From Nitrososphaeraceae archaeon (GTDB taxonomy: Archaea > Thermoproteota > Nitrososphaeria > Nitrososphaerales > Nitrososphaeraceae), in assembly GCA_035253945.1 (NCBI GenBank), contig DATFBG010000028.1, forward strand, positions 1 to 37,585: a stretch of DNA of 37,585 bases, read 5' to 3'. Under the pieces are notes generated by a model. It was not told the DNA's origin and did no database searches. It saw only the letters and a program-made list of their open reading frames with translations. The position numbers were made by a program, and so were the translations under genes. Shown one piece after another: positions 1 to 37,585 of this stretch; within the stretch, counting starts at the first letter, position 1; each line of letters opens with the position of its first letter.

Positions 1-1326
1 CCATGCACCAAATATGCTTTTCAGCCTAGATCTGCTGCAGAAATTCCAGAAACAGTAAAAAAGGCATTTTATATATCAGAGAGTGGACGGCCAGGACCAG
101 TTCTTATAGATATCCCAAAGGACGTCCAGCAAGCAAGGGAAGAAATCTCCTTTCCTGACCTGATAAAAGTAAGAGGATACAATCCGGTAGTAGACGCAGA
201 TCTGTCCCAATTGGAGCGGGCTGTCGAGACGATGACCAAAGCCGATAGGCCAATAATTATGGCAGGGGGTGGAGTAATCCTTTCGGGTGCATTTTCCGAG
301 CTCCAAGCATTGGCAGAATTATTAATGGCACCAGTGGTTACGACGTTCAAGGGAAAGGGTTCTTTTCCGGAAAATCACCCCCTGGCGATGGGGCCGATTG
401 GGATGCACGGACACGCAGAGGCAAACAAGATAATTATCGAAGCTGACTGTATAATAGCAATAGGGGCCAGATTCTCTGACAGGTCGGTTGGAAGATTCGA
501 TGAATTTGGAAAGGGGATGACAATAATTCACATGGATGTTGATCCTGCGGAGATCGGCAAGAATAAAGCAGCAGATATTGCTATAGTCGGTGACGTAAAG
601 GCATCTCTCCGAACCGCCGTTAAGATGCTTGCCAAGTACGAAATCATGAAAAGAGATATCGATAACCCGTGGCTGAAACGCAGGAAGGAACTTATTGATT
701 ATTATACTGATACGATAAAGGATTATCCTCGGGGATTAACTGCCAAAAAGGCCTTGAAAAAATTGAGAGAAGTACTGCCTCCTAGTGCCATCGTAACTAC
801 AGAGGTTGGACAATGTCAAATGTGGGCTTCTCTACATTTTGATGTTATATCCCCTGGAACATTTTTTAGTTCAACAGGACTAGGGACTATGGGTTTTGGA
901 TTCCCGGCTTCTATAGGTGCAAAGGTAGCGATGCCACAATCTATTGTGGTTGACATAGCAGGGGATGGATCGTTTAATATGACCGAAAACTCTCTTGCAG
1001 TTTCTGTGTTAGAAAAACTTCCGGTCATAGTATTTTTGATGAATAATTATATGCTAGGTATGGTGGCACAATGGCAGAGAACATTTTATAAGAGAAGATA
1101 CATGGGAGTCCATCAGCAAAATTGTCCTGACTATGTGAAGATCGCAGAGGCTTATGGGGCACAAGGAATCAGAGCCCAATCCATGGAAGAGCTAGAAAAA
1201 GCACTCAAGAAGGCATTGAATACAGAGGTAGCGACCGTAGTTGATATTACTATCGATCCTGAGGAGGATGTCTACCCCTTCGTGGCACCTGGAACGGGCT
1301 TGAAAGACATGATAACAGGAGCATAA
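1..1326 (+). CDS. ilvB: Acetolactate synthase large subunit (5'-truncated by window edge)
   Basis: Frame is open from base 1 (PCTKYAFQ...SGRPGPVLIDIPKDVQ) into the 211..1326 ORF. Contains GMHG, RFSDR, VGQCQMW, GLGTMGFGFP and the ThDP-binding GDGSF...NN motif. Confidence 0.96.
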   Translation, partial: PCTKYAFQPRSAAEIPETVKKAFYISESGRPGPVLIDIPKDVQQAREEISFPDLIKVRGYNPVVDADLSQLERAVETMTKADRPIIMAGGGVILSGAFSELQALAELLMAPVVTTFKGKGSFPENHPLAMGPIGMHGHAEANKIIIEADCIIAIGARFSDRSVGRFDEFGKGMTIIHMDVDPAEIGKNKAADIAIVGDVKASLRTAVKMLAKYEIMKRDIDNPWLKRRKELIDYYTDTIKDYPRGLTAKKALKKLREVLPPSAIVTTEVGQCQMWASLHFDVISPGTFFSSTGLGTMGFGFPASIGAKVAMPQSIVVDIAGDGSFNMTENSLAVSVLEKLPVIVFLMNNYMLGMVAQWQRTFYKRRYMGVHQQNCPDYVKIAEAYGAQGIRAQSMEELEKALKKALNTEVATVVDITIDPEEDVYPFVAPGTGLKDMITGA

Positions 1327-1348
1327 CCGTAGCGACAGGAGTATTGAA

Positions 1349-1873
1349 TTGGATACAGATGAAAGTCTTGCAAGAGTTAATAACGAGTCGTGGCATATCG
1401 TAGCCGCCCTTGTTGAGAACAAGCCAGGTGTCTTATTTAGAGTAACTAATTTATTTAGAGCAAGAAGCTTTAATATCGAAAGTATAACCGTTGGTTCTAC
1501 CGAACAGGTAGACCTATCTCGTATGACCATAACCACTAAAACTGATGAAAGGACCTTGGATCAACTTGTAAAGCAGCTTAGGAAACTAATCGACGTAGTT
1601 GAAGTAAGAGTTTTAAACACTTCAAAAACGGTATATAGGGAACTGGCGTTAATAAAAATGAAGGCAGAAGAGCCAACAGCTAGAATGGAAATCACCACTT
1701 ATGCTTCTATATTTAGAGCAAATATACTAGACATAGGCCGAGATACCATAATGGTGGAAATTACAGGGACACCCGATAAGATTGATGCCTTTAAGAACCT
1801 TGTCTATTCCTTTGGAATTATCCAGCTAGCAAGAACTGGTGTTTCCGCTCTTCCAAGAGGCGAGAGCATCTGA
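1349..1873 (+). CDS. ilvH: Acetolactate synthase small (regulatory, ACT) subunit
   Basis: VENKPGVLFRVTNLFRARSFNIESITVG and C-terminal LARTG motifs; directly follows ilvB. TTG start is uncertain. Confidence 0.95.
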   Translation: MDTDESLARVNNESWHIVAALVENKPGVLFRVTNLFRARSFNIESITVGSTEQVDLSRMTITTKTDERTLDQLVKQLRKLIDVVEVRVLNTSKTVYRELALIKMKAEEPTARMEITTYASIFRANILDIGRDTIMVEITGTPDKIDAFKNLVYSFGIIQLARTGVSALPRGESI

Positions 1874-3388
1874 ATGGTTGAGATGACTAATATCGTAAGG
1901 ATTTTTGATACAACACTCAGAGACGGAGAGCAAACTCCTGGAGTATCAATAAATCCTGAACAAAAGTTGCAAATAGCTATCGAACTTGACCAACTGGGAG
2001 TAGACGTTATAGAAGCTGGTTTTCCTATTGTTTCGCAAGGGGAAATGCAAGCTGTAAGGAATATCAAAAAGTCTGGATTATCTTCTGAAATCTGTGGTTT
2101 GGCAAGAACCCTTGTTACGGATATCGACTCGGTGATAAAGTGCGACCTGAATTATGTGCACACCTTTATCGCCACATCAGATATCCATATGCGGTACAAG
2201 TTAAAAATGTCCCCCGAGGAGGTGATACAAAAGGCAATAGATGCAGTGGAGTATGCCAAATCTCATGGGTTGCAGGTAGAATTTTCTGCAGAAGATGCCA
2301 CCCGATCAGATATAGCTTTTCTAACCAAAGTGTTTGCATCTGTTGTAGAAGCAGGAGCGGATAGGATAGACGTACCGGATACCGTTGGCTATGCTACCCC
2401 AGAATTTATCTCTCATCTAGTTCAAGTCATAAAGAAACAGATTGATATCCCGATAAGTTTACATTGTCATAACGACTTCGGATTGGCTGTAGCCAATTCA
2501 ATCGCTGGAATAAATGCCGGAGCTGCATGCGCTCATGTTACAATAAACGGGTTAGGTGAGCGAGCGGGCAATGCCTCTCTAGAAGAATTTGTAATGGCGT
2601 TGCAATGCCTGTACAAGAAGAAGCATAATATTCGTACAAAATTGCTTTATGAGACTTCCAGATCTGTTTCTAATATTATGGGAATAGCTGTACAGGCGAA
2701 CAAAGCGATCATTGGAGAGAACTCATTCGGGCACGAATCAGGTATTCATACACATGGCATACTTAACAATCCGCTAACCTACGAGCCCATCGATCCCGAG
2801 ATGGTCGGTAGAAAAAGATGGTTACAGGCCGGAAAGCATGCTGGCGCACACGGAATAAGGGCAATGCTCCGGGATTTCGGTATAGAATGTAATGATGAGC
2901 AATTGCATAAAATAGTTGAGAGGCAGAAGAATTTGGCGGACAAGGGCAAACCCATAAGCACGGCTGAATTGCTTTCTATAACAGGAGAAATATTACAGGA
3001 TAATAAATTCGAAGAAAGATTCAAGCTTTACGATTTCCATATTGTCACCGGGATGAATCTTATTCCCACGGCTGTCGTTAGATTGAATACTGACGGTAGG
3101 GACTTGATTGCATCTGAAATAGGAGTTGGCCCAGTAGATGCTGCGCTAAAGGCCATACAAAAAATTGCGTCCGAAACAGCGAATATACGAATTAGAGAAT
3201 ACAAGCTTGACTCTATCACTGGTGGATCTGATGCACTAGCAGAGGTTTCTGTTAAGGTTGAGGATAAAAATGGAAATGTAGTTTCCGCACGGAGAGCAGG
3301 CGAGGATGTGGTCGTAGCATCGGTACAAGCTATGATGGATGCAATAAATAAAACGGTATTGCGAAAGGTTCTATATTCAAAAAAATAA
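1874..3388 (+). CDS. leuA: 2-isopropylmalate synthase / citramalate synthase family (LeuA/CimA)
   Basis: DTTLRDGEQ, HCHNDFG, GERAGNA, HESGIH and C-terminal regulatory domain with GPVDA. LeuA versus CimA specificity cannot be resolved by eye. Confidence 0.88.
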   Translation: MVEMTNIVRIFDTTLRDGEQTPGVSINPEQKLQIAIELDQLGVDVIEAGFPIVSQGEMQAVRNIKKSGLSSEICGLARTLVTDIDSVIKCDLNYVHTFIATSDIHMRYKLKMSPEEVIQKAIDAVEYAKSHGLQVEFSAEDATRSDIAFLTKVFASVVEAGADRIDVPDTVGYATPEFISHLVQVIKKQIDIPISLHCHNDFGLAVANSIAGINAGAACAHVTINGLGERAGNASLEEFVMALQCLYKKKHNIRTKLLYETSRSVSNIMGIAVQANKAIIGENSFGHESGIHTHGILNNPLTYEPIDPEMVGRKRWLQAGKHAGAHGIRAMLRDFGIECNDEQLHKIVERQKNLADKGKPISTAELLSITGEILQDNKFEERFKLYDFHIVTGMNLIPTAVVRLNTDGRDLIASEIGVGPVDAALKAIQKIASETANIRIREYKLDSITGGSDALAEVSVKVEDKNGNVVSARRAGEDVVVASVQAMMDAINKTVLRKVLYSKK

Positions 3389-3409
3389 GACCTCTTTTGA
3401 GGTGTCATT

Positions 3410-4435
3410 TTGAGCAAATATTGCATAACTATGATAGGAGGAGACGGCATAGGTCCTGAATTGATACATTCCGCAGGTCTATTACTTGATGCCATAGGCG
3501 CCAACTCAAATATAAGTTTCAATGTAAAATATATAGATGCTGGCGACGGCGCTATATCTAAATTCGGAAAGGCAATGCCAGATTGGGCGCTGCAGATAAT
3601 AAGAAATTCCGATGCATGCTTAAAGGGACCAATTGGTGAAAGTGCTGCTGATGTAGTTCTGGTTTTGAGACAAGTCTTGGACTTATATGCTAACATTAGG
3701 CCTGTTAAATCATTTCCGAATTTAAGAGGATTGTCAGAGACAATAGATTTGGTCATAGTGAGGGAAAATACTGAGGATCTGTATTTGGGCTGGGAATTTG
3801 AAGCCGATGATAACACCATTATCACTTTAAAGCGCACGTCCGAAGGAGCCTCACGTAGGATAGCAGAATATGCGTTTAGAACATGTGGACAGCGAAATAA
3901 GAAAAAAAAGGTTGTGGCGGTTCATAAAGCCAATGTCATGCGAAGAAGCGATGGATTATTTGCCAGAACTTGCAGGAGTGTATCCAAAAATTTTCCCGAA
4001 ATCGAGTTTACAGAACAATATGTAGACGCCTGTGCCATGAATCTTATTCGTAAACCGGACGACTATGATGTTATAGTAACTACGAACATGTTTGGGGATA
4101 TTCTTTCAGACGAAGCTATACAGGTTGCGGGGGGTATAGGAATGGGGCCAGCAGGTAATATAGGCGATAACTTTGGGCTATTTGAACCCATCCATGGTGC
4201 AGCCTTCGATATAGCCGGTAAGAATATCGCCAACCCTTCATCGATTCTTCTATCATCAAAGTTAATGCTTGAGTGGCTTGCAGAAAAAAAGGGGGATGCA
4301 GTTGCATTTGAAGAGGCACAGAAAATAGAGCATGCAATAAGAAAACTATTGATAGATAATAGGAAAACAGTCGATATAGGTGGAAGTTTGTCGACTTTAG
4401 AATTTACAAAAGCTGTTGTAGATCTAATGTACTAG
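3410..4435 (+). CDS. leuB: 3-isopropylmalate (3-methylmalate) dehydrogenase, archaeal type
   Basis: GDGIGPE, GESAADVVLVLRQ, RENTEDLY, HKANV, NMFGDILSD, FEPIHGAAFDIAGKNIANP; GAGGTG SD-like site before a TTG start. Confidence 0.88.
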   Translation: MSKYCITMIGGDGIGPELIHSAGLLLDAIGANSNISFNVKYIDAGDGAISKFGKAMPDWALQIIRNSDACLKGPIGESAADVVLVLRQVLDLYANIRPVKSFPNLRGLSETIDLVIVRENTEDLYLGWEFEADDNTIITLKRTSEGASRRIAEYAFRTCGQRNKKKKVVAVHKANVMRRSDGLFARTCRSVSKNFPEIEFTEQYVDACAMNLIRKPDDYDVIVTTNMFGDILSDEAIQVAGGIGMGPAGNIGDNFGLFEPIHGAAFDIAGKNIANPSSILLSSKLMLEWLAEKKGDAVAFEEAQKIEHAIRKLLIDNRKTVDIGGSLSTLEFTKAVVDLMY

Positions 4436-4668
4436 ACGCATAACAAAGTCTAACCTACATACAGTTGTTGTAAAATTATATGCAAAGACCAATATCCAAT
4501 GAAGGATAGAATTTCCAATGGGATCTACTGGATGCTCATTAGTCAATTTGCTGTCCAATTTAGGTCTAGACGCTATTTGATGAATGGGTAACCACCTAGG
4601 ACTACCACATGTAAAATGGGGATTGATACTATAGGCTGATATATGGGAGTAATTCGATAGCAAGCAAT

Positions 4669-5682
4669 ATGCAGGCAAAGAAATGGCTTGATAATGACGT
4701 TTCAATGGATTCTGTCCTAAGCCATACAATAGCAGTAATAGGTTACGGTATTCAGGGTCGTGCTCAGGCAAGTAATATGAAAGATTCTGGACTCAATGTA
4801 ATAGTAGGATTAAGAAAGGGAGGAAGTAGTTGGGCCTTAGCGGAAAAAGATGGACACAAAGTTATGGAAATCGATAAGGCATCAAGACAGGCTGACATTA
4901 TTCATGTTCTCATTCCTGATATGGAACAATCGATAACCTACAGAAAATATATTTCCCCGCATTTGAGCAAAGAAAAAGCTCTGAGCTTTTCGCACGGAGC
5001 GGCTATTCACTGGAAGTGGATCGAGCCGCCGGAAGATATAGATGTTATAATGGTTGCTCCAAAGGGTCCAGGTCAAAGGGTTCGTGAACTTTATCAAAAT
5101 GGATTTGGCACACCCTCGTTAGTTGCTGTTCACCAGGACAGCTCTAAAGAGGCTTTGAAAAGGGTGCTAGCAATGGCGAAGGCTATAGGGAGTACACGCC
5201 CAGGCGTAATACAAACTACGTTTAAGGAGGAAGTTGAAACTGATTGGTTCGGCGAACAGGCAGATTTGTGTGGAGGCACACATGCCCTTGTGATGAATGC
5301 ATTTGAAACGTTAGTTGAGTCAGGGTACCAACCAGAAGTTGCGTATTTTGAATGCGTGCATGAATTAAAACTTATCGTGGATCTTATCCAAAAATATGGT
5401 CTAGCAGGAATGTATTCTCGGGTCAGTGAAACTGCCAGGTACGGCGGTCTAAGTCGGGGACCACGCATCATAGACAATTCTGTGAAGGAAAGGATGCAAA
5501 AAGTCCTAAAAGATATTCAGTCCGGCAGTTTTGCAGAGGAGTGGCTTAATGTGTATCAAAAGGATGGGAAGAATGCTTTTAACAAATACATGCATAGTAT
5601 CGAAAGTCACACAATAGAAAAGGTCGGCCAGGAAATGCGTGACATGATGTGGCCACCATCCTCGAAAGATAAAAATAATTAA
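4669..5682 (+). CDS. ilvC: Ketol-acid reductoisomerase
   Basis: GYGIQGRAQA, FSHG, MVAPKGPG, ETDWFGEQADLCGG, AYFECVHELK, SETARYG. Confidence 0.97.
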   Translation: MQAKKWLDNDVSMDSVLSHTIAVIGYGIQGRAQASNMKDSGLNVIVGLRKGGSSWALAEKDGHKVMEIDKASRQADIIHVLIPDMEQSITYRKYISPHLSKEKALSFSHGAAIHWKWIEPPEDIDVIMVAPKGPGQRVRELYQNGFGTPSLVAVHQDSSKEALKRVLAMAKAIGSTRPGVIQTTFKEEVETDWFGEQADLCGGTHALVMNAFETLVESGYQPEVAYFECVHELKLIVDLIQKYGLAGMYSRVSETARYGGLSRGPRIIDNSVKERMQKVLKDIQSGSFAEEWLNVYQKDGKNAFNKYMHSIESHTIEKVGQEMRDMMWPPSSKDKNN

Positions 5683-6116
5683 TTAGGCCTTGATTTGCGC
5701 ATATTTTTGTTAATGTGATCAATAATAGTAGATAATGGGGTCCCGGGGCCAAAATTGCCAGTTATTCCTTGCTCCTCCAAAATTCTTTTGTCTCGTTCGG
5801 GTATAATACCGCCACCTACTATCAATATGTCTTCGACCCCTCTTTCCTTTAGCAACTTGGCCACCTTTGGAAAAATCGTAAGATGGGCTCCATTCAATAA
5901 ACTCATGGCAACGACATCAACATCCTCATCTACCGCTATCTTTGCCACCTGCTCGGGTGTACAGAACAGACCAGAATAAATGACCTCAAATCCAGCGTCT
6001 CTAAGAGCTCTGCATATTACAAGTGCACCTCTATCGTGGCCATCCAGTCCCAGTTTAGACACCAGTACTCGTAAAGGGCTCTGGACGTTTTCTGCCTCTT
6101 CTTGCTGTGCAGACAT
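5679..6116 (-). CDS. Methylmalonyl-CoA mutase small (cobalamin-binding) subunit
   Basis: KLGLDGHDRGA (DxHxxG base-off/His-on motif), SLL, GGGIIP; adjacent to meaB and the large subunit. Confidence 0.95.
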   Translation of the reverse strand: MSAQQEEAENVQSPLRVLVSKLGLDGHDRGALVICRALRDAGFEVIYSGLFCTPEQVAKIAVDEDVDVVAMSLLNGAHLTIFPKVAKLLKERGVEDILIVGGGIIPERDKRILEEQGITGNFGPGTPLSTIIDHINKNMRKSRPN

Positions 6117-6261
6117 GAATGAATATCTCCTCCATTATCGGGGCTTAAAATGTTTATTATGATCTGCAATTGAGGTCGGTTTCTATTTGTCATTCTTTTT
6201 ATATGAGGCCTTTATTAACTGCACCTACTCATAATTTAATAAGCTCTAAAATAGGATTATA

Positions 6262-7215
6262 TTGAAGTTTAATTGCATGACATCTTCTCAAGCATCTAGT
6301 ATAGTAGAAGGCGTGCTGCAGGCTGACAGAAGATCTATTGCCAGAGCAATTTCTATTGTTGATAATAATGAAAGTGAAGCTCGAGCTATAATCCAAGCCA
6401 TTTTCGAGAAAACCGGAAAAGCAAGAACTATTGGGTTAACTGGCTCTGCTGGGGCTGGAAAGAGTACTTTAATGGGCAAATTAATTCCAGAGTTTCATTC
6501 CTTGGGATACTCTGTCGCCATCTTGGCGGTAGATCCAACAAGTCCAATAACGGGAGGTGCTATTTTGGGGGATAGAGTAAGGATGCAATCTGTTACGAGT
6601 GACGATAGAGTATTCATGAGGAGTATAGGATCCCGAGGCTCTTACGGTGGAGTTTCAAGATCTCTTAGAAATATGATTAGGATTCTGGACGCCGCGGGGT
6701 ATAAGCTTATACTAATTGAAAGTATAGGTGCAGGACAAGTCCAGACAGAGATCTCTAGGCTAGTAGATATAACGGCAGTAGTTTTTACACCCTATACTGG
6801 GGACCACATTCAAAACGTCAAGGCAGGATTAACGGAAGTAGGAGACCTTTGTATAGTTAATAAGGCCGATTTAGAAGGAGCGGGCGCACTGTACCAATCT
6901 CTGCTTGAATTTATTTCGGATAGCCGAAAAAAGCCTCGTATTCTCAAGGTATCAGCGAGAACCGGCAAAGGAATCAAGGAACTCGCAGTAAATATTGATC
7001 AAATGCTAAAGCAGATGAGTTCAACTCAAAAAGAGAGTGAGAAGAAAAAGTTGGAATTTGAATTGAGAGATATGATTTTAAGTACGATTGAAGAAAAGGT
7101 TTCTTCAATGTTGGATAAGAACAATAAGTATCACATTCTCATAGATAGACTCGCAAGCAAAAAGACAGACCCGTTTGAAGCCGCTGAAGAAATTATGCGT
7201 GCAATATCTTGGTGA
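6262..7215 (+). CDS. meaB: MeaB/ArgK GTPase chaperone of methylmalonyl-CoA mutase
   Basis: GSAGAGKST P-loop, LAVDPTSPITGGAILGDRVRM, NKAD, VSA. Alternative ATG start at 6277. Confidence 0.95.
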   Translation: MKFNCMTSSQASSIVEGVLQADRRSIARAISIVDNNESEARAIIQAIFEKTGKARTIGLTGSAGAGKSTLMGKLIPEFHSLGYSVAILAVDPTSPITGGAILGDRVRMQSVTSDDRVFMRSIGSRGSYGGVSRSLRNMIRILDAAGYKLILIESIGAGQVQTEISRLVDITAVVFTPYTGDHIQNVKAGLTEVGDLCIVNKADLEGAGALYQSLLEFISDSRKKPRILKVSARTGKGIKELAVNIDQMLKQMSSTQKESEKKKLEFELRDMILSTIEEKVSSMLDKNNKYHILIDRLASKKTDPFEAAEEIMRAISW

Positions 7216-7225
7216 GCCCTCCTCG

Positions 7226-8809
7226 ATGTCAATAAATTCTTTCAAGACCGACTCTGGTATTCCTGTCAAGCGAGTATACTCTAGGAAACTGATACCGAAG
7301 AATATAGATGATGAAGAACCGGGCAAATTCCCTTACACTCGCGGATTATATCCCAATATGTATAGAGAGAGGCTTTGGACCATGAGACAATACAGTGGAT
7401 TTGGAAGTGCTGAAGAAACCAACAAGAGATTCAAGTTTTTGCTTGAACAGGGTCAAACAGGTTTATCCCTTGCCTTTGACCTTCCCACGCAGACTGGACG
7501 GGATTCAGATAATCCTCAATCAGAAGGAGAAGTAGGAAGGACAGGGGTATCAATCAGTTCCATTGATGACATGTTAACATGTTTTAATGGCATTCCCCTT
7601 GACAAAGTCAGTACGTCTATGACAATTAATTCTACGGCGTCAACTCTACTAGCTCTATATGTCAGCGTCGCCGACGCGCAGGGTGTTTCTGCGTCCCGGC
7701 TCCGAGGCACAACTCAAAACGATATCCTAAAGGAGTATATCGCAAGAAATACTTACATATATCCTCCGAAGCCTTCGTTGCGACTAATTGGTGATATGAT
7801 CGAGTACTGCGCAAGAGAGGTTCCTCAGTGGTATCCCATAAGTATATCAGGATACCACATGCGAGAAGCCGGTTCCAATGCCATTCAGGAGCTCGCGTTT
7901 ACGTTTGCTAATGCAATAGAATACATCCAAACATGTGTAGACAGAGGGTTAAGGGTTGACGATTTTGCCCCGCGTCTTTCCTTTTTCTATTGTTGCACAA
8001 TGGAATTCTTCGAAGAGATTGCGAAGTTCAGAGCAGCCCGCAGAATATATGCGAATATAATGAAAGATAGATTTCACGCCAAAAATGCCAAATCCTGGCA
8101 TTTGCGGTTTCATGTGCAAACTAGCGGTGAATCACTGACTGCACAGCAGGTTGACAATAATGTTATCCGAGTTTCGTGTCAGGCTATGGCAGCTGCACTT
8201 GGAGGTTGTCAGTCTTTGCATACGAACTCAAGAGATGAGGCCCTAGCTCTACCGACTGAAGAATCAGTCAAGATAGCTCTTAGGACGCAGCAAGTAATAG
8301 CAGCCGAAACCGGGATTACAAAGACAGTTGACCCTCTCGGGGGCTCGTATTACGTAGAGTATCTTACGTCTAGAATACAAGAAGAAGTTCAGAAATACCT
8401 GAAGAAAATTGACAGAATGGGTGGTGCTCTTGTGGCAATTGAAAAGGGCTTCTTCCAAGAGGAGATCAGGAGGAATGCGTACAACTTGAAGAAAGAAATT
8501 GATGCTAAAAAGAGGATTATAGTTGGCGTCAACAAATTTCAGGATTCATCGAATGTTGAGCCTAAATTAGCCGCCATTGATATGGAGATAGAGTCTAGGC
8601 AGAAGAACAAGCTAAAATACTTTAAAGATTCTCGCGACAAATCCAAATTTGAATATGCTCTCAGTTCCCTAGAGAAAGCCGCCGAAAAACAAGATGAGAA
8701 TTTGATGCCATACATCATTAATGCCGTGAAGAATAAAGCAACACTAGGAGAGATTAGCGATTCATTAAGAACCATATTTGGGATTTTTGAACCAAAGATA
8801 GTCTTCTAG
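7226..8809 (+). CDS. Methylmalonyl-CoA mutase large (substrate-binding) subunit
   Basis: PGKFPYTRG, WTMRQYSGF, GLSLAFDLPT, GTTQNDILKEY, ISISGYHMREAG, QSLHTNSRDEA. ATG at 7226 preferred over TTG 7175, which overlaps meaB. Confidence 0.96.
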   Translation: MSINSFKTDSGIPVKRVYSRKLIPKNIDDEEPGKFPYTRGLYPNMYRERLWTMRQYSGFGSAEETNKRFKFLLEQGQTGLSLAFDLPTQTGRDSDNPQSEGEVGRTGVSISSIDDMLTCFNGIPLDKVSTSMTINSTASTLLALYVSVADAQGVSASRLRGTTQNDILKEYIARNTYIYPPKPSLRLIGDMIEYCAREVPQWYPISISGYHMREAGSNAIQELAFTFANAIEYIQTCVDRGLRVDDFAPRLSFFYCCTMEFFEEIAKFRAARRIYANIMKDRFHAKNAKSWHLRFHVQTSGESLTAQQVDNNVIRVSCQAMAAALGGCQSLHTNSRDEALALPTEESVKIALRTQQVIAAETGITKTVDPLGGSYYVEYLTSRIQEEVQKYLKKIDRMGGALVAIEKGFFQEEIRRNAYNLKKEIDAKKRIIVGVNKFQDSSNVEPKLAAIDMEIESRQKNKLKYFKDSRDKSKFEYALSSLEKAAEKQDENLMPYIINAVKNKATLGEISDSLRTIFGIFEPKIVF

Positions 8810-8966
8810 GAAGTCGAATCGCTATGTGACGTTAGATATGCTCCATCTCTGCGGCGCCTAGGTACGCTAAGCAGGCATTTTCATCTTTAATGCTCACTGT
8901 ACAGGTTAGAATAAGTTCAAACAAAAAATATTATATCGTTATATACATTAACGACTTGGACTAATT

Positions 8967-9398
8967 ATGCGGATAGACCATGTTGCAATTGCGGTTAATG
9001 ATCTTGATGAGGCTGTCAAGAATTATAGGAAAGTTTTGAATGCTAACAATATAGAAGTTGAAGTCGTTGGAAATGAGAAAGTGAGAGTTGCCATGATAAA
9101 TCTAGAAGATACTAGAATTGAACTAATGGAACCAACAGAGGATACTAGCACTATATCAAAGTATCTAAAGGAACATGGTGAAGGAATACATCACATTGCG
9201 ATAACCGCAGATGATATAGAAAATGACGTATCTAGGGCGTTAGGAAAGGGGATGAAGATTCTAGGGCAGTTAAGGCCAGGATCTTATGGAAGAAAAATTA
9301 CGTTCATACATCCAAAATCATTGAACGGCGTATTACTGGAATTATGTGAAGCACCCCAAAGTAAAGACTCAAAACCAAAATACGATTCCATTACTTAG
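8967..9398 (+). CDS. mce: Methylmalonyl-CoA epimerase
   Basis: IDHVAIAV, IELMEP, GEGIHHIA, FIHPKSLNGVLLELCE; next to the mutase genes. Confidence 0.94.
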   Translation: MRIDHVAIAVNDLDEAVKNYRKVLNANNIEVEVVGNEKVRVAMINLEDTRIELMEPTEDTSTISKYLKEHGEGIHHIAITADDIENDVSRALGKGMKILGQLRPGSYGRKITFIHPKSLNGVLLELCEAPQSKDSKPKYDSIT

Positions 9399-9443
9399 TA
9401 ACCGCAGAATTCGAAGATCAAATGCAACATACGTACTTCTGCT

Positions 9444-9572
9444 TTAAATTTTGATGATCGATCCACATTTGATACATTTAACCAAGATTGACTCTCCCAT
9501 CTGTTCAAGTTTTTCAAATTTCTTAGACCCGCAGTTAGGACAAATGGGACACCAACGTAAAGGTTTACTCAT
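9444..9572 (-). CDS. Putative 42-aa zinc-ribbon microprotein (not in ORF track)
   Basis: Manual translation MSKPLRWCPICPNCGSKKFEKLEQMGESILVKCIKCGSIIKI*, with CPNCG and CIKCG knuckles. Confidence 0.7.
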   Translation of the reverse strand: MSKPLRWCPICPNCGSKKFEKLEQMGESILVKCIKCGSIIKI

Positions 9573-9575
9573 GAT

Positions 9576-9855
9576 GCAGACAAGGGCGGCCAGACATTAG
9601 CATATTCTCGGCTAACTATGTACTCTAAGTCCTGAGCTTTATTGGTCTGCCTGCATAACCAACATTGGCTGTCTTGTTTTGCCACTTATTATTAGATGAT
9701 GTACCTTTCCGCAGACAAGGTCGGCCAGACATTAGCATATTCTCGGCTAACTATGTACTCTAAGTCCCGAGCTTTATTGGTCTGCCTGCATAACCAACAT
9801 TGGCTGTCTTGTTCTGCCACTTATTATTAGATGATGTACCTTTCCGCAGACAAGG
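9576..9855. repeat. Tandem 135-bp repeat (two copies) organised as DR-unit-DR-unit-DR with 10-bp DR GCAGACAAGG
   Basis: DR at 9576-9585, 9711-9720 and 9846-9855. Units 9586-9710 and 9721-9845 differ at three positions (9586/9721, 9633/9768, 9679/9814). Confidence 0.97.
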
Positions 9856-10401
9856 TAGTTTGCGGTACTCAAGATTTTCATGCTTTCCTATTTTTTTTAT
9901 GCGGTTAATACCATCTATGCTGCAGATGATATCGAAAACAGACTTGGAAACTAGATTACTCCATTTTTGGCCACGCAGGATTCTACGTCGAATGTAGGTA
10001 CCGTTGTAACACTTCTTCCTTACAAACCTGGGACTTCTTACTTCTAAATGAGAAGAGGCGAGGGAGACGACTAGTCGATTGCCAGAGTATATGATATCAA
10101 ATGGAGGTAACATAGAAATTAACATGGGAAACCACATTGCATTATTCTCTATATCAACAAGGGGTATGGTAATGATTTTTGAAACATCGACCCCTCCTTC
10201 AATTAGCGATTTACGTATCATTAGTATTCTTTCACCCGCGGTAAAAGGATTTGTAAAGGTATAGTTCAGTTGTGCGCTACCCACTACAATTAGTACTTCG
10301 TTGCACTCACTGAGGATTTGCCTTACTAGTAGCAAATGTCCATTATGAAATGGCTGGAATCTACCAATCACGACACCCCTGTGACTAGCCTTTTTTAACA
10401 T
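9760..10401 (-). CDS. nadM: Nicotinamide-nucleotide adenylyltransferase (archaeal NMNAT)
   Basis: GRFQPFHNGH, VGSAQ, NPFTAGERI, NGTYIR. The last 28 residues are encoded by the repeat element. Confidence 0.93.
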   Translation of the reverse strand: MLKKASHRGVVIGRFQPFHNGHLLLVRQILSECNEVLIVVGSAQLNYTFTNPFTAGERILMIRKSLIEGGVDVSKIITIPLVDIENNAMWFPMLISMLPPFDIIYSGNRLVVSLASSHLEVRSPRFVRKKCYNGTYIRRRILRGQKWSNLVSKSVFDIICSIDGINRIKKIGKHENLEYRKLPCLRKGTSSNNKWQNKTANVGYAGRPIKLGT

Positions 10402-10753
10402 TTACTCCTCATTTTTATTTAGGCTTCTATGTCGTTTTGGATAAGAAGCAGATGGTATTTCATTCTGGTCATACTTTTATAATCAATAAAAGAGAAAGGA
10501 GAGGAGCTGGCTATCATGAAAGATTTTCTTAGACATTTCATCTAGTGTGTTTCCAAGTATCAATAAATCTACTCCGCTTGATATGATCTCAATTAGTATG
10601 TTGTATTTTTGCTTTCCTATTGTTTTTCTATCTAATTATTTGTACCTAAGTTTCACTGTCTGAATCGCCGGGGAATTTTCAACTATATGTCAAAGTTTTG
10701 AAAATATTTGTTATATTTATAACCTCTCACGAAGTTAATACCGGTTATTATAA

Positions 10754-11983
10754 TTGAAAGGCAAAGTTGCCAAGACGGGATCCGCAGCACAAGGTGAATT
10801 ATCCTTTATTTGGGCACGGGATCACATGAGAATAATTTCAAAAATTCGGGAAAAAAATGTAAGTCGACAACCTCTAGCTGGCTACAGGCTGGGTTTTTGC
10901 TTACACATAACCAAGGAGACCGCTGTTCTATTGACGGCAGCAAAGGACCTTGGAGCCGAAGTCGCTGCCTGTCCTGCTAACCCTTTATCTACACAAGATA
11001 ACATAGCTGCGTTTCTCTCTGTACAAGGAGTACTAACTTATGCTTGGCGCGGACAAAGTGATGAAGAATACAAAGAGTGCTTAATGGATGTCCTAAGGTT
11101 TAATCCACAAATCATTACCGATGACGGCGCGGAATTGCACATCAAAGCGAACAACTTTGCATGGAAAGGCATTCTTGGAGGGACAGAGGAGACTACTACT
11201 GGAATAACGCGCTTAAGAACGCTGCAGGAAAAAAAGTCTCTTCTGTATCCTGTTGTAGGTGTAAATGATGCTCTTACCAAGTACCTATTCGATAATAGGT
11301 TTGGAACTGGCCAGAGTACGCTCGATGGACTAATAAGGGCTACAGGACTTCTTCTTGCAGGAAAAAATGTTGTTGTATGCGGATATGGTTGGGTAGGAAA
11401 AGGTGTAGCCACCAGGGCAAGAGGGATGGGCGCCATAGTAACGATAACTGAGACTGATTGTATAAGGGCCCTTGAAGCATATATGGATGGCTACGAGATA
11501 AGAAGGTTAACTGATGTAGCGGTCGCTGGCGCTGTGTTCATTACTTGTACAGGTCAAACTAAAGTAATTAGAGCAGAACATATCCTAAAAATGAAGTCAG
11601 GCGCGATTTTAGCCAACGCTGGACATTTCGATGTCGAAATAGATGTCAATTACCTTTATGGGCAAGACCCTAGCCCGTCATCCGTTAGGAAAGATGTAGA
11701 CTCATTTTGCATCAGGGATAAGAAAATATACCTCATAGGAAAAGGCCGGGTGATAAATCTGGTGAGCGGGGAGGGCCATCCTCCGGAAGTTATGTCTTTA
11801 TCTTTTGCTAACCAACTCTTATCAATTCTATTTATCGCCAAATTTCACAACAAGTTAAAAAATAGGTTATACAAAGTTCCATGCCATATAGATAAGACCG
11901 TTGCTAGATATGCTATTGAAGCCATTGGAATAAAAGTAGACAAATTCACAAGAGAACAGAAAGCTTACAAAAAATCCGTTTGA
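10754..11983 (+). CDS. ahcY: Adenosylhomocysteinase
   Basis: CLHITKET, NPLSTQD, DDGAEL, EETTTG, FDNRFGTGQS, GYGWVGKG, GHFDVEID, GHPPEVMSLSFANQ. Confidence 0.97.
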   Translation: MKGKVAKTGSAAQGELSFIWARDHMRIISKIREKNVSRQPLAGYRLGFCLHITKETAVLLTAAKDLGAEVAACPANPLSTQDNIAAFLSVQGVLTYAWRGQSDEEYKECLMDVLRFNPQIITDDGAELHIKANNFAWKGILGGTEETTTGITRLRTLQEKKSLLYPVVGVNDALTKYLFDNRFGTGQSTLDGLIRATGLLLAGKNVVVCGYGWVGKGVATRARGMGAIVTITETDCIRALEAYMDGYEIRRLTDVAVAGAVFITCTGQTKVIRAEHILKMKSGAILANAGHFDVEIDVNYLYGQDPSPSSVRKDVDSFCIRDKKIYLIGKGRVINLVSGEGHPPEVMSLSFANQLLSILFIAKFHNKLKNRLYKVPCHIDKTVARYAIEAIGIKVDKFTREQKAYKKSV

Positions 11984-12077
11984 CCTGCTTATTTGCTTTA
12001 AAGGGCTGTAATAGTATAGTTACTTTCTATATATGTCACAAAATATAAAATACGATAGAATCCAACACAATAGGAAA

Positions 12078-12383
12078 ATGGCATTGCATAAAGTGGGCCG
12101 CAGGGATGAGATTCGAGAAAATAAGGGAAAGGAGGTCAAAATAGAAAATGCTAGACTTGCAATATTTAATATCAAAGGAAAGTATTACGCGCTAGATGCC
12201 TTATGCAGACATCAGGACGGATCTCTTGCGCCAGGGCGAGTTGACGGCGAGGTGGTAGAGTGCCCATTACATTCTTGGCATTATAATGTTAAAACAGGCG
12301 AGCTGCTAGATTATCTTAAAGGAGTTAAGTTGGCAACCTATAAGGTAATTGTCAATGGAAATGATCTCTATGTAGACCTATAG
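12078..12383 (+). CDS. Rieske [2Fe-2S] ferredoxin, single domain
   Basis: CRH...CPLH ligand motifs. ATG 12078 chosen; 12033 is the longest-ORF start. Confidence 0.9.
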   Translation: MALHKVGRRDEIRENKGKEVKIENARLAIFNIKGKYYALDALCRHQDGSLAPGRVDGEVVECPLHSWHYNVKTGELLDYLKGVKLATYKVIVNGNDLYVDL

Positions 12384-12431
12384 TGTAGAAAAGATTAGAC
12401 AGAAACACACCAAGATGATAGATAACAGGCT

Positions 12432-13826
12432 ATGAAGCTACGTAATACACTTTCGAACCGTATAGAAGATTTACATCCTGTCAGCGGTATTGTAAGAATG
12501 TATGTTTGTGGCATCACGGTTTATGATCATTCACACATTGGTCACGCTAGGACTATAATATTCTTTGATGTTCTGCGCCGATACTTGTTGTTCAAGAGAT
12601 ATAAAATAACATACGTCCAGAATTTCACAGATATAGATGATAAAATAATAAATAGAGCGAAAAAGGAGGGCGTCAGGCCAGAAGAAATAGCAAAAAAATA
12701 TATGAACGAATACTTTTTGGATTTTGATTCTCTCCACGTCCTGCGGGCTGACATATATCCTCTCGCAACGGAGCATATTGATGATATAATTAATTTTATT
12801 GAGATCCTGATGAAAAAAGGTTATGCTTATGTGTCCCCTAACGGAGTTTACTTTCATGTCCGTACTTTTGACAATTATGGCAAGTTATCAAAGAAGACAA
12901 TTGAAGAACTAGAAGCAGGATCGAGAATCGAAGTAGATCCGCTAAAGCGTGATCCACTGGACTTTGCGCTATGGAAATTTTATTCAGACCAGCCAAACTG
13001 GACTAGTCCCTGGGGTAAGGGTAGACCCGGCTGGCACATTGAGTGTTCTGTTATGGCATCAAAGTATTTGGGAGATTCGTTTGATATACACGGCGGAGGT
13101 AGCGATTTAATCTTTCCTCATCATGAAAATGAAATCGCACAATCTGAATCGATATCCAGAAGGGAAATGGCTAGATGTTGGCTACATGTCGGAATGGTCA
13201 GCATTAATGCTGAGAAAATGTCTAAATCTATTGGAAATATTATTTCCATCGCTGAAGCAAAACATAGATGGGGAACAAACGCCATCAGAATTTATTCTAT
13301 CTCCGGACATTATTCCAAACCTATCGACTACGATGACTCGCTGCTGATAGCCTGTCTCCAAAAATGGAGACAGGTCGAAGTTTGTGCCTATGAACTCCGA
13401 TTCTCCATAGGATCAGGAGGAAAAATAAAGGAAATCAAAAGGCTATGTAGAGAATCCACAATTGCATTTGAATTAGCAATGGAGGACGATATGAACACCG
13501 CTTTGGCATTGAGCATATTTATGAAATTTGTTCATGAAATAAACAGATTTGCGGCGAATGAAGAACTAACTAAAGATATGTCTCAAATAGCAATAGACCA
13601 ATTTAACGGGTTTCTAAATGTTCTGGGCCTAAAAGTGGCCGAGCCAACTGAGTCAGAAAGATTGCAGATAGAAGCTCTCATGGAAGAGCGAAATAGGTTG
13701 AGGCAAGAGCGAAAATTCGGTGACTCCGATAACATCAGAAAAAGACTCAATGAGAAATACTCTGTTAGGTTAATCGATCATAAGAAGAGGACGATATGGA
13801 TGAAAATTGAGGATTCATTAAAATAG
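12432..13826 (+). CDS. cysS: Cysteine--tRNA ligase
   Basis: YVCGITVYDHSHIGH, GRPGWHIECS, HGGGSDLIFPHHENE, KMSKS. Confidence 0.98.
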   Translation: MKLRNTLSNRIEDLHPVSGIVRMYVCGITVYDHSHIGHARTIIFFDVLRRYLLFKRYKITYVQNFTDIDDKIINRAKKEGVRPEEIAKKYMNEYFLDFDSLHVLRADIYPLATEHIDDIINFIEILMKKGYAYVSPNGVYFHVRTFDNYGKLSKKTIEELEAGSRIEVDPLKRDPLDFALWKFYSDQPNWTSPWGKGRPGWHIECSVMASKYLGDSFDIHGGGSDLIFPHHENEIAQSESISRREMARCWLHVGMVSINAEKMSKSIGNIISIAEAKHRWGTNAIRIYSISGHYSKPIDYDDSLLIACLQKWRQVEVCAYELRFSIGSGGKIKEIKRLCRESTIAFELAMEDDMNTALALSIFMKFVHEINRFAANEELTKDMSQIAIDQFNGFLNVLGLKVAEPTESERLQIEALMEERNRLRQERKFGDSDNIRKRLNEKYSVRLIDHKKRTIWMKIEDSLK

Positions 13827-13914
13827 AATAGGCAGTATAATACGTCCCCATTTGCCGCTTTTAGGAATATTAAAATATGTTCTAGGAGCGTTTAAGATAA
13901 TGTGAGACACGCCT

Positions 13915-14034
13915 ATGAAAACCATTAGGAGTTGTGCCTTATGTGGAACCTCACTGCCCACAGAGGACGGCATAAATATTTGCAGTGAATGCATTAAAGT
14001 TGCTGATTGTTGCAACGGGCTAGAGGAGCTTTGA
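13915..14034 (+). CDS. Putative 39-aa Cys-rich zinc-finger microprotein (not in ORF track)
   Basis: Manual translation MKTIRSCALCGTSLPTEDGINICSECIKVADCCNGLEEL*; TATA-like TTTAAG at 13891, about 24 nt before the ATG. Confidence 0.68.
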   Translation: MKTIRSCALCGTSLPTEDGINICSECIKVADCCNGLEEL

Positions 14035-14054
14035 GAAAGATCCTGAAGGTGGTA

Positions 14055-14609
14055 TTATTCTACCATTTTCAATGTATCAGAAAGTGTAATTATTCCATTT
14101 ACTGCTCCCTTTTCGCTTACCAGGACACATTTTGAAAATCTTACTAATGGTATAATCGCCTTGGCCGGCACGCCTTCGTCCACTATTGGAGGAGGAGGAT
14201 CCATCATTACAGATATTAACATTTTACTAAGTTGCTGCTCTTCCTTCTCTATCATGCTTTTTGCCAATCCATCCTCACTAATAAGACCTATTACTCTGCT
14301 TCCGTCAAAAACTGGAACTTGACTTATAGAATTGCTTCTCATTTTGTTAATGGCCGTATGGAGAGACTCATTTTTTTGTACAGAGATCAATCCATGACTG
14401 CAAATATCTATTGCTTTCAAAGAATGCTGTTGCTCTAAGGATGTTAGTATTTCGAATATCCTTTTTGCGGTATCATAGCTTGGTTTACATCTTCCACATT
14501 CGATTTGATTGATCATGGATGTGCTAATTCCGGTAAGGTCTGCGAGTTTTCTCTGCGTAATCCCTAATCTCCTTCTGGTTTGCTTTATGTATTCAAGTGT
14601 TGGCAACAT
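14055..14609 (-). CDS. XRE-type HTH plus CBS-pair transcriptional regulator
   Basis: RRRLGITQRKLADLTGISTSMINQIECG HTH, followed by two CBS motifs (SQVPV...GLISE; GIITLSD). Confidence 0.9.
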   Translation of the reverse strand: MLPTLEYIKQTRRRLGITQRKLADLTGISTSMINQIECGRCKPSYDTAKRIFEILTSLEQQHSLKAIDICSHGLISVQKNESLHTAINKMRSNSISQVPVFDGSRVIGLISEDGLAKSMIEKEEQQLSKMLISVMMDPPPPIVDEGVPAKAIIPLVRFSKCVLVSEKGAVNGIITLSDTLKMVE

Positions 14610-14779
14610 TGTCGATGGTTTGATTTTATTATGGCATCAGTCTTATAATCATGATCTCACGCATATAGATTTATCAATTTAATGGTAATATAGCGGCTAT
14701 TTCCAGAGTCCTACGTTGCAAAACAGAAGCGCTGTTTCCCAAATGAAGTTTTATATTGTGAAGCAGCAAACGTGGATCA

Positions 14780-16078
14780 GTGACTGTAAGCAAGGTAAAC
14801 TCTGGTCAAAACTGGGACTCTGTCAAGAGATACAAATTGACAAAGATACTAAATAGACTATCTAATATTTCTGGACACGGCACTGAACTCGTTACCGTGT
14901 ACGTTCCTCCTAAGAGGCCATTGTTCGACGTAATAGCTCAACTCAGAGAAGAGGCGGGAACTGCCTCCAATATAAAATCTGACTTGACAAGGGCACATGT
15001 GCAGGATGCGCTTAGTAGAACAATAGAATATCTGAAGCTCTTCAAAGAAACGCCACAAAATGGCCTAGTTATATTTTGTGGAGCTATACCCAGTCCAAAG
15101 GGTTTTGGTACAGAAAAAATAGAAATATATCCCGTTCTTCCTCCTAAACCTGTTCAAATAAATCTCTATAGATGTGATGATCACTTCTGGACAGACCACC
15201 TTAGGGACATGATGAAAGACGAGAGAATAATCGGAATTCTATCCATCGACACCCAGGAGGCGGGGCTAGGAATATTGACCGGTGATAGATGGGAAGTAAT
15301 CGACTCGCTAACCTCTGGAGTTGCGGGTAAGCACAGACAAGGAGGTCAATCTGCGCGAAGGTTTGAGAGACTTCGTGATAACGAGCTAAATGAATATTAT
15401 AGAAGAATCGCGGAGCGTGCCCATACAATATTTATCGATCAATTCAATGTAAAGGGACTTATTGTAGGAGGTCCAGGTCCCACAAAGGAAAATTTCCTCA
15501 GAGAAGAATATCTTGATTATCGACTGCAAAAGAATGTCATTATAGCTATCGATACTTCCTATTCGGGAAGCGAAGGTGTTCGAGAGATCATAGACAAAGT
15601 AAACGACCAGGGCATCATGACTGAGTACCGTCTCATGGAAGAAAAAAAAATTGTCAAAAAGTTTATGGGCGAAGTCTTTTCCAACAAAGGTTTGGGCATT
15701 TATGGTGTCGGTGATGTCGTCAAAGCGGTTGAAGCTGGTATAGCCGATATGGTTATTGTGACAGATAATATAAGTTATGTTAAACTAGACTCAAAATGCA
15801 AAAAATGTGAAAACACAGAGCAGAAGGTAATTGATAGGTCGTCGCTAGTCCCAAGCAAGCAGGATATCATGACAATACCATGCCGTTCATGCGGTCAAAC
15901 AGACTACGATATAACTGAGAGGGACATAGTCGAGTATCTTGAGGAGTTAGCTGCAATTTCTGGTGCTAGGCTAGAGGTCATCTCAGGACAGACAGAGGAG
16001 GGAAATCAGCTGGCAAGTTTGGGTGGTATAGGGGCGATCTTGAGGTTCAAACCTGTCAGCAAGATGTCTTTAAAGTAG
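14780..16078 (+). CDS. prf1: Peptide chain release factor aRF1
   Basis: NIKS, YRCDDHF, GGQSARRF, C-terminal GGIGAILRF; CxxC pair insertion in domain 3. Confidence 0.97.
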   Translation: MTVSKVNSGQNWDSVKRYKLTKILNRLSNISGHGTELVTVYVPPKRPLFDVIAQLREEAGTASNIKSDLTRAHVQDALSRTIEYLKLFKETPQNGLVIFCGAIPSPKGFGTEKIEIYPVLPPKPVQINLYRCDDHFWTDHLRDMMKDERIIGILSIDTQEAGLGILTGDRWEVIDSLTSGVAGKHRQGGQSARRFERLRDNELNEYYRRIAERAHTIFIDQFNVKGLIVGGPGPTKENFLREEYLDYRLQKNVIIAIDTSYSGSEGVREIIDKVNDQGIMTEYRLMEEKKIVKKFMGEVFSNKGLGIYGVGDVVKAVEAGIADMVIVTDNISYVKLDSKCKKCENTEQKVIDRSSLVPSKQDIMTIPCRSCGQTDYDITERDIVEYLEELAAISGARLEVISGQTEEGNQLASLGGIGAILRFKPVSKMSLK

Positions 16079-16124
16079 TTTATTATATATCGTTACATAT
16101 ATAAGGAAACCAGATAGTCAGGTT

Positions 16125-16514
16125 GTGGTTCCTACGAAGATTATGATTATTGAAGACGATCAAGACATCCTCATGCTTTATAAGGACTATCTTAAGAGAA
16201 AAGGCCATAATATTAGTGTTAGCTCGACAACTGCAGACGAGGCACTACGCGATTATCAACTGTACAAGCCGGATTTAGTGATTATGGACTACAGGCTTCC
16301 AGGACAAAAAAATGGGCTTCAAGCCGCTAACGACATCATTTCTCGATATTCGACTGCGAAAATATTAATCATTACCGCATTCGAAGCAGTAAGAGAAGAG
16401 ATTGTCCAAATGAATTTATCTCGACATAAGCAGATCACCGTGTTAATCAAGCCTATTAGATTATCGCATCTAGACAGGATTATATCAAAATTCTTAAATG
16501 ATCTACAAGTATGA
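16125..16514 (+). CDS. Single-domain response regulator (receiver)
   Basis: IIEDD, VIMDYRLPG, NG, ITA, KP receiver motifs; no kinase in this window. Confidence 0.92.
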   Translation: MVPTKIMIIEDDQDILMLYKDYLKRKGHNISVSSTTADEALRDYQLYKPDLVIMDYRLPGQKNGLQAANDIISRYSTAKILIITAFEAVREEIVQMNLSRHKQITVLIKPIRLSHLDRIISKFLNDLQV

Positions 16515-16543
16515 GTATAAATCCAGATGCTCGTGCCCTGGCG

Positions 16544-17014
16544 TTAATGAGATCTTTTCTGCGTATCGGGTAGACCTATGTCGGAATAAATATGCATTAC
16601 GGACCTTATCTTTTGGGCTGTACTTGTAAGTTGTTCGATATTGCCTATAGTTCTGCTAGGCCATCTACCCTCTCGGCTATCGTCTGTATATCTAGGAATA
16701 ATATGGACATGAACATGCGGAATTATTTGGTTGGCTGCTCTGCCATTGTTTTGACCGATGCTGAAGCCATCAGCATTTAGGGCTGACATAACTGCCCTCG
16801 AAATAGTGGAAACAGTTGAATAGAGGTTTCCAACTTCATAAGGCGTCATGGAGAGTAAGCTTTCATGATGGGACTTAGGTATCACGAGGCTATGTCCGGG
16901 ATTAATTGGATACTTATCCATTAACGCCACAAAATCTTCGTTCTCATAGATTATGACGGCTGGCGTTTTGTATTTAATAATAGAACAAAATAGACAGGGG
17001 CGGTTCATATGCAT
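16544..17014 (-). CDS. HIT family nucleotide hydrolase
   Basis: CLFC, GHSLVIPK, HVHVHIIPR histidine triad. Confidence 0.94.
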   Translation of the reverse strand: MHMNRPCLFCSIIKYKTPAVIIYENEDFVALMDKYPINPGHSLVIPKSHHESLLSMTPYEVGNLYSTVSTISRAVMSALNADGFSIGQNNGRAANQIIPHVHVHIIPRYTDDSREGRWPSRTIGNIEQLTSTAQKIRSVMHIYSDIGLPDTQKRSH

Positions 17015-17149
17015 TGTAAGACCTCACTACTGCACTTTATAGGTTTTTAACTATATTGAATCTGAGTAACCCCATCTCTGTAAAGGATCGATTAGAAATC
17101 GATAGCATATTGTTCAATTTAAATATATCATAAACTCTAGAAGTATGAC

Positions 17150-17338
17150 ATGGCTGAAACAATAGAGTTAGAAAACTTTGACGTTACATTTTCTTTTCGT
17201 TGTCCCAAATGTGATTACCTTAATGAGGAAGTAACCTCTAACGATCTCTTAAGTGGTAATTCTGAATGTGGCATGTGTGAAACTGTCTTCAAAGTCGAAG
17301 GTCTAGACGCTGTAAAAATAGCAGCTACACTTGATTGA
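17150..17338 (+). CDS. Small acidic zinc-ribbon protein (62 aa)
   Basis: CPKC and CGMC knuckles; TATA-like TTTAAATATA at about 17118-17127; fills the intergenic gap. Confidence 0.75.
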   Translation: MAETIELENFDVTFSFRCPKCDYLNEEVTSNDLLSGNSECGMCETVFKVEGLDAVKIAATLD

Positions 17339-17393
17339 TTCTATGGCAGATTTTATAGATAAAGAATTTAAGCATAATTGAAACAGGTATGTT

Positions 17394-19079
17394 ATGTTTC
17401 TGAGAAGCAGAGAGACTATTAGCGGCGCCGCTAGGGCCCCTCACCGTGCCATGTACAAGGCAATGGGGTTGGGTGATCTGGACTTGGACAAACCGTTAGT
17501 AGCTGTATGTTCAACGTCGAATGAGTCCACACCTTGTAATATCCATTTGGGAGGCCTAGCGCAATTAACTAAGCACGGAATCAGTGAAGCGGGTTGCACC
17601 CCAAGGGAGTTCACAACCATTGCTGTCTCAGATGGCATAGCGATGGGGCACGAGGGCATGAAGGCATCCCTCGTAAGCAGAGAGATCATTGCAGATTCTA
17701 TAGAGGTAATGATGATAGCACATCAATATGACGCAATAGTCGGTATTGCTGGGTGTGATAAGAGTCTTCCAGGGACTTTGATGGGAATGGCACGAGCTAA
17801 TATGCCTGCCATTTTTTTGTATGGAGGTACGATTTTGCCCGGAAGGTGGAACAATTGCGATGTTACAATACAGGATGTGTATGAGGCTGTTGGAGCATAC
17901 GAGGTTGGAAAGTTAAGCTTGCGGCAGCTTACGGACCTCGAAAACGTAGCATGCCCGTCCGCCGGCTCCTGTGGGGGAATGTATACCGCTAATACGATGG
18001 CTTGTGTTAGCGAAGCACTTGGTATGTCATTGCCTGGAAGTGCTTCTGCACCCGCCGAAAGCCAAAGAAGGAGAGAAATGTCTGAAAGCAGTGGAAAATC
18101 GATCTTACAATTATTAGAGAATAATATCAAACCGAGAGATGTCCTGAGTTTCGAAGCGTTCGAAAATGCCATATCAATTGTTAACGCAATAGGGGGGTCT
18201 ACTAATGCGGTCCTACATCTTATAGCAATAGGAAGAGAGGTAGGAATTAAACTTCAAGCTAAAGATTTTGAGAGAATCAGAAAAAGAACTCCCTATCTTG
18301 CAGATATGAGGCCTGGTGGGAAGTACGTGATGGCCGATCTGGACAAGATTGGAGGTGTCCAGCTTGTGCTGCAAAAATTGTTAAATGCGGGGATTCTTAA
18401 CGCAGATACCTTGACAGTTACGGGGAAGACAATGCGAGAGAATATCTCATCGTTCGTTTCGCCCCCCGATAGACACAGTACGACAATGGTAAAAGCGATC
18501 AGAAGCCCCATTAACAGAGAGGGTACACTAAAAATTCTTACCGGCTCTTTAGCTCCAGAAGGAGCGGTTATCAAGACTGCGAATCTAACGAATAAAAGGT
18601 TCATAGGGAAGGCTAAGGTTTTCAATTCAGAAGAGGCGGCCTTTAGCGCTATATCACAGAGAAAAGTAAAGGCAGGGGATGTGCTCGTAATAAGGTACGA
18701 AGGTCCTAAGGGAGGACCCGGAATGAGGGAAATGCTGTCAGCTACAGCAGCATTGGTCGGCCAAGGAATATCAGATAGTGTTGCAATGGTTACCGACGGT
18801 AGGTTTTCGGGAGCAACGAGGGGGCTTATGGTAGGTCATGTTTCGCCAGAAGCAATGACAGGCGGCCCAATTTCTCTTGTTAAAGACGGTGACTTGGTGA
18901 CTATAGATTTGGATCGAGGTAAGCTAGATTTAAAGGTGCCCAGGGCAGAGATTAAAGATCGAAAGAAAAAATGGATACCTATCAGGCCTAGATATAAGAA
19001 TGGCACCTTGGCAAAATATGCCAGTCTTGTGAGATCGGCATCAGAGGGAGCAATAACTAGACCCATCTCTAGTAACTAA
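17394..19079 (+). CDS. ilvD: Dihydroxy-acid dehydratase
   Basis: [60 protein letters not shown]. Confidence 0.97.
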
Positions 19080-19210
19080 CAAAACTTAATGTATTCTGAT
19101 GCATAGTTGATAACGGTTTAAGAATTCAACTAGAATAAGGTTCAAACATTATGACATCTTGGACAATGAGTCATCTATAAATAAGCATATCCAATTTCGG
19201 TCATTATTAT

Positions 19211-20422
19211 ATGATAAAAATAGGATTAATTGGAAAAACAAATACAGGTAAAACAACATTTTTTAATGCAGCTACTCTTGCTAGCTCTGAAATTTCTAAT
19301 TATCCTTTCACCACAAAGCATCCTTCAACAGGCAATGCTGATGCGATAACAATTTGTGTCCACAGGGAGTTCGATATTCAAGATAGTCCAAAAAACTCTC
19401 GTTGCATTGATGGATGGAGATATATTCCGATAGAGCTAATTGACCTGCCCGGACTTATAAAAGGAGCATGGCAAGGGAAGGGACTTGGGAACCAGTTCCT
19501 TACCGTGGCAGCACAGTCAGACGCCCTTATTCACATAGTAGATGTTTCTGGAGGTATAGATGCGACAGGTAAAATCACCGAACCAGGGACAGGTGATCCT
19601 GTGGCTGATGTGGGGGATATTGAGGAAGAGCTGGCTATGTGGTACCTAAGATTGTTAGAAGGAAATAGAGACAAAATCTCCCGATCAATAAGCTCGGGTA
19701 TTGACAGCGTGACTGCAGTATCAGATGTCTTGAGAGGTATTGGAGTAAATGAGGAGCATGTAAAATTAGCATTGCAAAATAATTCTATGATAGAAGGTAA
19801 GTTTGATGAATATGATGCTCAGAAAGTCAAGGACTTTTCATGGAGTTTGCGTGACATATCGAAGCCTACCCTCATACTTGCAAACAAGATTGATCTCCCA
19901 TCGGCTGCTGATAACTTTAACCGATTAAGAGACAAGTACAAAGATATCTTAGTCATTCCATCAAGCGCAGACGCCGAGCTTACCCTCAGGCGCGCTGAAT
20001 CTCGTGGATTAATCAGATATAATCCTGGAGACGAACGATTTGAGATAAACCATCAGGAGCAATTGAACGACAAGCAGAAGTGGGCACTGAATTTCATTCG
20101 GCGAGATATTCTAGGTGAATATTTAAGAACAGGAGTGCAGTTTGCGATTAATGTGGCTGTATTTAAGTTGCTGAGCATGAATACAGTTTATCCTGTTGCA
20201 GATGTCAAAAAGCTATCTGATAAGCACGGTAACATATTGCCTGATGTTTATCTAATGGAGGCGGGTTCAACAATAGAAGATCTTGCCAAAACAATCCACA
20301 CTGAATTGGCAAAGGGTATATTATATGCAGTGGATGCTCGTGACGGGCTGCATCTTCCCAGAAACTACATCTTAAAAGACAGAGATATATTATCAATAGT
20401 CTCTGCAAAAAAAAGAAAGTAG
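19211..20422 (+). CDS. ychF: OBG-family translation-associated NTPase, archaeal YchF type, with TGS domain
   Basis: GKTNTGKTT, NYPFTT, DLPGLI, GLGNQFL, NKID and C-terminal TGS-like domain. Confidence 0.88.
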   Translation: MIKIGLIGKTNTGKTTFFNAATLASSEISNYPFTTKHPSTGNADAITICVHREFDIQDSPKNSRCIDGWRYIPIELIDLPGLIKGAWQGKGLGNQFLTVAAQSDALIHIVDVSGGIDATGKITEPGTGDPVADVGDIEEELAMWYLRLLEGNRDKISRSISSGIDSVTAVSDVLRGIGVNEEHVKLALQNNSMIEGKFDEYDAQKVKDFSWSLRDISKPTLILANKIDLPSAADNFNRLRDKYKDILVIPSSADAELTLRRAESRGLIRYNPGDERFEINHQEQLNDKQKWALNFIRRDILGEYLRTGVQFAINVAVFKLLSMNTVYPVADVKKLSDKHGNILPDVYLMEAGSTIEDLAKTIHTELAKGILYAVDARDGLHLPRNYILKDRDILSIVSAKKRK

Positions 20423-20570
20423 TATGACCATAAACTTATATCTACGATATACGGCCCCAGAAAATTCTCGTGAATCCCGTTAGTGCTAAGGTGAAAAACA
20501 AAAATGAGTCATTATCTATACCTGGTTTCATATTTTTCTGCATCCTTTTCTGCAAGCCTCGAATGGTGGA

Positions 20571-21545
20571 TTGAATATGCTTTTTAAAGGAATATGTCAT
20601 GAACTTAAGTCACTACTAATTCAGACCTATTGCAGAGTTCCCATACAAACAATTCTGCTCTCAGGGGGATTAGATAGCAGTATTTTAGCAAGTGTTGCAA
20701 GACCTCGGCATGCAATTACTATCGGCTTCGGAACGAAGGCTGAGGACTTTACTTTCTCGTCTATTATTGCCAAGCGGTTCTGTCATCATCATATTAAGGT
20801 CCAATTGAACCACGAGATGTTGCTTTCAATTATAAATTCATTTATCGAATTGATGAAAACTTTTGATCCGATTGAAATTAGGAATTCAAGTGTTACGTAC
20901 GCGGGTATCGAAGAGTCAAAGCGAAGAGGTTATACTGGAGTTGTAACTGGAGATGGCTGCGACGAATTGTTCGCGGGCTATGATTATATGAGGCGATTTG
21001 ATAGTAACATCAAGTATCTAGATTTAGAGCTAAATAGAATATGGCGAATAATGCATTTTTCGTCGTACCAGATTGGCAAGGCTTTTGGGATTACAATTTG
21101 GTCACCTTTTCTAGAGAAGCCATTTTTTAACTACGCACAGAGAATCAATATTTCCGAGAAAATCGGACATTATGGAGGTACGAGCTGGGGGAAATTTATC
21201 CTGAGAAAATGCTTCGAAGACGACATAGGAAAAAAGATCGCATGGAGAGCAAAACGAGCACAAGAAAGCGGGGCCAACATAACAGCAATCACAAATTTGA
21301 TAAATGAGGCCTTCGACGATGACAGATTCGTATTCGAGAAAAGAAAAGCAATGGACGAAGGTGTAATGATAAGAAATAGAGAACATCTTTATTATTACCT
21401 GTTGTATCGACGGAAGTATCCTGCTCCAAGAACGGATGACGAAGGTTTCAACCTTAGATGCCCAAGATGCCTATGCCCGTTCCCTTGGGAGGGAAGCTAT
21501 TGTAGGACGTGCGGCTCATATCCAGTCTCACCATTAGTTAAATGA
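20571..21545 (+). CDS. Asparagine-synthetase C-terminal (PP-loop) domain protein with C-terminal zinc ribbon and no glutaminase domain
   Basis: LSGGLDSS, TGDGCDELFAGY, SPFL, KFILR, terminal CPRC...CRTCG. Confidence 0.85.
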   Translation: MNMLFKGICHELKSLLIQTYCRVPIQTILLSGGLDSSILASVARPRHAITIGFGTKAEDFTFSSIIAKRFCHHHIKVQLNHEMLLSIINSFIELMKTFDPIEIRNSSVTYAGIEESKRRGYTGVVTGDGCDELFAGYDYMRRFDSNIKYLDLELNRIWRIMHFSSYQIGKAFGITIWSPFLEKPFFNYAQRINISEKIGHYGGTSWGKFILRKCFEDDIGKKIAWRAKRAQESGANITAITNLINEAFDDDRFVFEKRKAMDEGVMIRNREHLYYYLLYRRKYPAPRTDDEGFNLRCPRCLCPFPWEGSYCRTCGSYPVSPLVK

Positions 21546-21660
21546 ATATTCATGAATTCATGATAAACCGTCATTGTCATACCGCAGTTACAATCTATTC
21601 GAATCAAGATAAACTAGTCAGCCACAATGCGCTACACTAGGTTCTATGTCCAAGGCTCAG

Positions 21661-21990
21661 TCATGGTAAGCTGGTGGAAGCAACTAAACGAACTTCCTTT
21701 TTAATCCTTGAAATTGTAGGATAACTGTAACCTCTTTGCCTATACGACCTTATCATTGTTTTCCAGTTTTTCAGTCTCCACTCAGCTTGACTTCTACTAA
21801 GCAATCTCGTTTCCTTCTTAACAATGCTTTTTCTACCTGGCAATAGATATCCTCCGGAAATAGCCTTACACCTTTTGAAAGCAAATCGCAGTCCAAAAAG
21901 AACCATGTCGGTTGACAAATAATTCGTATACATTTTTATTTCTCTAGCCTGCTCCTCTGTTAATTTTAATTGAAAGGAATACACTGCCAT
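21661..21990 (-). CDS. Small basic hypothetical protein with C-terminal HTH-like segment
   Basis: ORF 21661..22005; ATG at 21990 preferred because a TATA-like AATATATA lies about 26-30 nt upstream. C-terminal RQRGYSYPTISRIKKE. Confidence 0.75.
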   Translation of the reverse strand: MAVYSFQLKLTEEQAREIKMYTNYLSTDMVLFGLRFAFKRCKAISGGYLLPGRKSIVKKETRLLSRSQAEWRLKNWKTMIRSYRQRGYSYPTISRIKKEVRLVASTSLP

Positions 21991-22018
21991 CTCACTAGAA
22001 TTCAAACCAAGCGCTATA

Positions 22019-22045
22019 TATTTCTAAATTCGAGTTCTGAAAGAA
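22019..22045. promoter_or_regulatory. 27-bp quasi-palindromic repeat, copy 1 (candidate operator)
   Basis: TATTTCTAAATTCGAGTTCTGAAAGAA, identical to 23547-23573; abuts the TATA/BRE of the 21990 gene. The repeat is certain, the operator role is inferred. Confidence 0.6.
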
Positions 22046-22066
22046 CCTTTTGCCCGGTAAATAAAG

Positions 22067-23248
22067 CTAAAACAATTTATATCTTCTACCTACTATTTCA
22101 AGACTAGCCAGAGCAAAATCGAGTTGCTCTCTATCATGTATTGCAGTGAGAGATATTCGTAGTTGGGCTCTCCCTTTCCTCACAGTAGGAAACCGAATAG
22201 CTTGAATAAAAACCCCCTTTTTCAGCAAGAAGTTTGAGACGCTCACAGTTATCTTTTCATCTCCAATTAAGATTGGAATTATAGGACCACTATAATTGCC
22301 GGTCACCAAGCCAAGGTTCCGGAGGGCCTTTACAAAGTACTCGACATTTCTGCGAAGCTTTTTCTGTAATAAACCTGTTGAAGCCACTGATATTGAGGTT
22401 ACCGCAGCTCGGCATAGATGCGATGGGAGAGCTGAAGTGTAAACAAGCTGTCTCGATTTATTTATTAATAGTTCTCTAATATAATGTGACGCTGCTATGT
22501 AACCTCCAAAACAACCAATTGCTTTGCTTAGACTGCTTATATGAATATCTATGAATCTAGGAACTCCCAGCAGATCCGCAGTACCAGAATAATCTTTAGA
22601 GCGGCCCAAGATAAAGTCGCCATGGGCATCATCCAGGATAGTTATTGCATTTGCATCTTTTGCTAGCCGACAAATCTCAGAAAGGTTAGCGATATTGCCA
22701 TTCATGCTAAAGATTCCTTCGGTGATTACAAATTTTCTTACAGAATTCAAATTCTGATCTGTATCAATCAGCCTGTGTAGATCGCTAGCATTGTTGTGAC
22801 TAAAAATCTTAATGGTGGCTCCGCTAAGACGACATCCATCAACTATGCTACTATGATTGAACTCGTCGCTATATATAACTGAGTTCTTATCGGCCATTGC
22901 TGTTAATACACCTAAATTTGCCATGTATCCAGTTGAATAGACTAATGCACCTTCTGTCTTTCGATGATTTGCTAGTATATCTTCTAACATTTGTATGTCA
23001 GGCGAGTTGCCAGAGACTAGTCTAGAGCTGCACTGAGATATCTGATGGAGTTTGGTCTTGACAGTCCTTAACACTATAGGATTTTGTGATAAGCCTAGAT
23101 AGTCATTCGAACAGAAGTTTATTGCGCGATTTCCATCTATCTGAATTTGCATTTTCTCTATTGTAGCTATTATATTTAATCTCCTGTACAGACTTTTCCT
23201 TCTTATTGATTCAAGTTTTTTCTTTGCATAGCCTTCGAGACTTACCAA
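22067..23248 (-). CDS. bioF: 8-amino-7-oxononanoate synthase
   Basis: NFCSNDYLGL, TGYMANLG, DEFNHSSIVDG, DDAHG, SLSKAIG (PLP lysine), IRFPTV; within the bio cluster. Confidence 0.93.
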   Translation of the reverse strand: MVSLEGYAKKKLESIRRKSLYRRLNIIATIEKMQIQIDGNRAINFCSNDYLGLSQNPIVLRTVKTKLHQISQCSSRLVSGNSPDIQMLEDILANHRKTEGALVYSTGYMANLGVLTAMADKNSVIYSDEFNHSSIVDGCRLSGATIKIFSHNNASDLHRLIDTDQNLNSVRKFVITEGIFSMNGNIANLSEICRLAKDANAITILDDAHGDFILGRSKDYSGTADLLGVPRFIDIHISSLSKAIGCFGGYIAASHYIRELLINKSRQLVYTSALPSHLCRAAVTSISVASTGLLQKKLRRNVEYFVKALRNLGLVTGNYSGPIIPILIGDEKITVSVSNFLLKKGVFIQAIRFPTVRKGRAQLRISLTAIHDREQLDFALASLEIVGRRYKLF

Positions 23249-23546
23249 TTTGATTTCCTTTGCAATAGTATCTATAATTTACTTATATATTTCAGGCAGG
23301 AGATTATACATAACAAACTCTATACAGGGCCTTTACTATCTGGGAATTTTATACAAATCATATATTTGTAGAGGTGGCCGGTTCTCTGGTACAGCATGGT
23401 TAATTCCAATACTTAATAATATTTAGCTTTAACCAAACTCTGTTTATTGCTTTACATCTCGAAGTTTCATGAAACAGGGCCCAGTTTCAGTCTCTACGGC
23501 AAGGCCCATCTTCGCTGCACGGGTATAGTTAGGCTAGTACGATACT

Positions 23547-23573
23547 TATTTCTAAATTCGAGTTCTGAAAGAA
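23547..23573. promoter_or_regulatory. 27-bp quasi-palindromic repeat, copy 2 (candidate operator)
   Basis: Identical to 22019-22045; lies upstream of a TTATATAT box (about 23610-23617) and bioB. Confidence 0.6.
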
Positions 23574-23615
23574 ATCTGAGTCTTATTTTTTACGTAAGAA
23601 AGGCATCGATTATAT

Positions 23616-24632
23616 ATGTCAAGATTAATTCTCTTGAGCGTGTCGGATCATGTGGATAATGTGTCTTTCATTTATGATACTATGAAGAAGGTGGTTGATG
23701 GAGGCAACGTTGACTTTGAAGAAGCTGAGCGATTACTTGATACAAGACATATTCTAACGCTTGCTAAATGCGCTAACATAATTACCCGAGAGTTCACGGG
23801 GGAACTAGTTGATGTAGAAATGCTAATCAATGCAAAAGCAGGCAGGTGTCCGGAAGATTGTTCTTTCTGTGCTCAGTCTTCATTTTATGACTCGCAATCA
23901 GGTATAGATAAATATCCGTTATTGTCTAAGCAGAAAATCATCGAACAGGCACAAAAAGCCAAACAAGGTGGTGCAAATAGCTTCTGTCTTGTTTGCGCAT
24001 ATCGAACTCCTTTCGAAAAGGACTTTGAACAGATCTGTGATACCATAGTTGAATTAAAGAAAAAAGTAGCGATAGATGTTAATGTGTCCTTAGGCTTTAT
24101 GACGCGTGAAAGGGCAAGGCGATTAAAGTCTATAGGTATAAAGAGATATAACCATAACTTAGAAACTTCAGAGAGTTTCTTTGCACAAATTTGCAAAACA
24201 CACGATTTTAAGGACAGAGTTAATACGGCTAAAATCGTAAAGGAGGAGGGCCTAGAATTATGTTGTGGTGGTATAATAGGCATGGGAGAAACACTAAAAC
24301 AAAGACTTGAACTTGCTTTTGCTATTAAATCTCTCCGACCCGATGAAGTTCCAATAAATATTTTAATACCAAAGCCAGGGACTCCACTAGCAAATCTAGA
24401 GCCGCTGGAACCTACGGACGCTATAAAAACTATTGCGGTATGGAGGTTCATAATACCAAATACAATTCTAAAAATTGCGGGAGGAAGAGAACTTCATTTA
24501 AAAGACAAAGAGAGATTTGCTCTTAAAGCTGGAGCAAATGGGATAATTACAGGGGGTTACCTTACTACTCGAGGAAATAATATAGAGAAGGACATGACTA
24601 TGATAAAAGAGGTAGGCCTCAAGGTGGCATAA
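23616..24632 (+). CDS. bioB: Biotin synthase (radical SAM)
   Basis: CPEDCSFCAQS, YNHNLET, CCGGIIGMGE, VPINIL, AGGRE, GGYLTT. True start may be GTG 23640. Confidence 0.97.
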   Translation: MSRLILLSVSDHVDNVSFIYDTMKKVVDGGNVDFEEAERLLDTRHILTLAKCANIITREFTGELVDVEMLINAKAGRCPEDCSFCAQSSFYDSQSGIDKYPLLSKQKIIEQAQKAKQGGANSFCLVCAYRTPFEKDFEQICDTIVELKKKVAIDVNVSLGFMTRERARRLKSIGIKRYNHNLETSESFFAQICKTHDFKDRVNTAKIVKEEGLELCCGGIIGMGETLKQRLELAFAIKSLRPDEVPINILIPKPGTPLANLEPLEPTDAIKTIAVWRFIIPNTILKIAGGRELHLKDKERFALKAGANGIITGGYLTTRGNNIEKDMTMIKEVGLKVA

Positions 24633-24880
24633 GCCAAGGCATATTTGTAGAAATGATAGCGTCTAATGAAGACGCGTCTAAGATGCTCACGCTCTCTCGG
24701 GACTATTGCTTAGATCGTATGAGGTTCGCTATTAAACTGAATGGATATATTTTCATGGTTTGAAAGATACTTGCAGATTGTGCGAATAGACAACCGTTAC
24801 AGATCCACATTTCTATCGGCTTGAATCGTAGTATTAAGATTGAAAGAGCGACAGCGGCAGAAATTGGAAGTAGATAATAG

Positions 24881-25171
24881 ACAAGGCAAAAGGCTTTCGC
24901 AGGACTTGTAGTTGGAAGTGTTACAGATGCCATTGTAACCTATTACACAGGAAGCCGTGACGCCGGAATTGCGGCCACTGTCCTTTCAGCAACTCTTGCG
25001 GGTGCAGGAATGGGAGCGCTTGTAGGTACTGTCATACCAGGCACAGGTAAAGCCGCTGGCGCCCCGATCGGCGGCGCAGCGGATGCTTCCAACTTAATCT
25101 CGGTATGGCAAAATGGGGTGAAAAGACAGTGTCTGAAGGTGTTTAGATTCATTGTCAAGAAGCTTCAGTGA
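24881..25171 (+). pseudogene. Glycine-zipper / bacteriocin-like hydrophobic ORF remnant
   Basis: Open stretch after TAA-TAG at 24875-24880 reading ...AGLVVGSV...AGIAATVLSATLAGAGMGALVGTVIPGTGKAAGAPIGGAA...; no start codon until 25010. Confidence 0.5.
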
Positions 25172-25694
25172 ATATGCATTTTAATATCTGTATCTAGTGA
25201 AATTACTAATATATTGAGGTCTTCACAGCCCCAATTCAGAGTGCTTCTGGAGATGTTGTCGTACAGCTATCTATCAATAATTGTCAAAAAATAGCTTCCA
25301 AGGTAGGCATTTTGCATATCAGAAATTGCAATTATTAATAGTTAATAGTTGTTCCTGTTGATAATGATGTGTCAATACGTCAATGAATTGTCAGAGTAGG
25401 ATAATGCAACTCAAAAAATAGCAGAAGCGAGGTCCGGCATTAATACAATATTGATCTAAAGCAAAGCGAAAGACGAATTTCGTCATTTTTCATGTTTTCT
25501 AAATACGTCTAAAAAACGACCCATATTTAGTCTTCATTTATTGAAGACCCTTTTTTTACCTTTACAGCGTGATTATATACCAGGTGGAAGACTAAAAAGT
25601 AGTGCTAATTATGGACAATTTATCATGTTTGTGTGATAATACGGTTGTCAATCTATGTTTATGATTGAAATATAACAAAAAAGGAGACTCTTAT

Positions 25695-27059
25695 CTATAC
25701 CATATCTTCAATTTTTTTGGTTAATTCACATATTACGTCTAATAAAAATTTAAAGTCACCTTTACCTATCGCAAGGGGAGGAATTACTAAAAGCGTACTG
25801 CCCAAACCTCTGATAAACACCCCCATTTTTAGGGCCTCTTGTGCTATGTAGTAGTTGGTGCGAACTTTTCTTCCGTGATCATCGAGCAATTCTAATGGTT
25901 TTTTCTCTTTCTTACTAACTAAATCTATCGCACCTAGAAGACCCTTATGTACTACTTCCCCTACGACGGAGCAACCTTGAATTCCCTTAAGCCTTTTTCT
26001 GAGATAAGTGCTGTTTGATCGTATACTCCTCAATAAATTTTCTGTCCGGTAAAGTCTGATATTCGCCATCGCAACAGAACATCCTATTGGGTGTCCAGTG
26101 TATGTATGTCCATGACAGAAGTGCTTATTTTCTGAGTAATCCGAAAGGAAATTAGAGTAGATCTCGTTACTGCAAAGGGTAACTGCCAGTGGAGAATAAC
26201 CGCCCGTAAGAGCCTTTCCGAAGCAAACAATATCCGGATTACATCTCTGCGCCAAATATTCAACCATATTTCCCAACCTACCAAATCCAGTCGCTATTTC
26301 ATCAACTATTAGTAATATGCTGTACTTGTCACAGAGTTCAGAGATATTTTTCTGAAACCCACGGGGATATACATTTACACCACCGGCTATTTGGGCTCCA
26401 CTTTCCATAACCATGGCACAGCAAGTGGCACTATACCTCGAAAAAATCTTATCCAGCTTGTCAAGATACTCGTGGTCATCATTCCCATCACTGTTGAGTA
26501 GAGTAGCAGACTTAGGAGGAGGGATCTTTTTTGACAATCTCAAAATGGATTTGTAGTGTCTAAAGTAACTCGAAACGTATCCGACTGACATGGCACCTAT
26601 TGTGTCACCATGATATGCATTTTCCAAGGAAAGAAAACGGTTTTTTCTAGTATTGCCCCTGTTTCTCCAGTACTGAACAGCCATTTTCAGGGCTATTTCA
26701 ACAGCTGTCGACCCGTTATCCGAGTAAAATACATGATCCATCTGTTTTGCCAGTTTAAGCAAGGTTTCTGCCAATTCTGTTGCAGGCTGGTTGGCCAGAC
26801 CAAACAGAGTTGAGTGCTGCAGCCGTCTCGCTTGTTTTATTATAGAATCTATAATTTCTTTTCTATTATGACCCCAAACATTGCACCACATACTTGCAGA
26901 TCCATCAAGATATCTGTTACCCTTGTTGTCTATGAGATAAAATCCGTCGCCTCGCACGATCATTTTATTGTCCTGCTGCATCCAGTCCTTCATCTGGGTG
27001 TAAGGGTGCCACACAAATTGTCTATCTGCTTGCTCTAAATCCAATCCAAATAAATTCAA
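25695..27059 (-). CDS. bioA: 7,8-diaminononanoate (DAPA) aminotransferase
   Basis: VWHPYTQM, SDNGSTAVEIALKMA, YHGDT, DEIATGFGR, GKALTGG, HGHTYTG. Alternative TTG start at 27044. Confidence 0.96.
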   Translation of the reverse strand: MNLFGLDLEQADRQFVWHPYTQMKDWMQQDNKMIVRGDGFYLIDNKGNRYLDGSASMWCNVWGHNRKEIIDSIIKQARRLQHSTLFGLANQPATELAETLLKLAKQMDHVFYSDNGSTAVEIALKMAVQYWRNRGNTRKNRFLSLENAYHGDTIGAMSVGYVSSYFRHYKSILRLSKKIPPPKSATLLNSDGNDDHEYLDKLDKIFSRYSATCCAMVMESGAQIAGGVNVYPRGFQKNISELCDKYSILLIVDEIATGFGRLGNMVEYLAQRCNPDIVCFGKALTGGYSPLAVTLCSNEIYSNFLSDYSENKHFCHGHTYTGHPIGCSVAMANIRLYRTENLLRSIRSNSTYLRKRLKGIQGCSVVGEVVHKGLLGAIDLVSKKEKKPLELLDDHGRKVRTNYYIAQEALKMGVFIRGLGSTLLVIPPLAIGKGDFKFLLDVICELTKKIEDMV

Positions 27060-27084
27060 CTAATGTCAAATAATAAATATCATT

Positions 27085-27795
27085 TTGAAAGATAAAGGAT
27101 TCTTTATAACCGGAACAGATACATGGGTGGGGAAGACGACAGTAGCTGCAGCAATCGCACTGATCATGAAGAGACAGGGATTGGATGTTGGTATAATGAA
27201 GCCATTTGCTACCGTAGGTGAGAAATATAACTCGAAACATAAGTCCAGAGATGTGGAAGTGCTTGCCGCCGCTGCGAACGTTAGGGATACGTACTATAAT
27301 CTGAATCCTTTTTTCTCCTCCTTGCCCACAGCACCTTATACTGCTAGTCTCGTAAGAAAATCCAATAAAGTGAAGGTTTCCAAGGCCGTGGAACTATATT
27401 CTAAACTAGCGTCAGCACATGACCGAATGATAGTGGAGGGACTAGGTGGAATACTGGTACCTCTGACGAGGAGGAAGAGTCTCGCAGATTTTGTAAATGC
27501 GATAAATCTCCCGGTCATCATCGTGGCGCGCTTCCGGTTGGGTATGATAAATCACATTCTGCTCACTTTGAAGGCTTGCCTTGATTATAGTCTAAGAGTT
27601 AGAGGGATCGTGCTCAATGACTTGTCTTCTTGGAATGGCCCAGTCAAGAAGGAATTGATAATGGAAACAATTGAAAAGGTTTCTGGAGTGAATGTTTTGG
27701 GATTAATACCTTTTATAACGAATCCGACCCCGCAAAGAGTAGCGAAAATTCTCGAAGGTTGTCTAAGTTATAAGGGAAGCTCGCTCATATACTAA
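27085..27795 (+). CDS. bioD: Dethiobiotin synthase
   Basis: FITGTDTWVGKT, MKP, VEGLGGILVP, LGMINH. Confidence 0.96.
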   Translation: MKDKGFFITGTDTWVGKTTVAAAIALIMKRQGLDVGIMKPFATVGEKYNSKHKSRDVEVLAAAANVRDTYYNLNPFFSSLPTAPYTASLVRKSNKVKVSKAVELYSKLASAHDRMIVEGLGGILVPLTRRKSLADFVNAINLPVIIVARFRLGMINHILLTLKACLDYSLRVRGIVLNDLSSWNGPVKKELIMETIEKVSGVNVLGLIPFITNPTPQRVAKILEGCLSYKGSSLIY

Positions 27796-27966
27796 CAGGT
27801 TCCCACCAATACCAAAAATCTAGGCAAATAAGTTTTTGTATATCATTGGATAGGAAAGTATACTTGGAGGAATTAAAGTGCATGTCTGTTGTTAACTTAA
27901 ACGATTCTCAGCGGAATAGAGAGTGACTAAACATTTATTTTTCCGTGGGAATTCCTTCTATATTGC

Positions 27967-28077
27967 GCCGCTGTAGCTCAGCATGGTAGAGCAAATACAT
28001 AGTCTGTGTCCCATAAGGCTATGAAGCTTAACTGGCTGTTAACCAGTGGGTCATCAGTTCGAGTCTGATCAGCGGCG
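27967..28077 (+). tRNA. tRNA-Asn(GTT) with a 37-nt non-canonical intron (about 27995-28031)
   Basis: Acceptor GCCGCTG/CAGCGGC plus discriminator G, D arm GCTC..GAGC, anticodon arm ACTGG-CTGTTAA-CCAGT, T arm ATCAG-TTCGAGT-CTGAT. Spliced length is 74 nt; CCA is not encoded. Confidence 0.95.
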
Positions 28078-28117
28078 CTAAATATTACGTTGATTTGCGA
28101 GCTAGCACCTATCAGGC

Positions 28118-28477
28118 CTAGAAGGAGATTATGTCAAGCGCTATTGCGTCAGAAAGTAAGTCTAAATGACGGCTTGATATTATATAGTTATTCTTTATCT
28201 CAGTAGGTGACACCCACCTATTCGATGAAGAAAATAGCCTCTCCTTTTTTATTCTGGATTCTAACTCCTCTAGGTCAAGTTCAACTTCTTCGATTTGCTC
28301 TGTCTCCATATATCTAATGGTGACCAAAATCTTCTTGACCAAAACCCTCTGCCCGAATCTCTGGGAATAATCTCTTGCATTTGCATCGATATCGACCAGC
28401 TTTATCTTCAATTGTGTCTTGTTAAGAGCATCTCTACTCGTAAGCAATCTATCATCAACGAATCTATCAAAGGTCAT
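28118..28477 (-). CDS. Hypothetical protein (119 aa)
   Basis: ATG-started ORF with protein-like composition and a TATA-like TTTAAAA about 25-30 nt upstream; no recognised motif. Confidence 0.75.
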   Translation of the reverse strand: MTFDRFVDDRLLTSRDALNKTQLKIKLVDIDANARDYSQRFGQRVLVKKILVTIRYMETEQIEEVELDLEELESRIKKERLFSSSNRWVSPTEIKNNYIISSRHLDLLSDAIALDIISF

Positions 28478-28581
28478 AAGAAATGGTACATTATTGAAAA
28501 GGTTTTAAACATATATTCTATTCACTGCAGTAGATTTGATTGAATAGTTCAGGAACTATTGATCTTTGTTTATCTTCACTA

Positions 28582-28920
28582 TTATTCGAATTCATAAAAC
28601 GGAGTACCATCAGTAGACAGACCGCAATTTACCATCTTCACGCTCATTCCCGCCTGCGGTATAGTTGAGGGGTGTAGGGACCCGACTAGCTTTATTCCGC
28701 GTATTTCTATGACTCCAAATATCACAGGACCACATATAGTGTATGCTGTAGTATACTCCATCAGATGCCCATGAGGTACTTTAATTCTTTTTAACTTTAC
28801 TTTCGACATACAGTTATAACACCTTTCTACGGGAGGCCATGCAGGAGATCCACAGCTACTGCAATAAGGAATAACAAACCTGTGATCCCTCAAATACTTT
28901 AAAAAGCGTTCCGTTATCAA
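28582..28920 (-). CDS. DUF35 zinc-ribbon/OB-fold protein (thiolase partner)
   Basis: CSSCG...PP...CYNC followed by an OB-like region; immediately downstream of the thiolase. Confidence 0.85.
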   Translation of the reverse strand: MITERFLKYLRDHRFVIPYCSSCGSPAWPPVERCYNCMSKVKLKRIKVPHGHLMEYTTAYTICGPVIFGVIEIRGIKLVGSLHPSTIPQAGMSVKMVNCGLSTDGTPFYEFE

Positions 28921-28943
28921 AATTGCATTTTAACTCCAGGCCT

Positions 28944-30056
28944 TTAGCTCCTCAATATAATTACTGTCGAAGAACTTCCTGCCGCAGCCATATTATGAAT
29001 CAGTCCAGTCTTGCAACCATCGACCTGGGTTTCTCCCGCTCGTCCTGCGAGTTGCAAGGCTATTTCGGCGGTCTGTGCAACTCCTGTGCATCCAATTGGG
29101 TGTCCGCAACCCAGCAAACCTCCCCTCGGGTTAACTGATAGTTGTTGTTGTGTTACAAATTGTCCTCCCTGGCCTTTAGGAGTGAAAAACAAATCCTCGT
29201 AAGCCATGATTTCCATGATAGTAAATGCATCATGTAATTCGACGACGTCTATGTCTCGCGGCCCAGTCTGGGACATTATATATGCTTCTCTCGCAGCTTC
29301 TCGAGTGCTATTCAAGCCTGCTTCTCCTTTGGCCAGCACTTGAGAGAGACTGGCACCAATTGTTTTCTGTCCTATCCCCCTTATCCAAATGGGCATATCC
29401 GTAAGCTCCTTTGCCTTCCTCTTTGAAGCTAAAAGCAGAGCGGAAGAACCAGAGCACACAAAGGAGCAGTCTAGCTTTTTTATAGGATCTGCAATCATTC
29501 TTGAATTCATAACTTCCTCCACAGTCACCGGTTCCCTAAACAGCGCTGTAGGATTCCTAGAAGAATTCCTGCGGTTCTTGACTGACACTGAGGCCATCTG
29601 CTCTTCAGTAGTTCCAAACTTTCTCATATGAGAGCGGGCGAATAATGATGCCCAGTGAACCGGAAGATTAAATGAACCTCTGGTTAAATCCCATTGAAGT
29701 TTTTTAGCTGAATCATTGCTCTCACATTCGGCGCCAATTACTAATACACAATCGCAAAGTCCTGCGGATATCTCACAAAAAGCCGAAACTATTGCTGATG
29801 TCCCAGAATTGCAAAGATTATCTATACGATAAGATCTTTTCGGTTTTATCCCCAACATCTCTGAGATAATGCTCGAAGTATATTGAAGGGTAGAACATGT
29901 GGAAACTATCACCGAATCAATTTCGGTGCGGTCAATGTTTGTTTTCCTAAACATTTCTAGGCCAGGTTTGCAAGCCAACTCAAAAACGGATGACTCCTTT
30001 CTTGTAAATGAGGAGATTTCTGAAGCCACAATAGCAACTTCTTCAGGCATTTCCAT
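28944..30056 (-). CDS. Thiolase (acetyl-CoA C-acyltransferase), archaeal SCP2-like type
   Basis: NLCNSG, ELHDAF, NPRGGLLGCGHPIGCTG, HNMAA. Confidence 0.93.
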   Translation of the reverse strand: MEMPEEVAIVASEISSFTRKESSVFELACKPGLEMFRKTNIDRTEIDSVIVSTCSTLQYTSSIISEMLGIKPKRSYRIDNLCNSGTSAIVSAFCEISAGLCDCVLVIGAECESNDSAKKLQWDLTRGSFNLPVHWASLFARSHMRKFGTTEEQMASVSVKNRRNSSRNPTALFREPVTVEEVMNSRMIADPIKKLDCSFVCSGSSALLLASKRKAKELTDMPIWIRGIGQKTIGASLSQVLAKGEAGLNSTREAAREAYIMSQTGPRDIDVVELHDAFTIMEIMAYEDLFFTPKGQGGQFVTQQQLSVNPRGGLLGCGHPIGCTGVAQTAEIALQLAGRAGETQVDGCKTGLIHNMAAAGSSSTVIILRS

Positions 30057-31038
30057 TAAAAGCAGTGAGGATTTCTCTTATCGATCCTTCAGAATCATCT
30101 TGTAAGGGGTTTATCTGAATTATGGGCAATGAAATGCCAGTCGACATAAATTTGTTGAGAGCTTTAATGCAGTCCTCACGACCACCATAAATGGCTAGGG
30201 AATTCAACATTTTATCTGTCACTAATTTGCTCGCAGCATTTAGCCCGTTAGCATTATATTCGGACGTTATGTCTCGAACTTCGTTTCTAAATCCGTTTTC
30301 TGCCAAGAACTTGTTATAGTAATAACCGACGGCCACATAAAATGCTAGGGTCTTGGCAACCCGGTCTCTTCCTTTTTCGGGATCCCTGTCAGATACGGAC
30401 GTGATAAAAATACAGGCAATTTCAAAGTCTGTCTGCCTACGCCTAGATCTAATAGTTGATACTACCCTCCGAAGTTCATGTTCTGGGCGAAGATAAAGCA
30501 ATATGCCGTCAGCAACTGAGGTAGATAATAAAATCATCTTCGGATTGACAGCAGCAAGAAATATAGGAATATTGTGTCTTTTCGGTTTAAATGCCAATTT
30601 GAAGTTCTTTATTTTACAAATCTTTCCTTCATAATTAACAAGGTCTCCAGTAAGAATTAAGCGTATACAATCAACATACTCTCTCATTCTTTCGACTGGA
30701 TTTTCAAGGTTTGATCCATGCCAATTCTTTGATAAAACAGGAGTACTAGCTCCTAGACCTATTAGCATCCTCTCATTGGAAAGCATATCAACGGTAGCAG
30801 CCGACATGGCAATAGTAGATGGGGGCCTTGAAAAAATACTAACAATTGAGGTTCCAAGTTTAACTCTACTGGTTATTTGAGTAAGTGCCCCAAGTGAAGA
30901 AAATGCCTCTCGCCCCCAAGATTCTGGCACCCAAATGGAATGCGTATTATAATTATTCTCTGCTTGCTGTCCAGCTGATAGCATCTCTTCTGGTGTAGTC
31001 AGAGTTCCCAGACTATAGCCTATGCGTTCTATGCTCAT
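30043..31038 (-). CDS. Luciferase-like monooxygenase (LLM) family, probably F420-dependent oxidoreductase
   Basis: WVPESWGREAF, TSRVKLGTSIV, LIGLGAS, IPIFLAA, ADG pattern of Mer-like LLM proteins. Confidence 0.88.
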   Translation of the reverse strand: MSIERIGYSLGTLTTPEEMLSAGQQAENNYNTHSIWVPESWGREAFSSLGALTQITSRVKLGTSIVSIFSRPPSTIAMSAATVDMLSNERMLIGLGASTPVLSKNWHGSNLENPVERMREYVDCIRLILTGDLVNYEGKICKIKNFKLAFKPKRHNIPIFLAAVNPKMILLSTSVADGILLYLRPEHELRRVVSTIRSRRRQTDFEIACIFITSVSDRDPEKGRDRVAKTLAFYVAVGYYYNKFLAENGFRNEVRDITSEYNANGLNAASKLVTDKMLNSLAIYGGREDCIKALNKFMSTGISLPIIQINPLQDDSEGSIREILTAFNGNA

Positions 31039-31730
31039 GATAGCAGTCTGCTATTCTTTATTTCCCTGCTCGCTTCTTCGATATCCTTATGAGAATCGAT
31101 TGATCGCCAAAAAGATTTCTCGTATTTTATTGCCTTTACTTTTCTATCCTTTATCATCATAGGCAGCGCTGTCATCTCTATATTACCGCTATCCGGTAGA
31201 TATCTAAAGACTTCCGTTTCGAAGTAATACACTCCGGCATTAATCCACCTGTCTTGAATCTGTGGCTTCTCTACGAAGCCTGTGATGTTAGAGCTCTCAT
31301 CTAACTCAATTACACCATATGGACTTCTTAAGGGAACTACAGCTATAGCGGACAAAGTCATTCCGTCTCGTAACATATTCGGGTCTAAATCTGTGAGTAT
31401 ATCACCGTTTACCATAAAAAAACCATCACTTTCTGTTCCTCCCAGAAGGCTTTGCGCGTTCTTAAGAGCTCCTCCAGTACCTAACGGCTCTTCCTCGACC
31501 GCGTATCCTACCTTTACGCCAAACTTGCTCCCGCTACCTATGTAGTCGATTATGTGTTCTTTAAGGTATCCTACACAGATAACAATTTCATCTATTTTAA
31601 ATTTTTTGAACCATTCTATTTGCCATTCTATGATTGGTTGATTCAGAACCTCTATCATCGGTTTCGGTCTTTCATCAGTTAGAGGTCTCAAGCGTTTGCC
31701 TAATCCTCCCGCAAGAATGACTGCTTTCAT
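31035..31730 (-). CDS. Sugar-phosphate nucleotidyltransferase family protein
   Basis: AVILAGGLGKRLRPLT..PKPM, EEEPLGTGGAL, NGD, EKP, INAGVY. Confidence 0.93.
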   Translation of the reverse strand: MKAVILAGGLGKRLRPLTDERPKPMIEVLNQPIIEWQIEWFKKFKIDEIVICVGYLKEHIIDYIGSGSKFGVKVGYAVEEEPLGTGGALKNAQSLLGGTESDGFFMVNGDILTDLDPNMLRDGMTLSAIAVVPLRSPYGVIELDESSNITGFVEKPQIQDRWINAGVYYFETEVFRYLPDSGNIEMTALPMMIKDRKVKAIKYEKSFWRSIDSHKDIEEASREIKNSRLLS

Positions 31731-31812
31731 GATCTTAGCCTACTCTAATTCACGGAAATATCCGCGACTCTTTTCACAAGTAAAGCTTCCTTTTTACTTT
31801 GCAAGTAGATTT

Positions 31813-32370
31813 TCAGTCCCCTTCGTTACGAGAGTAGATATACAAACCATCCAGAAATACTCTCTGGTCTTTTCCCTTTACCTTCGTAGAGGATTCGATA
31901 TTTGCTGCTGTTTGTGACACCTCCTCAAGGCTTGGACCTTCAACGATAACATCGTCCCCGGTTATGTTAACCTTTGTTGCATCACCTACAATATGTGAAA
32001 TCCTAGGTGATCTTTCACCAAAAAAGTTTTCTACGTGTATATCTCTGCCCCTTACTTTAACAGAAATCGGAAAGTGTGCAAAGACTATCTTTAGTTTATA
32101 CCTAAAACCTTTGTCAACACCTTCCAACATATTATTGATAATACTCCTAGTAGTGTTCGATATTGCTAGGTCCCTTTTCCTTTTGCCTGCAGGTCTAATA
32201 GTTATTGTCCTATCAGTCACATCTATGAGGGTCGGCAATTTGCGAAAATCTTTGTTAATAGTACCCTTTCTTCCCGTAACTACTATATAGTACCCTTGTT
32301 TTTTTACGCTGACATTCTCTGGGACCAGCAGTTCTGCCTCGTTTTTACCTCGGGCGAGCTTAGTAGACAT
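31813..32370 (-). CDS. rpl6: 50S ribosomal protein L6 (uL6)
   Basis: AHFPI, NFFGE, KDQRVFLDGLY; cluster position. Confidence 0.96.
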   Translation of the reverse strand: MSTKLARGKNEAELLVPENVSVKKQGYYIVVTGRKGTINKDFRKLPTLIDVTDRTITIRPAGKRKRDLAISNTTRSIINNMLEGVDKGFRYKLKIVFAHFPISVKVRGRDIHVENFFGERSPRISHIVGDATKVNITGDDVIVEGPSLEEVSQTAANIESSTKVKGKDQRVFLDGLYIYSRNEGD

Positions 32371-32752
32371 AACCTATTAGCACCCCTCCAAGGCCTTCTT
32401 TTTGCGCTTCGTGATGCGACATTATTCCTGCGCTTGTAGAAACTACCAGAATTCCCATGCTGTAGGCTGGAAGATATTGGCGTTCCCAATCCAAATACTC
32501 GTCCTTTTTCACACTAAATCGAGGAGTTATAACTCCACACTTGTTAATCTTCGCTAACAACTGTATACGAAACTTCCCTGCGCGTGCATCGTCTATTTGC
32601 TCAAATTCTCCTATGTATCGGTACTTCTGCATAGTGCGCAGTACATCGCTTGCAAATCTGGAAGCCGGAATTACGATACATTCTTTTTTTCTTCTTGTCT
32701 CGTTATTATACACAGTTGTAAATAAGTTGGACAACACATTTAATGCGGGCAT
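32360..32752 (-). CDS. rps8: 30S ribosomal protein S8 (uS8)
   Basis: YIGEFE, INKCGVITPRF, STSAGIMSH, GGVLIGYVY. Confidence 0.97.
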   Translation of the reverse strand: MPALNVLSNLFTTVYNNETRRKKECIVIPASRFASDVLRTMQKYRYIGEFEQIDDARAGKFRIQLLAKINKCGVITPRFSVKKDEYLDWERQYLPAYSMGILVVSTSAGIMSHHEAQKEGLGGVLIGYVY

Positions 32753-32773
32753 TTGGGTATTACCAGACCACCT

Positions 32774-32953
32774 TCACTGATATTTGATAAAGCCCAGGCT
32801 TGAGGCCACTTCTCTAAAACATTGTCTGCAAAGCATGAGGTCATACTTCTGTATTAGCGCAGTATATTGACCACATCTTCTGCACCACCTAGTCCCTTTT
32901 CCGTGTGATACTTGTTTTCTACCTGTTATACTGTATTCTCTGGGCTTAGGCAT
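32774..32953 (-). CDS. rps14: 30S ribosomal protein S14 type Z (uS14), 59 aa, not in ORF track
   Basis: Manual translation [59 protein letters not shown]; lies between rpl5 and rps8. Confidence 0.96.
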
Positions 32954-33474
32954 TAAACTATTTCAACTCCGAAGGTTTGCTTCAAGAAACTTATTGCATC
33001 TTCTCTTGTTATTCTATGGCTTTTTCCTATGTTAGATTTATTTCTTTTCCTAGAAACTCTATATCCTGGTCTGGCTAATGCCAAACACACATCCATACCA
33101 AAGATTCCAATCTCGGGATCGTATTTAGTACCCGGAATGTCGATGTGTTCATGAATGCCTATTGATAGATTACCGAAATTATCAAACGACGAAGCTTTTA
33201 TGGTATTGCCCTTGGCCGCGAGGGTTCTCTTTAAAAACTCGGCTGCTTTCTCTCTTCTCAATGTGACCATAGCCCCAATAGGTTCACCCTTGTGTATTCC
33301 AAAGTCCCTAATTGTATTCTTAGCTCCACAAACCTTAGGCTGCTGTCCTGTCAGGATGTTCAATGCTCTTTTTGCCTTCTCAACGGGCTCACCCGATCGT
33401 CCAACTCCTATATTTATTACGACCTTGCTAATTGCTATTTTCTTCATCGGAGAGAGTTTTGTCTCCAAACTCAT
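32953..33474 (-). CDS. rpl5: 50S ribosomal protein L5 (uL5)
   Basis: [31 protein letters not shown]. Confidence 0.97.
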
Positions 33475-33475
33475 T

Positions 33476-34192
33476 CTAGCTCACCTTAATGGCGGGAAAT
33501 TCTGATGCTACCGCAATTACAATGTCGGCAGGCAACTCTACTAATCTGCCCTCGAGGGATAACAGAACTCGTTTAGGAAGAGAAAATACGCCATCCCGGA
33601 TGTCTTCGACCTTGCCGATTAACCCTGCGTTTTCACCTCTAGTTATTAGTGCGGAACAACCTTTTTCAAGTTTGATGTGAGTCGTGACTTTTAGGTCGGG
33701 AAGACTGACAACACAACTGTCTCCCACATTCATTGGTTCACCTATTGTGATTGTCTTACCGTCATGAAAGCCATATTGTAATTTGCCTCCTCTGTTCATC
33801 ATTTTGTTCTTAATCTTAACGATTTTCAACATTTTTTCTTGGCCAGAAATGCCGACTGGTTTTAGAATGTCGGCGTCTTTTGCTATGAACCGAAATGCTT
33901 CCCCAGTGGGAACAAATTCCAGTACGTCCATCAAACCTATTCCAAAATTGATGTTTGAGCGTATTTTCCCGTCAACCTTTACTTTCTTGCCAGTCGCAAT
34001 TTTCTTAGCTTCTTGCATTGTGCTGCAAACCTTAAGAATGTCTCTTAGTACAACCCCTAATGGGTAGGCAGTGCTCCCAGAATGGGGGCCAGGATGCACC
34101 TTAAGAACAAATCTGCTATGCTTTCTTTCAATTCTCCAAAAGCCTGGGGCCATCTGCCTCTTTAGTCTTGTACGTCCACCTTTGTTTGCCAT
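33476..34192 (-). CDS. rps4e: 30S ribosomal protein S4e
   Basis: LKRQMAP, PGPH, VDGKIR, GLMDV, HDG. Confidence 0.96.
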   Translation of the reverse strand: MANKGGRTRLKRQMAPGFWRIERKHSRFVLKVHPGPHSGSTAYPLGVVLRDILKVCSTMQEAKKIATGKKVKVDGKIRSNINFGIGLMDVLEFVPTGEAFRFIAKDADILKPVGISGQEKMLKIVKIKNKMMNRGGKLQYGFHDGKTITIGEPMNVGDSCVVSLPDLKVTTHIKLEKGCSALITRGENAGLIGKVEDIRDGVFSLPKRVLLSLEGRLVELPADIVIAVASEFPAIKVS

Positions 34193-34611
34193 TATCTTGC
34201 TTTCTCCTTAGTCATTCGCTTTTTTCTCGTTTGCCTTCTAGCTCTCTGAGGGGTCTTAGGTTTTTCTTTGGATGACCGCTCTTCCAATCTCTCTCGTCTA
34301 TATTTGTCATCCAAATTCATATTGGTTATCATGACATTGGAAGAGTGAATCCTGACCTTCACGTTTCCTCCACGGACTTTTTCCCTTTGGATGCCTTCAA
34401 TTGACAAACCTCCAGTCATGATGTCCACAGATTCAACCTTCCCTTCAATTCCATTATATTCTCCCCTCGTCACTCTAACTGTGTCACCTTTTACAACGCG
34501 GCATGATCTAAGACGGTACTGCTGACGCAAGTTATCTACTACGTGAGCCGCTATTGAGCCACTGCGCATGTGTTTTGATATATGAATCAAGTTAGGGTTT
34601 ATTCTTGACAT
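34192..34611 (-). CDS. rpl24: 50S ribosomal protein L24 (uL24)
   Basis: KGDTVRVTRG KOW motif, IHSSNVMI; basic C-terminal tail. Confidence 0.94.
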   Translation of the reverse strand: MSRINPNLIHISKHMRSGSIAAHVVDNLRQQYRLRSCRVVKGDTVRVTRGEYNGIEGKVESVDIMTGGLSIEGIQREKVRGGNVKVRIHSSNVMITNMNLDDKYRRERLEERSSKEKPKTPQRARRQTRKKRMTKEKAR

Positions 34612-34621
34612 ACCTAAAAAC

Positions 34622-35056
34622 CTATATTATCATCGATGCAAGATTTGCTATTCTCGGCCATTTTTCGGCTGCTTCTGCCGCAACAGGGCCTTTTATGTCT
34701 GTTCCCTTGATTTCTCCCTCAGGAGTGACTAAGACAGCGGCATTGTCTTCAAATATAACGCGCAGCCCACTCAACCTCCTAAGAGGATATTTTTGCCTTA
34801 TTATTACTGCCCCAAAGATCTGCTTTCTAAGGTCAGCTTTGCCCTTCTTAACGGTAACTGTTACAAAATCCCCAACAGCAGCCGATGGCATTCTTGAATG
34901 CCTCCCTTTATATCGGTTAACCATAGCTATTTTTAGTATCTTGGCACCTGTATTGTCTGCACAAATTAGAGAAGCAGTAACCGGAAGGGCCCTAGTAATA
35001 TACGGGCGAAATTCTTCTACTCCCTTTGCAGAAACAGCTCTCGTTTTAGCTGCCAT
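34622..35056 (-). CDS. rpl14: 50S ribosomal protein L14 (uL14)
   Basis: CADNTGAK, FEDNAAV, KGPVA. Confidence 0.97.
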   Translation of the reverse strand: MAAKTRAVSAKGVEEFRPYITRALPVTASLICADNTGAKILKIAMVNRYKGRHSRMPSAAVGDFVTVTVKKGKADLRKQIFGAVIIRQKYPLRRLSGLRVIFEDNAAVLVTPEGEIKGTDIKGPVAAEAAEKWPRIANLASMII

Positions 35057-35381
35057 CGACTTTTCCTGCCTCGATGACGGTGAATGAGACAGTCTTTGAA
35101 AGTGGTCTGCACTCTGCTATTTTTACCCGCTGTCCCTCCGTAGCAGATAAACATGCAGGCATATAAGCATGCACCTTAGAGCGGCTTCTCTCCAATCTCT
35201 TATATTTAGCGACAGGGTGTGGATATTCCATTGCAACTACTACCATTTTGTTAGATTTTGAACTTATAACTATACCGTTAAAGGACTTTCCTCTAACAGG
35301 AAGAGACCCATGAAAAACACAAATGGGATCATTACAAGTCTTTCGAGGCGGAGTAACTGATATTCCGATATTTCTGACCAT
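35046..35381 (-). CDS. rps17: 30S ribosomal protein S17 (uS17)
   Basis: CNDPICVFHG, ECRPLSKT. Confidence 0.96.
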   Translation of the reverse strand: MVRNIGISVTPPRKTCNDPICVFHGSLPVRGKSFNGIVISSKSNKMVVVAMEYPHPVAKYKRLERSRSKVHAYMPACLSATEGQRVKIAECRPLSKTVSFTVIEAGKVDGS

Positions 35382-35391
35382 ATTAATCTTC

Positions 35392-35661
35392 TTAACAGTT
35401 TCTTGTGATTCGATCTTCGGGCCTTCCTATTAGCGACGCGCCACTTATAAAACAAACTCCAGAATCAATTGCAAATCCGATCTTAGTGGCATTCTTCTTT
35501 GTAATCATTTTCGTTCCTCGCGGTGTCCTTATCAAAAACGTGTTTTTTGTTTCATTAATAATGTTTCCTGAAACATCTGTCAGCGTCACCGAAGTGTCGT
35601 CTAGGATATGAATATTTAATCCAATGAGCTCATGACATAACAGTGTATCTGCCTTTATCAT
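35392..35661 (-). CDS. rnp1: Ribonuclease P protein component 1 (Rpp29)
   Basis: HELIGL, ETKN, GRPEDRI; canonical position between L29 and S17. Confidence 0.92.
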   Translation of the reverse strand: MIKADTLLCHELIGLNIHILDDTSVTLTDVSGNIINETKNTFLIRTPRGTKMITKKNATKIGFAIDSGVCFISGASLIGRPEDRITRNC

Positions 35662-35867
35662 GGCCTTTTACTCTCTCTTTCGTTAAGAATTGTTAATATT
35701 CTTGCGATGTCTCGTCTTATCCATCTAATACTGCCAGTCTCTTTTTTCAAGGTACCCTTTGCCCGTTCTGATTTCAATTTCAGCAGTTCAGCTTTAAGCT
35801 CGGATAGTTTCTCCCTCAGATCGGTTTGATTCATCTCCTGTAGAACTCTCAACTTGACCCTACCCAT
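35658..35867 (-). CDS. rpl29: 50S ribosomal protein L29 (uL29)
   Basis: MGRVKLRVLQEM...LKAELLKL...IRRDIARILT; ATG 35867 overlaps the rps3 stop region. Confidence 0.93.
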   Translation of the reverse strand: MGRVKLRVLQEMNQTDLREKLSELKAELLKLKSERAKGTLKKETGSIRWIRRDIARILTILNERESKRP

Positions 35868-36594
35868 TTGTACTTCCCTCCGCAGCCAAGGCTCTCTCTT
35901 GTCTTTCTTCAGTAGAAGATGAAATCCTGTTTGTCGATGACATTTCACTATCAGCTACAACGTTGACTTCAGGCTTGGCGGGCAATTCTCCCTTACTGAC
36001 TTGATTATCTACAAGCTCAAACTCCTCTGGAAGCTCATCTCTTTTAGCTATACGCAACTGAACGCCCATTAAACCCATCTTAGTCAATACATGTGTTATG
36101 GCTGTGTCTACTACACGGGAAGCTACGTCTCCACTCTTTGGAATTATACCTGCAGAATGTTTTTCAAAGTGAGCTCGTTCACTACGCAGCTTTCCTGATA
36201 TGGAAACCTCTACTCCTAAAGCTCCGGCGCTCATAACGGTATTGATAGTCCAAAGAGCTGCTCGTCTAAAAGCCGTTCCCCTCTCAATCAGCTGTGCTAT
36301 TCTATTGCACATTATTTTGGGATTGAGTTCCGGTATGGCAACCTCCATAACAGAGATTTGAGGACTACTGAGGCCAAATTTTTGCTCAAGCTTGCTAGTA
36401 AGATCCTTAATCCCTGTTCCCTTCCGTCCGATAACTAAACCTGGTCGAGTGACATATAGGGTGATCCTAGTTCCTATCGGAGTCTTTTGCACATCTACAT
36501 ATCCATACCCTGCGTCCTTCAATGTTTGTGAAAGAAATTCGTCCAGCTCCATATTTCTGTAATTGCTTTTAATAACATTTTTTACTGCACTCAT
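35860..36594 (-). CDS. rps3: 30S ribosomal protein S3 (uS3)
   Basis: KH domain RPGLVIGRKG, AFRRA, ISGKLRSERA. Confidence 0.97.
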   Translation of the reverse strand: MSAVKNVIKSNYRNMELDEFLSQTLKDAGYGYVDVQKTPIGTRITLYVTRPGLVIGRKGTGIKDLTSKLEQKFGLSSPQISVMEVAIPELNPKIMCNRIAQLIERGTAFRRAALWTINTVMSAGALGVEVSISGKLRSERAHFEKHSAGIIPKSGDVASRVVDTAITHVLTKMGLMGVQLRIAKRDELPEEFELVDNQVSKGELPAKPEVNVVADSEMSSTNRISSSTEERQERALAAEGSTNG

Positions 36595-37061
36595 TACCTT
36601 ACCTCCTGGGCAACCAATTCGATGTGTACCAATGTGTCTATTTTTGGGGTAGACCTCCCCATAGCTCTGGGCATAAATCTCTCTAACTTTCTTGCCTTGT
36701 GAACTACAGCACTAATTATTTTAAGCCTGTCTAGATCCATGCCTTTATACTCGGCATTAGATTCCAAATTGTCAAGAAGTCTTAGAAATTCTTTCGTAGC
36801 TTTTTCTGGGAACCTGCCCGCAAAAAAACCGTCTCGAATGTTGGATCTATGGCCAACTTCGTTATTGTATCTTCTATAAGGTATAGCTACTTCTTTTGAT
36901 AGAACTCTCTCAAGGAACTCTCTCGATTTCTCCAGAGACATTCCCTGGATTGCAATTGCGATTTCTCTTGAATGTTTATGAGAAATATCCTTATCCCTTA
37001 TTCTCGCCCTCACATGTCTCAATTTGTCAAAATCTTTAAATGCATACGAGGACTTTCCCAT
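36594..37061 (-). CDS. rpl22: 50S ribosomal protein L22 (uL22)
   Basis: ISHKHSREI, GRFPEKA, NAEYKG, PRAMGR, HIE. Confidence 0.97.
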   Translation of the reverse strand: MGKSSYAFKDFDKLRHVRARIRDKDISHKHSREIAIAIQGMSLEKSREFLERVLSKEVAIPYRRYNNEVGHRSNIRDGFFAGRFPEKATKEFLRLLDNLESNAEYKGMDLDRLKIISAVVHKARKLERFMPRAMGRSTPKIDTLVHIELVAQEVR

Positions 37062-37068
37062 AAAATGC

Positions 37069-37476
37069 TCACTTCAGGGGGACATACAAACTGGATCGAG
37101 AAGAACCTACACCAGGGGCACCATGCTGGACTCTCTTATTTGTGATGGCATATTCGCCTAGATAATGTCCAATCATTTCCGGTCTTATGGAAATAGCAGA
37201 AAACTCCTTACCATTATGTACATTTATAGTTAGGCCAATCATATCGGGAAGAATTATCATATCTCTCATATGAGTTTTCAAAGGCCCTTGCAATTTGCCT
37301 TCCCTAGCCATTTTAATCTCTTCACGCAGCTTTCTTTTCTCATCATTCATATACTTGTCTACTCGCTTGTCAAGTGATCTACGTTGTCTCGAATTGAGAA
37401 TAGGTAATATGGATTCTATAGACGATGATTGTAATTGTGACAAGGAATAACCTTTGAATTTGAATTCACGGACCAA
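37069..37476 (-). CDS. rps19: 30S ribosomal protein S19 (uS19)
   Basis: KTHMRDMIILP, HNGKEF, MIGHYLGE, HGAPGVG. Confidence 0.97.
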   Translation of the reverse strand: MVREFKFKGYSLSQLQSSSIESILPILNSRQRRSLDKRVDKYMNDEKRKLREEIKMAREGKLQGPLKTHMRDMIILPDMIGLTINVHNGKEFSAISIRPEMIGHYLGEYAITNKRVQHGAPGVGSSRSSLYVPLK

Positions 37477-37536
37477 TCAGAATCAGTTATCTCCAGTTAC
37501 TGTACTCCTTTTAAACCTAACTAAGAACATGTGATA

Positions 37537-37585
37537 TTAAACCAGCCCCAACCGTGTAGCAAGCTCTCTTGCTCCGCCTTCAGTC
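37537..37585 (-). CDS. rpl23: 3' end of 50S ribosomal protein L23 (uL23), truncated by window edge
   Basis: Reads ...TEGGARELATRLGLV*, resembling the archaeal L23 C-terminus (A..IA.RLG); only 15 codons are visible. Confidence 0.7.
   Translation of the reverse strand, partial: TEGGARELATRLGLV

What the first reader, a model, noticed from the sequence alone, without database searches (positions are those of the whole stretch)
9565..9860. 125-bp element inserted twice in tandem into the nadM 3' end with 10-bp direct repeats; the empty site can be reconstructed
Seen: the architecture is DR-unit-DR-unit-DR (DR GCAGACAAGG at 9576, 9711 and 9846; period 135 bp; three differences between units). Deleting both units and two DRs gives, on the coding strand, ...CTA CCT TGT CTG CAT CAT GAG TAA. 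nadM would then end ...EYRKLPCLHHE* (188 aa), with its stop overlapping the ATG of the zinc-ribbon ORF at 9572 (ATGAGTAA), a typical coupled-operon junction. With the insert, NadM has a 28-aa foreign tail and is uncoupled from the microprotein. Inference: this is a small non-autonomous mobile element with a target-site duplication or att-like core, later duplicated or integrated twice. No transposase or integrase is present in the window.
Basis: partly seen in the sequence, partly recalled or inferred. Interest (0 to 1): 0.8.

Follow-up and report, generated by a model that had tools for sequence, protein, structure and literature searches.

The report
Slippage-prone gene spacer, not mobile element
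A 135-base stretch between two neighbouring genes of a soil archaeon occurs as zero, one or two copies in different strains, likely because short repeats at its ends let DNA copying or repair slip; it is likely ordinary variation in old native DNA rather than a jumping element.

Summary
The repeat is real: period 135 bp at 9576-9856, a 10-bp direct repeat (DR) three times, three differences. The mobile-element reading mostly fails. One copy is the normal state. It sits at the same site in a sister species and three more distant relatives, and diverges in step with the flanking genes (94 to 77% against 97 to 84%). Of 19 genus-level loci, 17 have the one-copy spacing, and none is empty or doubled. 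No dispersed copy, terminal inverted repeat, hairpin or tested transposase was found. A zero-copy allele does exist, in 2 of 8 runs (one study). It carries the species' derived DR letter, so it is likely a later deletion, not the pre-insertion site. The two-copy form was seen only in this assembly. The 28-residue NadM tail is also present with one copy, and the 'coupled' stop comes from the next gene's own start codons (19 of 19). Best reading: DR-mediated deletion and duplication of native DNA, a process known in archaea. Left open: both DRs changed together in this species, and an ancient insertion is not excluded.

The parts
9576..9585 (.). 10-bp direct repeat, zinc-ribbon side (microhomology, 3 nt from the ATG at 9572)
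   Evidence: a similar motif lies at the same place in 4 close relatives
9586..9710 (.). 125-bp interior, copy 1; same letters as the single copy in run X1
   Evidence: table 8 (record 2: one difference, at 9554, outside the unit); 93.7% to G002
9711..9720 (.). middle direct repeat, the duplication junction; the next base (T) equals the base after the third repeat
   Evidence: no run of 8 showed this junction
9721..9845 (.). 125-bp interior, copy 2; encodes the last 28 residues and the stop of NadM
9846..9855 (.). 10-bp direct repeat, nadM side, inside the nadM reading frame
9760..10401 (-). nadM, archaeal NMN adenylyltransferase, 213 aa; the family model ends at about residue 176
   Evidence: TIGR01527 over cut-off, PRK01153 4e-61
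9444..9572 (-). 42-aa putative zinc-ribbon microprotein, conserved after nadM in the genus and in many family members
   Evidence: only sub-threshold family hits

Best explanation
The 135-bp unit is inherited native DNA (the tail of nadM plus the spacer before the zinc-ribbon gene) that occurs as zero, one or two copies, likely because 10-11-bp direct repeats at its ends let replication or repair slip between them and delete or duplicate it. Shown: the three copy numbers, one copy as the common state, and divergence in step with the flanks. Inferred: the empty allele is a later deletion, the two-copy form is a later duplication, and the mechanism is microhomology-guided misalignment (slipped strand, template switch or end joining) with no dedicated recombinase. 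Predicted effect: small. The duplication leaves NadM at 213 aa and widens the stop-to-ATG gap from 52 to 187 nt. The deletion would shorten a poorly constrained tail lying beyond the family model.
For: (1) One copy at the orthologous site in G002 and in L061, L062, L063. Unit identity is 93.7/89.6/88.8/76.8%, against nadM core 96.6/91.9/91.1/85.2% and zinc-ribbon gene 95.3/90.7/90.7/83.7%. (2) The distance from the NadM G-x-x-R anchor to the zinc-ribbon ATG is 189-206 nt in 17 of 19 genus-level loci (others 131 and 163). One copy gives 205, empty 70, G000 340. (3) A profile of the unit interior scores above shuffles on the positionally equivalent spacer in 7 of 15 more distant loci: z 6.4-12.4 in six, 3.3 in one, from two lineages with 60-71% NadM C-terminal identity. 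(4) A single contig bridges one copy in 6 of 8 runs. (5) No dispersed copy: G000, 60 relatives by BLAST, 40 by profile, viral contigs 0 matches; no loose ends at the unit borders in 8 runs. (6) Polarity: all 4 relatives have T at 9581 and 9851 where the window has C. The empty allele's single right-side difference lies at 9857 (inferred from contig ends), so it carries the derived C. (7) Tail pN/pS is 0.29-1.51 in the 9 pairs with changes, against core 0.14-0.30 in 9 of 10 pairs; counts are small. (8) Run X12 lacks 4 more nt in the unit, and two genus members have shorter spacers. (9) Precedent: repeat-mediated deletions in Haloquadratum, 16 cases with 10-19-bp repeats, 10 of 11 polarisable cases deletions (PMC3119063, passages).
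Against: (1) The DR is old: the two ends match at 8-10 of 11 letters in all 4 close relatives, as a target-site duplication would. (2) Both DRs carry the same derived letter in this species, which independent mutation explains poorly. It needs conversion between the repeats or re-insertion; neither was tested. (3) Six family-level loci outside the genus have a short junction of 50-67 nt, so the genus likely gained about 135 nt at some time. (4) No homology was detected in 8 of 15 distant genus loci. (5) The unit diverges less than nadM synonymous sites (23% against 36% for G000-L063), so some constraint is possible. (6) The two-copy junction was seen in 0 of 8 runs. (7) G000 is 73% complete with N50 7 kb, and repeats are often lost from such assemblies, so dispersed copies could be hidden. 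(8) The empty allele's letters were not seen, only inferred.
Confidence: 0.75

Rival explanations
1. Fossil insertion: a foreign segment inserted once, with a 10-11-bp target-site duplication, in the ancestor of this subclade or genus. It has been inherited passively since, and the old duplication now seeds the deletions and duplications. This adds an origin to the best explanation and does not exclude it.
For: DR-like ends in 4 of 4 close relatives. Short nadM junctions of 50-67 nt in six loci outside the genus, against about 195 nt inside it. PMC3119063 (passage) notes that target duplications are a prominent source of such repeats.
Against: The ends are no more alike than chance in 15 of 15 more distant genus loci, including the 7 whose interior is homologous. 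No terminal inverted repeat in any of 5 units tested. By eye, the empty form does not restore the outgroup C-terminus.
Confidence: 0.2
2. The two-copy form is a library or assembly chimera of two co-occurring one-copy strains, so only zero and one copy exist in cells. The unit would still be native.
For: Junction seen in 0 of 8 runs and 0 of 4 close relatives. Copy 1 equals the single unit of X1. The copy-2 letter at position 58 occurs in the single unit of X3. G000 is a fragmented assembly.
Against: A 10-bp repeat is shorter than assembly words, so a tandem needs molecules that span the junction (inference). The position-104 letter of copy 2 was seen in no run. None of the 8 runs appears to be the source strain: all differ from the window at 9554, so their lack of the junction says little.
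Confidence: 0.2
3. One reading: an active small non-autonomous element (MITE-like or att-core integrating) moved in trans, which excises and re-inserts at this site.
For: An empty allele exists. The shared derived letter in both DRs is what a fresh target-site duplication would give. A tyrosine-recombinase fragment is present in G000 and G002 (identity not checked, and all 14 control genomes also have one).
Against: Single site only. Divergence follows the flanks. No TIR. No unusual fold (z 1.07 to -0.85) and 1 of 35 pairs covarying. Dyad symmetry at the three DRs is 5, 7 and 8 of 11, and 29 of 500 random sites reach 8. PF01609, PF01797, PF07282 and PF01867 were not found in G000 or G002 (both incomplete). 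A circle integrating by crossover would not put the new letter into both repeats (reasoning).
Confidence: 0.05

Closest known systems
Repeat-mediated deletions in Haloquadratum walsbyi and Halobacterium (PMC3119063; passages seen)
   Same: A short direct repeat (10-19 bp in 16 cases) at both ends of a segment in one strain and one copy at the empty site in another; mostly deletions where polarity could be told; archaeal natural populations.
   Different: Here the reciprocal duplication also appears, the host is a Nitrososphaeraceae lineage, and both repeats share a derived letter.
Microhomology-junction duplication with reciprocal deletion by template switching in E. coli (PMC1428787; passages seen)
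   Same: A duplication on one product and a deletion on the other, joined at a short direct repeat.
   Different: That system is stress-induced and far longer in range. The passages set it apart from distance-dependent single-fork events, which fit a 135-bp unit better. No protein requirement was tested here.
Prokaryotic MITEs, e.g. Sulfolobus SM1-SM4 (review PMC10969869; passages seen)
   Same: Short, non-coding in the main, flanked by a direct repeat.
   Different: No terminal inverted repeats, a single site, vertical inheritance, and no partner transposase found among the families tested.

Membership tests
MITE / non-autonomous IS derivative | terminal inverted repeats | tested here: not met
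   best 5-7 of 10 and 9-11 of 25 letters, with shifts allowed, in 5 units
MITE / non-autonomous IS derivative | multiple dispersed copies | tested here: not met
   none in G000 or 60 relatives; profile on 41 genomes gave only the known site plus 2 weak partial hits at E 0.018 and 0.024, about the chance number and not inspected; genomes incomplete
MITE / non-autonomous IS derivative | flanking direct repeat with one copy at an empty site | tested here: met
   a deletion between repeats gives the same picture
MITE / non-autonomous IS derivative | empty site is the ancestral state | tested here: not met
   0 of 19 genus loci empty; the empty allele has the derived DR letter (inferred)
MITE / non-autonomous IS derivative | partner transposase in the genome | tested here: inconclusive
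   PF01609, PF01797, PF07282 not found in G000 (73% complete) or G002 (90%); other families not searched
IS200/IS605-derived PATE | subterminal hairpins and no target duplication (definition recalled) | tested here: not met
   folding no better than shuffles; a DR is present
att-core integrating element (tyrosine recombinase) | inverted binding arms around the core | tested here: not met
   5, 7, 8 of 11 at the three repeats; 29 of 500 random sites reach 8 or more
att-core integrating element (tyrosine recombinase) | excised circles | not testable with these tools
   only assembled contigs were available; 0 of 8 runs showed the end-to-start junction
Casposon | Cas1-like casposase and terminal inverted repeats (definition recalled) | tested here: not met
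   PF01867 not found in G000 or G002; no TIR
Structured non-coding RNA | known family or covarying structure | tested here: not met
   Rfam best E 1.2, outside the unit; 1 of 35 pairs with a two-sided change in 6 close sequences, so power is low
Repeat-mediated (microhomology) deletion/duplication | native segment between short direct repeats | tested here: met
Repeat-mediated (microhomology) deletion/duplication | products joined within the repeat, with fewer or more copies | tested here: met
   skip of 270 with 10 letters fitting either side, in X1 and X2; two copies in the window
Repeat-mediated (microhomology) deletion/duplication | independent of a dedicated recombinase | not testable with these tools
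   needs genetics in a cultured host

The most novel reading that the evidence does not exclude
The unit is a TIR-less, site-specific passenger that has stayed at one site across a Nitrososphaeraceae subclade and is occasionally removed and re-inserted with a fresh 10-11-bp target duplication. That would explain why both repeats changed together in this species, and it would act as a 0/1/2-copy switch that couples or uncouples nadM and the zinc-ribbon gene.
Probability: 0.06. Interest if true: 0.6.

Novelty: new member of a known kind. Interest (0 to 1): 0.15.

Why it matters
Mainly as a caution and a small natural example. A repeat-unit-repeat-unit-repeat layout with a reconstructable empty site, even a real one, is also the signature of deletion and duplication between short repeats, so relatives are needed to give the direction. 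The locus shows both reciprocal products in wild populations of a soil archaeon, and a hint that the two repeats evolve together. No new element or function is indicated.

Tried and rejected
A metagenome scan with a 23-nt nadM-side pattern found 0 stretches, and the tool may omit near-identical records. A viral-contig scan with a 32-nt interior pattern found 0. Rfam gave nothing in the unit. Folding of both strands of both copies was not significant. A pairwise alignment test was weak: apart from G002, 2 of 11 spacers reached z 3 or more, so a profile was used. The profile search of whole genomes missed the orthologous spacers of G005, G006 and G008, so it has limited reach for old copies. In runs X4 and X8 no contig bridges the locus; their lack of cover at the junction is no evidence. 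The letters of the empty allele could not be read. The 'coupled junction' argument was rejected because the stop is intrinsic to the next gene's start. A short ORF ending at that stop was set aside for the same reason. A CRISPR-like array was rejected from the sequence (10-bp repeat, near-identical spacers). Paper searches listed nothing on this locus; no supplements were read. Earlier findings of the scan: nothing to show.

Full report
Observation. The window holds two 135-bp periods (9576-9710, 9711-9845) and a third copy of the first 10 bases at 9846, with three differences between periods. They overlap the 3' end of nadM (9760-10401, minus strand; TIGR01527 over cut-off) and end 3 nt before the ATG of a 42-aa putative zinc-ribbon gene (9444-9572). 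The relatives' records name Nitrososphaeraceae. The window's ORFs of 110 aa or more look like housekeeping genes by eye. A 10-bp direct repeat at this spacing is not rare: 332 in G000, 0.40 per kb.

One copy is the inherited state. BLAST of the unit against 61 genomes gave one full-length match outside G000: a single copy at the same site in the sister species G002 (94%, E 1e-55). All other hits were 44 nt or shorter, with E 0.018 or worse. A metagenome scan added three more distant loci, L061-L063, each with one copy. Unit identity to G000 falls with the flanks: 93.7, 89.6, 88.8, 76.8% against nadM core 96.6, 91.9, 91.1, 85.2%. The distance from a conserved NadM anchor to the zinc-ribbon ATG is 189-206 nt in 17 of 19 genus-level loci (131 and 163 in the other two); one copy gives 205, none 70, two 340. 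These 19 loci are kin, and some may be the same species. Two of them (L090, L095) correspond to G009 and G003, which are flagged unpublished; without them the count is 16 of 17. A profile of the interior scored above shuffles on the equivalent spacer in 7 of 15 distant loci from two lineages (z 6.4-12.4 in six, 3.3 in one) and not in the other 8. The 28-residue tail is therefore not new: NadM is 213 aa in G002 too, with related tails in L061-L063. Tail pN/pS (0.29-1.51) is mostly above the core's (0.14-0.30 in 9 of 10 pairs), on few changes.

Alleles in nature. I laid 8 of 24 listed runs, all as contigs. One contig bridges a single copy in six (X1, X2, X3, X9, X10, and X12 with 4 more nt missing); X4 and X8 give pieces only. 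X1 and X2, two samples of one study, also hold a 75-nt contig that skips 270 nt at the repeat (depth 3 against 9.3, and 4.9 against 8.1). No run showed the two-copy junction or a loose end at the unit's borders. All eight differ from the window at 9554, so none appears to be the source strain.

Direction. All four close relatives have T at 9581 and 9851, where the window has C and no run lists a difference. From the contig ends, the empty allele's two private differences lie at 9573 and 9857, outside the repeat; this is an inference, as the letters were not shown. The empty allele then carries the derived repeat letter inside near-identical flanks, while the unit is older than the species. It is best read as a deletion. 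The 'coupled operon' argument does not help, because a stop in that frame is made by the zinc-ribbon gene's own first codons in 19 of 19 genus loci.

Tests for a mobile element. No terminal inverted repeat, no unusual fold, 1 of 35 pairs covarying, no Rfam match in the unit, no att-like dyad above background. No dispersed copy in G000, by profile in 41 genomes (two weak partial hits, about the chance number, not inspected), or in viral contigs. PF01609, PF01867, PF01797 and PF07282 were not found in G000 or G002. A tyrosine-recombinase match exists in both, as in all 14 control genomes. Both genomes are incomplete.

Mechanism. Shown: copy numbers 0, 1 and 2 joined at the repeat, and vertical inheritance of one copy. 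Inferred: misalignment between the end repeats during replication or repair deletes or duplicates the segment. The base after the middle repeat equals the base after the third repeat and occurs in no relative or run, which fits a strand that copied one base past the repeat before slipping back (inference). The duplication widens the stop-to-ATG gap from 52 to 187 nt and leaves NadM at 213 aa. This matches repeat-mediated deletion in Haloquadratum (PMC3119063, passages: 16 cases with 10-19-bp repeats; 10 of 11 polarisable cases were deletions) and reciprocal duplication/deletion at microhomologies in E. coli (PMC1428787, passages). MITEs tend to be multicopy, and TIRs are part of the basic structure of a transposable element (PMC10969869, passages).

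Against this reading. The ends match at 8-10 of 11 letters in all four close relatives, though at chance level in the 15 distant loci. Six loci outside the genus have short 50-67-nt junctions; other outside loci have 87-142 nt or no detected zinc-ribbon gene. An ancient insertion with a target duplication therefore remains possible (0.2). Both repeats carry the same derived letter in this species; conversion through the empty or doubled alleles could do this, but so could re-insertion, and neither was tested. The unit diverges less than synonymous sites. The two-copy form rests on one fragmented assembly, and one of its differences occurs in a one-copy strain (X3), so a chimera is possible (0.2). 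These rivals are not exclusive of the best explanation.

Verdict. A real repeat and a real 0/1/2-copy polymorphism of native sequence; likely not a mobile element. Four paper searches listed nothing on this locus, and earlier findings of the scan showed nothing. New example of a known process; interest 0.15.

Noticed in passing
window 9956-10100, run X2 record 7: A minor contig (depth 3.8) with 16 differences in 145 nt joins window-type nadM sequence; 10 of 12 listed letters match L063 and 8 of 12 match L061/L062. It may be recombination from a related lineage into nadM. Its share is like that of the empty allele in the same run; phase is unknown.
   Followed up: partly
window 9573 and 9857 (runs X1, X2): The empty allele has two private differences 2-3 nt outside the repeat, inferred from contig ends; unexplained, possibly error-prone repair at the junction.
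   Followed up: partly
window 9581, 9716, 9851: The same substitution stands in all repeat copies of this species against 4 of 4 relatives; it suggests concerted evolution of a 10-bp repeat pair.
   Followed up: partly
window 9585 and 9845: Strains differ at the repeat edges: X4, X8, X9, X10 and X12 have a repeat shifted by one base, and the main X2 strain has an 11-bp repeat.
   Followed up: yes
window 9444-9572; L002-L026, L061-L096: The 42-aa CxxCxxC...CxxC microprotein follows nadM across the genus and in many other family and order members, with no family hit over cut-off.
   Followed up: partly
L004:1987-2118 and L008:499-662: Two genus members have shorter spacers (131 and 163 nt); in L004 NadM runs to 5 nt before the next gene. 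L008 is from G003, flagged unpublished.
   Followed up: partly
window 5679-9398: Methylmalonyl-CoA mutase subunits, a MeaB-like GTPase and the epimerase (epimerase by TIGR03081; the others by eye).
   Followed up: no
window 22067-27795: Apparent biotin synthesis genes (bioF, bioB, bioA, bioD-like) named by eye from the ORF list.
   Followed up: no
G000:C19:1109-1627: A second NadM-like paralogue (36% identical), with a counterpart in most family members searched.
   Followed up: no
L106 (G024:C76:2354-2431) and L107 (G005:C35:801-882): Weak partial hits of the unit profile (E 0.018 and 0.024), about the number expected by chance in 41 genomes.
   Followed up: no
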